A stretch of DNA of 56,400 bases, taken from contig CAZRQQ010000002.1 of assembly GCA_964602465.1 (NCBI GenBank), positions 1-56,400 on the forward strand, given 5' to 3'. Below are positions 1 through 56,400 of the stretch, in pieces (positions within the stretch are counted from its first letter, which is position 1; each line of letters starts with the position of its first letter). The position numbers were made by a program, and so were the translations under genes. Under the pieces are notes generated by a model, which saw only the letters and a list, made by a program, of their open reading frames with translations, made no database searches and was not told the origin of the DNA. The stretch is from an uncultured Candidatus Saccharibacteria bacterium. Its GTDB lineage: Bacteria > Patescibacteriota > Minisyncoccia > Phycocordibacterales > UBA9973.

Positions 1-582
1 TTGTTTTATCTTCTACTGAACTTTTTGAAACAGTTTTTTCTTGTGTGTATTGTTTGTTCATTTCGAGCAAGCAGTCAAACCCTTACTGACACGTTACATG
101 AAAAAGTACAAACAGCATTTGCCGTGCTCCGGACGTATCCGCAACTGAAACCATATATTTCATATGAGCGGATGTTTATGTACCCCTTGCCCAGTTTCTT
201 GTACGAGACCGATCTCGGTGTATCGTTTTTGTATGGGGTACCGTATGACTTTACTGAAGCAGGAACTATGCTCAACGCAGCAGAAATTACCGAGCCGTCA
301 CGGATAGTAGTACATGCCTCATTTGTACAAAAGGCAACTAGTAAGGTGTTGATAGCGCAACTTTTATGGGCATTCGTGCATGACAAAGAGCGGAGCGACT
401 CACTTCAATCCTTTGAACAGATGCTCCAGACAGAAATCAATACCGCTACGGTAGTGCTTGGCTTCCTCACCTTTGCATATGAGGGGCAAGATATGACTCC
501 TGATGAACGGCAGTACTATAAGGCACTAGTGCACTATAGTGATCAGTTGCACCAAGAACAGCGTGCACTCATGAAATATTGA
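1..582 (+). CDS. hypothetical protein (5' end at window edge, start uncertain)
   Basis: Open frame from position 1 (TTG) to stop at 582. No recognisable domain. Followed by a hairpin terminator. Confidence 0.4.
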   Translation: MFYLLLNFLKQFFLVCIVCSFRASSQTLTDTLHEKVQTAFAVLRTYPQLKPYISYERMFMYPLPSFLYETDLGVSFLYGVPYDFTEAGTMLNAAEITEPSRIVVHASFVQKATSKVLIAQLLWAFVHDKERSDSLQSFEQMLQTEINTATVVLGFLTFAYEGQDMTPDERQYYKALVHYSDQLHQEQRALMKY

Positions 583-599
583 ATATCGCATATTCTCTC

Positions 600-623
600 A
601 AACCCTTTTCAGAGGGTTTTTTA
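600..623 (+). terminator. rho-independent terminator (aaaccct-tttcag-agggttt + T-run)
   Basis: 7-bp perfect stem with 6-nt loop followed by TTTTTTATTT. A nearly identical module recurs at 12532-12560. Confidence 0.6.
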
Positions 624-719
624 TTTGCAAAAACAGACAATATACAGTACGATGGGGGCCTAAGCGGGGAGCGCTTTTTTTATTACTAAATCTCCACCTC
701 TATATAGGTCAATCCATTT

Positions 720-2861
720 ATGAACCGAGAGTATTCACTCGAAAAAACACGAAACTTTGGGATTATCGCCCACATCGACGCTGGGAAGACCACTACTTCA
801 GAACGCGTCCTCTACTACACCGGCATGTCACACAAAATCGGTGAAGTACACGATGGTGAGACAACCACCGACTGGATGGAGCAGGAGCGCGAACGTGGTA
901 TCACGATTACTGCTGCTGCAGTGTCGTGTACCTGGATCCCAACGTATGCCAATGGTGACAAATCCAAGCGCTACGCGTTTAACATCATCGATACTCCGGG
1001 TCACATCGACTTTACGGTGGAAGTGAAGCGCTCGCTTCGTGTGCTCGACGGTGCAGTCGTCGTCTTTGATGGTGTTGCAGGTGTGGAGCCACAATCAGAA
1101 ACCAACTGGCGCTATGCTGACGAAGCAAATGTGCCTCGTATCTGTTTCGTCAACAAACTCGACCGTACTGGTGCATCATTTGAGCATTCATATAAGACGA
1201 TCCTTGACCGCCTTTCGAAGAAAGCAGTGCGCTATCAGATCCCAATCGGACTTGAAGACAAGCACGAAGGGGTGATCGATCTCCTGCAGATGAAGGCATA
1301 CTACTTTGAGGGCGACATGGGTAACAAGGTCGTGGAAAAGGAAGTACCCGCAGAGTATATGGACGATGCCAAAAAGTATCGTGCAGAGCTCATTGAGCGC
1401 ATTGTCGAAAACGATGAAGCAGCAATGAACGCATATCTTGAAGGTACGGAGCCAAGTCTTGAAGATCTCAAAAAACTCATGCGTAAGGCAGTGATCGCAA
1501 ACCAGATCTTCCCCGTGTTTGCAGGAAGTGCGCTCAAAAACAAAGGTGTACAGCTCGTGCTCGACGCAGTGGTGGACTATCTCCCTGCGCCAACAGATAT
1601 TAAGGCGGTGACTGGAGTACACCCTGATACCGAAGAGCCGCTTGAGCGTCATGCATCTGATAGTGAGCCGTTTTCTGCACTTGCATTTAAGAGCATGAAC
1701 GATCCGTTTGTCGGACAGCTTGTTTTCTTCCGTGTGTATTCAGGTACGGTTGAATCAGGATCATACGTCTACAATCCTCGCACTGGCAACAAAGAACGCC
1801 TCTCTCGTATCGTGCGTATGCAGGCTGATCAGCGACAGGAAATCAAGAAAGTGTTTGCGGGAGAAATCGCTGCAGCGGTGGGGCTTAAAGAGGTGAAAAC
1901 ATCCGACACACTCTGTGATGAGACAAACCCGATCCAGCTCGATCGTATCAAGTTCCCAGAACCAGTGATCAACCTTCGTATCGAACCAAAGACCAAGGCT
2001 GACCAAGAAAAGATGGGTCTTGCGCTCAATCGTCTCGCCGATGAAGATCCAACGTTTAAGGTATCTACTGATCCTGAAACTGAAGAAACGATCATTGCAG
2101 GTATGGGAGAACTCCACCTCGAAATTATCGTGGATCGTATGAAGCGTGAGTTTAATGTAGAAGCAAACGTGGGCAAGCCGCAAGTGGCATACCGCGAAAC
2201 CATCACTGCTGAAGCGCAGGCAGAAGGCAAGTACATCAAGCAGTCCGGAGGTAAGGGTAACTACGGACATGTGAAAATCAAGATCAAGCCAATGGATCAG
2301 ACTGTTGATCCAAAGGATCTTCCCAAGAACGTCAAGCGCGATGGATTCTTTGAATTCATCAACAACATCAAGGGAGGTGCGATCCCGGGTGAATACATTG
2401 CGCCGATCGAAAAGGGTCTCAGAGAAGGACTTGATCGCGGTGTGGTCGCAGGCTTCAAAATGGAAAACGTCTCAGTGGATCTCTACGATGGATCATTCCA
2501 CGAAGTCGACTCAAACGAAATGGCCTTCAAGATCGCCGCATCTATGGCGCTCCAAGATGCTGCAAAGGCTGCAAAGCCGGTCATTCTTGAGCCGATGATG
2601 AAGGTAGAAGTGGTGACTCCAGAGAAATTCATGGGTGATGTGACTGGCTCACTTTCATCTCGCCGAGGTCTTATCGAAGGTATGGAAACTCGCGGTATGA
2701 ACCAAGTGGTCAACGCCGTCGTACCACTCTCAGAAATGTTTGGCTACATGACCTCACTTCGTTCTATGACCGAAGGCCGTGCTGGATTTACGATGGAATT
2801 CTTGAGATACGATATAGTACCTCAAAATGTCGCCGATACTATCATTAAGTCACGCGCCTAA
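720..2861 (+). CDS. fusA: elongation factor G
   Basis: N-terminal GTPase motifs AHIDAGKTT and DTPGHIDF. 713 aa with EF-G domain architecture throughout. Confidence 0.95.
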   Translation: MNREYSLEKTRNFGIIAHIDAGKTTTSERVLYYTGMSHKIGEVHDGETTTDWMEQERERGITITAAAVSCTWIPTYANGDKSKRYAFNIIDTPGHIDFTVEVKRSLRVLDGAVVVFDGVAGVEPQSETNWRYADEANVPRICFVNKLDRTGASFEHSYKTILDRLSKKAVRYQIPIGLEDKHEGVIDLLQMKAYYFEGDMGNKVVEKEVPAEYMDDAKKYRAELIERIVENDEAAMNAYLEGTEPSLEDLKKLMRKAVIANQIFPVFAGSALKNKGVQLVLDAVVDYLPAPTDIKAVTGVHPDTEEPLERHASDSEPFSALAFKSMNDPFVGQLVFFRVYSGTVESGSYVYNPRTGNKERLSRIVRMQADQRQEIKKVFAGEIAAAVGLKEVKTSDTLCDETNPIQLDRIKFPEPVINLRIEPKTKADQEKMGLALNRLADEDPTFKVSTDPETEETIIAGMGELHLEIIVDRMKREFNVEANVGKPQVAYRETITAEAQAEGKYIKQSGGKGNYGHVKIKIKPMDQTVDPKDLPKNVKRDGFFEFINNIKGGAIPGEYIAPIEKGLREGLDRGVVAGFKMENVSVDLYDGSFHEVDSNEMAFKIAASMALQDAAKAAKPVILEPMMKVEVVTPEKFMGDVTGSLSSRRGLIEGMETRGMNQVVNAVVPLSEMFGYMTSLRSMTEGRAGFTMEFLRYDIVPQNVADTIIKSRA

Positions 2862-2901
2862 GCAAAACGCCTGCCCTGCGAAGCTTTGGCGTAGTGGGGT
2901 G

Positions 2902-2931
2902 GCAGATACAATCATCAAATCAAGAGCGTAA
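2902..2931 (+). repeat. synonymous duplicate of the last 9 codons of fusA (ADTIIKSRA-stop)
   Basis: gca gat aca atc atc aaa tca aga gcg taa encodes the same peptide as fusA 2832-2861. It differs at 10 nt, all synonymous. Confidence 0.7.
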
Positions 2932-2945
2932 TACTCTCACAAAAG

Positions 2946-2967
2946 ATCCCTGAAAGGGGATTTTTTG
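2946..2967 (+). terminator. rho-independent terminator after fusA
   Basis: atccc-tgaaag-gggat hairpin followed by TTTTTT. Confidence 0.6.
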
Positions 2968-2968
2968 A

Positions 2969-2996
2969 TTGACAAAAATATAAAACCTGATACAAT
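2969..2996 (+). promoter_or_regulatory. sigma70-like promoter (TTGACA-16-TACAAT) for cassette ORF 3021
   Basis: Consensus -35 and near-consensus -10 elements. A 23-nt block TTGACAAAAATATAAAA is shared with 10114-10142. Confidence 0.5.
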
Positions 2997-3020
2997 AAAG
3001 CAAAAGCACAAGTAACAATT

Positions 3021-3512
3021 ATGAAGGAAGCAGAATCACTACTGACCCTCCCCAGGGTTATTTTTAACTCGATTGAACGGGTATGGATTACCGTAGAAAT
3101 GTTTGAGCCTGAATTGCTTAAAAACCATATCAGGTTTCAAAAACAAACGATCAACCTTCATGGAACACTATTTACTATTGCAGTATTGGAACAACAGTAC
3201 GCATTTGGAAAAGGTGTTTATGAATGTCAGTCCTTATACGGATTTGAACTATCCAAAGAAGAAAGAACTGCAATGTTGTTTCATTACCATGGTATTAAGG
3301 CAAACACAGAGCGTCCGTTGGTCGATCAATTTAAATTTGAGATCTACAACAATGACGCAAAGTATCAGCCGCTGTATCGTTGTGTTGAAGATCTTGCACG
3401 GCGTGCAGTTCGTAGAATATTATCTACTACTGCTGACATAACTAAGTCAAATGGGGTAATCATTCCGCTTTCTTTATCGGTTAAAGAAAAAAGAGAATTA
3501 GTAGCTGTATAG
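3021..3512 (+). CDS. hypothetical protein (AT-rich cassette between fusA and tuf)
   Basis: 163-aa ORF with its own promoter and terminator. No recognisable domain. Confidence 0.5.
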   Translation: MKEAESLLTLPRVIFNSIERVWITVEMFEPELLKNHIRFQKQTINLHGTLFTIAVLEQQYAFGKGVYECQSLYGFELSKEERTAMLFHYHGIKANTERPLVDQFKFEIYNNDAKYQPLYRCVEDLARRAVRRILSTTADITKSNGVIIPLSLSVKEKRELVAV

Positions 3513-3525
3513 ACAGTTACTACAC

Positions 3526-3560
3526 AGCCAGGTATGCACTAACCATACCTGGCTTTTTTA
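3526..3560 (+). terminator. rho-independent terminator
   Basis: agccaggtatg...catacctggct 11-bp stem followed by TTTTTT. Confidence 0.6.
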
Positions 3561-3588
3561 TTGACAATCGCTTCCCAAATGCTATCAT
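3561..3588 (+). promoter_or_regulatory. promoter TTGACA-16-TATCAT upstream of tuf
   Basis: Consensus -35 immediately after the terminator. 16-nt spacer. Confidence 0.45.
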
Positions 3589-3645
3589 GAGGGACACGCA
3601 TTTTGCGTTGTTTTTGTTTGTTTATTAGCTTAGTTCAATATTTAT

Positions 3646-4836
3646 ATGGCAGATGTATTTAAGAGAGACAAGCCACACGTAAACGTTGGTACCATCGGTC
3701 ACGTTGACCACGGAAAGACCACACTTACGGCGGCAATCCTCCATGTTTTGAACATGAAGGGAAACCAGGTGAAGCTCAAGAAGGTTGATGAAATCGACGG
3801 AGCGCCTGAAGAAAAGGCACGTGGTATTACGATTAACATTTCGCACAACGAGTACGAAACGGAGAAGCGCCACTACGCGCACATCGACGCTCCAGGTCAC
3901 GCCGACTACATCAAGAACATGATTACCGGTGCGGCTCAGATGGACGGTGCAATCATTGTGGTTGCAGCGACTGATGGTGCAATGCCACAGACTCGTGAAC
4001 ACATCCTTCTTGCAAAGCAGGTGGGTGTACCAAAGATCATCGTGTTCCTCAACAAGTGCGACATGGTTGATGACAAGGATATGATCGACCTCGTGGAAGA
4101 AGAAATCCGTGAAATCCTCGCAAAACAAGGATTTGATAAGGATTGTCCTGTGATCCGTGGTTCAGGTCTTAAGGCTCTTGAGTCTACAAGTCTTGATGAT
4201 CCATGGGCACAGAAAGTTGTAGAGCTTGCAGATGCACTCGACACCTACATTCCAGAACCAGTTCGTGACCTCGACAAGCCATTCCTTATGCCGATCGAAG
4301 ACATCTTCTCAATCGAAGGACGTGGAACTGTTGTTACTGGTCGTATCGAACGCGGTATCGTCAAAGTTGGTGAAGATATCGAAATCGTCGGTATCAAGGA
4401 CACACAGAAAACTACCGTGACTGGTGTTGAAATGTTCAACAAGTCACTCGATCAGGGTCAGGCAGGTGACAACGCAGGTATTCTCCTCCGTGGTGTCAAG
4501 AAAGAAGACCTTACTCGTGGTCAGGTCCTTTGCAAACCTGGTTCAGTGAAGCCGCACACAGAATTCGAAGGTGAAGTCTACGTCCTCAAAAAGGAAGAAG
4601 GTGGACGTCACACTCCATTCGTCAACGGCTACAAGCCTCAGTTCTACGTTCGTACCACGGACGTGACTGGTGAAGTTACTCTCCCAGCCGGAACTGAAAT
4701 GGTTATGCCAGGTGACACCGTCAAAGTGACCGTGAAGCTCGTCGTACCAGTTGCGATGGAAGACCAGATGCGCTTTGCAATCCGTGAAGGTGGCCGCACA
4801 GTCGGTGCAGGTGTCGTAACCAAGATTATTGCGTAA
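3646..4836 (+). CDS. tuf: elongation factor Tu
   Basis: [13 protein letters not shown] and DAPGHADY motifs. 396 aa, canonical EF-Tu. Confidence 0.97.
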
Positions 4837-4925
4837 GTAAAACTAATGGTGGCGTAAGAGGGACTGATCAGTAGAAACATAAGAACCCACAATCATCATC
4901 CCAAAACCTACCGAGTTCATTCACT

Positions 4926-5285
4926 ATGGCAACAAAAACACCAGCAAAGAAATCAAAGGCAGCTGCCGCAGGAGACGTGCAATCAATGCTCCGTATCCGC
5001 GTACGCGCCTATGAAAACAAAATTCTTGATGCTTCGGTAAAGCAAATCGTTGATACTGCTATTCGCCACGATGCGATGGTACGTGGTCCGATCCCGCTTC
5101 CAACTGAAATCAAGAAGTACACCGTCAATCGCTCTCCGTTCATCTACAAAAACGCCCGTGAGCAATTTGAGATGCGCGTACACAAGCGATTGATCGACAT
5201 CGTCAATCCCGCACCCAAAGTCATCGAGGCTCTCACGAACCTCTCGATGCCAAGTGGTGTCGATATCGACGTGAAGATGATGTAG
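4926..5285 (+). CDS. rpsJ: 30S ribosomal protein S10
   Basis: IRVRAYE...LPTE...FTV.RSP signature. Position after tuf. Confidence 0.9.
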
Positions 5286-5305
5286 CCTTCGGCTCCATCA
5301 AACAA

Positions 5306-5334
5306 AAAACCTCCCAGATCTGGGAGGTTTTTTG
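5306..5334 (+). terminator. rho-independent terminator after rpsJ
   Basis: aaaacctccca-gatc-tgggaggtttt followed by a T-run. Confidence 0.65.
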
Positions 5335-5344
5335 CTTTAGAAAA

Positions 5345-5767
5345 ATGTTAAGTTTATATCTATACACTACTCAGATGAATAAAAAAGATTATGCAGTTTG
5401 GGGCACTATAAAAACAAATGTTCACAACAACAAAGAGCGACCGTTCTTCCACGAACGTGAAGTGTGGTTCTGCACACTTGGTGAAAATGTTGGATTTGAG
5501 CAAGATGGGAGAGGAGAAAACTACCTACGACCAGTGGTTGTTGTGAGGAAATTTAATAACGCAGTTTGTCTTGTTGTGCCTTTAACCAAAAATCAAAAGA
5601 AAGGAATACATTACTTTTCTTTTTCATATAAAGATGATCTCGTAAGTACTGCCATTCTTTCCCAGGTTCGTCTTATCGATGCAAAGCGTCTTGATTATAA
5701 ATCAGGATTTATTTCAGAAACTGATTTTGAAGCCCTAAAACAAAAACTCAAGCAATTGATTGCCTGA
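5345..5767 (+). CDS. PemK/MazF-fold toxin-like protein (start may be 5375)
   Basis: [31 protein letters not shown]...[13 protein letters not shown]...RLIDAKRL matches the Kid/PemK/MazF motif pattern (RPVL(I/V)V, VVPVTS). No antitoxin ORF is visible upstream. Confidence 0.5.
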
Positions 5768-5956
5768 GTTTTTGACTTTTTACCCCGAAGGGAGGGCCGA
5801 AGCCATTTGTACCAATAGTATATTCCTTCCATTAAAACAAGTCAATTTTCCCCGAAGGGAACGTGGGTAGTCCCAAATGCATATCTAGTATATCAAATTC
5901 CCCGAAAGTGGATTTTTTGTTTCCCCAAAAATTTTGTATAGTACACAAAAACATCT

Positions 5957-6169
5957 ATGCCAACAAAGAGACAGTTGTGGCAAAATTGGGCATCTGAATT
6001 TGAATATTTTAGAGGACAAGATCCCAGGACATATCAACCAAAAGGTCCAGTGTCAATGACGGGAGAAGTAATCGGTACTATCCAGATTAACCCGGCCACT
6101 GGAGATTTGAGGATCATTCCTACTCCTCCTTCCTCAACTGAAGAAGATTCCCAACCAATAAACCCCTAA
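5957..6169 (+). CDS. hypothetical small protein (C-terminus ...SQPINP)
   Basis: 70-aa ORF. Its C-terminus and the downstream ~60 bp are repeated at the next gene's end. Confidence 0.3.
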   Translation: MPTKRQLWQNWASEFEYFRGQDPRTYQPKGPVSMTGEVIGTIQINPATGDLRIIPTPPSSTEEDSQPINP

Positions 6170-6226
6170 CACCGGTTTGTTTTTGCTTTTGGAGAACGGT
6201 GTGCTAGGGTAAGTAAAAAATACACA

Positions 6227-6820
6227 ATGTTCAAATTATTCAAATTACATCAGTACGGTAATGACACGTACTATGCAATCATATGTAGCAACCCACTTTC
6301 AGAGGAGTTACTCCAGAAGCTGAAAGAGGTATTTGAAAAACTATCTTCTCTTTCGCAACAGGAATATGACCATGTATGGTTTAGGGTGTCGGGTTTTTTT
6401 AAAGAATTCACTGACAGCACCTGCAATGGCCTTGTTCATGAGACTTGCTCGCACCCACTCAATGAGGGAGCAAACTTTGATGAGGCAATACGTCCTTGGC
6501 AAAAATATGATTACGTAAACAAAAAGTACGTAGACTGGTATGGACCACTCATGACCAAAGGAGATCAGGATGAAGAGTTCAAAGCCGCGTACGAGTTTTC
6601 ATACCATGCATCTTTTCGGTCGTCACTACTTGCCGCAGGAGTTCCTGAAAAGGATATAGAAAAAAGTATTATCTTTGAGGTGACCGATTGCCGTGACTGC
6701 TACGAAACGAATCCATTTGATTTTGCACAGTGGGTACTAAAACAAACAAAATCGTTGGAATATATCAATGCACTACTTCTACCACCTGCTTCGCAGAGTA
6801 CTGAACCAACAAACCCTTAA
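6227..6820 (+). CDS. hypothetical protein (C-terminus ...STEPTNP)
   Basis: 197-aa ORF. No recognised domain. Confidence 0.45.
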   Translation: MFKLFKLHQYGNDTYYAIICSNPLSEELLQKLKEVFEKLSSLSQQEYDHVWFRVSGFFKEFTDSTCNGLVHETCSHPLNEGANFDEAIRPWQKYDYVNKKYVDWYGPLMTKGDQDEEFKAAYEFSYHASFRSSLLAAGVPEKDIEKSIIFEVTDCRDCYETNPFDFAQWVLKQTKSLEYINALLLPPASQSTEPTNP

Positions 6821-6872
6821 CACCGGTTTGTTTTTTGTTACAGAAATGGTAGGGTAAGGAAAACTCATTACA

Positions 6873-7394
6873 ATGAAAGATATATTAAAGAAATTACGTT
6901 TTCCGATGCTTATATCGGCACTACTCATCTGGCCGCTGTTTGATGACTTCTTTACCAATACATCGCCTGAACTTATAGACTTTGCCCAATCAAATCGTGG
7001 TATAGCACTACGAATGTTGCTTGCAACGATAGGTTTTTTGATCGCATGTTGGAGGCTGCTAGGTATAACCTCAAAGGTCACTCGAGTATTCCCCCGATAC
7101 CCTGCGTATCGGATAGGGTGGGATGATTTTACAGTAGTGATTATTCTTTTAGGATTCGCACTACTTGTTGCCTCACTGGTAGTAGTAGTGGCCCTACTTA
7201 AAGATGTATATTTCAATACCCATCCAGGAATAGTAATAGTTAAAATTGTATACCCTTGGGCAGTAGGCAGCTGCTATGTTCTTATTGGTATTTTTGAGTA
7301 TAAGTATCCATTACTTCTCAAACAGTACGAACGACCAAATATAAGCAGAAGAGAAATCGATAAGATCCTCAAATATAAAAGCATTTTGCGGTAA
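6873..7394 (+). CDS. hypothetical membrane protein
   Basis: 173 aa with several hydrophobic helices. Confidence 0.45.
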   Translation: MKDILKKLRFPMLISALLIWPLFDDFFTNTSPELIDFAQSNRGIALRMLLATIGFLIACWRLLGITSKVTRVFPRYPAYRIGWDDFTVVIILLGFALLVASLVVVVALLKDVYFNTHPGIVIVKIVYPWAVGSCYVLIGIFEYKYPLLLKQYERPNISRREIDKILKYKSILR

Positions 7395-7407
7395 CTGAGA
7401 AAGATAT

Positions 7408-7431
7408 ATCCCCTGAAACGGGGATTTTTTA
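7408..7431 (+). terminator. rho-independent terminator
   Basis: atcccc-tgaaac-ggggat followed by TTTTTT. Confidence 0.6.
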
Positions 7432-7438
7432 TACTCAC

Positions 7439-7466
7439 TTGCGCAATTTTTGATCCCGTGTATAAT
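7439..7466 (+). promoter_or_regulatory. promoter TTGCGC-16-TATAAT restarting the S10 operon at rplC
   Basis: Consensus -10 TATAAT. Located between the cassette terminator and rplC. Confidence 0.45.
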
Positions 7467-7522
7467 CTCGGGACATTTAAAAGATCCCAAAGATCCTAAA
7501 GAATGGTCCAATACCCGCCCAG

Positions 7523-8164
7523 GTGGCGAGCAAGAACATGAAATTTATCGTCGGAACAAAACTCAATATGACGCAGCGCTTTGATGAAAAAGGCGTCGTA
7601 ACCCCTGTGACGGCTATTCTAGTACCGGCAAATACCATCACGGCGATCAAGACCCTCGAAAAGGACGGCTATAGTGCTGTTCAGGTCGGCTATGGCGAAC
7701 AGAAGGAGTCTCGCGTAAACGCGGCTCAGCTTAAGGCTACCGGTGGGAAAGCGTACGAAGGCATGAAGGAATTTCGCCTTGATGCTTCGGTAGCAAAAGA
7801 ATTTAGCAGCGGAGTAGGAGACGCAGTTGAGCTCTCAGCGTTTGCAGCAGGCGATCAGGTGATCGTAACTGGCACTTCAAAGAGTAAGGGCTTTCAGGGT
7901 GTGGTCAAGCGACATGGATTCCATGGTGGTCCTCGTTCACACGGTCAGAAGCATTCAGAACGCGAACCGGGCTCTATCGGTGGTGGTCCAGGACGTGCCG
8001 GAGGACGCGTGGTCAAAGGCATGCGCATGGCGGGACGCACTGGTGGTGACACGGTCACTGTCAAAGGTCTCAAGATCGTTGCAATCGAAGACGGCATGCT
8101 CTATATCAGTGGTGCTGTCCCTGGTCGTCGCGGCACACTCGTTAGTATCGTGAGTATGAGTTAA
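7523..8164 (+). CDS. rplC: 50S ribosomal protein L3
   Basis: L3 signature (KGKGFQGV.KRHGF.GG..SHG). Operon position. Confidence 0.93.
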   Translation: MASKNMKFIVGTKLNMTQRFDEKGVVTPVTAILVPANTITAIKTLEKDGYSAVQVGYGEQKESRVNAAQLKATGGKAYEGMKEFRLDASVAKEFSSGVGDAVELSAFAAGDQVIVTGTSKSKGFQGVVKRHGFHGGPRSHGQKHSEREPGSIGGGPGRAGGRVVKGMRMAGRTGGDTVTVKGLKIVAIEDGMLYISGAVPGRRGTLVSIVSMS

Positions 8165-8168
8165 TCCT

Positions 8169-8879
8169 ATGGCTACCAAAACTACTACAACCAAAAAAGC
8201 AAAAACTCCCGTATCACTCGATGCAGCTATTTACTCACAAAAGGGTGCAAAGGTTGGATCAATAGCGCTTCCTGAAAAGGTATTTGGCCTCAAGTGGAAT
8301 GCAAACCTCGTGCACGATGTAGTCATCGGCATGATGTCCAACAAGCGTGCAGGTACGGCACACACCAAGGATCGTTCAGAGGTGAGTGGTGGAGGCAAGA
8401 AGCCATGGAAACAAAAGGGAACTGGTCGCGCACGTCACGGCTCTACTCGCTCACCAATCTGGGTTGGCGGTGGTACGACGTTCGGTCCACGCAACGACAA
8501 AGATTACTCCAAGAAGATCAACAAAAAGACTCGCGTCAAAGCGCTCTTTACGGTCCTTTCACATCAATACGCAGGTGGCGCAGTCCTCTTTGTGGACACA
8601 CTCAGTCTCAGTGCGATCAAGACCAAAGATGCGCAGGCAGTGATCAAATCTCTCGCAAAGGTTGAAGGCTTCGACAAAATTGATTCAGAAAAGCGCACTG
8701 GTACACTCATGGTGCTTCCAGAAATCACTGAAACAGTTGCAAAGAGTTTTGCAAACCTTCCAGGCGTAACGCTTACCAAAGCTGCTGACCTCAATGCGCT
8801 CACGCTCGCTACCTACCGCCACATCGTGATGGTTGATCCGAGTGCGCTCGTACCAGTGCTTGAGGCAAAGATGAAATAA
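8169..8879 (+). CDS. rplD: 50S ribosomal protein L4
   Basis: KKPWKQKGTGRARHGS motif. Confidence 0.9.
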   Translation: MATKTTTTKKAKTPVSLDAAIYSQKGAKVGSIALPEKVFGLKWNANLVHDVVIGMMSNKRAGTAHTKDRSEVSGGGKKPWKQKGTGRARHGSTRSPIWVGGGTTFGPRNDKDYSKKINKKTRVKALFTVLSHQYAGGAVLFVDTLSLSAIKTKDAQAVIKSLAKVEGFDKIDSEKRTGTLMVLPEITETVAKSFANLPGVTLTKAADLNALTLATYRHIVMVDPSALVPVLEAKMK

Positions 8880-8885
8880 AATTGT

Positions 8886-9203
8886 ATGGACAAAAAAGAC
8901 ACAACTAAAAAGGAAGCAGAAACAAAAGTAGTGACAACTACAGTGTTGAAACACCCTCGTATCACCGAAAAGGCGGCAAAGGCAGCACAGACCAACACGT
9001 ATCTTTTCTCTGTGGCAGTTGGCGCAACCAAGAACGAAATCGCAAAGGCATTTGCAGCGCAGTACAAACACAAGCCAACAAGAGTAAATATCGTGAACGT
9101 AAAGCCCAAGGTATACCGCCGACGCGGCAAGCTCGGAGTCGGGTCACGTCTCAAAAAGGCGTATGTGACCTTGCCAAAGGGGACAACTATTGAAATCATG
9201 TAA
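8886..9203 (+). CDS. rplW: 50S ribosomal protein L23
   Basis: Size, position and the L23-like core (HPRITEKA...NTYLFSV). Confidence 0.85.
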   Translation: MDKKDTTKKEAETKVVTTTVLKHPRITEKAAKAAQTNTYLFSVAVGATKNEIAKAFAAQYKHKPTRVNIVNVKPKVYRRRGKLGVGSRLKKAYVTLPKGTTIEIM

Positions 9204-9211
9204 TCACTTGT

Positions 9212-10048
9212 ATGAAATCCTATAAACCTACAACCCAATCACGACGCAACACGCTCACGATCGAGTATCGTAAGTTCCTCACGCGTTCAAAGCCTGAGAA
9301 ATCTCTCACCAAGGGCAAGAAGCGCGCAGTCGGCCGCAACAACCTCGGTCGCATCACGACTCGTCACAAAGGAGGAGGCAACAAGCGCCTCTACCGTCTC
9401 GTCGACTTTTTGTACAACAAGCACAACATCCCTGCGCGCATTGCGTCAGTAGAATACGATCCAAACCGCTCTGCATTCATCGGTCTTGCGATCTACCGCG
9501 ATGGTGAGAAGCGCTACGTCGTCCTTCCAAAGGGGATCCAGGTCGGCACCACATTTACGGTCTCCGAAACTGCTCCTGTCGAACCCGGCAACCGTCTCCC
9601 GCTCAAGGCGATCCCTGCAGGTACCTTTGTATACAACATCGAGCTCAAGCCAGGTGCAGGTGCCAAGATCGTGCGCTCTGCAGGATCATTTGCTCAGGTT
9701 GTCGCGCAGCAAGACGGCTTCACCCAGCTCAAGCTTCCTTCTACTGAAATCCGCCGCGTCGCAGAACTCTGCTGGGCAACAGTTGGTACCGTCTCAAATG
9801 ATGAGAACAAACTTGTGAAGTATGGTAAGGCTGGTCGCTCAAGATGGAAAGGCATCCGTCCTACCGTCCGTGGTACTGCTATGAACCCAGTTGATCACCC
9901 ATACGGTGGTGGTGAAGGTGTACAAGGCCGTGGTACCAAGCGTCCCAAGACCCTCTGGGGTAAGGTTACTGGTGGCCGCAAGACACGCACCCCGAAGAAA
10001 TACTCCAACAAAGACGTCGTTACTCGACGCAAGGTTGGGAAGAAATAA
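9212..10048 (+). CDS. rplB: 50S ribosomal protein L2
   Basis: GRNN.GRITTRHKGGG and GGGEG motifs. Confidence 0.95.
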   Translation: MKSYKPTTQSRRNTLTIEYRKFLTRSKPEKSLTKGKKRAVGRNNLGRITTRHKGGGNKRLYRLVDFLYNKHNIPARIASVEYDPNRSAFIGLAIYRDGEKRYVVLPKGIQVGTTFTVSETAPVEPGNRLPLKAIPAGTFVYNIELKPGAGAKIVRSAGSFAQVVAQQDGFTQLKLPSTEIRRVAELCWATVGTVSNDENKLVKYGKAGRSRWKGIRPTVRGTAMNPVDHPYGGGEGVQGRGTKRPKTLWGKVTGGRKTRTPKKYSNKDVVTRRKVGKK

Positions 10049-10072
10049 TCTCCTCAAATACGAACTCACAAA

Positions 10073-10098
10073 AACCGCCCAAAAGGGTGGTTTTTGCT
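10073..10098 (+). terminator. rho-independent terminator after rplB
   Basis: aaccgccc-aaaa-gggtggtt followed by a T-run. Confidence 0.6.
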
Positions 10099-10113
10099 GC
10101 AATGGTTTTGATA

Positions 10114-10142
10114 TTGACAAAAATATAAAATTATGATATAAG
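10114..10142 (+). promoter_or_regulatory. promoter TTGACA-17-TATAAG; shares the TTGACAAAAATATAAAA block with 2969-2996
   Basis: Direct sequence identity of a 23-nt block to the fusA-tuf cassette promoter. Confidence 0.5.
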
Positions 10143-10184
10143 ATATGCAAATTCAAAATATTTTTTAACAACAAAAAAATCACA

Positions 10185-10778
10185 ATGATGACAGTATCAA
10201 GACAAACGGAAGAGTGGTTGAAACAAAATCAATTAACACTCTACAACCTCCTTAGTCTCGCCTTTGTGGCTCGAAGAACTTATGAGGATATGATGACAAA
10301 ACAAGCTCGGTGGCTCCCATCTTTACACCGACTTTTCATGGTAACTGAACTCGAAGAGTTTAGGCTTTCCGATGAAGAGTCTCAGAAGTACAACGATGAT
10401 AAGCAGACAAAGGCAAAAGTCCTTACTGATGAACTCATCGCAAGCTATCTGATAAAAGAGTGGAAGCAAACGGGCAAGTTGCCTGAAGAAAAGTATCTCC
10501 TTGTTACTGGAGAAAGAGCATCAAAGGATAAAACAGTCCTTACTGATCTCTTGATTAGAAAAATCAAAGGACAATCTGAAGATATTCCTATGGCTAAAAA
10601 TAATCAATCTACCAGCATCAACGGGGCCATTATTCCAACAGGTATTCTTAGTATTGCGACTACTGAAATAAAAACAGTACTGGAGTCTAAGAGTGGTGAT
10701 ATAGATCAATACCGAAAAACAAATGCAAAGGAATTAAAAAACCTTAGCATCATTCGTAGGAAATACTGCCACTATTAA
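10185..10778 (+). CDS. hypothetical protein (cassette in rplB-rpsS gap)
   Basis: 197-aa ORF, AT-rich. No recognisable domain. Confidence 0.5.
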   Translation: MMTVSRQTEEWLKQNQLTLYNLLSLAFVARRTYEDMMTKQARWLPSLHRLFMVTELEEFRLSDEESQKYNDDKQTKAKVLTDELIASYLIKEWKQTGKLPEEKYLLVTGERASKDKTVLTDLLIRKIKGQSEDIPMAKNNQSTSINGAIIPTGILSIATTEIKTVLESKSGDIDQYRKTNAKELKNLSIIRRKYCHY

Positions 10779-10803
10779 GGCGGGCGGTGAAGGATCTGCA
10801 ACT

Positions 10804-11451
10804 GTGAATATTACAGGAACATTTGGGCTCCATGCCATACAGGTACAAGTCAATACGGTACCAACCGCTCCTTTTATTTCAGGTCCAACATATGTTAAAC
10901 CTGGAGATACGTATTCTTTCGAGCTTCAGCGGCATACTCGTGACGATGTATATTGGGAAATTGAAAAAAACCCAACAGAAGTCGTTGGTATTCCAGATCT
11001 GCATGACAAAAAGAAGTATTCTGTAAAGGTTGAACCCGAGTGTAAGGATTGTGCTGTGACATTATATGTCAGGTTAAAAACCAACCGTTCGCTGGTCGCT
11101 CAAAAAAATATCAATATATTGGAAGCAGGTTCAAAAAAACAGCCTCCGATTATAAAGATAGGAAAGAAAGAGTATAGAATATCGAGCGGTGTGTATTTTC
11201 CTGAAACAGTTGCACAGGTTGATTATTTGTTCAACGAGTCGCAGGTATTGGAAATAGTTATCAATCCAATCCATCCCAGAATAAAAGACATGGGGTATAT
11301 GCAGTCCATGGACCATATATTGGCTGCAATAGCGAATGTTGCCATGATTGATCAGGTGTATGACAAACTGATTAATCCTAGTGAAGCACAAGGAATTGCC
11401 GAGAATTTTGTCGCTGTGATGAAAGACAGCTTGTTGAATAAAAAACAATAG
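10804..11451 (+). CDS. hypothetical protein (GTG start, possibly co-transcribed with 10185)
   Basis: 215-aa ORF directly downstream. No recognisable domain. Confidence 0.45.
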   Translation: MNITGTFGLHAIQVQVNTVPTAPFISGPTYVKPGDTYSFELQRHTRDDVYWEIEKNPTEVVGIPDLHDKKKYSVKVEPECKDCAVTLYVRLKTNRSLVAQKNINILEAGSKKQPPIIKIGKKEYRISSGVYFPETVAQVDYLFNESQVLEIVINPIHPRIKDMGYMQSMDHILAAIANVAMIDQVYDKLINPSEAQGIAENFVAVMKDSLLNKKQ

Positions 11452-11466
11452 ATTGCTCTTTACATC

Positions 11467-11494
11467 GAACCGGTTTCTACCGGTTCTTTTTATT
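11467..11494 (+). terminator. rho-independent terminator (gaaccggt-ttct-accggttc + T-run)
   Basis: 8-bp stem followed by TTTTTATTTT. Confidence 0.6.
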
Positions 11495-11522
11495 TTGACA
11501 AACCAATCCAGAGGAGTAGGAT
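11495..11522 (+). promoter_or_regulatory. cassette promoter TTGACA-16-TAGGAT
   Basis: Same architecture as 11980-12007 and 12560-12587. Confidence 0.45.
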
Positions 11523-11540
11523 AGGGAAAAAATTACAACT

Positions 11541-11942
11541 ATGAATATATCTGTTCATCCCCATGCGGGAAATCACACAGTCGACTCAGCGACGATCGTT
11601 GTGACAGGCAAAGATTTCAATATTATATTTAGAATCAACCCTCGAGGTGCCGTCGAAGTACAAAATGCTACAGATGTTTCTGCCACGATGCCATTTAAGG
11701 TACAACCAGATGGAAATATCGCACTTGATCCTAACTCTCGTGACCACGTAACTATCAAAGCCGGATTGGTGGGCATGGAAGGTGGGCCTGAGCTGAGTAT
11801 GACTGCACAAACATTGATGCAGCGACCTGTACATGTGATTACAAGTATAGGAAAGGGTACTCCGGTACTGAAAGTACGTGATGGAAGCGGTTGTTGGAAG
11901 CATGAAAACGTACTGGAATGGGCGCAAGAAGAGCGACAGTGA
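11541..11942 (+). CDS. hypothetical protein
   Basis: 133-aa ORF bracketed by a promoter and terminator. Confidence 0.45.
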   Translation: MNISVHPHAGNHTVDSATIVVTGKDFNIIFRINPRGAVEVQNATDVSATMPFKVQPDGNIALDPNSRDHVTIKAGLVGMEGGPELSMTAQTLMQRPVHVITSIGKGTPVLKVRDGSGCWKHENVLEWAQEERQ

Positions 11943-11949
11943 TACATCA

Positions 11950-11978
11950 AACTACTGAATAGTTCAGTAGTTTTTTAT
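11950..11978 (+). terminator. rho-independent terminator (aactactgaa-tag-ttcagtagtt + T-run)
   Basis: 10-bp perfect stem followed by TTTTTTATTTT. Confidence 0.65.
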
Positions 11979-11979
11979 T

Positions 11980-12007
11980 TTGACAAACTGGCGAGAGTGG
12001 GTAGTAT
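11980..12007 (+). promoter_or_regulatory. cassette promoter TTGACA-16-TAGTAT
   Basis: The TTG that the ORF track uses as the start of 11980..12525 is the -35 hexamer. Confidence 0.5.
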
Positions 12008-12027
12008 GGAGGAAAACATACCTTCAT

Positions 12028-12525
12028 ATGAAACAAAAAAGAAAAGTGCGTGCTGAAACATATCCAGCGAATGTGTTGGAAACCATCAACAAAAAGTTGA
12101 TCGACCGTATCTATACGGAAAAAAATAAATTTCTGGTAACACGTATAACAGATGCTTGTCTGGCTGCTTCGGCGAGTGATCTAAAGACACTCTTTGGGAG
12201 GCTTCCTGGTGCATATGACGGAGAGTTGATACATATCCTGTGCAATAAGCCTGGATCCAATCCTACTGGATTTCATATGGTCACCAAAACTCCCAAAAGG
12301 TTTGAGTTGCGGCGAGGTACCGAACTTATTGTCATACTTACTTCACCAAAAGAAATCTACAGTACTCATCATGAACCTGCTACAGCAAACGATATTGTTA
12401 TCAAAAAACAAACACGGTTCAAAAATCTGTTGAAGGAGCAGGGTATCAATCGAAGTAACTTCACCAGTTACGGCATCTTTTTGCTCGAACTGTGTTTTCA
12501 AACCAGGTCTTCCAAAATCGCATAA
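12028..12525 (+). CDS. hypothetical protein, paralog A (start revised to the ATG at 12028)
   Basis: In-frame ATG after a GGAGG. The internal block ACLAASASDLKTLFGRLPGAYDGELIHILC is similar to 12605 ALCLVAPPKELNKMFNGLRTYSASELAHILC. Confidence 0.5.
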   Translation: MKQKRKVRAETYPANVLETINKKLIDRIYTEKNKFLVTRITDACLAASASDLKTLFGRLPGAYDGELIHILCNKPGSNPTGFHMVTKTPKRFELRRGTELIVILTSPKEIYSTHHEPATANDIVIKKQTRFKNLLKEQGINRSNFTSYGIFLLELCFQTRSSKIA

Positions 12526-12531
12526 GTACAT

Positions 12532-12560
12532 AAACCCTTTTCAGTAGGGTTTATTTTTTT
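12532..12560 (+). terminator. rho-independent terminator (aaaccct-tttcagt-agggttt + T-run)
   Basis: Near-identical to the terminator at 600-623. Confidence 0.65.
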
Positions 12561-12587
12561 TGACAAAAAAGCCTAGGTGAGTAGTAT
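12560..12587 (+). promoter_or_regulatory. cassette promoter TTGACA-16-TAGTAT
   Basis: Third copy of the promoter architecture. Confidence 0.5.
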
Positions 12588-12604
12588 GAAGAAAAATTAA
12601 AAAC

Positions 12605-13159
12605 ATGAAAAGACCATATAAGTTTTTGCAGGACAAAGATTTCTCCTGTAGCGACATCACACCATCGTATGTTGATGCTATATACAAAGAAAGAGGTGAT
12701 GGTAATCTTGCTCAATACATCACAGCGCTATGTCTTGTTGCTCCACCGAAAGAACTCAATAAGATGTTTAATGGTTTACGAACGTATTCTGCAAGTGAGC
12801 TTGCGCACATTCTGTGTGCTGAAACTGCTTCGCGTGCGGTGAATAAATTTACAATACAAAACCGACAAGCAACTCAATTTGATCTATTTCGGAACGGCAG
12901 TCTCTTGAGAAGGTTTAAACAAAGGTGTCTCCACATTCCTACGTTTAATCAAAAAAAATCTGAACAAGAAATTGCACCCGAAGAATTTCAGAGCCTTCTT
13001 GTGCAACACGGTATTACTGAGAGTATTCTTGCTGAATGCTTGATTAAGCCAGTACCACCTCCGCCATATCTGTACAATATTCCCGAATGGAATGCTGTAG
13101 TTACTCCGGTGTACCGACCACTACGGCACATAGATCATCTCAAAGCCCTTTCAGCGTAA
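12605..13159 (+). CDS. hypothetical protein, paralog B of 12028..12525
   Basis: Shared motif ...ELxHILC... with the upstream gene. 184 aa. Confidence 0.5.
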   Translation: MKRPYKFLQDKDFSCSDITPSYVDAIYKERGDGNLAQYITALCLVAPPKELNKMFNGLRTYSASELAHILCAETASRAVNKFTIQNRQATQFDLFRNGSLLRRFKQRCLHIPTFNQKKSEQEIAPEEFQSLLVQHGITESILAECLIKPVPPPPYLYNIPEWNAVVTPVYRPLRHIDHLKALSA

Positions 13160-13187
13160 TGAAGGGGCTTTTGTTATACTTAGCGGT

Positions 13188-13580
13188 ATGGAAAAACTAT
13201 CAGAGCGAAAGCGGTTTTCGATCATTGCACGGGCGCGGAGTTTCCGGCATGCGCTTCGGGGGATTGGGATCATATTCAAGACGCAGCACAATGCGTGGAT
13301 CCATGGGGTTGCAGCGGTAGTAGTTATCGGACTTGGACTCTGGCTCAAGATTAGTGCAGGGGAATGGGCGGGGATCCTCCTATCGGTGACGAGTGTGCTT
13401 GCCGCAGAAGCATTCAATACTGCCGTAGAGATAGACATCGATCTCACGAGCCCTAATTATCACCCTTATGCGCGGGACACCAAGGACGTCGCCTCTGCTG
13501 CAGTGCTCATTACTGCTCTCGGAGCAGCGCTGGTTGGGATTGTGGTGTTTGTACCCAAGCTTTTCGTGCTATTTTCATAA
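13188..13580 (+). CDS. dgkA: diacylglycerol kinase / undecaprenol kinase family protein
   Basis: 130 aa with three TM helices. Conserved EAFNTAVE and SAAVLI motifs typical of DgkA. Confidence 0.7.
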   Translation: MEKLSERKRFSIIARARSFRHALRGIGIIFKTQHNAWIHGVAAVVVIGLGLWLKISAGEWAGILLSVTSVLAAEAFNTAVEIDIDLTSPNYHPYARDTKDVASAAVLITALGAALVGIVVFVPKLFVLFS

Positions 13581-13636
13581 ATCTTCGGCCGCAGTCGTTT
13601 AGATTTTCATCATACTAGTACGGGTAGTATACGTAC

Positions 13637-13900
13637 ATGTTTTACGTGTATTGTTTGGAAAGTAAGGTTCGAGAACGCGAACTGTATTTTGGATGCACTA
13701 CCGATTTGAAACGTAGATTGATTGAACATAATACTGGACTTAACAAATCCACAAAACGCTACATACCGTGGAAGCTTATTTACTATGAAGCCTGCCTATC
13801 GGAGGTTGATGCATACCGAAGGGAGGAATACCTAAAAACCAGTACCGGAAGGAGGATGTTTTCAAGGAGAATTAGTGGGTATTTGAGGGGCCGGATTTGA
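13637..13900 (+). CDS. GIY-YIG nuclease family protein (stand-alone, UPF0213-like)
   Basis: FYVYCL...YFGCTTDLKRRLIEHN is the GIY-YIG motif. 87 aa. Confidence 0.8.
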   Translation: MFYVYCLESKVRERELYFGCTTDLKRRLIEHNTGLNKSTKRYIPWKLIYYEACLSEVDAYRREEYLKTSTGRRMFSRRISGYLRGRI

Positions 13901-13977
13901 CCCGGAAGTGAGCCTTGGCATAGTACTCCGTACAGACGCGGCTTTGCCGCAATGCCAAGATCTACTTCCGGGTTGAC
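13900..13977 (+). repeat. structured 78-nt repeat element, copy 1 (hairpin module ending in -35 TTGAC)
   Basis: cccggaagtgagccttggcat...atgccaagatctacttccggg is a long imperfect inverted repeat enclosing gtac-tcc-gtac and gcggc-ttt-gccgc hairpins. About 95% identical to 20055-20134. Confidence 0.8.
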
Positions 13978-14000
13978 ATTGGCGCTCAATTTGCTACTAT
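13973..14000 (+). promoter_or_regulatory. promoter TTGACA-16-TACTAT for rpsS segment, overlapping the repeat's end
   Basis: -35 formed by the last bases of the repeat. Confidence 0.45.
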
Positions 14001-14038
14001 ACTCGCAGCTCAAAACGGGCTTCTTTTTTTCCTAGACT

Positions 14039-14383
14039 ATGACACGATCACTTGCAAAAGGTCCCTATATTGACGAAAAGCTCCTCAAGAAGATTGCGGG
14101 CAAACAACCACTCTCAGCAGGGGTTATCAAGACGTGGGCACGTGCAAGTCAGATCGCGCCTGAAATGGTCGGATTTACCTTTGGAGTCCACAATGGCCGC
14201 CAGCACCTCGAAGTCCTCGTTACCGAAGACATGGTAGGTCACCGCTTGGGAGAATTTAGTCCAACTCGCAAATTTACCCGCCACGGTGGAAAGATGCAGA
14301 AGGAAATCGACCAGAAGAAAAAGGAAGCTGAAATCACTGCTGCAAAGGCTGCAAAAGCGACTACTACCGAAGCTAAGAAATAA
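14039..14383 (+). CDS. rpsS: 30S ribosomal protein S19 (with Lys/Ala-rich C-terminal extension)
   Basis: GPYID..L...I...R.S.I.P.MVG....VHNG motif. Confidence 0.9.
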
Positions 14384-14385
14384 GT

Positions 14386-14772
14386 ATGAAAGCAACACTC
14401 TCCAACTATCGCCAATCACCGCGTAAAGTCCGCCTCGTCACTGATGCGGTCAAGGGCAAGACTGTTGCCGATGCTGACACGACGCTTACCTATCTCGTAA
14501 AGCGTGGCGCGCTCCCGATCCAAAAGCTCGTGAAGAGTGCAGTTGCAAATGCAGTTGCAGCAGGCGCTGATGCGGACACGCTCATGATCAAGAACATCGA
14601 AGTAAACAAGGGCTTTGTGCTCAAGCGCTCTATCCCTCGTGCGATGGGTCGTGCAACGCCGATCAATAAACGAACCTCGCATATCACCGTAACGCTAAGC
14701 GAAGTTCGTAATACCCAAGTTCCAAGCACCAATAAGCAAAAAGGTCGCAAGGCAAGGGCAAAGGCCGAATAA
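14386..14772 (+). CDS. rplV: 50S ribosomal protein L22
   Basis: L22 signature and position. Confidence 0.9.
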   Translation: MKATLSNYRQSPRKVRLVTDAVKGKTVADADTTLTYLVKRGALPIQKLVKSAVANAVAAGADADTLMIKNIEVNKGFVLKRSIPRAMGRATPINKRTSHITVTLSEVRNTQVPSTNKQKGRKARAKAE

Positions 14773-14802
14773 TGATTATTGGAATTTGAGTATTAACCAT
14801 TT

Positions 14803-15474
14803 ATGTCTAAAGTTGTCCACCCATATTCACATCGTCTCGTTATCCTCCGTGATTGGAAGTCACGCTGGTTTGCAATGGACAAAAAGTATGTCGCAAATCT
14901 CAAGGTTGACGTCGCACTTCGCGAATACCTCGACAAGCGTCTCCGTGGGTCATACCTATCGAGTACTGAGATCGAACGCGGTCAAAACATGATCCGCGTG
15001 ATCCTTCGCACCTCTCGCCCCGGTATGATCATCGGACGTAGTGGTGAAGGTGCAACCAAGCTCAAGGCAGATATCCTCAAAGAGCTCAAGCGCAAAAAGC
15101 TCGCGGTGACTGAAGACATCAAGCTCGAAATCGTGGAAGTAACGAGTCCTGACTCTGATGCAAAGCTCGTTGCGTACATGATCGCCGAAGGCCTCGAAAA
15201 GCGTCTCCCATACCGACGCGTGATGAAGCAGCTTATCGAAAAGGTGATGGCAGTGCGTGGTGTACAGGGAGTGAAGTTCTACCTCGGCGGACGTCTTGGT
15301 GGTGCTGAAATCTCACGAAGTGAAGTGCTCAAGCGTGGCTCTATCCCGCTTCAGACCTTCCGTGCAGATATCGACTTTGCCCGCGAGCGTGCAACGCTTT
15401 CCTACGGTGTGATCGGCATCAAAGTATGGATCTACAAGGGTCAGGTCTTTGATACTGACAAAAAGAGTAAATAA
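14803..15474 (+). CDS. rpsC: 30S ribosomal protein S3
   Basis: KH domain and S3 C-terminal motifs (GRLGGAEI.R). Confidence 0.93.
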   Translation: MSKVVHPYSHRLVILRDWKSRWFAMDKKYVANLKVDVALREYLDKRLRGSYLSSTEIERGQNMIRVILRTSRPGMIIGRSGEGATKLKADILKELKRKKLAVTEDIKLEIVEVTSPDSDAKLVAYMIAEGLEKRLPYRRVMKQLIEKVMAVRGVQGVKFYLGGRLGGAEISRSEVLKRGSIPLQTFRADIDFARERATLSYGVIGIKVWIYKGQVFDTDKKSK

Positions 15475-15476
15475 CT

Positions 15477-15893
15477 ATGCTATTCCCAAAGAAAGTAAAA
15501 TTTAGAAAGTGGCACAAGAAGCGAACCAAGATGGAGGATCGCGTCGAAACACGTGGTACCAAGGTCAACTTCGGCTCACATGGGCTCAAGACCGAATCAC
15601 TCGCGCGCATCACCTCAAACCAGATCGAAGCTGCCCGCAAAGCTGCATCACGCCACCTCGGCAAGACTGGTCGTATGTGGATCCGTGTCTTTCCAGACCG
15701 ACCAATCACCTCAAAGCCTGCCGAAGTACCGATGGGCGGAGGAAAGGGCGACCTCCAAGGGTATTGCATGGAAGTGCTCCCAGGCCGCATCATCTTTGAA
15801 GTGGATGGGGTCGAAGCAGGAGTCGCAAAAGAAGCGCTTCGCAAGGCTGGTACCAAGCTCCCGCTCAAGACTCGAGTCGTCGAGCGCGTCTAG
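15477..15893 (+). CDS. rplP: 50S ribosomal protein L16
   Basis: R.GKG....W motif. Confidence 0.93.
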   Translation: MLFPKKVKFRKWHKKRTKMEDRVETRGTKVNFGSHGLKTESLARITSNQIEAARKAASRHLGKTGRMWIRVFPDRPITSKPAEVPMGGGKGDLQGYCMEVLPGRIIFEVDGVEAGVAKEALRKAGTKLPLKTRVVERV

Positions 15894-15933
15894 TTGGACA
15901 AAACCCAAAAAATAAGTACTATACTCACACATT

Positions 15934-16182
15934 ATGAAATCTGAAACCACACACAAACACATACTCAAAGGGACCGTTGTCTCTGACAAGATGGATAAGA
16001 CCGTCGTGGTTTCTGTTACGCGCTTTGTGAAGCATCCCAAGTATCAAAAGTACTTCAAGATCTCCAAGAAGTTCAAGGCGCATGATGAAGACAACAGTGC
16101 GAAAGTGGGGGATTTGGTCGAACTCAAAGAAACTCGTCCTCGTTCAAAGGATAAGCACTTCGAAGTAATCAAACAGAGTTAA
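15934..16182 (+). CDS. rpsQ: 30S ribosomal protein S17
   Basis: GTVVSDKMDKTVVV...HDE..SAKVGD.V.L.ETRP.SK motif. No rpmC between rplP and rpsQ. Confidence 0.88.
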   Translation: MKSETTHKHILKGTVVSDKMDKTVVVSVTRFVKHPKYQKYFKISKKFKAHDEDNSAKVGDLVELKETRPRSKDKHFEVIKQS

Positions 16183-16186
16183 TTGT

Positions 16187-16558
16187 ATGTTGCAAGATGG
16201 ATCAATCGTAAAAATCACAGACAATGCCGGCGGACAAATCGGTAAGATTTTCAAAGTGCTCGGTGGTTCAAAGCGCCGCTATGCAGGTATTGGGGATGTG
16301 GTCGTGCTCTCAGTCAAAGTCGCGCAGCCTCGCAAGGCCGTGAAGAAAAAGGACGTACTCTACGCAGTAGTGGTGCGCCAAAAGAACGCCTTTCGTCGCA
16401 AGGATGGTTCATACATTCGCTTTGATGACAATGCAGTGGTGATCATTGACAAGGGCAAGAAAGAACCGAAGGCTGGTCGTATCTTTGGTCCAATCCCGCG
16501 TGAGATCGGTGAGCTCGGCTATCAGAAAATCGTATCACTCGCACCGGAAGTGCTATAA
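16187..16558 (+). CDS. rplN: 50S ribosomal protein L14
   Basis: MLQ..S...DN.G motif at the N-terminus. Confidence 0.95.
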   Translation: MLQDGSIVKITDNAGGQIGKIFKVLGGSKRRYAGIGDVVVLSVKVAQPRKAVKKKDVLYAVVVRQKNAFRRKDGSYIRFDDNAVVIIDKGKKEPKAGRIFGPIPREIGELGYQKIVSLAPEVL

Positions 16559-16570
16559 CGAGTTACTACT

Positions 16571-16816
16571 ATGCATGTAAAGAAAGGAGACAACATTATC
16601 GTGATCGCAGGTAAGCACAAGGGCGCCAAGGGTACCGTTGGGCGTGTCACTGGCGAGCGCGTCATCGTCGACGGTGTAAATAAAGTGAAAGTGCACATCC
16701 GCGCAAAGAAAAAGAACGAAAAGGGTTCAGTCGTAGAACGCGAAGCGTCGATTCATCACTCAAACGTAAAGCTTGCTGAAAAGAAGGCGAAGGCATCTAC
16801 AAAGGTAGCAAAATAA
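16571..16816 (+). CDS. rplX: 50S ribosomal protein L24
   Basis: KOW motif KKGD.I.VIAGK.KG..G.V. Confidence 0.85.
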   Translation: MHVKKGDNIIVIAGKHKGAKGTVGRVTGERVIVDGVNKVKVHIRAKKKNEKGSVVEREASIHHSNVKLAEKKAKASTKVAK

Positions 16817-16826
16817 TTTACATACT

Positions 16827-17354
16827 ATGGAACTCATCAAGTCACAACAAGATAGCGCATACAAGACTCTCGGGTACAAGACCAAGCTTGCGGCACCGCG
16901 ACTCACCAAGATCGTGATCGCAAGTGGTACCGGTACTGGGATGAAGAAAGACCGCAACAAAAACGAAGCGATCATGGATCGTCTTACGAAGATCACTGGC
17001 CAGCGTCCAACCGTTCGTGCAGCAAAGAAATCAGTCGCATCATTTAAGGTTCGTCAAGGTGACCCGATCGGTGTTGCAGTAACCCTTCGCGGCGCACGCA
17101 TGTACCATTTCCTCGATAAACTCATCCACATTGCAATTCCTCGCACTAAGGACTTCCGTGGTATCGACCCTAAAGTTGTCGACACGATCGGCAACCTTAC
17201 GCTCGGCATCAAGGAGCACACGATCTTCCCAGAAACGTCTGACGAAGATCTCAAGGATGTGTTTGGATTTGCCATCACACTTGTCTCAACTGCAAAAGGC
17301 AAAGACGAAGCACTCAAATTCTTCACCCACCTCGGTATTCCGTTTAAGAAGTAA
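16827..17354 (+). CDS. rplE: 50S ribosomal protein L5
   Basis: L5 signature and position. Confidence 0.93.
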   Translation: MELIKSQQDSAYKTLGYKTKLAAPRLTKIVIASGTGTGMKKDRNKNEAIMDRLTKITGQRPTVRAAKKSVASFKVRQGDPIGVAVTLRGARMYHFLDKLIHIAIPRTKDFRGIDPKVVDTIGNLTLGIKEHTIFPETSDEDLKDVFGFAITLVSTAKGKDEALKFFTHLGIPFKK

Positions 17355-17365
17355 TACTACAAAAT

Positions 17366-17397
17366 AAAAATCACTCAATCGAGTGATTTTTATTTTT
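17366..17397 (+). terminator. rho-independent terminator after rplE
   Basis: aaaatcactc-aatc-gagtgatttt followed by a T-run. Confidence 0.65.
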
Positions 17398-17514
17398 TCC
17401 ACATCACGAGTAGGTGATTGGTGATAGCATGCTATACTATTCAGTATATTTTTGTACTGAGATATCCACTACTTTCTCTACTACACTATTTGTGTTGCGT
17501 GATATACTTTCAAG

Positions 17515-20055
17515 GTGAAATCTTTTAGTAGTTTTTTTAGTACACACAAACGAACACTTGCTGCACTTTTGTTTGGCCTCGCGTTTTCGGCGACTGTTGC
17601 GTTTGCAGTACCACCGAGTACTGAGTACAGTCCAGGCGAGACACTTGATCCAAACTGTGCGCCAGGAGATACCAACTGCGCGGTCATTCCCACCGCGTCT
17701 GCGATCGAAGATGGTGCAGTAGAAATCGCTGACTTTTCGGCAAGCGGCACACCGAGTGCAAGTACGTTTTTGCGTGGAGATAACACATGGGCAACTGTTT
17801 CGGGGAGCGGTACAGTCACGTCATTTGCATTTACCAACGGTGGCGGATTCACTGGCAACGTCAGCAACGCCACCTCAACTCCTACGCTCTCGCTTACACT
17901 TCAAGATGCTGTAGCTGATGGCTCAACTAAGGGTGCTGCAGCATTTACCGCAGCAGATTTTAATGCATCAAGTGGGCTCATTTCTATAGACTATACCAAC
18001 GGTCAGGCAGCATCAGGTTCGACCAAGGGATTCCTTACTTCTGCTGACTGGACGACGTTTAACGGTAAGGAAAGTGCACTCACGTTTTCTATTGGACTTA
18101 CACGTACTACTAATACAATCACCGTTAACACTACACAAAACATTGCCAAACTTTCAAACCTTACTTCAAACGGCTTTATTAAGACATCGGGGAGTGACGG
18201 TACGCTCAGTGTTGATACCAGTACCTATCTTACAGGTAACGAGGCTATTACTCTTTCGGGGGATATATCTGGGAGTGGTACTACCACAATCACAACTACG
18301 ATTGGATCTGGTAAAGTCACGAACACTATGCTTGCTGGCTCGATCACTGCAGCAAAACTCGTAGGAACCGATATTGCAACAGTGGGTACTATCGGTACGG
18401 GTACGTGGCAAGGCACGGTCGTGGGTGCAACCTACGGAGGTACTGGTGTAAACAATGGGTCAAACACGATAACACTTGCGGGCAATCTCGTGACGACTGG
18501 GGCGTTTAATACTACGTTTGCAGCAAGCGCGACGGGGACCTATACTCTCCCTAGTGCGACTTCGACGCTTTTGGCAAACAATCTCGGGATTAGTGGCGGG
18601 TCAACACTGGTCGGAGGAACAGGATCTGGTGAAAACCTCACACTTTCTTCAACGAGTAATGCAACTAAAGGTAAAATCATCTTCGGATCTGCCTCAGCGT
18701 ATGACCAAGTCAACGATCGATTTGGAATTGCACAGACCACCCCATTAGCAAGACTTCATGTGCAGCGTGATGCAATAGGTGCCACCCAAGATGATTCATA
18801 CGGTATCTTGTTGCAAAACTCAACGGCAGCAGCAGCGGGCGCACAGCAGTATTCACCATCGATCGTATTTGCAGGAAATGGATGGAAATCAAGTGCAACT
18901 GCAGCGAGTCAAGATGTACGGTTTCGTATTTATAATAGTCCTGTGCAAGGTGCGGGCTCCGCATCCGGGTTGTTGAATTTTGAGTCAGCACTTAATGGTG
19001 GTGCATACACCACGCTCATGACACTATCAAGTGCACAAGCATTGAGCTTAAACAGTGCCGGAACGATTTTTATTGGATCAGGTCTGGCTTTGACTAATGT
19101 TACCGCTCAAGTACCAACTGTATTTGGTGGCACTGCGGTGAGCTCATCACTTACACTTAAATCAACGAGCGGTGTCGGATCTTCGGACTTCATCCGTTTT
19201 CAGGTCGGCAACAACGGTGCAACTGAAGCAATGCGTATCATCACTTCTGGATTTGTGGGTATTGCCAATACTGCTCCTGGAGTCGCACTCCACATCGGTT
19301 CGTCGTCAACCACTGACGCTACAACACTTCTTCGTCTCCAAGACTCAAACTCTACCTGTAACTTCACTGCAGATTCTGGTGCGCCAACGTGTGGATCTGA
19401 CCGCACCCTCAAGAAAGATATCGAATCCATGGATAATGCCGACCTCCTTGCTCGGGTATCTGCACTCAATCCAGTGACCTATCGATGGCTTACTGATACT
19501 GATGATGCAAAACTCCAGCATGGGTTCATTGCACAAGAAGTAGAAGAACAATTCCCGGAGCTTGTGACCGAGAATGTCTGGGGTGATGGCACCATGCGCA
19601 AATTCCTCAATATTGGCGGTCTCATGCCGTATGCGATCGGTGCGATCAAGCAAATGAATCTCCAGATCGTTGGCATTGCAGATCTAGGCACAACCAACAC
19701 TTGGCGTGATAGCTTACTTGCATGGTTTGGAAATGCAGGCAACGGCATAGAGTCTTTCTTTAGTAAGAAGGTTACGACGAGCGAGCTTTGTGTAGGGGAC
19801 GAGACTGATCAGGTTTGTGTCACCAAAGATCAGCTTCGAACACTCTTGCAGCAGGGGGGAAGTGCATCAGTTGCGCCAATAGTGATTCCAGATCCAGTGC
19901 CAGAGGAGGCTACCGGAGAGACGCCTGAGGAGACACCGGTCGAAGAGACTGTGACCCCAGAACCAGAGGCTATAGAACCTACACCAGAGCCAGAACCGGC
20001 TCCAGAACCCACAGCCCCTGAGGCTCCGGCAGAAGCTCCTGCTCTTACCGAATAA
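17515..20055 (+). CDS. secreted tail-fibre-like surface protein with C-terminal intramolecular chaperone (peptidase S74-type) domain and Pro/Glu/Thr-rich tail
   Basis: N-terminal signal/anchor MKSF...AFSATVAFA. Long Gly/Ser/Thr-rich repetitive body. C-terminal TCGSDRTLKKDIESM...LNPVTYRW....HGFIAQEVEEQFPELV matches the endosialidase/tail-fibre autoprocessing chaperone domain. PEPEPAPEP tail. Confidence 0.7.
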   Translation: MKSFSSFFSTHKRTLAALLFGLAFSATVAFAVPPSTEYSPGETLDPNCAPGDTNCAVIPTASAIEDGAVEIADFSASGTPSASTFLRGDNTWATVSGSGTVTSFAFTNGGGFTGNVSNATSTPTLSLTLQDAVADGSTKGAAAFTAADFNASSGLISIDYTNGQAASGSTKGFLTSADWTTFNGKESALTFSIGLTRTTNTITVNTTQNIAKLSNLTSNGFIKTSGSDGTLSVDTSTYLTGNEAITLSGDISGSGTTTITTTIGSGKVTNTMLAGSITAAKLVGTDIATVGTIGTGTWQGTVVGATYGGTGVNNGSNTITLAGNLVTTGAFNTTFAASATGTYTLPSATSTLLANNLGISGGSTLVGGTGSGENLTLSSTSNATKGKIIFGSASAYDQVNDRFGIAQTTPLARLHVQRDAIGATQDDSYGILLQNSTAAAAGAQQYSPSIVFAGNGWKSSATAASQDVRFRIYNSPVQGAGSASGLLNFESALNGGAYTTLMTLSSAQALSLNSAGTIFIGSGLALTNVTAQVPTVFGGTAVSSSLTLKSTSGVGSSDFIRFQVGNNGATEAMRIITSGFVGIANTAPGVALHIGSSSTTDATTLLRLQDSNSTCNFTADSGAPTCGSDRTLKKDIESMDNADLLARVSALNPVTYRWLTDTDDAKLQHGFIAQEVEEQFPELVTENVWGDGTMRKFLNIGGLMPYAIGAIKQMNLQIVGIADLGTTNTWRDSLLAWFGNAGNGIESFFSKKVTTSELCVGDETDQVCVTKDQLRTLLQQGGSASVAPIVIPDPVPEEATGETPEETPVEETVTPEPEAIEPTPEPEPAPEPTAPEAPAEAPALTE

Positions 20056-20134
20056 CCCGGAAGTGAGCCTTGTGGCATAGTACTCCGTACAGACGCGGCT
20101 TCGTCGCAATGCCAAGATCTACTTCCGGGTTGAC
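20055..20134 (+). repeat. structured 80-nt repeat element, copy 2
   Basis: Direct repeat of 13900-13977 with a 2-nt insertion. The inner hairpin change gccgc to gtcgc keeps pairing through a G·U. Confidence 0.8.
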
Positions 20135-20158
20135 TCCGGGCGCATACTCTGATAGGAT
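20130..20158 (+). promoter_or_regulatory. promoter TTGACT-17-TAGGAT for rpsN segment, overlapping the repeat's end
   Basis: Same arrangement as copy 1. Confidence 0.4.
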
Positions 20159-20261
20159 AGGCGAGTCCTTTGGTAATCCGCACTTTTCTCTCTGAGCGAA
20201 CCTTTGTAAGGAAATTCAGAGAAATCAGTACGCGATATTCCAGAGAACATCCACAAATAGT

Positions 20262-20447
20262 ATGGCAAAGACCTCAACAGTCGTGCGCTCCCAAAAGGCG
20301 CCAAAATTTAGCACTCGACAAGTCAACCGCTGCTTCCGCTGCGGTCGTCGTCATGGCTACATGCGCGATTTCGGACTTTGCCGTATCTGCTTCCGTGAAC
20401 TTGCCAACGACGGCATGATCCCGGGTATTCGAAAGTCTTCTTGGTAA
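20262..20447 (+). CDS. rpsN: 30S ribosomal protein S14 (zinc-binding type Z)
   Basis: 61 aa with [20 protein letters not shown]. Confidence 0.9.
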
Positions 20448-20457
20448 TGAGTTTTCT

Positions 20458-20853
20458 ATGGTAACCGATCCTATTTCAAACATGATCATCTCGATGAAAA
20501 ACGGCGCACTGGTGTCCAAGGGCACCGTGGTTATTCCGTTTTCAAAGCTCAAGTACGCGATTGCGCAGTGTCTCAAAGACAATGGCTACATCGCTGAAGT
20601 GTCCAAGAAAACTGAAAAGAAAAATGTGCCAGTACTTGAGATCGAGCTCGCGTACAATGGTGGTGCGTCGCGCATCCATGATGTAAAGCGCATATCAAAG
20701 CCTTCACGCCGCACCTACCTCGGTGTGCACGATATTCACTCTGTGAAAAACGGTCACGGCATGATGGTGCTTTCTACTCCGAAGGGCATTCTTTCTGACA
20801 AGCAAGCGCGCAAGGAGCAGGTCGGCGGAGAAGCGTTGTTTATGATTTGGTAA
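20458..20853 (+). CDS. rpsH: 30S ribosomal protein S8
   Basis: DPI...I..I.N motif at the N-terminus. Confidence 0.93.
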   Translation: MVTDPISNMIISMKNGALVSKGTVVIPFSKLKYAIAQCLKDNGYIAEVSKKTEKKNVPVLEIELAYNGGASRIHDVKRISKPSRRTYLGVHDIHSVKNGHGMMVLSTPKGILSDKQARKEQVGGEALFMIW

Positions 20854-20860
20854 TACATAT

Positions 20861-21394
20861 ATGAGTAGAATTGGAAAACAACAACTACAGATCCCAAGCA
20901 ACACCGAAGTATCATACGCAGGTGGTGTACTTACGGTGAAAGGTCCACTTGGCACGCTCACCAAAACCCTTCCTGAATTTGTAACGATCACGATCGCAGA
21001 TGGTCTTGTGACCTTTGCGCCAAAGGGTGACGAACCATTTGATGTGGCGATCTGGGGCACGTACGCATCGCATACCAAGAACATGATCGCAGGGGTAAAT
21101 ACTCCCTACACCAAGAAGCTCATTCTCGAAGGAGTCGGATTCAAGAGTGAGGTCAAAGGCAAAGAGCTTCACCTTGCGCTCGGCTTCTCACACCCAGTTG
21201 TTGTTGCGATCCCGGAAGGCTTGACCGTCGTGGCAGAAAAGAACAATATAACCATTACAGGTATCAACAAAGAACTCGTCGGCCAGTTCACTGCACATGT
21301 GCGTGCGCTCAAGAAGCCTGAGCCATACAAGGGTAAGGGATTCCGTTACGATACTGAAACTATCCGACGCAAGGCCGGCAAGAAGACTGCATAA
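20861..21394 (+). CDS. rplF: 50S ribosomal protein L6
   Basis: SRIGK motif at the N-terminus. Position. Confidence 0.93.
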   Translation: MSRIGKQQLQIPSNTEVSYAGGVLTVKGPLGTLTKTLPEFVTITIADGLVTFAPKGDEPFDVAIWGTYASHTKNMIAGVNTPYTKKLILEGVGFKSEVKGKELHLALGFSHPVVVAIPEGLTVVAEKNNITITGINKELVGQFTAHVRALKKPEPYKGKGFRYDTETIRRKAGKKTA

Positions 21395-21409
21395 TTTTTT
21401 TAAACGTAT

Positions 21410-21757
21410 ATGTCACGATCAACTCCACAAGAAAAGAGAATTCGCAACAAGCGCAAGATCCGCGCGAAGCTTTCTGGTACCGATGTGCGCCCTCGCCTTT
21501 CAGTATTTCGCTCCAACAATTTCCTCTACGCGCAGCTTATCGATGACACCAAGGGTGTGACGATCGCAGCGGTAAATGATACAGACAAGAAGAAGGGAAC
21601 CAAAGTTGACGGCGCAGTCGCTGCAGGGAAAGCACTCGCTGCTGCGGCAATTGCAAAGAAGATCAGTGCAGTCGTCTTTGATCGCAATGGTTTCAAGTAC
21701 GCAGGTCGTATCAAGGCATTTGCGGACGCTGCGCGTGAAGGCGGACTTACTTTTTAA
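21410..21757 (+). CDS. rplR: 50S ribosomal protein L18
   Basis: PRL.VFRSN motif. Confidence 0.9.
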   Translation: MSRSTPQEKRIRNKRKIRAKLSGTDVRPRLSVFRSNNFLYAQLIDDTKGVTIAAVNDTDKKKGTKVDGAVAAGKALAAAAIAKKISAVVFDRNGFKYAGRIKAFADAAREGGLTF

Positions 21758-21763
21758 TACACT

Positions 21764-22357
21764 ATGACCACTCCAACCAATCCAACAACAGAACACAAGC
21801 GCACTGATACACGACGACCTCGCCGCGAGGGGGGTAAGACATTTGCAGATCGCGTCAAAGATGTAGATCAAAAGATTCTCGATATTCGTCGCGTAACCCG
21901 TGTCGTTGCTGGTGGACGCCGCATGAGCTTTGCTGTATCGATGATCATTGGAGACAAGAACGGTGTCGTTGGTGTCGGTACCGGAAAGGGAAATGACACT
22001 GCAGTTGCGATCACCAAGGCGCTGAAGGATGCAAAGAAAAACGCAATCAAGATCAAGCGTACTGAAAAGCATTCGATCGCACACAGTGTGTCTGCAAAAT
22101 ACAATGCGTCCCGCGTCATGCTTTTTCCAAATAACGGTAAGGGACTTGTGGTGGGTGCAGCACTTCGCGACATCCTCGTGTTCGCTGGTGTCAAAGACGT
22201 GTCGGGTAAGGTCGTCTCAGGCAGCAAGAACAAGCTCAACACTGCTCGTGCATGTATCAAGGCACTTGGTGCAGTGAGTACGAAATATATTTTTGGCAGT
22301 GCCGCAAAAGTTGAACCGGTCGCAGCACAACCTGAATCATCAGAAGCAGCCGCATAA
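21764..22357 (+). CDS. rpsE: 30S ribosomal protein S5
   Basis: dsRBD plus S5 C-terminal domain. Directly followed by rplO, with no rpmD. Confidence 0.92.
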   Translation: MTTPTNPTTEHKRTDTRRPRREGGKTFADRVKDVDQKILDIRRVTRVVAGGRRMSFAVSMIIGDKNGVVGVGTGKGNDTAVAITKALKDAKKNAIKIKRTEKHSIAHSVSAKYNASRVMLFPNNGKGLVVGAALRDILVFAGVKDVSGKVVSGSKNKLNTARACIKALGAVSTKYIFGSAAKVEPVAAQPESSEAAA

Positions 22358-22362
22358 CTACT

Positions 22363-22797
22363 ATGATTACACTCTCTCGCAAAACTAAAAATAAGAAATC
22401 AAAACTCGTTGGTCGTGGTGGAACCCGTGGCAAGACCTCAGGTCGTGGTACGAAAGGGCAGAAGGCGCGCGCTGGGCACCGCATTCGTCCTGCCATCCGT
22501 GACATGATCAAGAAGTATCCGAAGCTTCGCGGACGCGGCAAAAACAGCAACAAATCCATCGCCGTTCGTCCTGCAGTCGTAAACCTTGGCGACATCGCAA
22601 CGGTATTTACAAAGGATGCATCTATTACTCCTTCCGCACTTCTTGCAAAGAAACTCATTCGCCGAACAGCAGGGGTCCTTCCAAAGGTGAAAATCCTCGC
22701 AGGAGGCGAACTCACGCACGCAGTTATGGTGTATGATTGTGAGGTAACTCCAGCAGCAAAGGCAAAGATCGAAGCAGCTGGCGGAAGCGTCAAATAA
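22363..22797 (+). CDS. rplO: 50S ribosomal protein L15
   Basis: GRG.GSG.GKT.GRG motif. Confidence 0.88.
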   Translation: MITLSRKTKNKKSKLVGRGGTRGKTSGRGTKGQKARAGHRIRPAIRDMIKKYPKLRGRGKNSNKSIAVRPAVVNLGDIATVFTKDASITPSALLAKKLIRRTAGVLPKVKILAGGELTHAVMVYDCEVTPAAKAKIEAAGGSVK

Positions 22798-22811
22798 CAC
22801 GATCAACTATC

Positions 22812-24083
22812 ATGCAAGGTTTCGCACGAAAATTCACCCTTCTCTTTACGGACAAAACACTTCGCACCAAGATCCTTTTTGTGATCGGGGTGCTCTTTGT
22901 GTTTCGATTTCTTGCAACGATCCCTGTGCCTGGTGTCGACATTGCACGACTCAACCAATTTCTCGCATCCAACCAATTTCTCGGACTCTTCAATGTCCTC
23001 TCTGGTGGTGGACTTTCTTCATTCTCCATCGTCATGCTTGGTGTCGGTCCATACATCACCGGTTCAATCATCATGCAGGTGCTTTCTATGATGGTACCGT
23101 CTATCAAGGAGCTCATGCAGGAAAGCGGGGAAGCAGGACGCCGCACGTTCAACCAGTACATCCGTCTCATCACGGTACCGATTGCAGTCCTTCAGGCATT
23201 TTCATTCATCAAGTACTTGCAGAGTCAGGGTGCGATCGGCGCGCTTTCAGGTGGTGCACTTATCACCAACATCATCATTATCACCGGTGGCTCCATGCTC
23301 CTTTTGTGGCTTGCAGAACTCATCAATGAATTTGGGATCGGCAACGGCACAACACTCATCATCATGGCAGGTATCCTCGCAGAAGTTCCTTCCAAGATCT
23401 CACAGTTTCTTTTCACACTTACCCCAGACCAAATCCCGACGGTGCTCGTGTATCTGGCAATCGGACTCCTTGTGATCGCAGGTATCATCTATGTCTATGA
23501 AGCAGAGCGTCCAGTCAAGGTAACGTATGCACGACAAGTGCGTGGTATCCGTACACTCGGGGGCAACGAAAGCTACCTTCCACTTCGTCTCGCACAGGCT
23601 GGCGTCATGCCGATCATCTTTGCGTCGTCCCTCCTTTTGTTCCCACAGTTTCTCGCAGGACTCTTTGCGGCATCTACCCACTCGACACTTATCTCGGTCG
23701 GTCGCGCGCTCACCTCATTCCTTCAAAATACGACACTGTACTCCGTCGTCTACTTCGTGCTTGTCGTCTTCTTCACCTATTTCTATACGGCAGTAACCTT
23801 TGATCCAAAGCAGATCGCAGACAACCTACAGAAAAATGGTGCATTCGTGCCCGGCATTCGCCCAGGTGACGCAACCAACGATTACCTCGCAACGATCGTC
23901 ACCCGCATCACGCTTGTCGGATCACTCTTCCTTGGTATCGTTGCAGTGCTCCCGCTTATCATCCGCACCACGACTGGTATCACCGCATTTGCGATCGGCG
24001 GTACCTCTATCCTCATCGTTGTATCAGCAGTCATCGACCTCACCCGACGTCTCAGTGCGCAAGTAGCGCTTCAAGAGTACTAG
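22812..24083 (+). CDS. secY: preprotein translocase subunit SecY
   Basis: 423 aa with 10 predicted TM helices. Position after rplO. Confidence 0.93.
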   Translation: MQGFARKFTLLFTDKTLRTKILFVIGVLFVFRFLATIPVPGVDIARLNQFLASNQFLGLFNVLSGGGLSSFSIVMLGVGPYITGSIIMQVLSMMVPSIKELMQESGEAGRRTFNQYIRLITVPIAVLQAFSFIKYLQSQGAIGALSGGALITNIIIITGGSMLLLWLAELINEFGIGNGTTLIIMAGILAEVPSKISQFLFTLTPDQIPTVLVYLAIGLLVIAGIIYVYEAERPVKVTYARQVRGIRTLGGNESYLPLRLAQAGVMPIIFASSLLLFPQFLAGLFAASTHSTLISVGRALTSFLQNTTLYSVVYFVLVVFFTYFYTAVTFDPKQIADNLQKNGAFVPGIRPGDATNDYLATIVTRITLVGSLFLGIVAVLPLIIRTTTGITAFAIGGTSILIVVSAVIDLTRRLSAQVALQEY

Positions 24084-24175
24084 GAAGTAGTCGATAGTCT
24101 TTAGACTATAAGCGGATAGAAATAAAACTGCGACCTCTACTAACGACTATAGACTAACTACTATATACTAGCTGT

Positions 24176-24766
24176 ATGGCAACAAAGGCATATATCTTCA
24201 TCGGACAGTCTGGTTCTGGAAAGGGCACGCAGGCAGCGCTTCTCGAGCGATCTATACAGGCAAAGAGTCCGACGGGATCGATTCTCCATTTCGAAACTGG
24301 CAATATCTTCCGCTCATTTATTGAGACTGATTCATATACTGCACAGGAAACCAAGAAAGTCATGGAGCAGGGAGTTCTGCCGGCATCGTTTATCGGTGTG
24401 CATGTCTGGAGTCACGAACTCATCGCAAGTTTTACTGGACAAGACGCCGTGATCATTGACGGTACTCCACGTGTTGCAGAAGAAGTACCGATCCTTTTGT
24501 CCGCATCCAAATTTTATGGATGGGAGACAACGGTGATCTTTATTGATGTCGGAGACACATGGGCAGATGAACGACTTCGCGGCCGCGGTCGAAGTGATGA
24601 TATGGTTGACCACGAACGACAATCACGTCTCAAGTGGTTCCACGACAATGTCATGCCCGCAGTCGAACTTCTCAAGGTTTCTCCTGAAGTGAAATTTCTT
24701 GCAGTAAATGGTGAGCGAACGATCGAGGAAATTCACGAAGAAATATGCGCTTCGCTTAAGTTATAA
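24176..24766 (+). CDS. adk: adenylate kinase (short-LID form)
   Basis: P-loop GQSGSGKGTQA. Position between secY and map. Confidence 0.75.
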   Translation: MATKAYIFIGQSGSGKGTQAALLERSIQAKSPTGSILHFETGNIFRSFIETDSYTAQETKKVMEQGVLPASFIGVHVWSHELIASFTGQDAVIIDGTPRVAEEVPILLSASKFYGWETTVIFIDVGDTWADERLRGRGRSDDMVDHERQSRLKWFHDNVMPAVELLKVSPEVKFLAVNGERTIEEIHEEICASLKL

Positions 24767-24853
24767 AGTTCATAAAGCTGAAAGTTTGTAAAGCAAAGCA
24801 CAAGGGCGTGATTACTTTATGAACTTTACAAACTTTATAACTTTCAACTCACT

Positions 24854-25618
24854 ATGATAATCATCAAAACCGAAAGTGAAATAGAACGTTTGAAAAAGGG
24901 AGGTCCCATACTTGCCAATATTTTGCGTGAGGTTGCCAAAGCCGTAAAGCCAGGGGTTACGACCAAATCGCTTGATGAGCTCGCGTACAAGTTGATAACG
25001 GAAGCAGGGCACAAGCCGGCGTTTTTGCACTATAAACCCGAAGATGCACACAAGCCATATCCAGCGAGTTTGATTACTTCAGTGAACGAAGAAGTGGTGC
25101 ACGGCATCCCAGGAGACTATGTGCTCAAAGACGGTGATATTATTTCACTGGATCTCGGGCTCAACTACGAAGGAGTCTTTCTCGACCATGCGATCACTGT
25201 GCCAGTCGGCAAAATCAATGCCAAGGACAAAGAACTTCTTGCGGTGACACAGCAAGCGCTCGAAGTCGGTATCGAAGCAATTGGCTCTGGTGGTACGACA
25301 GGTGACATCGGCCACGCGATCGAAACATTTGTGAAGCCGTACAAGCTTGGTATCGTGCGTGATCTTTCGGGTCACGGTGTTGGTCGCGAGATCCACGAAG
25401 ATCCCTATGTGCCCAACTACGGCAAAAAGGGGAAGGGGGCAAAGCTCGTGCCGGGCATGGTGATCGCGATTGAGCCGATGCTTACTCGAGGTTCAGAAGA
25501 GATCATCCTCCTCAAAGACGGCTACACCCTCATCACTTCTGATAAATCCCGCAGCGCGCATTTTGAACATACGGTACTCATCAACGACAAAGGCGAGCCA
25601 GAAATTTTGACGAAGTAG
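24854..25618 (+). CDS. map: type I methionine aminopeptidase
   Basis: Pita-bread fold motifs (D..D....H, E..E). Confidence 0.93.
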   Translation: MIIIKTESEIERLKKGGPILANILREVAKAVKPGVTTKSLDELAYKLITEAGHKPAFLHYKPEDAHKPYPASLITSVNEEVVHGIPGDYVLKDGDIISLDLGLNYEGVFLDHAITVPVGKINAKDKELLAVTQQALEVGIEAIGSGGTTGDIGHAIETFVKPYKLGIVRDLSGHGVGREIHEDPYVPNYGKKGKGAKLVPGMVIAIEPMLTRGSEEIILLKDGYTLITSDKSRSAHFEHTVLINDKGEPEILTK

Positions 25619-25632
25619 TATAATATTAAGAT

Positions 25633-26061
25633 ATGTTTAATCTTTTTAAGAAAAAAGAAAAACTAACGATTCAAGATGAGGTTTTTGGAAAAATCATTTT
25701 GAACGAGCTCAAAGATGAAAATAGAAATTTTTTCTATGGGCATGTTGATTTTTCATCAAATGATAAAAATATAGAAGTCTTTATAAAAACAAAAAATAAA
25801 GATTTACCAACAAATGAACAAAGAGATTTTTACAAAAAATTACAATCAGGATATCCAGAAATTTCTGAAAAAATTAAAAAGATATTTGAAAGCGAACTGA
25901 AGATAGCTGATTTTAAATTAGTAAGTATTGATGTTCCATATTTCGTGAACTCTCCATTGGTCTGGGAAATGAATTTCGAATCTTCCGCCGATGAAGATCA
26001 CATGTTTACTGTTGTTTTTGAGGATTTTGAGCCACAAAATGGAATAGTTGTAGATGGGTAA
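25633..26061 (+). CDS. hypothetical protein (AT-rich, in the position where infA is usually found)
   Basis: 142-aa ORF. No recognisable domain. Confidence 0.4.
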   Translation: MFNLFKKKEKLTIQDEVFGKIILNELKDENRNFFYGHVDFSSNDKNIEVFIKTKNKDLPTNEQRDFYKKLQSGYPEISEKIKKIFESELKIADFKLVSIDVPYFVNSPLVWEMNFESSADEDHMFTVVFEDFEPQNGIVVDG

Positions 26062-26063
26062 AT

Positions 26064-26095
26064 AAAATCCCTCTCAATTGAGAGGGATTTTATTT
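26064..26095. terminator. bidirectional rho-independent terminator
   Basis: aaaatccctctc-aatt-gagagggatttt palindrome with T-runs on both strands. Sits between convergent genes. Confidence 0.65.
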
Positions 26096-26434
26096 CACTT
26101 TTGCAACTACTCGTTTGAAGGATTCGGGGTGGGTCTGTGCGAGAGAGGAGAGAATCTTACGGTCGAGCTGGATGTTTGCCTTCTTGAGCTTGTCGATGAA
26201 GGTAGAGTAGGTGCCGCCTTCTGCACGAACTGCTGCATTGATGCGAACGTTCCAAACTTTGCGAGCGTCAGACTTTTTGTCGCGGCGGTGTGCAAATGCG
26301 TATGACCCTGCATGTGCGATTGCTTCCTTTGCCTGCGCTTCCTTGGTAGAGCGGCCAAAACGATACCCCTTGGTCTGAGAGAGAAGGTTCTTGCGGCGCT
26401 TATTTGCTATTGTTCCTCGTTTTACTCGTGTCAT
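26090..26434 (-). CDS. rplT: 50S ribosomal protein L20
   Basis: RVKRG...KRRK.....KGY motif. Confidence 0.93.
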
Positions 26435-26437
26435 ATA

Positions 26438-26635
26438 TTAAAAGCTACTTGGGGTGATAAATCGCGCGATTTCCTTCTTGCTCATATTAAACGCCACTGG
26501 CTTCTTGCCGAGGAGCTGTTTGGTGCGAGATTGCTTCGCATTGAAGTGGTTGAATCCGGGCTTACGCGCGAGGATTTTGCCAGTGGAAGTCACCTTGAGG
26601 CGTTTGGTAAATGATTTGTTGGTTTTCGTGCTCAT
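26438..26635 (-). CDS. rpmI: 50S ribosomal protein L35
   Basis: 65 aa basic protein between infC and rplT. Confidence 0.85.
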   Translation of the reverse strand: MSTKTNKSFTKRLKVTSTGKILARKPGFNHFNAKQSRTKQLLGKKPVAFNMSKKEIARFITPSSF

Positions 26636-26637
26636 AA

Positions 26638-27204
26638 TTATTGTGTCGCTTGAGCTACAGGGGAGGTCTGGGGAGCTTCTTTGGATACTTCCTTTCCACC
26701 CTTGTCTCGCTCGATGACGACTGCTAGGCCCTTGGGAGAGCGCTTATGCGGTTCAGCTATCTTATAGTGTTCTGTCACAAAATGCAAGACCCGGTCAAGG
26801 CGCTCCCTAAGGAAGGCGTCATCCATGCCCTTGGAGCGGCCCCGCAGATACAGCTCTACCTTGATACGGTGGCCTTCTTTGAGCCATGCGGATGCCTGGC
26901 GTGCCTTGAGCTCGAGGTCGTGGTCGCCCGTACCTACCTTGATCTGGATGGACTTGGTCTCGGTCGCCTTGGCGCCACTTTTGGCCTTTTGAGCCTTTTT
27001 CTTCTGCTCGTACTGGTATTTGCCGTACTCCATGAGCTTACAGATGGGCGGCTTGGCCATAGGAGTGATCTCGATCAAGTCGAGGCCTTGGTTGTGCGCC
27101 ATAGCAAGTGCCTCTGCAATAGGAAATACCCCGAGGTTTGTACCTTCTGCATCAATGACGCGAACTTCGGTTGCACGGATTTGGTTGTTGATTCTTTCCT
27201 TCAC
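26638..27204 (-). CDS. infC: translation initiation factor IF-3
   Basis: IF3 N- and C-domains. infC-rpmI-rplT order. The true start may be a non-ATG codon. Confidence 0.9.
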   Translation of the reverse strand: MKERINNQIRATEVRVIDAEGTNLGVFPIAEALAMAHNQGLDLIEITPMAKPPICKLMEYGKYQYEQKKKAQKAKSGAKATETKSIQIKVGTGDHDLELKARQASAWLKEGHRIKVELYLRGRSKGMDDAFLRERLDRVLHFVTEHYKIAEPHKRSPKGLAVVIERDKGGKEVSKEAPQTSPVAQATQ

Positions 27205-27222
27205 GCGAGTATAGTGGGATAT

Positions 27223-28056
27223 ATGTCAGTGCATCATACCGAAAAAGAGCTGCTTCGTCAAACCCGCACCAAGCAGATACGGTCGCTTTCTCCTGTGGGC
27301 AATAGAGAAGTCGCAGGTTTTTCGGGTAAATTCCTCATATATAAGGAACGAGGCGAAACGCTCGCAGTCTTGGTCAAGCGGTTTCGAGCAGAGCAAGGCA
27401 TCACAAACGACGTGCCGGTGACCTACGCCGGCCGTCTTGATCCGATGGCAGAAGGGGTAGTACTCCTCCTTGCTGGCGAGGATCGTCACAAAAAGGATGA
27501 ATACCTCAAGCTCACCAAGACGTATGAGATCGAAGTACTTTTTGGAATTTCGACGGATACGGGTGACATGCTTGGGCTTATCGCAGATGAGCGTTATCGA
27601 ACAGTCGAACCCGGAGTTGTTGAAAATGCATTACTTGCAGCGCGTACCCTTACTGAGCTTCCATATCCCATGTACTCGTCCGTACTTGTCGATGGTATGC
27701 CACTCTTTGTGCATGCACGTGCAGGAAATACTGTCACTGTCCCGACCAAGAAAGTAACGATCAGTGAGGCAAAGCTTTTGCGTACACGTGTTGTGCCAGT
27801 AGAACTTGCGGCACGTGAAGCGATCGAGAGTATCGGCAAAGTAGAAGGAGATTTCCGGCAAACCACTATCATGAAGCAGTGGCAAAAAGTAAGCGAAACA
27901 CATAGAGACAAAGACGTACTTATCGCAACGATCCGTATCACTGCGTCTTCTGGTACCTATATGCGATCGCTTGCGCACTGGATCGGTGATCGACTCAACA
28001 TGCCGGCGCTTGCGTATACGATCAAGAGAACAAAGCTGGGCGAGTGGAGTGTGTAA
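27223..28056 (+). CDS. truB: tRNA pseudouridine synthase, TruB family (start revised)
   Basis: YAGRLDPMAEGVVLLLAGE matches the TruB catalytic-Asp motif. The ORF-track extension to 26746 overlaps infC on the opposite strand. Confidence 0.65.
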   Translation: MSVHHTEKELLRQTRTKQIRSLSPVGNREVAGFSGKFLIYKERGETLAVLVKRFRAEQGITNDVPVTYAGRLDPMAEGVVLLLAGEDRHKKDEYLKLTKTYEIEVLFGISTDTGDMLGLIADERYRTVEPGVVENALLAARTLTELPYPMYSSVLVDGMPLFVHARAGNTVTVPTKKVTISEAKLLRTRVVPVELAAREAIESIGKVEGDFRQTTIMKQWQKVSETHRDKDVLIATIRITASSGTYMRSLAHWIGDRLNMPALAYTIKRTKLGEWSV

Positions 28057-28073
28057 ATAAATAACCGGTCAGT

Positions 28074-28104
28074 ATACTAACTGACCGGCTTTTGGGGTAA
28101 TTTA
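28074..28104 (+). terminator. probable terminator after truB
   Basis: ccggtcag...ctgaccgg stem followed by a short T-run. Confidence 0.45.
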
Positions 28105-28116
28105 AATTTTTTACAT

Positions 28117-28425
28117 TCACACTGCGAGATGGCTTCGCATAACACAATACCCACTTCCGTTGATTTTTCGTACAATTTGAGGGTGGTCTTCAGCAATCTC
28201 TGCAGTTTTGATTGCGATGACTCTTACTGAACCGCCATTAAATTGAACTACAAATCCGGAGAGCTTTTTTTCTTTGGCCTTTTCTACGGATTGTTTCAAG
28301 GCTTCTCCTTCGGGTAAGTTTGAAAAATTAATTGCTTCTAGGTCTAATTTTCCTAGATCAATTAGTTTGTGACTAACATCGGCCGCTACTGTGCGTGCCC
28401 CTGAGATTAGGTGTCTGAATGACAT
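28117..28425 (-). CDS. hypothetical protein
   Basis: 102-aa ORF. No recognisable domain. Confidence 0.4.
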   Translation of the reverse strand: MSFRHLISGARTVAADVSHKLIDLGKLDLEAINFSNLPEGEALKQSVEKAKEKKLSGFVVQFNGGSVRVIAIKTAEIAEDHPQIVRKINGSGYCVMRSHLAV

Positions 28426-28553
28426 AAAATTTAAATTTTTTTAGTACTAAAAAGGTTTCAGATCATTATGTCATTTATTCAAAATAATGCAAGTATTTCA
28501 CAGGCAGCAAAAAACCGCCCTGTCAGTATATATAGAGCGGTTTTTTGGATGGT

Positions 28554-28748
28554 TTACGCGCGGCGAACGTTGATTGCACTGAGACCCTTTTCGGTTTCGG
28601 TGGTTTCAAACGATACTGCGTCGCCTTCCTTGAGGTCTTCAAAGACAACACCGTCGAGATCCTTCATGTGAAAGAAGAGATCCTTCTGGCCTTCTTGTGA
28701 GATAAAGCCGAAGCCTTTTTCTTTGAGTGACTTGATAGTTCCAGTCAT
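28554..28748 (-). CDS. cspA: cold-shock protein (CspA family)
   Basis: GTIKSLKEKGFGFI...D.FFH motif. 64 aa. Confidence 0.9.
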   Translation of the reverse strand: MTGTIKSLKEKGFGFISQEGQKDLFFHMKDLDGVVFEDLKEGDAVSFETTETEKGLSAINVRRA

Positions 28749-28857
28749 GTATGTATGTTTTAACTACTAATCTACAAAATGCCTGCGGATCGACTGTTTC
28801 TACGGAGCTCTTTTGTGCAGTGATTCTGTCAGAAATAATACAAAATGTCAAATAATT

Positions 28858-29251
28858 GTGGAGATGGGGGTATCGAAACCCCGTGTAGTGTGAGTGGATA
28901 GCTAGTTCTACATGTGTAGCGTCATGTGATTGTTTGAGTGAATATTCTCAACACGAGCAAAATGAATATTCACCGAGCTCTTACTTGTTTGGTGCGGGGC
29001 AAAAGCGTGCCTTGCTGCCTATCCCGATGAGTGTTGCCGCGATCTATCTATCGGAAGTCGATAGGTGCGACACCAGATTGACCTAAAGCTTAGGCGAATG
29101 CTGGAGCGAAGCCAAATGCGTTAGCAAATGGAGACTTCACCTTAGCGATGCTGTTGCCAGTTATCGTGTGTGAACGAATGGTGACGGTGTTGCGTTCATA
29201 CCCGACATGCGTAGCTGTCTCAGGCTCATACTATCGAAACCTGTCATCCCC
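28858..29251 (-). ncRNA. ssrA: tmRNA (transfer-messenger RNA)
   Basis: Minus-strand 5' end GGGGAUGACAGGUUUCGAUAG. 3' end ACGGGGUUUCGAUACCCCCAUCUCCAC with the acceptor stem pairing to the 5' end. Internal frame ...GCU AAC GCA UUU GGC UUC GCU CCA GCA UUC GCC UAA. Adjacent to smpB. Confidence 0.75.
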
Positions 29252-29264
29252 AATATAGTGTGTA

Positions 29265-29738
29265 TTACTCGCCTCGACGCGCTTCGCGATCAAGGTCTCT
29301 TTTCTTAATACTTTCACGTTTATCAAAGTCCTTCTTACCCTTGGCGACCGCAAGCTGCAGCTTCACCAAGCTTCCCTTACCATACAGTGAGACGGGGATC
29401 ATCGTCAATCCTTTCACTTTGAGAGATTTCGTAAGTGCCAAAAGTTCCTTTTTGTGGACCAATAGCTTGCGGGTGCGGTAGGGGTCAAATCCCTCCAAAA
29501 CATTCTTTTCTTGCCAAGCGGGGATATGTGCGCCCAGGAGTACAAGTGTCCCATCAACGACTGCGACATATGCGCCAGAGAGCGATCCATGATGCGCTTT
29601 CACTGATTTGACTTCAGTACCCAACAGCTCGATCCCGCACTCGTAGGTGTCTTCGAGCTGATAGTCAAACGTCGCCTTTTTGTTGCGGAGGTATTCCATG
29701 TATCTAATAGTAGCATAGATATGGGAAAATATTGACAT
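29265..29738 (-). CDS. smpB: SsrA-binding protein
   Basis: SmpB core motifs (GIEL.G.EVKS, Y.....RKLL). Neighbour of ssrA. Confidence 0.93.
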   Translation of the reverse strand: MSIFSHIYATIRYMEYLRNKKATFDYQLEDTYECGIELLGTEVKSVKAHHGSLSGAYVAVVDGTLVLLGAHIPAWQEKNVLEGFDPYRTRKLLVHKKELLALTKSLKVKGLTMIPVSLYGKGSLVKLQLAVAKGKKDFDKRESIKKRDLDREARRGE

Positions 29739-29919
29739 TTAAACATATTTGTGCTAAAAAGTTTGGAAATAAAAATACAACAATCTGATCTTTTAAAACC
29801 CAATCTCTTTCTCGAAGTATAGTAGAGAACACAGATCGAACACGCTCGTCACTCGGATTTCGAGGTTCGTCACTCAGACAGCAATCCACAACATCAAAAA
29901 ACCTAAAAATTAAATCAAA

Positions 29920-31836
29920 ATGATTTGGTCACTATTAGCTATGTATTGGTGGATACCCACCATATTGCTTATCTTAATTTTCTACAAATTCATTCTCCGC
30001 GTATTTTTCGGTGTCGTTATTGTACCGGAAGATAAAATCGGATTGGTAACAAAAAAGTTTGTGCTATTTGGTAAACAGCAATTGCCGGAGGGGCGTATTA
30101 TCGCCACGCAAGGTGAAGCAGGTTTCCAGGCGCAGACGTTGCCACCTGGTGTATATTTCGCAAAATGGATTTGGCAGTACGATATAACTTTTCAATCATT
30201 CACTATCGTGCCGACCGGACAACTTGGTCTGGTACTAGCAAAAGATGGCGCTGAATTGGAGACAGGTTCCGTACTTGCACGCAAAGTTGACTGCGATAGT
30301 TTCCAGGATGCAGAAGCATTTCTGAAAAACGGTGGTCGCAAAGGGCGCCAGATTGCAATCATGACACCAGGCTCATACCGTATCAATACGTTTTTATTTA
30401 GCGTAGAACTTACGGAAATGACTAGTATACCGGACAATGCTGTTGGAGTAGTAACCACACTCGAAGGTGCGCCGTTGCAGGAAGGCCAGATTGCAGGTGC
30501 TGTGGTGCAGGGACATAATAAGTTCCAAGACGCAGAAGCATTTCTACAAAAGGGAGGTTCAAAAGGTTTGCAAGAGCAAATAATACTTGCTGGAGCATAT
30601 TTCCTTAATCCCTGGTTTGCAAAACTGGAAATGGTGAAAATGACCGAGATACCGATCGGTCATGTCGGTGTTGTAATTAGTTATGTTGGCGGTGATGGTG
30701 CCGATTTAAGTGGCGCTGAATTCAAACATGGCAACATTGTTGCAAAAGGAAATAAGGGTGTATGGGCAGAACCGCTCGGTCCGGGTAAGTATCCGATCAA
30801 TCCATATATTATGAAAGTGGAATTGGTGCCGACTACAAACCTGGTATTGAACTGGGCAACTGCACGAAGTGAATCACATGCTTTGGATAAAAATCTTTCT
30901 ACCATTACAGTGCGTAGTAAAGATGGCTTCCCGTTCAATTTGGATGTATCGCAAATCATCCACATCCCGACTACTGAAGCTCCAAAAGTAATTGCTCGTT
31001 TCGGTAACATGAACAATTTGGTAAGCCAAGTATTGGAACCAACGATTGGCAACTACTTCCGTAATAGTGCACAGGATAGTGATGTGATTGCTTTCCTCGG
31101 CAGTCGTAAAGAAAGACAAAGCTCAGCCCGGGAACATATTGGTAAAGTGCTCGAACAGTACAATGTTTTCGGCGTTGATACACTGATCGGTGACATCGTT
31201 CCACCTGAAAGTCTGATGAAAACACTGACTGATCGTAAACTGGCCGAAGAACAAAAGGTTACCTATGAAACAGAAAAGAAGGCTCAGGAAACACGGCAAA
31301 GCCTGGAAAAGGAAACCGCTATCGCAGAAATGCAGAAAGAAATTGTAAAAGCTGACCAGGGTGTCGTAATCGCTGAGCGCATCGCTGATGCATCAGTGAA
31401 GAAGGCAACTGGAGAAGCAAACAGTGTTCGCTTGCAATCTACTGCTGAGGCAGACAGGTTGAAACTATTGGCAAGCGGTGAAGCTGAAAAGACCAGATTG
31501 CTTGCAAAAGCAAACGCTGAACAGATCGAATTGTTGGCAAAAGCTGAAGCTGAAAAAATTTCTCTTACCGGTAACGCAGAAGCTGAAAAAGTTTTGGCAA
31601 TTGGTAAATCTAATGCTGAAGCATACAAACTTTCAGTTGAAGCTATGGGTGGGGACAACTTCACTCAGCTGAAGGTAATGGAGTCAATCGGGGAGCGTGG
31701 CATAAAAATCATGCCGGAGGTGTTGATTGCTGGTGCTGGTGACGGAAGTAATGGTCCCATCAGTGGCCTGCTCGGACTGAAATTGCTGGAAGAGATCGGG
31801 AGGAAGAATGGTAACGACAAAACAAAAGAAAACTAA
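29920..31836 (+). CDS. flotillin-like SPFH/band-7 membrane protein
   Basis: N-terminal TM. Duplicated SPFH-type segments (FQDAEAFL repeated twice). Long Ala/Glu/Lys coiled-coil of flotillin type. Confidence 0.65.
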   Translation: MIWSLLAMYWWIPTILLILIFYKFILRVFFGVVIVPEDKIGLVTKKFVLFGKQQLPEGRIIATQGEAGFQAQTLPPGVYFAKWIWQYDITFQSFTIVPTGQLGLVLAKDGAELETGSVLARKVDCDSFQDAEAFLKNGGRKGRQIAIMTPGSYRINTFLFSVELTEMTSIPDNAVGVVTTLEGAPLQEGQIAGAVVQGHNKFQDAEAFLQKGGSKGLQEQIILAGAYFLNPWFAKLEMVKMTEIPIGHVGVVISYVGGDGADLSGAEFKHGNIVAKGNKGVWAEPLGPGKYPINPYIMKVELVPTTNLVLNWATARSESHALDKNLSTITVRSKDGFPFNLDVSQIIHIPTTEAPKVIARFGNMNNLVSQVLEPTIGNYFRNSAQDSDVIAFLGSRKERQSSAREHIGKVLEQYNVFGVDTLIGDIVPPESLMKTLTDRKLAEEQKVTYETEKKAQETRQSLEKETAIAEMQKEIVKADQGVVIAERIADASVKKATGEANSVRLQSTAEADRLKLLASGEAEKTRLLAKANAEQIELLAKAEAEKISLTGNAEAEKVLAIGKSNAEAYKLSVEAMGGDNFTQLKVMESIGERGIKIMPEVLIAGAGDGSNGPISGLLGLKLLEEIGRKNGNDKTKEN

Positions 31837-31856
31837 CATGCTGTAGTAAAAGCATG

Positions 31857-31890
31857 AGCCGCATCAATATTGGTGCGGCTTTTTATTTTC
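31857..31890 (+). terminator. rho-independent terminator
   Basis: agccgcatc-aatatt-ggtgcggct followed by a T-run. Confidence 0.55.
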
Positions 31891-31921
31891 ATCAATTCGT
31901 TTTTGTGTATAATGCATTGAT

Positions 31922-33805
31922 ATGCCATCCCAGAACAAAAAACCCTCCCCGCAAAAGAAGCGACCACTTTCGTCGTATATCTTTTCGACGCTTCTTTTGT
32001 TTGCGATCATCACGGTCTTGTATTCAATGGTGACTGGTGTGTCACCAAAGGAGACCGATGTCGTCGGGCTTTCAGAGGTATCGCGCATGGTCACTGCTGG
32101 GGAAGTGAAGTCGATCACGATCAGTGGTCAAGACCTCACTGTCACTAAGTCCGATGATACAGTCGTGCGGTCCAAAAAGGAGCCCGAAGCATCGCTCTCA
32201 CAAACACTTGCGTCCTATGGAGTGGATGCTGCCAAGCTTGCTGCGGTGGATGTGCGCGTGAAGTCGCAGTCTGGATTTGCATTTTTCTTGATGACGATAC
32301 TCCCGATCGTGCTTCCAGTTGCGCTTGTTATTTTCTTTTTTTGGATGATCTCACGTCAGGCAAAGGGTGCAGGCATGCAGGCGTTTACGTTTGGACAGTC
32401 CAAAGCACGTGTCACTGATCCCAACGACAAGAACAACAAGGTCACCTTCAAAGACGTGGCTGGTGCGCGCGAGGCAAAAGAAGAACTCAAGGAAATTGTC
32501 GACTTCCTGCGCAACCCCAAAAAGTTTCTCGACATTGGTGCACGCATTCCCAAGGGTGTCCTTCTTACAGGGAGTCCGGGTACAGGAAAAACGCTCCTTG
32601 CGCGAGCTGTGGCAGGGGAAGCAGGGGTGCCGTTCTTCCATCTTTCAGGAAGTGAATTTGTGGAAATGTTTGTTGGTGTTGGCGCATCACGTGTACGGGA
32701 TCTTTTCAAAATGGCAAAGCGTGCAGCACCCGCGATCATCTTTATCGACGAGATCGATGCGGTCGGACGCGTGCGTGGTGGTGGCTACGGCGGGGGAAAT
32801 GATGAACGTGAGCAGACGCTCAACCAGATCCTTGTCGAGATGGATGGCTTTGAACCAAATGACAAAGTAATCGTGATCGCTGCAACCAACCGAAGTGACG
32901 TCCTTGATCCAGCACTTCTTCGTCCGGGCCGATTTGATCGACGGGTGATGCTTGACCTTCCCGATCGTCGAGATCGCGAAGATATTTTGAATGTACACGT
33001 GACCAAGAAACCACTTGGTGAAGACGTGAATTTGAAAACGATCGCGGAGCGTACCAGTGGATTTAGTGGAGCAGATCTCTACTCCCTCATGAACGAAGGC
33101 GCGATCCTTGCTGCGCGAGAGAATAGAAAAAAGATTTCACAATTTGACCTCATCCGTAGTATCGAGAAGGTGATGATTGGTCCAGAGCGCAAGAGTCACT
33201 TGCTTACCAAAAAGGAAAAAGAGGTCACTGCGTACCACGAAGCAGCCCACGCGCTTGTCGCATCAGTCCTTCCTGATGCTGATCCAGTGCACAAGGTGAC
33301 AATCATTTCTCGTGGTCGTGCGCTTGGCTACACGATGAAAATTGCTTTGGAGGAGCGCAAGATCAATACGCGCAAAGAATACCTTGATGATATCGCAATG
33401 ACACTCGCAGGCTATGTTGCTGAAGACATGATATTTGGGGATGTCAGTACTGGTCCGTCAAATGACTTACAGGTCGCGACAAACCTCGCACGTGCGATGG
33501 TCACCCGCTGGGGCATGAGTGATGCGATTGGTCCGCTTGCGCTCGAAAATGATGGAGGACGCGCGATGTTTGGGCAAGGCGTAGAAGGTAAGGAGTATTC
33601 TGATGCAACGAATGCCGTGATCGATGCAGAAGTGAAGCGCATCATGACCGAAGGACTTGCGCGCGCAAAAGAAGTGCTTCTGGAGCACCGCCCGGTCCTT
33701 GATATCATTGCAAAGAAACTCGTTGAAGTGGAAACACTTGAGCAAGCTGAGTACGAAGCCATCATTGCTGCGCACGGTATCCCGCTCAAAAAACTCGTTG
33801 AGTAA
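31922..33805 (+). CDS. ftsH: ATP-dependent zinc metalloprotease FtsH
   Basis: AAA+ Walker [12 protein letters not shown] motif, HEAAHAL zinc site. Confidence 0.95.
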
Positions 33806-33808
33806 CCT

Positions 33809-34822
33809 ATGAAAGCATATATCCTCGTACTTTTGTTTTGTATCGCCGGAGCGGGAGTTTTTCTTGCTGCTCGCCACACTGATTCGTCGATACTAAATGC
33901 GCTGCCAAACATCGAAGAGAAAAAACCGATCACAATCACCTTTGTCGGAGATATCATGATGGATCGTGGCGTGCGGCGCAGTGTGGAGAAAAATTTCTCA
34001 GGAGACTACAATGCGCTTTTTGTGAACACTGGATATTTGAAAGAAAGTGATATCACCTTCGGAAATCTCGAGGGAACTGCAACAGAGGAAATAAGTGTAC
34101 GCACGGGAAGCAGATTTTCATTTCGTATGCACCCTGATTCGCTTGCTGCGCTCAAAAACGCCGGCTTCGATATTGTCTCATTTGCAAACAATCACGTTGG
34201 CGACTATGGCACGAAAGGTTTCTTGGGAACGATTGAAAATTTGAAGGCAAACAATCTTCTCTACGCCGGAGCAGGGGAGCAGTATGCGGATGCGACAATC
34301 CCGCGAATTGTTGATGTGCGCGGTACCAAGATCGGCTTTCTTGCGGCAACCGATGTCGGACCAGACTGGCTTAAGGCAACTGAAACCAAATCGGGAATAC
34401 TACTTGCATCTGATCCAAAACTTTCTGAAATAGTTGCGAACGCAAAAGCACAAGTCGATGTACTCGTTGTGTCATTCCACTGGGGCAATGAGTATAGTCC
34501 CGCAAATGCACGACAAGAAAAGATTGCACATGCTGTAATCGATGCTGGCGCAGATATCGTCGTCGGGCATCATCCACACGTGATGGAGAAAGTAGAAGAG
34601 TACAACGGCAAACTTATTTATTATAGTCTTGGCAATTACATCTTTGATCAATACTTCTCCGAGCACACCATGCGCGGTATGGTCGCAACTGTCTCCATCG
34701 ATCCAGAAACAAAAGCTATTTCACACACTGAACACGTCAGTCCACTTTCGAGGCAATTTATTCCACAGTCGCTTATCCCATTTAATATGTCGATGCTTAT
34801 TACGAAAACATTTACGCCATAA
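33809..34822 (+). CDS. CapA/PGA_cap family metallophosphatase-like protein
   Basis: GD(I/V)M, ANNH and GHHPH motifs of the poly-gamma-glutamate capsule CapA family. Confidence 0.75.
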   Translation: MKAYILVLLFCIAGAGVFLAARHTDSSILNALPNIEEKKPITITFVGDIMMDRGVRRSVEKNFSGDYNALFVNTGYLKESDITFGNLEGTATEEISVRTGSRFSFRMHPDSLAALKNAGFDIVSFANNHVGDYGTKGFLGTIENLKANNLLYAGAGEQYADATIPRIVDVRGTKIGFLAATDVGPDWLKATETKSGILLASDPKLSEIVANAKAQVDVLVVSFHWGNEYSPANARQEKIAHAVIDAGADIVVGHHPHVMEKVEEYNGKLIYYSLGNYIFDQYFSEHTMRGMVATVSIDPETKAISHTEHVSPLSRQFIPQSLIPFNMSMLITKTFTP

Positions 34823-34850
34823 AAAAGCCACTTCAAAAGAAGTGGCTAAA
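34820..34850. terminator. hairpin terminator (agccacttc-aaaa-gaagtggct), T-run on minus strand
   Basis: Perfect 9-bp stem. The U-tract is in the minus orientation, downstream of gene 34937..35416. Confidence 0.5.
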
Positions 34851-34936
34851 GCCCCAAGGTTGCTATTCTGGAAACTATCGCTAAACCTTGTACTGGGACT
34901 TTCTCATTATTCTAATCAGATCAATCTTTTTTGCAA

Positions 34937-35416
34937 CTAGTCAGTCGCCTTATCACTTCCTCTGGATTCGAGTTCGCCTTCGGCGAGTTCGAGGAGTTCG
35001 TAGTGCCAATTCACGCCTTCTTCGGCAAGCGTGAGGAGTGCTTCGTCATTGATCGCAGCCGCAACGCCTTTGATCAAATTCCAGTGCACGATCGCCGCAC
35101 CTTCGAAAAATCCGCTCCACTCGAGAAGCTCAGTCGCATTGTTCCACTCATCGCCGACATAAAGATCGCGCATTTGCTTGAGCTTGAGTCCGGTTTTGTC
35201 GGCCTTGCCAAGCGTTGTGTCGATCACACCTGCGTCAGTTGCGATGCGCATGATTTCTTCGCCGTGCATGCGGTTCTTTTCTTCCATGTCGATGATGCGT
35301 TCTTCGCCAAGCGCTGCGGCGAGTGCAGCGCGACCTTTCTCAAGTGTCTCGGTGCCGACACGGTTAAACGCCAATACCTCTCCCAATTTCTTTGCCCCAA
35401 ATTCGTTGATAGTCAT
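34937..35416 (-). CDS. ferritin-like four-helix-bundle protein (tentative)
   Basis: 159 aa, predicted all-helical with paired E/H-rich helices. Weak resemblance to the YciE/YciF ferritin-like family. Confidence 0.35.
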   Translation of the reverse strand: MTINEFGAKKLGEVLAFNRVGTETLEKGRAALAAALGEERIIDMEEKNRMHGEEIMRIATDAGVIDTTLGKADKTGLKLKQMRDLYVGDEWNNATELLEWSGFFEGAAIVHWNLIKGVAAAINDEALLTLAEEGVNWHYELLELAEGELESRGSDKATD

Positions 35417-35502
35417 ATAGGAAGTGTACCAAGTATTACCAAAAAGCTGTAACTATTGACATTTCATCGAGAAAGGGTAATGTTTTCAAAAAACTTACAA
35501 CT

Positions 35503-35862
35503 ATGATCAAAATACTTATTATCGTAGGACTTTGTTCGTACCTACTATCAGTTTATATCTGGGGACGATGGACCAATATAGACTACAAAGAACTGAAAGG
35601 AAAGAGTATAGGGATAAGATATTCGGTCGCAGCTATGCTCTTTGCCCTCTTTGCAATAATTGCAGCATTCGTTATTGCTCTATCTACTGATTTCATATAT
35701 ATCACTCAGTTTTGGCATGCATTTATTCCAACACTAGTCATCTATGTGATAATATACGGACTAACCTGTATAGGTATAGAACGAGCAGCTAAAAAGAAAT
35801 ATCAAAACAAGTCAAAATCAGGATCTGATAGGTATCTACTCAATGACAACGACTTTCTATAA
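35503..35862 (+). CDS. hypothetical membrane protein
   Basis: 119 aa with three hydrophobic helices. Confidence 0.4.
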   Translation: MIKILIIVGLCSYLLSVYIWGRWTNIDYKELKGKSIGIRYSVAAMLFALFAIIAAFVIALSTDFIYITQFWHAFIPTLVIYVIIYGLTCIGIERAAKKKYQNKSKSGSDRYLLNDNDFL

Positions 35863-35870
35863 GAAATAAC

Positions 35871-35899
35871 TCCCGGAGTGATTCCGGGGTTTTCTTTTT
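35871..35899 (+). terminator. rho-independent terminator
   Basis: cccgga-gtgat-tccggg followed by a T-run. Confidence 0.55.
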
Positions 35900-36034
35900 G
35901 CCGATGATGTATATAATCTTTTATATCATCCACCCTTAGCTCCCCGCCTGCATCAGCTACGCGAAGCATTGCGGGCAGGAGTTGGTAGAGCGCCGAGCTT
36001 ACCGGCGAAGCGAGTGGTATACAGACAAACGAGT

Positions 36035-36108
36035 GGGAGTATAGCTCAGTTGGTTAGAGCACGGAGCTTATACCTCCGCGGTCGATGGTTCGAGTCCATC
36101 TACTCCCA
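36035..36108 (+). tRNA. tRNA-Ile (anticodon UAU)
   Basis: Cloverleaf with acceptor GGGAGTA/TACTCCC, D-arm GCTC..GAGC, anticodon stem CGGAG/CTCCG, loop CTTATAC, T-arm GATGG-TTCGAGT-CCATC. Discriminator A. Confidence 0.7.
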
Positions 36109-36188
36109 CCCGTTTGAATGTGATATCCGAGCGATGCCGGCTCCAAAGGATGACCTCGGTGGTCCAGGCTTTTGTCCATGCACACCCA

Positions 36189-38432
36189 CTATTCAAAATG
36201 AAGTTTTTCGTAGTCTGCGACGATTGAGTGCAGGAGCGGGTAGCGAGCAAGCGTCGGATCTTCTCTGATAAGGGTGATCGCTTCTTGTCTTGCGATTTCG
36301 ACAAGCTTGGGATTGCGAAGCGCCTCCATACCGATGTCGGAAATGCCGGATTGTTTCAGACCGGTGAGTTCTCCAGTACCGCGCAGTTGCAAATCATACT
36401 CGGCAAGTTCAAAGCCACTTTTTGCTTTGATGAAATACTGCAAGCGTTCTTTAGTCTTTTCACTTTTGCTTTCGGTAAATAAATAACAGTATGGTTGATG
36501 ACTGCTTCGTATAACGCGACCCCGGAGCTGGTGGAGCTGTGAGAGCCCAAATCGCTCAGCACCTTCGATGATCATGAGTGTTGCATTGGGGACATTTACG
36601 CCGACTTCGACAACTGATGTGGCAACGAGGATATCGATGTCTTTTGCTTTAAACGAAAGCATGACCGCATCTTTTTCTGCGGGTGTCATTTTGCTATGCA
36701 GTGTGCCGATCGAATAATCGGGAAATACATCGCGCTCAAGCCTTTTTGCTTCTTCGGTTACTGATTTCAAATCCATTTGTTTTTTCATCGCAGCGCTTGC
36801 CCCGTCGGAGTCATCAGGCGAAGTGGGGTCAATGCGTGGACAAATGACGTAGAGCTGTCTGCCAGCTTTCAATTCTTTTTTGATAATCTCGTATGTCTCG
36901 TCGCGTTTTGTGGCATGTATGATTGTAGTGATGGGCCATTTGCGTCCAGCGGGCAGTTCATCAAGGATAGAAAGATCAAGGTCGCCATAGATGGTGAGTG
37001 CAAGTGTGCGCGGGATCGGTGTTGCGGTCATCGAAAGCAAATGCGGATAGTGCGCGTCCTTTTTGGCCAAGCCCTTGCGTTGTTGCAACCCAAAGCGATG
37101 CTGTTCATCAATGATCGCGAGTGCGAGATGTTTAAATTCGAGACTCTTTTGGATGAGTGCATGGGTGCCAATCACGATAGGGATCTCGCCGTTTTTGATC
37201 CATTTTTTGAGCTGGGGTTTAGAGATCGGAGTCCACGGCGTTTTGGATGAGAGGACTTTGGTGGGGAACTTGCGCGCGCCACTTCCGGTGATAAGTGCGA
37301 TGGAAATACCGGTGTTCTTGAAGAGTTCAATGAAGGATTCGAAGTGTTGGGTGGCGAGGATTTCAGTGGGTGCCATGTAGGCGACCTGGAGATTGCCAAA
37401 CGTTTGCCGTGCTCCGCGTAGCCCAGAGGGCGAAGTGGAGTGGGGGCGATTCATCACGGTTGCGTATGCGGCAAGCGCTGCGACTGCGGTTTTGCCGCTC
37501 CCGACGTCGCCTTCCAGTAGTCGTGACATGGGTGTATCCTGAGTCATATCGTCAAAGATATGCTGGACGGATTTCTGCTGCGCACCAGTGAGTGGAAAAC
37601 CAAACTTTTGGATGAAGTACTCCGTATCAACTGAATCCAGATCGATACTATACGCCTGACTACCCCTGAGAAGTGCGCGTTCTTTCTGTCTTGCAAGGTT
37701 GATCGTAAATATTTCTTCAAAGGCAAACCGTTTGCGTGCTTTGGTTGCATCGTCTTTGGATTTGGGACTGTGGATCCAAATGAGTGCAGACTTCAGCGCA
37801 GGAAGTGAGTATGATTTCAATACTGCTTCAGGAATGTGATCTTCGATAATGACAGTTGAAAGTGCGCGAGTGACGCAATGATGAAACCAGTCACTTGAGA
37901 TACCTTTGGTCTCCGGATAAATCGGCGTGAGGGGACCATTGTCATCATCATGCGCAAACAGTGAATCGTGACTATCGATCGGCAAGGCTTTTTCTCCCGC
38001 CTGCCCCCGACCAAACGGTAGGGCGGGCAGGTCGCGCATGTGTGGATTGGTAAGTGTCGGCTTGTCGTTATATATCGAGACTTTGCCGGTGAGTTCAACG
38101 ACCCGGCCGATAGAAAGCATGTTGGAAAGATAGGGTTGGTTGAACCAGACGACGCGCATGCTACCGGAGACATCTTCGATCACCCCTTCGGTCATGGTGA
38201 TTTTGCTTTTCCAGGCTTTCTTCGCGGCGAGTTTGGTGATGCGACCGCGCACAGTTGCTTCCTGCCCTTCAGATAGATTTGCGATGGAAGCGAATGTTGA
38301 GCTATCCGCGTAGCGGCTGGGGAAGTGATAGAGCAGGTCACGGATCGTCACAATGCCGAGTTTTTTGAGTCCAATCTTTGTATCTTCTTTCAGTCTGATG
38401 AGCGATGATATCGGCGCAGCGAGGGTCAACAT
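36189..38432 (-). CDS. recG: ATP-dependent DNA helicase RecG
   Basis: Wedge domain plus helicase motifs (GDVGSGKT, DEQHRFG). 747 aa. Confidence 0.93.
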   Translation of the reverse strand: MLTLAAPISSLIRLKEDTKIGLKKLGIVTIRDLLYHFPSRYADSSTFASIANLSEGQEATVRGRITKLAAKKAWKSKITMTEGVIEDVSGSMRVVWFNQPYLSNMLSIGRVVELTGKVSIYNDKPTLTNPHMRDLPALPFGRGQAGEKALPIDSHDSLFAHDDDNGPLTPIYPETKGISSDWFHHCVTRALSTVIIEDHIPEAVLKSYSLPALKSALIWIHSPKSKDDATKARKRFAFEEIFTINLARQKERALLRGSQAYSIDLDSVDTEYFIQKFGFPLTGAQQKSVQHIFDDMTQDTPMSRLLEGDVGSGKTAVAALAAYATVMNRPHSTSPSGLRGARQTFGNLQVAYMAPTEILATQHFESFIELFKNTGISIALITGSGARKFPTKVLSSKTPWTPISKPQLKKWIKNGEIPIVIGTHALIQKSLEFKHLALAIIDEQHRFGLQQRKGLAKKDAHYPHLLSMTATPIPRTLALTIYGDLDLSILDELPAGRKWPITTIIHATKRDETYEIIKKELKAGRQLYVICPRIDPTSPDDSDGASAAMKKQMDLKSVTEEAKRLERDVFPDYSIGTLHSKMTPAEKDAVMLSFKAKDIDILVATSVVEVGVNVPNATLMIIEGAERFGLSQLHQLRGRVIRSSHQPYCYLFTESKSEKTKERLQYFIKAKSGFELAEYDLQLRGTGELTGLKQSGISDIGMEALRNPKLVEIARQEAITLIREDPTLARYPLLHSIVADYEKLHFE

Positions 38433-38477
38433 GGGGGTATTGTATAGGAAAAGGGGTTCTTTGGTATACTTGCGTAT

Positions 38478-39113
38478 ATGGAAAACAATGGAATGGAGCT
38501 AGGAGGAAAAGAACAAGGTCTGTCAGAAAAGGAGCTACTTGAGCAGCAGCTCGCTGACAAAAAACAAGAATTAGAAGCAATGGAAGCCCGAGCTGGAGAA
38601 TTCTACGATGTGGAGTTATTTGAGGAATACAAAAATACGGTACTTGGAATAGCTGCTGAAATGCGAAAGCTATATTTTGAAACAAAAACAGGCAAATTAT
38701 ACGCAGAAGGAGAGAAAAGTCAGCAGGCGTATCAATTATTTCAGCAACAACAATTGAAACCAATCAGGGATTCGATGCTTGAGATTCAGTTCAAGATCAG
38801 TTCACTCAAAGACGTGGAGCGCAAAGCTGCAAAAGAAGCAGCGCAAAAGATTGCTGAAGAACAATTTACAAATGCTAAAAATGAATTGGAAGAAAAGCTC
38901 TTTAACGCACTCGAAGCGATCCATGCACAATTGCCACCAGTAGCTCGAGAAGTCGGTATGTCTACTGAAGCTGCGATGAATATGTATTTGCCGCGCCTTG
39001 TGTATAAGGCAGAAGAGATTGGGTTCTTCATGAATCAGCTCGAAGATGCTACCAATCCGTCACGACTCTCGATGTTACAAGAACGTATAGATGCATCAAA
39101 AGTTCTTGAGTAG
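38478..39113 (+). CDS. hypothetical coiled-coil protein
   Basis: 211 aa, Glu/Lys/Gln-rich with heptad character. Confidence 0.45.
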   Translation: MENNGMELGGKEQGLSEKELLEQQLADKKQELEAMEARAGEFYDVELFEEYKNTVLGIAAEMRKLYFETKTGKLYAEGEKSQQAYQLFQQQQLKPIRDSMLEIQFKISSLKDVERKAAKEAAQKIAEEQFTNAKNELEEKLFNALEAIHAQLPPVAREVGMSTEAAMNMYLPRLVYKAEEIGFFMNQLEDATNPSRLSMLQERIDASKVLE

Positions 39114-39118
39114 CATAA

Positions 39119-39150
39119 TAAAATCCCCCTCGATTGAGGGGGATTTTATT
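39119..39150. terminator. bidirectional terminator (atccccctc-gatt-gagggggat)
   Basis: Palindrome with A/T-runs on both sides between convergent genes. Confidence 0.6.
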
Positions 39151-39436
39151 ATGCGCGGCGGTTGTATCCACCTCCGCCCTGACCTTCTTCCTTTGGACGA
39201 GCCACTTGGACGAAGATTGCGCGGCCGTCGAGTTCGCTCTGATTGAGCTTCTCAACTGCTGCCTGCGCTTCAGCTTCACTTGAAAATTCGACGAAGCCGA
39301 ATCCCTTGCTCTTGCCAGTCATTTTGTCCATGATCACCATTGCGCTGGTCACGGTGCCGACTGAGCCAAAGTGTGCTGCTAAACCGTCATTGGTAGTACC
39401 CCATGAGAGGCTACCGACGAAAACTTTATTGTTCAT
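39149..39436 (-). CDS. RRM-domain RNA-binding protein with Gly-rich tail
   Basis: RNP-2 VFVGSL and RNP-1 KGFGFVEF motifs. Confidence 0.85.
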   Translation of the reverse strand: MNNKVFVGSLSWGTTNDGLAAHFGSVGTVTSAMVIMDKMTGKSKGFGFVEFSSEAEAQAAVEKLNQSELDGRAIFVQVARPKEEGQGGGGYNRRA

Positions 39437-39530
39437 TGAAATATTTCTTAACTAGCTAGTATCTTGCAACGCGCCTATGAGGAGGGTTACAACGCAAGCA
39501 GTATACCACACATGTGCCAAAAACACCCGC

Positions 39531-40106
39531 TTATCCCCGAGTATGGTCTTTGGGGAGGAAATAGAATAGTGCAGGGATCGCAATAAGGAAATAGGGCGCC
39601 CAAACCGAAAACGGCACGACAAGCATTGCCAAAAGATAAACTATTGGGCCAACAATACTTCGCCCCATCGGCACTCGGGTTTCACCAAGTTCTCGGTGAA
39701 CGAAATAGCGCATGAAGCTAAATGAAACCGAAGCAGCAAAAAGTATAAATGCATAGGTCAAAAGAGCAAGAGGGTGGAGCGGGTTAGTGCTTACAACTTG
39801 TGTTGCAAATGGGATAAGGGTGAGAAAGAGAAGGAAGAGGATGTTTGACCAAAGGATACGGCGATGCTTGATCGTACCAAAAAGCTGCGTGAGCTGGTGA
39901 TGGTTGACCCAAAAGATCGCAATCGTCACAAATGACAGGATGAATGTGACGATATTTGGGATGAGTGGTATGAGCTCGCGTGCAGCGCGTGCAATGTCCG
40001 TTGAGAAAAGTTCAGGGACACGAAGCTCGAGCGCAAGGAGGGTGATCGCGATCGCAAAGACGCCATCGCTAAATTGCTCAAAGCGTGACTTGGTGATCGG
40101 ATGCAT
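39531..40106 (-). CDS. TMEM175/DUF1211-family membrane protein (putative K+ channel). Start revised to the Met at 40106.
   Basis: RFEQFSDGVFAIAITLLALEL matches the DUF1211 signature. The longer ORF-track start would overlap a tRNA-like sequence. Confidence 0.6.
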   Translation of the reverse strand: MHPITKSRFEQFSDGVFAIAITLLALELRVPELFSTDIARAARELIPLIPNIVTFILSFVTIAIFWVNHHQLTQLFGTIKHRRILWSNILFLLFLTLIPFATQVVSTNPLHPLALLTYAFILFAASVSFSFMRYFVHRELGETRVPMGRSIVGPIVYLLAMLVVPFSVWAPYFLIAIPALFYFLPKDHTRG

Positions 40107-40281
40107 AGGGTAAGTATACGATAGAAAACACATAAAAGGTATGCTAAAGTAGCATGATTGGAGACGTGTCAGAGCTGGGTGAGAAATGAACTGCTTCATT
40201 TCGAACCGGCACACGAAGTGGTCGGACCACCCTGATACGCATGCCGGCACGCCGGGCTCCGTTTGAATGGAATGAATATAC

Positions 40282-40369
40282 GGAGATGTGTCAGAGTGGT
40301 CGAATGTGCCCCCTTGCTAAGGGGGTAGGTGTCAAAGCCTCATGGGTTCGAATCCCATCGTCTCCGCCA
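40282..40369 (+). tRNA. tRNA-Ser (anticodon GCU), CCA encoded
   Basis: Acceptor GGAGATG/CGTCTCC, anticodon arm CCCCC-TTGCTAA-GGGGG, long variable arm, T-arm ATGGG-TTCGAAT-CCCAT. 3' GCCA. Confidence 0.85.
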
Positions 40370-40398
40370 ACAACAGTTAGCACGACTTGCGTCGTTAT

Positions 40399-40432
40399 AA
40401 AGAACCTCGTGCCAACACGAGGTTCTTTGTAG
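40399..40432 (+). terminator. hairpin terminator after tRNA-Ser
   Basis: Perfect 13-bp stem aaagaacctcgtg / cacgaggttcttt with a weak T-run. Confidence 0.5.
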
Positions 40433-40433
40433 T

Positions 40434-41045
40434 TTGCGTAATAAAACCTCGTTCAAAAATGTTATTATTAAACCAATGAAAGAAGTACTCGCCATTATCG
40501 CTGCAATTCTGGCATTTGTCGGAAACATTTCGTACCTTAAGGATGTATTTAAGGGTCGAGTTCAACCACATCCGTACACATGGTTTATTTGGTCCATCGT
40601 TTCGATGACGACGTTTTTCGGTGGACTTGCAAAAGGTGCGGGTATTGGCGCACTTCCAACTGGTGTTGCCGAAGGCTTCACGATTATTATCTTTCTGTTT
40701 TCTCTGAAGTATCTCTTTGATGGAAAAGTGGGACACATCCGCAAAATCGACAATTACTTTTTGATTATTTGTCTGTTTGGATTGATTCCCTGGGCAATTA
40801 CCAAGGACCCAACCATATCGGTCGTGATTGTCGTTCTTATCGACATCGTCGCGTTCATTCCGACGCTTCGAAAAACATGGCAACATCCCGATACCGAAAA
40901 GCCGCTTCTCTATGAGATGAATGTCGCTCGGCACATTCTCACGCTGTTTTCATTGAATGCATACAATATCGCAACGATGTTCCACTCGATTGCAATGATT
41001 TGCACCAATACGCTTATGACAATGTTCATTAAACGAAAGAAATAG
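40434..41045 (+). CDS. hypothetical membrane protein (start probably MKEVLAII at 40476)
   Basis: About 6 hydrophobic helices. No recognisable domain. Confidence 0.4.
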   Translation: MRNKTSFKNVIIKPMKEVLAIIAAILAFVGNISYLKDVFKGRVQPHPYTWFIWSIVSMTTFFGGLAKGAGIGALPTGVAEGFTIIIFLFSLKYLFDGKVGHIRKIDNYFLIICLFGLIPWAITKDPTISVVIVVLIDIVAFIPTLRKTWQHPDTEKPLLYEMNVARHILTLFSLNAYNIATMFHSIAMICTNTLMTMFIKRKK

Positions 41046-41057
41046 TATAATTTCACT

Positions 41058-41570
41058 ATGACGTACAACATTCATCCACTGTTCGTGCATTTCCCCATAG
41101 CGTTTCTTCTCTTGTATTCTCTCTTGAGAATTCTTCCATTTGAGCGTTGGATTCCAACAATCGCATGGCGACAGGTCCGTTTCATCGTCTTGCTTGCGGG
41201 AGTGCTTGGTGCGATGGCTGCAAGCGCGACAGGAGAGATTGCTGAACACTTGGTACGTCCTGATCGACGTATTGTTGAGATGCATTCGCTATTTGCAACT
41301 GCTTCTACGTGGGTCTACGGCCTTCTTCTTATTGGAGAGTTTCTTGTGCTTTTGAATCCATATCTTGCACAAAAGTTTCCTAATGCAAGTTTGTTAAAGC
41401 TATTCCGTTTTGTTGAAAGTGTGCTTGCAAATCAAGCGCTTTCCATACTTCTCGCCATCGTAGGCGTTATTGCTATTTCAATTACAGGTCTTTTGGGGGG
41501 TGTAATGGTGTACGGAACATCTGCGGATCCGCTTGCTCCTGTAGTTCTTACACTGTTGGGAATTCAGTAG
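41058..41570 (+). CDS. DUF2231-like membrane protein
   Basis: N-terminal HPLFVHFPIAFLL motif typical of DUF2231. 4 TM helices. Confidence 0.5.
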   Translation: MTYNIHPLFVHFPIAFLLLYSLLRILPFERWIPTIAWRQVRFIVLLAGVLGAMAASATGEIAEHLVRPDRRIVEMHSLFATASTWVYGLLLIGEFLVLLNPYLAQKFPNASLLKLFRFVESVLANQALSILLAIVGVIAISITGLLGGVMVYGTSADPLAPVVLTLLGIQ

Positions 41571-41716
41571 ATATAACCCATCTCGTGCTAGCACGAGATG
41601 GGTTCGAATCCCCAATACACCGCCATTGACAGCTAGCACGAGATGCTTAGTTTGTAAGTGTTTTTATTGAGTCAAAAATTGACCCACTTGAGACATCTGA
41701 ACTTTGTATAAATACT

Positions 41717-41746
41717 AAAAAGAGTGACAATTGTCACTCTTTTTAG
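41717..41746. terminator. bidirectional terminator (aaaagagtgacaa-tt-gtcactctttt)
   Basis: Perfect palindrome with T-runs. Downstream of nirK on the minus strand. Confidence 0.6.
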
Positions 41747-41753
41747 TATTTAA

Positions 41754-43007
41754 TTAATGCATATCCATATCTTCAGTCATATTCATATCAATCTCAATCT
41801 TTTTAAATATCTCTGGGTTTTCATCTCCTGTCACCTCAAGCACAGCCCATGAGCCTTTATTCATTCTTGCTAACGCATGATCTACAAGTAAGTATTTACC
41901 AGGAACATCAACAGTAAACTCTACAATACTTGCACCCCCTGGAAGCACTGCTGTTGTCTGTACATTGCGTTCAATTGAGCCACCAATGTTTGCTTCTGGA
42001 TATACTGTATCGAATATTTCTCCAATCACGTGAAATGATGAGATGAGGTTAACACCGCCATTTCCTATATAGATACGAATCTTGTCTCCAACTTTTGCAG
42101 TTATTCTTGGAGTACTTTCGATTTTACCATTAAAGACGACATAGTTTGGTGTTCCAGCTAAAAGTGCATCTCCATCAAATGGAACAAGTCCTCGTTTTCC
42201 TGTTTTGCCTTCTGTATAAAATTCACCCTGAATCATGTAGAATTCTTTATCTACTTTTGGTAAGGCAATCTTTTGATCTTTTGGATCAACCATAATGAGT
42301 CCGTACTGGCCATGAGAATTGTGTGTACTGACGTTTGGCATAGCACAATGATAAATATACAATCCTGGGTTCAAAGCTTTCCATTGAAATGTCTTAGTCT
42401 CTCCTGGAGCAACATGAGTGATTGATGCTCCACCACCAGGACCGGTCACAGCATGCAGATCAATATTGTGATCATGTAAACTTGTCGGATCGTTAGTTAA
42501 CGATAGCTCAATAGTATCTCCTTCTTTTACTCGTAGCATGGGTCCAGGAACTTGTTTATTGTATGTCCAGTAGTTCATGTATATCCCCGGAGCCATTTCT
42601 GATATAACTTCTTGTGCTCGTAAATGTATGCGAACTATACCATCAGCATCGGGTATTTGCGGTTCACTTGGAACAGAATTCGGGTTGGCGGATATGTCAA
42701 CTATCTTCTCAAAGTTTTTTTCATACATAAAAAACTCTAAAATTTTACTAAAAGGAATAGCAGGTGCAATTCCGCCTGGAGCATGAGAGTGCATAAACAT
42801 TGGCATTGCGAAGTCAGGAGCATATGTACGATTTGATATGAGTCCAGCAAACAGAGCAATCACAAAAAGAGCAACTGGTATGTAAAGCAATTTTTGCTTA
42901 AAAATTGAATGAAAGTGAACCTTTTTCCATATATATCGCACAAGTATGACAAAGGCTATTAACCCAACTATTCCAGATATTATTTCAAAAATGAGATATG
43001 TAAACAT
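41754..43007 (-). CDS. nirK: copper-containing nitrite reductase NirK with N-terminal membrane anchor
   Basis: Type-1/type-2 Cu ligand blocks HDHNIDLHAVTG and YIYHCAMPNVSTHNSHGQYGLIMV match NirK. Two N-terminal TM helices. Confidence 0.8.
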   Translation of the reverse strand: MFTYLIFEIISGIVGLIAFVILVRYIWKKVHFHSIFKQKLLYIPVALFVIALFAGLISNRTYAPDFAMPMFMHSHAPGGIAPAIPFSKILEFFMYEKNFEKIVDISANPNSVPSEPQIPDADGIVRIHLRAQEVISEMAPGIYMNYWTYNKQVPGPMLRVKEGDTIELSLTNDPTSLHDHNIDLHAVTGPGGGASITHVAPGETKTFQWKALNPGLYIYHCAMPNVSTHNSHGQYGLIMVDPKDQKIALPKVDKEFYMIQGEFYTEGKTGKRGLVPFDGDALLAGTPNYVVFNGKIESTPRITAKVGDKIRIYIGNGGVNLISSFHVIGEIFDTVYPEANIGGSIERNVQTTAVLPGGASIVEFTVDVPGKYLLVDHALARMNKGSWAVLEVTGDENPEIFKKIEIDMNMTEDMDMH

Positions 43008-43024
43008 AAAAATTAGTATTTATA

Positions 43025-43396
43025 TTATTTATAAGGTATTTTACAATCCTCAAAACAGTGAGCATCACGGTTCAAGGTGAAATATTTTTCCCGACCAGAC
43101 ACTTTTGCATGTACAGCATTTACTGATTGGAGAACTTTAAGATGATGAGTAATAGTGGGTTGTCTTAGAGACATCTTATTCGTCAATTCTGTAACTGTTT
43201 GACCATTTTTTGATTTACCAAGTATACAAACCAAGTTGTAACGGCTTCTTTCGCCAACAACCTTGAAACAATCTGGACATAATTCCTTTTCGGACATAGA
43301 AGAAATTGGTACCCAGCTTGGGATTGGGTATGTTTTTTCTTGACTTTTATTTTTTATTACAGTCTGATGTATTTTTATATCTTTTTTTGCTTTCAT
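43025..43396 (-). CDS. ArsR/SmtB-family transcriptional regulator
   Basis: Winged-HTH pattern. RYNLVCIL...QTVTELTNKMSLRQPTITHHLKVL. Upstream of nirK in the same orientation. Confidence 0.6.
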   Translation of the reverse strand: MKAKKDIKIHQTVIKNKSQEKTYPIPSWVPISSMSEKELCPDCFKVVGERSRYNLVCILGKSKNGQTVTELTNKMSLRQPTITHHLKVLQSVNAVHAKVSGREKYFTLNRDAHCFEDCKIPYK

Positions 43397-43463
43397 ATAG
43401 ATAAGTATCTATGTTAATATGTATAGACCATTATCAATATAACATAATTAAGAAATAAAAACT

Positions 43464-44759
43464 ATGCCAAACACAGAAAATATTGCATCTTATACTCAAA
43501 ATGTCATCAAACGGGATGGTTCCATCCAGTCTTTTGATACAAAAAAGATAATCCAAGCAATCTACAAGGCGATGCTCTCTGTCGATAAGGGAAGCTTGGA
43601 TGACGCGAGATTTGTTGTCAAAAGTGTACTTCTTGATCTTGAAAAAAATCATGACCCTGAAGAAAAATACCCGAGCGTTGAGAAGATTCAAGATATTGTT
43701 GAGCAAGAATTAATGAAAAAAGAATTCTTTGATGTTGCAAAGTCATATATTCTATATAGACAGCAAAGAGCAGAGATGCGTAAACGTGACATTTTTAAAA
43801 AAAGAACTAATCTAAAGCCTTACGAATATCCCGAACTATATGAATATGTAAGCGCAATACGACATTCATACTGGATTCATACAGAATTTAATTTCACTAG
43901 CGACATACAGGACTTCAAAGTAAATGTAAATGAAAAAGAGAGAAATGCAATAAAAAACGCAATGCTTGCTATCGCGCAGATCGAAGTTACTGTTAAAACA
44001 TTTTGGGGTGATATATATAAAAAAATGCCGAAGCCTGAAATTGGTGCTGTCGGATTTACTTTTGCTGAAAGCGAAGTTAGGCACATGGATGCGTACGCTC
44101 ATTTGCTTGAGATACTTGGATTAAATGAAGAATTTAAAAAAATAAAAGAAATTCCTCCACTTATTGATCGTGTCAGATATCTTGAAAAAGCAATAAAAAA
44201 TTCTCGAAGTGAGGATCCTAGAGAATATGCTCAGGCCATTTTGCTTTTTTCTCTTTTTATTGAACATGTTTCATTATTTTCTCAATTTCTTATTATTATG
44301 TCATTTAATAAACATAGGAATATTTTCAAGGGAATATCAAATGCTGTCGAAGCAACTTCTAAAGAAGAACAAATACACGGGCTCTTTGGTATCGATGTTA
44401 TCAACGTTATAAAGAGTGAGCATCCAGAATGGTTTGATAAAGATTATGAGAATACTATTGTCGAGTCCTGCAAGGAAGCATTCGAATCAGAAAAAAAGGT
44501 TGTTGATTGGATACTTGAAATGGGGGAAATCGATTTTATACCAAAAAATGTAGTGCTTGAATTCGTTAAGAATAGATTTAACAACTCTCTTGCAAGTATC
44601 GGTATCTCTAGAATATTTGAAGTTGATAAAAATCTTTTGGAAAAAACTGATTGGTTTGATGACGAAGTTATTGCAACGAAGCACGGAGATTTCTTCGTGA
44701 AAAGGTCGATTAATTACAATAAGAGAAATCAAAGCGTCACAGGTGACGATTTGTTCTAA
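43464..44759 (+). CDS. nrdB: class I ribonucleotide reductase beta (radical-generating) subunit with N-terminal ATP-cone
   Basis: N-terminal VIKRDGSIQSFDTKKIIQAIYKA (ATP-cone). Ferritin-like di-iron ligand motifs E..H (ESEVRH, EEQIH). Confidence 0.75.
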   Translation: MPNTENIASYTQNVIKRDGSIQSFDTKKIIQAIYKAMLSVDKGSLDDARFVVKSVLLDLEKNHDPEEKYPSVEKIQDIVEQELMKKEFFDVAKSYILYRQQRAEMRKRDIFKKRTNLKPYEYPELYEYVSAIRHSYWIHTEFNFTSDIQDFKVNVNEKERNAIKNAMLAIAQIEVTVKTFWGDIYKKMPKPEIGAVGFTFAESEVRHMDAYAHLLEILGLNEEFKKIKEIPPLIDRVRYLEKAIKNSRSEDPREYAQAILLFSLFIEHVSLFSQFLIIMSFNKHRNIFKGISNAVEATSKEEQIHGLFGIDVINVIKSEHPEWFDKDYENTIVESCKEAFESEKKVVDWILEMGEIDFIPKNVVLEFVKNRFNNSLASIGISRIFEVDKNLLEKTDWFDDEVIATKHGDFFVKRSINYNKRNQSVTGDDLF

Positions 44760-44767
44760 TTAAATAT

Positions 44768-46492
44768 ATGAAATGGCTCAATGAACAGAGTAAATTATTT
44801 TTAGCAAAAGGATATCTCGCAAAAGGAGTAACCGCTGAGGAAAGAATACGTGAGATCGCAAACGTAGCAGAACGTATTCTTAACAAAGAGGGTTTTGCAG
44901 ATAAATTTTATGCATACATGTCAGAGGGATACTATTCTCTCGCATCTCCTGTCTGGTCAAATTTCGGACTAACTAAAGGTTTTCCTATCAGTTGTTTTTC
45001 TTCTTATGTTGGAGATGACATGGGGCAGATACTTTTTACCGAAGCAGAAGTTGGTATGATGAGTAAATATGGCGGAGGTACTGCTGGTTATTTTGGTGAT
45101 CTGCGTCCTCGTGGAGCGAGTATTAAAGATAATGGTATTTCTTCTGGAGCGGTTCATTTTATGAGACTTTTTGAAACAATGGTAAATGTTGTAAGTCAGG
45201 GTTCTGTCAGGCGTGGTCATTTTGCTCCATATCTGCCACTAGAACACAAAGACATTCACGAGTTTTTAGAAATCGGCACAGAAGGAAATCCTATCCAAGA
45301 ATTGACCTATGGTGTTACTGTTACGGATAAATGGCTAAATGATATGATCGATGGAGATCAAGAAAAAAGAGATATTTGGGCGAAAGTATTACAAAGAAGA
45401 AGCCAGATAGGATATCCATATATTTTATTTACTGATACTGTGAACAGAAACACGGTAGATGTTTACAAAGACAAAAATCTAAAGATACACGCAAGTAACT
45501 TATGCTCGGAAATATTACTTCCTTCTAATGAAAATTGGTCAGTTGTTTGTGATCTTTCCTCTATGAATCTTCTTTATTATAATGAATGGAAAGACACAGA
45601 TGCAGTAGAGACACTTGTTTATTTTTTAGATGCAGTAATGAGCGATTTTATTAGTAGATTGGAAGATTTTCGCGACAGTGGAGAAACGCATAAAAAACAA
45701 GCATTTCTTTTCATGGAACGTGCATACAATTTCGCAAAAGCAAACCGAGCACTGGGTCTTGGTGTCCTTGGATGGCACTCTCTTTTGCAAAGCAAAATGA
45801 TTCCTCTTGGAAGTACCGAGGCGAATGATCTTAATAAAGAAATATTTAAAGATCTTCATGATCAGTGCTATGCTGCTTCAGAAAAACTTGCAAAGGAATA
45901 CGGTGAACCAGAAATACTTGTAGGATACGGTAGAAGGAACACGACACTCCTTGCTGTTGCTCCTACAACTTCTTCTGCTTTTATCTTAGGACAAGTATCT
46001 CAGAGTATAGAACCTTTGTGGTCAAACTGTTATGTCAAAGATATTGATAAAATGAAAATCACTATTAAAAACCCTTTACTTGAAAAACTTTTAGAAGAAA
46101 AAGGTCTAAATACCAGAGAGATTTGGCAAGGCATAAGAGAAAATGACGGTTCAGTACAACATCTTTCAGAAATTACAGATAAAGAGAAAGAGATTTTTAA
46201 AACATTTGCTGAGATTGACCAAAAAGTAATTATTGAACAGGCTGCTGAAAGACAAAAATACATAGATCAAGGACAATCGCTTAATCTCATGATCGATCCT
46301 TCAATTCCAGCAAAAGAAGTAAATGCTTTATATCTTCATGCATGGAAGCGTGGTATCAAAACATTTTATTATCAACACAGCATGAATGCTGCTCAGCAGT
46401 TTGGGCGTAAAAAACTTAAAGAAGTTAATTTAAAACAAAAAGAGGTCGATCAAGATGAATCTAAAAATGTATGCATTTCGTGCGAAGCATAA
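44768..46492 (+). CDS. nrdA: class I ribonucleotide reductase alpha subunit (short, no ATP-cone)
   Basis: Active-site NLCSEILLP motif. C-terminal Cys pair (CISC). 574 aa. Confidence 0.8.
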   Translation: MKWLNEQSKLFLAKGYLAKGVTAEERIREIANVAERILNKEGFADKFYAYMSEGYYSLASPVWSNFGLTKGFPISCFSSYVGDDMGQILFTEAEVGMMSKYGGGTAGYFGDLRPRGASIKDNGISSGAVHFMRLFETMVNVVSQGSVRRGHFAPYLPLEHKDIHEFLEIGTEGNPIQELTYGVTVTDKWLNDMIDGDQEKRDIWAKVLQRRSQIGYPYILFTDTVNRNTVDVYKDKNLKIHASNLCSEILLPSNENWSVVCDLSSMNLLYYNEWKDTDAVETLVYFLDAVMSDFISRLEDFRDSGETHKKQAFLFMERAYNFAKANRALGLGVLGWHSLLQSKMIPLGSTEANDLNKEIFKDLHDQCYAASEKLAKEYGEPEILVGYGRRNTTLLAVAPTTSSAFILGQVSQSIEPLWSNCYVKDIDKMKITIKNPLLEKLLEEKGLNTREIWQGIRENDGSVQHLSEITDKEKEIFKTFAEIDQKVIIEQAAERQKYIDQGQSLNLMIDPSIPAKEVNALYLHAWKRGIKTFYYQHSMNAAQQFGRKKLKEVNLKQKEVDQDESKNVCISCEA

Positions 46493-46497
46493 AACTA

Positions 46498-46895
46498 TGG
46501 AAAAACACATTGAAGAATTCATACTATCCGCTGAAGCTAAAGCTTTGGCGACACATTCGAACGATAATATAAATGTCGTTCCTGTTTCCTCGATTAAAGT
46601 AATGGGAGGTAAAATTTGGCTTATCAATTATTTTATGGATAAGACACTCGCTAATATATTAGAAAATAAAAGCGTGGCACTTGTATGCTGGAGAAAGATG
46701 ATGGGGTATCAAATAAAAGGAATAGTATCTTATGTTACTTCCGGGCAAGACTTTGATGAAGCTGCAAAATGGATAAAATCAATATTACCGGATAGAGTTG
46801 TTAAGGGGTTGATAATTCTTACCCCTAATGAAATACACGACATATCTCCGACAAAAGACACCAAAGAAAAAATCTCAGCTGAACAAAATCTTTGA
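46498..46895 (+). CDS. pyridoxamine 5'-phosphate oxidase-like FMN-binding split-barrel protein (start at MEKHIEEF)
   Basis: Size, and a split-barrel-like pattern with an N-terminal V.VVPV and a GK.W motif. The ORF-track start at 46455 overlaps nrdA. Confidence 0.5.
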
Positions 46896-46948
46896 TGAAG
46901 CCCAACACTAATCTCTATTAATTTATTATCTCACTAAACAATAGATAA

Positions 46949-47407
46949 CTACTTATCCATAAGTATAATTTTTTTATTCGCCAAACAGATTTTACTCTTC
47001 AAGCACCCAAGCAATTCTCGTTTTTCAATATCGTCTCCTTCTTTCAGTATATACTTTGCGTATCCTCGTATATCAATATCAGGGATACTAATTTTTTCTT
47101 TAGTTCCTACTAGAAACTTTTGCATTTTAGAAAAGCGTTCAACATCTTCTTTTATCTTTTCTTTGATTTGGATCTCATTGAGATTTACATTTTCGATAAG
47201 TAATTGAAATTGCTTCAATAATTCTTTCTCTTCAATAGCACCACACTTACAATCTGGATCTCTGGCTCTTGTGCATCTATAGTAAACATAACGATGTACA
47301 TTTCCATTCTTCTGCTTCTTAAATTTCTCGTCAGCGGTGATGCCTGACTCGCACAGTCCGCAAGTCATCATTTTAGTGAAAGCAAATTCTTTGTTTTCAA
47401 CTCTCAA
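46949..47407 (-). pseudogene. truncated large serine recombinase (C-terminal zinc-ribbon + coiled-coil portion only)
   Basis: CGLCESGITADEKFKKQKNGNVHRYVYYRCTRARDPDCKCGAIEEKELL is the recombinase zinc beta-ribbon domain. The N-terminal resolvase and recombinase domains are absent. Confidence 0.6.
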
Positions 47408-47514
47408 GACATTACTTTTAATCTGCTCTTGAACCGATTATTCTTGGGAAGCACGAACAAGCCGCTCTAGAAGCGGTTACTGGCGGCGAGTGGAAAAAGT
47501 ATACTCGAGTCGCT

Positions 47515-48240
47515 ATGGCTGCACTTGGCGGTATCCCCTGGGTGGGAAGCGTTCTAAGTGCGGCTGCAACACTTTCTGCTGAAAACGAACAAGGCAAAAC
47601 GAATCAAATAATGTTTTTGTGGGTGCAGGAACACGAACAAAAATTCAAAGAGCTAGGAGTGACCTTGAATGGTATTTTTGAGAGATTTAGTTCGTTTGGA
47701 GATGAAGTAAATGCAAGATTGGAATCAACTGAGTACCTCACTCTTGTTAGAAAAACTTTCCGACTATGGGATCAGGCAGAAACACATGAAAAGAAGGAAA
47801 TGTTCAAAAAGTTGATTACTAATTCAGGGGTGATTACTTTGGCCCAAGATGATCTTGTCAGACTCTTTCTGGAATGGATTGAAAAATATCACGAGTTCCA
47901 TTTTGCTGTAATCAGAGAAATCTATACGACTCGCGGTATCACTCGTGGTGGCATTTGGGAAAGAATCAGAGGAGAAGAACCTCGGGAAGATTCAGCAGAA
48001 ACAGACTTGTTCAAATTACTTATACGCGACCTAAGTACGGGCGGCGTAATTCGTCAGGAGAAAGAAACCAATTCCCTAGGACAATTTGTAAGAAAGACTC
48101 GTTCAAAAGGAACTAGTCGTAGTTCTGTGTATGAGTCAGCATTTGAAGACACTAAACCATATGTTTTGACTGAATTAGGAGCGCAGTTTCTTCATTACGT
48201 TATGGAGGATATTGCACCTCAAATAGGAAGTGGAAGCTAA
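47515..48240 (+). CDS. hypothetical protein
   Basis: 241-aa ORF. No recognisable domain. Confidence 0.4.
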   Translation: MAALGGIPWVGSVLSAAATLSAENEQGKTNQIMFLWVQEHEQKFKELGVTLNGIFERFSSFGDEVNARLESTEYLTLVRKTFRLWDQAETHEKKEMFKKLITNSGVITLAQDDLVRLFLEWIEKYHEFHFAVIREIYTTRGITRGGIWERIRGEEPREDSAETDLFKLLIRDLSTGGVIRQEKETNSLGQFVRKTRSKGTSRSSVYESAFEDTKPYVLTELGAQFLHYVMEDIAPQIGSGS

Positions 48241-48249
48241 AAAGTAATT

Positions 48250-48579
48250 ATGAAAAATAACGCACATCTCGGAGAGACAAAAGAACAGAGATTAAAAAGG
48301 TTTAATGAAAATGGTCCGTATGAAGTGATAGCTACTATCACTAATTCAATGGCTAATCATTTAGTAAATGAATTGCGAACCGTTTTTTATAATCCACCAA
48401 ATTATCAAACATCGCTGATGTTTCTAGGTACTCATTCAATTGCTCTTACTATTGCTCATGGTTTCTGGAACAAGGGAGGAGAAAATGGATACAAGCTTTT
48501 CTTAGAACACTTTATAAGGGTATATAAGAACCGTTTACTTTTTTCTAACAGGCGTTACAATACGAGCATTATTATCTAA
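48250..48579 (+). CDS. hypothetical protein
   Basis: 109-aa ORF. No recognisable domain. Confidence 0.35.
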   Translation: MKNNAHLGETKEQRLKRFNENGPYEVIATITNSMANHLVNELRTVFYNPPNYQTSLMFLGTHSIALTIAHGFWNKGGENGYKLFLEHFIRVYKNRLLFSNRRYNTSIII

Positions 48580-51500
48580 ATGGGGCAAACCCGTATGTTT
48601 ATGAACAACCGAAAAGCGCGACAAACACTTCTTACAATCATCTCTACTTTTACGAAAAAGCTAGCGTTATCGACGCTAGCTTTTTCGCTTCTTTTTGGAT
48701 CAGTACCATTTGCATTTGCACAAGAGGTGTCTGAGTCTCAAAATACACCACTAACTGAATCTACAGAAACACCATCATCCACAATACCAACAGGAGATGG
48801 GAGTACTTCTTCAGGGCAATTGCTCCCATCTACAACAGATCAAACCGATACTGTAATTTCTCCTGAAAATATTCAACCCGCAATTGCCCTTGCGGGGCAA
48901 TCCGGGGTCGGTAATGCCGGCACTACTCCAGACAACGATGTGACTGGATTGACACACCAGCAACTCCCTAATGTAAACGATAGTGGTATCCTCTCGTATA
49001 ACTACCCCTTGACCATTGCGCCTGGACGACTAGGACTAACACCCAGTCTTTCGCTTTCTTATAACAACAGAAACCGTGACGACGGCGTCTTTGGTGTTGG
49101 TTGGTCACTTTCTATTCCATACATCGAACGAACCAACAAAAAAGGTATTGATACTACCTATACCGATAACTACTTTAGTTCAAGCCAAGCAGGAGAACTT
49201 GCCCTTGTTTCGGGTACGACGTATGCCCCACGTGTAGAAAATGGTGAATTTTCAAGTTACGATTTCGACGGAACGAAATGGACTGTTGTTGATAAAAAGG
49301 GTGTTACCTATAAATACGGTGTACAAGCTGCAACTCGCCAGGATGACCCGGGTAATGCAAGTAGAGTATATCGATGGTATCTCGAAGAAGTCCGAGATAC
49401 AAACAACAACTACATCACCTATGAATACTACAAAGATGCAGGACAGATTTATCCTTTAAAAATCACATATACAGGTAACGGGGTTACAGCGGGTGTCCTT
49501 ACAGTACATTTTGTCCGAACTGCACGAACAAATCCAATCATTTCATATGCTACTGGTTTTGGGGTAATAACAAACTATCAAATCACAGAAGTTCGTAATG
49601 AAATAAACAGTGTTTGGACGAGAAAGTATACACTCGCATATACGACTGCAGACAATACAAAAAATCTCCTGATCAATACAATCACTGAATCTGGACAGGA
49701 TGAGAGTGCGGTTGTCACAACACTTCCTGCAACTGACTTTGATTACAAAACATCAGATCCGAACTGGACGTATAACTCTACATACAATCTCCCAGAGACC
49801 TTCTATACAACGAGCGGTAAAGATAGAGGGCTTCGTATTGATGACATGACAGGAGACGGCATGGCTGACATTACCTGTCATAATGGCGCCTCAACAGGAA
49901 ACTGCGCCCAAACAGGAGCAATTTCTTGGAAAAACAATGGCGCTGGGTGGACTGCACTAGGACCATGGGATTACCCATCAATGGGAGGTGTACCGTTCAT
50001 GACCACTGAACGATTTACTGATAGCACATATGCAGATGCTGGGCTTCGAATCTTTGATGTAAACGGTGATGGAATGGCCGATTTGGTACGATCTGATGGT
50101 ACGAGTGGGACTGGTCCATATGTCTATCTCGCCAACGGCACAAATGGTTGGACATATTCGTCAACATGGAATTTCCCTCCGATTAACTTTGTAACAAATG
50201 GTGCCGACAATGGTATGCGTATCGCAGACATCAACGGCGACGGCTTGCCAGATGTGGTGTGTGCCGCTCGAGGAAATAGCTGTGCCGGAAATAGTGGAAT
50301 GATCTGGATAAATACAGGATCAGGGTTTGTAGATAAAACAACATCATGGTCAATGCCAAAGATTGGCGGAGATCCACTTGCTCAAAGTGAAGCATTTACC
50401 GACAGTAGTTTCCAAGACCTGTCACTCCGATTGCTCGATGTAAACGGTGACGGACTTGCTGATTTGGTACGAGCATCACAAAGTGCACTTTATACGTATC
50501 TCAATAATGGTGTAAACGGATGGATATATACTGCAAGTTGGAATATGCCGATCCCGTTCTACGACAGTGCAAACAATGATTATGGTGTTCGAATGGCTGA
50601 TATCAATGGTGATAATCTTCCAGATATTCTCTGCCATACTGCAAATGCAGGTGCAAGTAACTGTAGTCAACTAGGTCCTGTGTTTTATATCAACACTGGT
50701 TCAGGTTGGGTAGGAGCAAGTTGGAACTTCCCGAATATCGGTGGCATTGTTACCAATAATACGGAAGCATTTACTTCACCTTCATACCAGGATACCTCAC
50801 TCCGTATTGTTGATATAAACGGTGACGGACTCAGTGACCTGGTACGAGGAGCAGACGGTTTTCTATATACCTATATCAATAACAATAGTGTAAAGGCCGA
50901 TCAGCTTACTAAGATAACCTATCCATCTGGTGGCTCAAGTACTATCACGTACAAACCAGCGCAGTTTTATCGAGACGGATCAAACAATGCGCTCAACCCA
51001 AAACTTCCGATGGTACTTGATGTGGTTTCGCAGATAGTGACCGATGATGCATTTGGTGGTACCGCTCAGACGACAAGCTATACCTATGAAAAAGGGTTAT
51101 ACTACACCGCAGCAGTCAATGATCGAAAGTTTGCAGGATTTAATATTGTCACTAAAACTGACGGTGCAGGTAATATCACAAAAACATACTATCACCAAGC
51201 AGATACCACGGACACCTCACTCGGTGAATACAATGATGAGTTCTCTAAGATCGGAAAAGTGTATCGAGTTGAGCAGTATGATAATGCGGGCAATCTCTAT
51301 CTAGTCACTGTAAACAAATGGGATAAATACAATCAAGCAACCGATCGTGACTTTGTGAAGCTTGCTCGACAAACAACACTTGCCTATGACGGTAATGGAA
51401 CGCACAAGGATACCGCAACGGAGTACACCTATGACAACACGAACGGTTCAATATTAACTCAAACTGAATGGGGCGAAGTGGCTGGAGCGACCGATGGATC

Positions 51501-54500
51501 ATTTAGTGATACAGGAACTGACAAACGTGTGACCACAAATCTATATGCAACCAATGGTACCACCAAAGTTGTCGCTGTCTACAACAGTACTGTTACTGAT
51601 CAGTCGGCAGCAAAAGTACGAGAGGATAAGTACTACTACGATACACTCGCGTATGGCTCAGTATCTAAGGGTAATCAAACTAAGAATGAAAAATGGAAGA
51701 CAGCAAGCACCTATGTCAATACTCAGAAAACATATAATGCAACCTACGGAAATGTTGCAACAGAAACTGACGAACGTGGTAAGGTAACGACCTATACGAC
51801 GTATGATACGTATAATCTGTATCCAATTACTATCACCAATCCGCTCTCACAGACTACGCAATATCTCTATGACTACTCGCTTGGTAAACCAAAACAAGTC
51901 ACCGATCAAAATGGATTTGTCTACAAGACTACCTATGACGGACTCGATCGTGTAAAACTCATTCAAATTCCTGATTTCACTACACCCTACAGCGCTATAA
52001 CGAAAACTTCGTATACGTACACTGATACGTCGGGTGCGGTGCGTATCCAAAAAAGTGATTACCTCGATGGTACTGTGATTGCAGATACCTATCAGTACCT
52101 CGATGGTCTCAATCGCATCATTCAAGAACGCAAGAAGTCAGAAACATCGCCGACCTATAACATCACAAACACGATGTACAACAGTGTTGGATTGGTGCTC
52201 AAGCGTTCAATTCCACACACAGGTACCGGTGCATCACGAAGCACTCCTTCAGCGACAACATATCTCTACATCAACTACACGTATGATCCTCTCCAACGCG
52301 TGCTCACTCAGTCGGATGCGATTGGTACTACAACCTATGCATATGATGACTGGAAGACGACGGTTACCGATCGTAACGGCAAGGTCAAGAAGTACTATAC
52401 CGATGCCTACAATAATCTCATAAAAGTTGATGAGATCAATGGCGCTTCAACGTATACCACCAACTATGAGTGGAACCTCAACGCAAAGCTTACCAAAGTC
52501 ACCGATGCATCAAGCAACATCCGTAACTTCACCTATGACGGTCTCGGCCGACGCCTTACAGCACAAGATCTTCACGCTTCAGCAGATGCGACATTTGGTA
52601 CTTGGACGTATACCTACGATGATGCAGGAAACTTGACCCAGACTATTAGTCCTCGATCGCTCACGACCAATTACACCTACAACGATATCAATCAACAACT
52701 CACCGAAGATACGACTGGTGTGGCAGGAACGGAAATCACGTATACGTATGGCGGTTGCACAAACGGTACTGGAAAACTCTGTACAGTTACAATGACAAGC
52801 GGCGCAAACACGTCATACACATATGATTCAAATGGCAACCTTGCAAGCGAGATCAAGACGGTCAATAGCAATGCGTACACAACGTCATATACCTACGATC
52901 GACAAGGAAATATCGTTACAGTTACTTATCCTGATGGTGCACAAGTAAAATACACCTATAACGTTGAAAATCTCCCTGAAAAGATTGAACGAAAGGAAAG
53001 CGGTGGTGCATTCACAAATGTGATCTCAAACTTCGATTACAACGCAGCAAGCCTCATCACAACCCAAGCCTATCCAAATACTGTTACAACGACAAACACC
53101 TACGATCAGGCGAAGCTCTACAGAATGACTCGTCGTCTGACGCAAAATACAGTACCCACTAAAATGCTCGATCTTAACTACACCTACGATAATGAAGGAA
53201 ATATTACCCAGGTAATTGATTCGTCAAATACAACTACTTCGAAGACTGCTAACTATGCCTATGACGATGTATATCGTATGTTATCGGCAACGATAACGAC
53301 AGTGTCATCAGGAACGACTGCATATACGCACACTTACACGTATGATGCACTCGGCAATATTCTCACAGGTCCAATTGGTACTTACCTCTACCAAGGAAAC
53401 ACAGGAGTGCTCACTGCAAACCCTCATGCGGCAACCTCGATCAATGGGGTCACCTACACGTACGATGCAGATGGTAATCTCACCAGCAACGGTACGCTTG
53501 CAAATACATGGAACTATAAAGACCAGCTCACACAGACTGTAGTCGGAGGTGTAACGATCAACGATTACTATGACCACAACAGTGATCGTGTCTGGCACAA
53601 GGTCGGTACGGCAAACAACTACTATCCAAACAAGTACTACAATGTTGATTCAACAGGAAAGAAGACCAAGCAGATCTACGCAGGCGATCAACTTGTTGCA
53701 ACAGTTGAAACGGTTGGTACTACCGTCACTCCGTACTACAACCATGTTGATCAGGTCAACTCTGTGACTGCGGTGACAAACGGCACAGGCGCATCGGTTG
53801 CAACGCTCGACTACTTCCCGTACGGTAACCAGCGTATCTCAAGTGGTACGTATACTTCACAACGACAGTACATTGGACAGGTTTATGACACCAATGCACA
53901 GCTCAACTATCTCAATGCGCGATATCTCAAATCTAATATTGGAAAGTTCATTAGTGAAGATCCAATGTTCTGGAGTATGACTGATACTGCACTCAGAAAT
54001 CCTCAATATACAAACTCATATTCATATGGAAATAATAATCCGATCACTCTAAGTGATCCAACAGGTAAATGCATCTGGGACGGTTGTATCGCAGAAGGAA
54101 TGCTCCTAGCAGCGGCTACTCAAGCTATTGCACCACTTCTGACGACTGCTTATGTTACTGATTATGTTGGGACACAGTTAAATCCCACTGTTTCTACATC
54201 AGTGAAGTCACAGGCAAATAAGCAAGCTCTAGATGCTCTTGCCTTAGGAGTCGGGATTTCTATAAGTATGCCAAATGCAAACTTCTCTAGGGTAGCTCCA
54301 TCAGTAGCTCCTTCTACGTCTCGAGCATCAGTTCTACAAGCAAACAAAGCAGCTGGTGCTGCATTTGAAACTAGCGAACTAAAAGCTATTACTAAATCAT
54401 TTCCAGTAACTCAAACTCAGTTGACCATCAAAACACCGAGCGGTATTACTACTAGAATGGATATTATAGCTAGAGATTCTTTGGGAAATATTTGTCTATT

Positions 54501-54666
54501 CGAGTGTAAGTCATCTATTACAGCTCCTCTAACAAAAAACCAGTCTCTCGCATTTCCGGAAATACAAAAATCTGGAGGAATGATTATGGGAAATGGTAAG
54601 CCTGGATTTCCTGGCAATACGTTAATCCCTCCTACAAGAGTTAATATATTAAGACCTGTAAAATAA
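48580..54666 (+). CDS. secreted RHS-repeat polymorphic toxin of Tc-toxin BC-like architecture (SpvB-like region, FG-GAP repeats, YD/RHS shell, RHS core with DPxG, variable C-terminal toxin domain)
   Basis: Signal peptide. SpvB-like segment GVFGVGWSLSIPYIERT. Five FG-GAP-like repeats (D(V/I)NGDG.(A/P)D(L/V)V). Many YD repeats (YTYD..GN). RHS core ...ARYLKSNIGKFISEDP. DPTG at 54054-54065 followed by a ~200-aa AT-rich tail. Confidence 0.85.
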   Translation: MGQTRMFMNNRKARQTLLTIISTFTKKLALSTLAFSLLFGSVPFAFAQEVSESQNTPLTESTETPSSTIPTGDGSTSSGQLLPSTTDQTDTVISPENIQPAIALAGQSGVGNAGTTPDNDVTGLTHQQLPNVNDSGILSYNYPLTIAPGRLGLTPSLSLSYNNRNRDDGVFGVGWSLSIPYIERTNKKGIDTTYTDNYFSSSQAGELALVSGTTYAPRVENGEFSSYDFDGTKWTVVDKKGVTYKYGVQAATRQDDPGNASRVYRWYLEEVRDTNNNYITYEYYKDAGQIYPLKITYTGNGVTAGVLTVHFVRTARTNPIISYATGFGVITNYQITEVRNEINSVWTRKYTLAYTTADNTKNLLINTITESGQDESAVVTTLPATDFDYKTSDPNWTYNSTYNLPETFYTTSGKDRGLRIDDMTGDGMADITCHNGASTGNCAQTGAISWKNNGAGWTALGPWDYPSMGGVPFMTTERFTDSTYADAGLRIFDVNGDGMADLVRSDGTSGTGPYVYLANGTNGWTYSSTWNFPPINFVTNGADNGMRIADINGDGLPDVVCAARGNSCAGNSGMIWINTGSGFVDKTTSWSMPKIGGDPLAQSEAFTDSSFQDLSLRLLDVNGDGLADLVRASQSALYTYLNNGVNGWIYTASWNMPIPFYDSANNDYGVRMADINGDNLPDILCHTANAGASNCSQLGPVFYINTGSGWVGASWNFPNIGGIVTNNTEAFTSPSYQDTSLRIVDINGDGLSDLVRGADGFLYTYINNNSVKADQLTKITYPSGGSSTITYKPAQFYRDGSNNALNPKLPMVLDVVSQIVTDDAFGGTAQTTSYTYEKGLYYTAAVNDRKFAGFNIVTKTDGAGNITKTYYHQADTTDTSLGEYNDEFSKIGKVYRVEQYDNAGNLYLVTVNKWDKYNQATDRDFVKLARQTTLAYDGNGTHKDTATEYTYDNTNGSILTQTEWGEVAGATDGSFSDTGTDKRVTTNLYATNGTTKVVAVYNSTVTDQSAAKVREDKYYYDTLAYGSVSKGNQTKNEKWKTASTYVNTQKTYNATYGNVATETDERGKVTTYTTYDTYNLYPITITNPLSQTTQYLYDYSLGKPKQVTDQNGFVYKTTYDGLDRVKLIQIPDFTTPYSAITKTSYTYTDTSGAVRIQKSDYLDGTVIADTYQYLDGLNRIIQERKKSETSPTYNITNTMYNSVGLVLKRSIPHTGTGASRSTPSATTYLYINYTYDPLQRVLTQSDAIGTTTYAYDDWKTTVTDRNGKVKKYYTDAYNNLIKVDEINGASTYTTNYEWNLNAKLTKVTDASSNIRNFTYDGLGRRLTAQDLHASADATFGTWTYTYDDAGNLTQTISPRSLTTNYTYNDINQQLTEDTTGVAGTEITYTYGGCTNGTGKLCTVTMTSGANTSYTYDSNGNLASEIKTVNSNAYTTSYTYDRQGNIVTVTYPDGAQVKYTYNVENLPEKIERKESGGAFTNVISNFDYNAASLITTQAYPNTVTTTNTYDQAKLYRMTRRLTQNTVPTKMLDLNYTYDNEGNITQVIDSSNTTTSKTANYAYDDVYRMLSATITTVSSGTTAYTHTYTYDALGNILTGPIGTYLYQGNTGVLTANPHAATSINGVTYTYDADGNLTSNGTLANTWNYKDQLTQTVVGGVTINDYYDHNSDRVWHKVGTANNYYPNKYYNVDSTGKKTKQIYAGDQLVATVETVGTTVTPYYNHVDQVNSVTAVTNGTGASVATLDYFPYGNQRISSGTYTSQRQYIGQVYDTNAQLNYLNARYLKSNIGKFISEDPMFWSMTDTALRNPQYTNSYSYGNNNPITLSDPTGKCIWDGCIAEGMLLAAATQAIAPLLTTAYVTDYVGTQLNPTVSTSVKSQANKQALDALALGVGISISMPNANFSRVAPSVAPSTSRASVLQANKAAGAAFETSELKAITKSFPVTQTQLTIKTPSGITTRMDIIARDSLGNICLFECKSSITAPLTKNQSLAFPEIQKSGGMIMGNGKPGFPGNTLIPPTRVNILRPVK

Positions 54667-54667
54667 T

Positions 54668-55000
54668 ATGTCAGTTGATCAGAAAAAAGTAATAGACGCA
54701 ATAAGTATTGATGAGAAATCAAATGAAGTTTTACTGTTTATTTTTGACCACCACACATGGGATGACCCAAAGAGTGATCATGCACTTATCTTGCAAGATA
54801 AAATAAATGATTATCTGTCTTATGTTGAAAGTGGAGAAATATATGAAAACAATCCACAATACAAAAACAAGCCCTTAGTTATAATTGTTAAAGGAAAATA
54901 TCCATTAAGTGAATTTGGTAAAAGCTTTTATGAAAAAGCAACCTCAATAGTGCAATGGGCTGGCTTTGATCTGAGATTTGAACATAGCTCTACAAAATAA
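54668..55000 (+). CDS. putative cognate immunity protein
   Basis: 110-aa ORF starting 2 nt after the toxin's stop codon. AT-rich like the toxin's C-terminal module. Confidence 0.45.
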   Translation: MSVDQKKVIDAISIDEKSNEVLLFIFDHHTWDDPKSDHALILQDKINDYLSYVESGEIYENNPQYKNKPLVIIVKGKYPLSEFGKSFYEKATSIVQWAGFDLRFEHSSTK

Positions 55001-55007
55001 TGTAAAT

Positions 55008-55040
55008 AAAATATCCCCGTAAATGGGGTATTTTATTTTG
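55008..55040. terminator. hairpin terminator between convergent genes
   Basis: atatcccc-gtaaat-ggggtat with flanking A/T-runs. Confidence 0.5.
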
Positions 55041-56121
55041 CCAACCGTACACGCCTCTGTCGAAACCGTTCGATCGGGTCAGCAATGAATCTGTTGAGTA
55101 ATAGTGCAAACCCTATGCTTAATACAGCAATAAACGGTCCCATATACCGCACTTGTACCGAAAAGAATGTGACGATCGTGATGACGAGAATATGGCAGAT
55201 ATAGACTGGATATGAAAGCTCACCAATCTTTGAGTCGAACTTGGAGTTCTTGGTAACGATAAAGAGAAGTGGCAAACAAAGCACCACAAGCGCGAAATAC
55301 GATGCTTCGTGAAAAACCGAAGTATTGCCAGGATAATAGAGTCCAGTAGCAAGGCCTATCGCACTGAGCGCGGTATAGAGCACTCTTTGATCAAAGGTAT
55401 AGGTTTTGATCTTTGTATATAGTCGATATGTCAGCGTACCGATCAAGAAGAATGCGAGCTCAAGTGGAAACAATCGATGTGTCCATGGATCATGGTTGAA
55501 TCCGTGAGCATAGAGATACCAACGCAACCCAAGAGAAAGAGCAATAATAGTACCGATGATCCATGTTTTCTGTCTGACAATAAATGGCGCAATTAGATAA
55601 AACATGAGCTCGATCGCGATAGTCCATGCCTGGGGCACAAATAGAAAGCCATGCAGACGAGGTGTGGTCATAGTGAAGTCCGGGGTAAAGAACAGATGGC
55701 CTGTGGTACTATTGAGTCCGAGAAACATAACCAGATCCCCACCAAACAAAAAGAGGTTGCTGATGATGAGTAGCCCAATCGCAAAGATATCGAAATGCCC
55801 TCCCTGTGAGAGATAGTTAGCATAGACGCCCACTGTTGCACTATGGTCTCCAAACATGAGCATGACAGTGCCGAACAAGATCGTGAGGAGTAATACTGCC
55901 CAAAATATAGGAAAAATACGGAGAAATCGATTGGAGATGAAGAGTTTATATGACCCTGCCTTTCCGATATATTTCTCGCTCAAAATGAGCGACATATAGA
56001 ATCCTGAAATAATGTAGAACGCTTGAACTGCGATCTTACCCCCGACGAGGTATGTCCCAAAAAATGATGAGGAGTGGGCTGCTACAACTGATAAAGCCAA
56101 GAGAAGTCTGAATATGCCCAT
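55033..56121 (-). CDS. acyltransferase family 3 (OafA-like) membrane protein
   Basis: 362 aa with 10 predicted TM helices. N-terminal ...VAAHS..F motif of the acyltransferase_3 family. Confidence 0.75.
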   Translation of the reverse strand: MGIFRLLLALSVVAAHSSSFFGTYLVGGKIAVQAFYIISGFYMSLILSEKYIGKAGSYKLFISNRFLRIFPIFWAVLLLTILFGTVMLMFGDHSATVGVYANYLSQGGHFDIFAIGLLIISNLFLFGGDLVMFLGLNSTTGHLFFTPDFTMTTPRLHGFLFVPQAWTIAIELMFYLIAPFIVRQKTWIIGTIIALSLGLRWYLYAHGFNHDPWTHRLFPLELAFFLIGTLTYRLYTKIKTYTFDQRVLYTALSAIGLATGLYYPGNTSVFHEASYFALVVLCLPLLFIVTKNSKFDSKIGELSYPVYICHILVITIVTFFSVQVRYMGPFIAVLSIGFALLLNRFIADPIERFRQRRVRLAK

Positions 56122-56400
56122 AAGATACGACCATTGTAATCCAGAATCAAATTTTAAAATAGGCCATTAATATCTATGCAAAACATATATTTTACTGCAT
56201 GGTCGCGCTCCTACTTAACAAAATCAGTACCCTGCGATAGGGTGTGCAGAATGGTATCTTTTGAGGTATCATTGATTGACAACTAAATAAGCAATAAGAG
56301 GCCTAACCCTTGGGAACACAATGTTTGCAAGGTATGGTCGTAAATCGCGACAAACGTAAAGAACCTATCATTAGGGCGTTTGTCGCGTTATATCTGGAAA

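Follow-up and report, generated by a model that had tools for sequence, protein, structure and literature searches.

What does the variable end of a large RHS gene in an uncultured bacterium encode, and does the small gene that follows it protect the producing cell? The locus lies in a window of 56,400 nucleotides, the whole stretch of DNA analysed here, and its features are collected in Table 1. Taken as a whole, we read it as a secreted RHS polymorphic toxin with a swappable PD-(D/E)xK nuclease tail and a DUF6572 immunity protein, a reading to which we assign a probability of roughly three in four (about 0.77). The argument draws on domain architecture, fold prediction, residue conservation, the position of the junction, the modular distribution of the tail, and the linkage between toxin and DUF6572, all computed here. 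In the proposed mechanism, the region would form the variable end of the secreted toxin, autoproteolysis of the Rhs-associated core at DPTG would free the tail, the PD-(D/E)xK domain would cleave target-cell DNA in a metal-dependent manner, and the product of the translationally coupled DUF6572 gene would protect the producer. A polymorphic toxin of this textbook kind follows a general logic that is not new. The locus brings to light a large nuclease-toxin family without a Pfam or NCBIfam model, and the near-obligate pairing gives DUF6572 a concrete, testable immunity role against a nuclease toxin. Going by the names of the nearest RHS-core homologs, the bacterium probably belongs to Patescibacteria/CPR; if that origin is right, the locus would add to the evidence for large contact-dependent or secreted weapons in ultra-small episymbiotic bacteria with reduced genomes.

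Table 1. Coordinates of the features at the RHS toxin locus
Feature	Position	Strand	Details
RHS polymorphic-toxin gene	48580..54666	+	product 2028 aa; from the ORF list
RHS repeat-associated core domain	53812..54066	+	aa 1745-1829; TIGR03696 (E 2.7e-13)
DPTG motif	54055..54066	+	aa 1826-1829; conserved core/variable tail junction
Pre-toxin linker	54067..54318	+	aa 1830-1913; 84 residues, Ala/Gly-rich
PD-(D/E)xK (restriction-endonuclease-fold) toxin domain	54319..54666	+	aa 1914-2028 plus stop codon
Predicted catalytic residue E1930	54367-54369		helix 1
Predicted catalytic residue D1961	54460-54462		strand 2
Predicted catalytic residue E1975	54502-54504		strand 3 (E1975-x-K1977)
Predicted catalytic residue K1977	54508-54510		strand 3
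Predicted catalytic residue Q1988	54541-54543		helix 2
DUF6572 (PF20212) gene, predicted cognate immunity	54668..55000	+	110 aa, acidic, pI 5.3
Terminator-like hairpin	55015..55038	+	CCCCGTAAATGGGG then T-run; closes the toxin-immunity operon
Acyltransferase gene, convergent	55033-56121	-	beyond the hairpin

The RHS carrier and its C-terminal junction

The carrier protein opens with a signal-peptide-like segment and continues through SpvB (Pfam E 2e-17), an FG-GAP propeller (FG-GAP_3, 8e-19), TcdB_toxin_midN (6e-21) and RHS/YD repeats, with the Pfam RHS_repeat model (4e-16) matching ten stretches and NCBIfam adding Rhs_assc_core and YD_repeat_2x; its C-terminal part runs from the Rhs core through the linker to the toxin. 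SpvB, propeller, TcdB_toxin_midN and RHS shell on one chain make the protein a Tc-toxin-like BC fusion, and, to judge from these matches, its RHS shell forms a cocoon of the fused TcB/TcC-like type. The succession of YD/RHS repeats and an Rhs-associated core ending in DPTG likewise marks it as an RHS/YD-repeat polymorphic toxin. By analogy with Rhs/TcC proteins such as RhsA (PMC8765631), the core is predicted to act as an aspartyl autoprotease that frees the tail. Some 199 residues follow the motif, made up of the linker and a 115-residue toxin domain. The linker contains two moderately hydrophobic stretches (Kyte-Doolittle maxima of 1.34 at tail residues 13-31 and 1.01 at residues 53-71), has no family match in Pfam or NCBIfam scans, is partly kept in three homologs (P0001, P0002, P0004), and may help translocation.

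The initial annotation proposed that the tail is an exchangeable module beginning at DPTG, and related proteins bear this out. In BLASTP searches, where the nearest RHS cores have a different tail, the alignments stop at query residues 1830-1842, that is, 1-13 residues past DPTG, and most of the nearest core homologs bear 140-230 unrelated residues beyond the aligned core; among them, only three that share both core and toxin with the window protein (P0116, P0001, P0007; 35-49% identity over the aligning stretches) align as far as residue 2026. A variable C-terminal tail replaces homology directly after DPxG in these related RHS proteins, and this break shows that exchange occurs there over evolutionary time. 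DPTG marks the evolutionary recombination junction as well as the predicted site of autoproteolytic release; it lies one base further along than first annotated (54054-54065). Orphan toxin/immunity cassettes, which had been named as something to look for, are absent both downstream and elsewhere within the window.

A marked turn to AT-rich sequence after DPTG, continuing through the small downstream ORF, had also been described. The shift is real but modest. Overall GC stands at 43.8% across the RHS core and at 45.4% over positions 54066-54360, the first half of the tail, whose Ala/Gly-rich composition keeps it from being AT-rich. The drop in total GC sets in only from about 54400: the second half of the tail (54361-54666) has 35.6% and the small ORF 31.2%, after which the next gene is back at 44%. 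GC3 changes stepwise, its fall starting right after DPTG, from 39.3% in the core to 29.8% in the linker, 20.0% in the toxin and 23.6% in the small ORF. The 640-nt block 54361-55000 has a GC content of 33.3%, about 2.2 SD under the contig mean (44.8%, SD 5.3), and 3.4% of equal-sized contig windows are as low. The contig has other stretches that are just as AT-rich, at about 42-46.5 kb, 48 kb and 25 kb, among them the ribonucleotide reductase genes at 43464-46489 (GC 34-36%), so that the composition shift alone is weak evidence. It is possible, though the less probable account, that the shift reflects ordinary local variation silent on recent acquisition and that the module was inherited vertically with the RHS gene, as the three homologs with both core and toxin in common would allow. 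Against this, GC3 steps down at the junction itself, the homology break at DPxG marks an exchange point over evolutionary time, and a GC drop of more than 5 points recurs at homologous loci in unrelated genomes, over the toxin in 17 of 30 and over the immunity gene in 22 of 30.

Predicted fold and active site of the toxin domain, and its family

The proposal of a PD-(D/E)xK-like nuclease was built on a tail peptide, RMDIIARDSLGNICLFECKSS, which is found exactly at residues 1959-1979 (nt 54454-54516), and structure prediction agrees with it. The predicted toxin domain has the alpha1-beta1-beta2-beta3-alpha2-beta4 core of the restriction-endonuclease type of fold, and its nearest structural matches are VRR-NUC, FAN1, TnsA, Hjc and Vsr. 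In domain numbering, D48 lies within strand 44-52, and E62 and K64 lie at the end of strand 58-63. These residues are invariant or at least 90% conserved across the toxin family and align with D294/E308/K310 of Card1 and D39/E53/K55 of RdnE, the catalytic positions having been placed by secondary structure and sequence alignment rather than by three-dimensional superposition. The C-terminal half of the domain (GKGKPGFPGGTxIPPTxVxIxRP) is also strongly conserved in the family. Sequence links to characterised nucleases are all weak (E 1e-4 to 1e-2); as far as such comparisons reach, its distant relatives include the toxin domains of Pseudomonas protegens RhsA, Proteus RdnE/IdrD-CT and Acidovorax RhsB.

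The domain most likely kills target cells through metal-dependent DNA cleavage. PD-(D/E)xK toxins are sometimes RNases, as exemplified by the Burkholderia CdiA-CT tRNases, and the DNA substrate is therefore not secure. An RNase of this fold, such as a tRNase, in place of a DNase is quite unlikely here, given that the nearest structural matches act on DNA and that the domain keeps the full acidic metal-binding triad together with the lysine. Furthermore, DNase activity has been shown for RdnE and RhsB-CT and is predicted for RhsA-CT, the closest characterised toxins by sequence (PMC12483513, PMC10989746, PMC8765631).

A profile search with the toxin domain returned 1201 cluster representatives at 50% identity. 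Among the best 150 of these 1201 matches the domain is always C-terminal, on RHS, CdiA-like, MafB, PT-TG and eCIS carriers, and the family extends over Pseudomonas, Burkholderia, Photorhabdus, Enterobacter, Bacillus cereus, Bacteroidota, Planctomycetota and CPR. Neither the 199-residue tail nor the 115-residue domain matched any family in Pfam or NCBIfam. The Pfam Tox-REase models (PF15649, PF15646, PF15647, PF15648, PF15650) likewise gave no match at E up to 1, either for the tail or for about 40 family members (9 close homologs, 32 diverse); this comparison covers the families with a Pfam model, which Tox-REase-1, -4, -6, -8 and -10 lack. The structural likeness to VRR-NUC is real, but the window domain has no match to the HMM of that family (PF08774), and only 3 of 32 family members show VRR_NUC matches, all below the gathering score (best E 0.007). 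We found no characterised member of the toxin family; a search of the supplements of the TseV paper (PMC9635880) with four core motif strings recovered none of the family, only a few ECKSS/ECKAS matches in an unrelated clade. By these profile comparisons, the domain is a member of a large family for which neither Pfam nor NCBIfam has a model.

The DUF6572 partner

The gene that begins 1 nt past the toxin stop encodes a DUF6572 protein (Pfam E 6.7e-31; score 107.2 bits, cut-off 27 bits; profile positions 1-104 of 106), modelled as a mixed alpha/beta protein (pLDDT 84.5). Of 53 toxin loci, 52 have a DUF6572 gene directly downstream of the toxin, with gaps of -4 to +37 nt, and the mirror-tree correlation between toxin and DUF6572 is 0.645; tandem copies occur in four loci (L001, L006, L009, L044). 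DUF6572 genes are also found alone or beside other immunity genes. In about two-thirds of the testable metagenome loci no toxin of the window family precedes them, and the orphan copies adjoin Barstar, DUF4265 and Tdi1_C genes at sites that look like polyimmunity islands. The acidic DUF6572 protein is therefore the probable cognate immunity protein, most likely binding to the basic toxin inside the producer and neutralising it there. The literature searched contained no description of this toxin-antidote pairing.

An immunity role contrasts with the sole experimental report on DUF6572, from Streptococcus suis, where the domain is part of fusions with T7SS immunity proteins and reportedly promotes export without being required for neutralisation; EIC-CR/DUF6572 was not needed to neutralise MSE-ExT1 and bound the EssC D1 ATPase (PMC12558993). 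That precedent, with the many DUF6572 genes lacking a window-type toxin upstream, could suggest an export adaptor or chaperone, immunity being encoded elsewhere or unneeded, but this is very unlikely: the DUF6572 gene is the only ORF in the window from the toxin stop to the terminator-like hairpin; the adjacency in 52 of 53 loci extends to Gram-negative RHS, CdiA and MafB contexts, in which one would not expect a T7SS EssC; the orphan copies have the look of polyimmunity islands; an acidic protein that is paired with a basic toxin and diverges in step with it matches what a binding inhibitor would be like; and the toxin almost never occurs without DUF6572 whereas DUF6572 is often found on its own, an asymmetry classic for toxins and their immunity genes.

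Within the favoured reading of DUF6572 as immunity protein, a more elaborate version may be entertained, unlikely as we hold it to be. DUF6572 would then be an immunity family dedicated to this toxin family, with a catalytically dead REase-like fold that mimics a dimer partner (FokI/BspD6I-type), the export role in S. suis would be a co-option, and a Sec-secreted TcB/TcC-like cocoon of CPR/Patescibacteria would deliver the nuclease to neighbour or host cells. Dimer-partner mimicry, if true, would neutralise the toxin otherwise than by plugging its active site.

Relation to characterised toxin-immunity systems

RdnE (IdrD-CT) of Proteus mirabilis and Rothia, a shown DNase with the adjacent immunity gene RdnI (PMC12483513), is like the window toxin a C-terminal PD-(D/E)xK domain on an Rhs protein, and has the same D-13 residues-E-x-K-S-S core (hhalign probability 51%, E 1.5e-4, for the residues aligned above). 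The cores align, but RdnE continues into a variable 'region 2' where the window toxin has its conserved C-terminal half, and the published RdnI is an all-helical protein, in contrast to the alpha/beta DUF6572; membership in the RdnE/RdnI family was rejected on these grounds. Delivery differs as well, through the T6SS for RdnE and, as predicted, on a Sec-secreted TcB/TcC-like RHS protein for the window toxin.

RhsB-CT (Aave_0499) of Acidovorax citrulli, an Rhs C-terminal DNase with RimB1-RimB2 (PMC10989746; clade alignment in PMC9635880), has the same best structural relative as the window toxin, VRR-NUC 4qbn, and a parallel layout, D...E-x-x-S...Q...GG-x-hydrophobic-V...I-x-R (hhalign probability 56%, E 1.1e-4). 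Its small tandem immunity genes downstream recall the tandem DUF6572 copies. Where the window family has ECKSS, the Aave_0499 clade reads EVTS and therefore lacks the canonical lysine. An examination of 133 loci showed no toxin of the Aave_0499 type upstream of DUF6572.

The C-terminal toxin of P. protegens RhsA (PDB 7q97; PMC8765631) is the sole solved-structure entry with detectable sequence similarity (E 0.45 with a single sequence, 0.0034 with a profile), limited to about 55 residues (R.DIIAKD..GN...FEVK....LTKNQ). RhsA resembles the window protein in its Rhs cocoon, its C-terminal autoproteolysis and its predicted DNase; unlike the window protein it is a PAAR/T6SS effector, and its toxin is mostly unresolved in the structure. 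The T6SS effectors TseV (VRR-Nuc)/TsiV are also PD-(D/E)xK toxins with VRR-NUC and FAN1 as nearest structures, and their immunity protein blocks the substrate-binding site (PMC9635880); TseV matches Pfam VRR_NUC, which the window toxin does not, and pairs with DUF3396.

The Tox-REase families (Zhang et al., 2012; PMC3482391) are of the same kind, being REase-fold C-terminal polymorphic-toxin domains on RHS/FilH carriers. Their listed immunity partners are Imm-HEAT, Imm23, Imm54, Imm49 and Imm-PA2201, none of them DUF6572. The window motif GxxFE...RxD...ECK...NQ resembles the Tox-REase-7 listing (GxxxE, IxD, ExK, Q), and Tox-REase-1/PoNe and Tox-REase-6 (E, D, ExK, Q) are also among the closest families (PMC3482391).

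The toxin domain: predicted fold and active site

The roughly 199 residues that follow the DPTG motif of the RHS protein match no model in Pfam or NCBIfam. A word-indexed search recovered only eight homologs, yet these delimit a conserved block of about 115 C-terminal residues, a profile of which reaches 1201 cluster representatives at E ≤0.001 (276 at ≤1e-30); among the best 150 of these 1201 matches, the domain is C-terminal. The AlphaFold2 model of the domain is confident (pLDDT 93.5, pTM 0.83), and its modelled elements, namely, a helix (domain residues 2-27), three strands (30-38, 44-52, 58-63), a second helix (73-85), and a further strand (87-89), follow the order of the canonical PD-(D/E)xK core. 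Foldseek returned weak matches to this model, none at E ≤0.001, with PD-(D/E)xK nucleases ranked at the top, and the sub-threshold Pfam matches of 32 diverse family members concentrate on PD-(D/E)xK-type families. The Pfam Tox-REase models matched none of 32 diverse members.

The conserved motif residues (Table) are invariant or at least 90% conserved across three alignments, and three independent sequence alignments line up the predicted triad with known active sites. The family profile (aGdaFE ... rlDliardssgniclvECKSs) aligns to Card1 (GGWFEE ... ELDVIYLDKDNKLHVIECKSF) in the register D294/E308/K310, the latter two of which we also take to be catalytic; the PDB title of 6xl1 (Card1) names a D294N mutant. 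Comparison by hhalign with the IdrD/RdnE core GLDIVALRPDGKFDIFEVKSS gave a probability of 51% (E 1.5e-4); toxicity of IdrD/RdnE needs D39, E53, and K55, and in vitro the D39A mutant has almost no DNase activity left (PMC12483513). The profile further matches the Pseudomonas protegens RhsA toxin (RADIIAKDKAGNYHVFEVK ... LTKNQ, E 0.0034), a predicted DNase (PMC8765631). Against the published clade alignment of Aave_0499 (Acidovorax RhsB-CT), a demonstrated DNase (PMC10989746), hhalign gave 56% (E 1.1e-4) and a layout that is parallel through strand 4.

The initial annotation had read the tail as PD-(D/E)xK nuclease-like, quoting the peptide RMDIIARDSLGNICLFECKSS, which lies at aa 1959-1979 (nt 54454-54516), and had named beforehand a non-nuclease fold or D/E/K residues off catalytic positions as grounds against it. 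Given the Card1, RdnE, and RhsA alignments and the parallel Aave_0499 layout, neither was found, and both the fold prediction and the D/E/K alignment with known active sites favor a nuclease-like tail.

Features of the RHS locus and its surroundings (residues in motif names are numbered within the toxin domain)
Feature	Position (nt)	Strand	Properties
Ribonucleotide reductase genes, small (with ATP-cone) and large subunit	43464-46489	+	
Recombinase-like ORF	46949-47404	-	151 aa
Upstream ORF	47515-48240	+	241 aa, 41% GC
Upstream ORF	48250-48579	+	109 aa, 33% GC
RHS polymorphic-toxin ORF	48580-54666	+	6087 nt, 2028 aa
Pre-toxin linker	54067-54318	+	84 residues, Ala/Gly-rich; two moderately hydrophobic stretches (tail residues 13-31, 53-71)
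Toxin domain	54319-54666	+	aa 1914-2028
Motif G13-x-x-F16-E17			E1930; helix 1 of model
Motif R46-x-D48			D1961; strand 2 of model
Motif E62-C-K64-S-S			E1975, K1977; end of strand 3 of model
Motif N74-Q75			Q1988; helix 2 of model
DUF6572 gene	54668-55000	+	full-length Pfam match, E 6.7e-31
Terminator-like hairpin	55015-55028		with the convergent acyltransferase gene, closes the operon

The RHS carrier and exchange of its tail

The carrier ORF matches SpvB, FG-GAP/FG-GAP_3, TcdB_toxin_midN, and ten RHS-repeat stretches in Pfam, and YD repeats plus an RHS repeat-associated core (aa 1745-1829) in NCBIfam; this domain set, together with an N-terminus that resembles a Sec signal peptide, points to a secreted RHS protein with a fused TcB/TcC-like shell. 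The DPTG motif is present at 54055-54066 (aa 1826-1829), one base from its original placement. The window comprises a complete metagenome-assembled contig of 56.4 kb, found in both NCBI and ENA. Among RHS-core homologs with a source name, the nearest come from Parcubacteria/Patescibacteria, which makes a CPR origin likely. An independent 3.26-kb assembly (L054) covers the 3′ end of the RHS gene and DUF6572 with identical sequence. The linker, partly conserved in three homologous proteins (P0001, P0002, P0004), could act as a translocation segment.

Some 1.2 kb upstream of the RHS gene lies what resembles the remnant of a recombinase, an ORF matching only the serine-recombinase domain Zn_ribbon_recom (E 3.7e-8); it could delimit an island. 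Neither of the two ORFs directly upstream of the RHS gene, both AT-rich, matched a family in a Pfam scan; the second may encode a co-translated accessory protein, because its end abuts the RHS start.

The proposal that the tail is a swappable module holds, as the same domain sits on unrelated scaffolds and homology breaks just after DPTG. Its carriers, RHS, haemagglutinin-repeat (CdiA-like), MafB, DUF6443-RHS, PT-TG, eCIS core, and other proteins, are mutually unrelated delivery scaffolds, and its hosts include Pseudomonas, Burkholderia, Photorhabdus, Enterobacter, Bacillus cereus, Clostridia, Bacteroidota, Planctomycetota, and Myxococcota. Alignment with the nearest RHS-core relatives (40-60% identity) mostly ends at query residue 1830-1842, 1-13 residues past DPTG, beyond which they carry 140-230 unrelated residues; some of these homologs have Pfam domains such as Peptidase_M15_4, VanY, SLT, Ntox44+LysM, or PT-TG. 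In the three relatives with the same toxin (P0116, P0001, P0007), alignment extends through residue 2026.

The AT-rich shift that the initial annotation saw after DPTG stands in part. GC3 declines stepwise from the junction onward, from 39.3% in the RHS core to 29.8% in the linker (54067-54318) and 20.0% in the toxin domain (54319-54663), with 23.6% in the small DUF6572 ORF, where total GC is low (31.2%). Total GC, however, shows no drop at DPTG, an effect of the many Ala and Gly residues among the first 84 of the tail: it is 43.8% in the RHS core, 45.4% in the first half of the tail (54066-54360), and 35.6% in the second (54361-54666), and the next gene, encoding an acyltransferase, has 44.0%. 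The block 54361-55000 (640 nt, 33.3% GC) lies about 2.2 SD under the contig mean, and 3.4% of equal-sized windows are as low. Equally AT-rich DNA occurs elsewhere in the contig, including the ribonucleotide reductase genes (GC 34-36%, GC3 24-29%, versus 49-51% GC in its ribosomal and other housekeeping genes), so the shift alone is weak evidence of transfer. It gains weight because of a dip across 30 unrelated genomes with the same module (mean GC 54.4% upstream, 48.2% toxin, 43.1% partner, 55.6% downstream).

The DUF6572 partner gene

The DUF6572 gene begins a single base past the stop codon of the toxin. Each of the five homolog contigs retrieved from the protein database has it directly downstream of the toxin, and in total 52 of 53 toxin-bearing loci do (gaps -4 to +37 nt), the sole exception having a truncated toxin. 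The reverse association is much weaker: among 70 metagenome DUF6572 loci that could be tested, the toxin directly precedes the gene in 20 and lies slightly farther away in three more, and the rest are orphans. A toxin almost never without DUF6572, and DUF6572 often without the toxin, is the asymmetry expected of a toxin-immunity pair. In the window, a basic toxin domain (pI 10.1) is paired with an acidic partner (pI 5.3); the corresponding family medians are 8.8 and 4.8. Toxin and partner also show correlated pairwise divergence (r 0.645, permutation p 2e-4), with the partner changing faster. From this genomic association, we hypothesize that DUF6572 is the immunity protein of the toxin family.

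The main rival reading, in which the ORF encodes an export factor instead, draws on the only experimental paper found on DUF6572: in Streptococcus suis, where it forms a C-terminal domain fused to T7SS immunity proteins, neutralisation reportedly does not need it, and it instead promotes export by binding EssC (PMC12558993). We give this a low probability here: the operon offers no candidate for immunity other than the stand-alone DUF6572 protein, and toxin and DUF6572 also stay paired on Gram-negative carriers, which would not be expected to have a T7SS.

Orphan DUF6572 genes adjoin Barstar, DUF4265, and T6SS_Tdi1_C genes (loci L098-L100, about 128 nt upstream of DUF6572; L119/L120; L124) in what look like heterogeneous polyimmunity loci, arranged as described by Zhang et al. 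(2012; PMC3482391). Other orphans follow housekeeping genes, by eye sequences resembling the C-termini of phosphoglycerate kinase (L075/L077) and glycogen synthase (L067). In several loci (L001, 2676-3377; L006; L009; L044), one toxin is followed by DUF6572 genes duplicated in tandem. In Bacillus cereus (L045, 2412-2972 and 4001-5037), the main module is preceded by what resembles an orphan cassette: a second, incomplete toxin piece and a DUF6572 gene of its own. The window itself, searched for the orphan cassettes that the initial annotation suggested looking for, holds no second copy of either domain and hence no such cassette.

Proposed mechanism and known systems

Judging from its N-terminus, the RHS protein would be exported via Sec; its tail would be enclosed by the RHS shell, and the Rhs core would cut beside DPTG-K1830, as in established Rhs/TcC biology. 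The freed tail of about 199 residues would then enter the target cell, perhaps, speculatively, aided by the moderately hydrophobic linker. There, as fold, triad, and nearest characterised relatives suggest, the PD-(D/E)xK domain would cut nucleic acid, most likely DNA, and DUF6572, by its genomic association, would shield the producer.

Two useful outcomes are the recognition of a large, unmodelled toxin family and a hypothesis on what DUF6572 does. HMM tests against the Pfam Tox-REase families and VRR_NUC were negative, and the toxin domain belongs to none of them. Tox-REase-1, -4, -6, -8, and -10, which have no Pfam model, were compared by their listed immunity partners, none of which is DUF6572 (Zhang et al., 2012; PMC3482391), and a search for four core motif strings in the supplements of the TseV paper (PMC9635880) did not find the family. 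At one locus, an orphan toxin-domain copy is immediately preceded by a HEAT_2-repeat gene (L004, 175-774); since HEAT repeats are a listed immunity partner of Tox-REase-7 (Zhang et al., 2012; PMC3482391), this gene may be left over from an adjacent cassette. By analogy, the window locus would work like RdnE/RdnI, RhsB/RimB, TseV/TsiV, and PoNe/PoNi; it differs from RdnE in that the C-terminal half of its toxin is conserved and its partner is non-helical.
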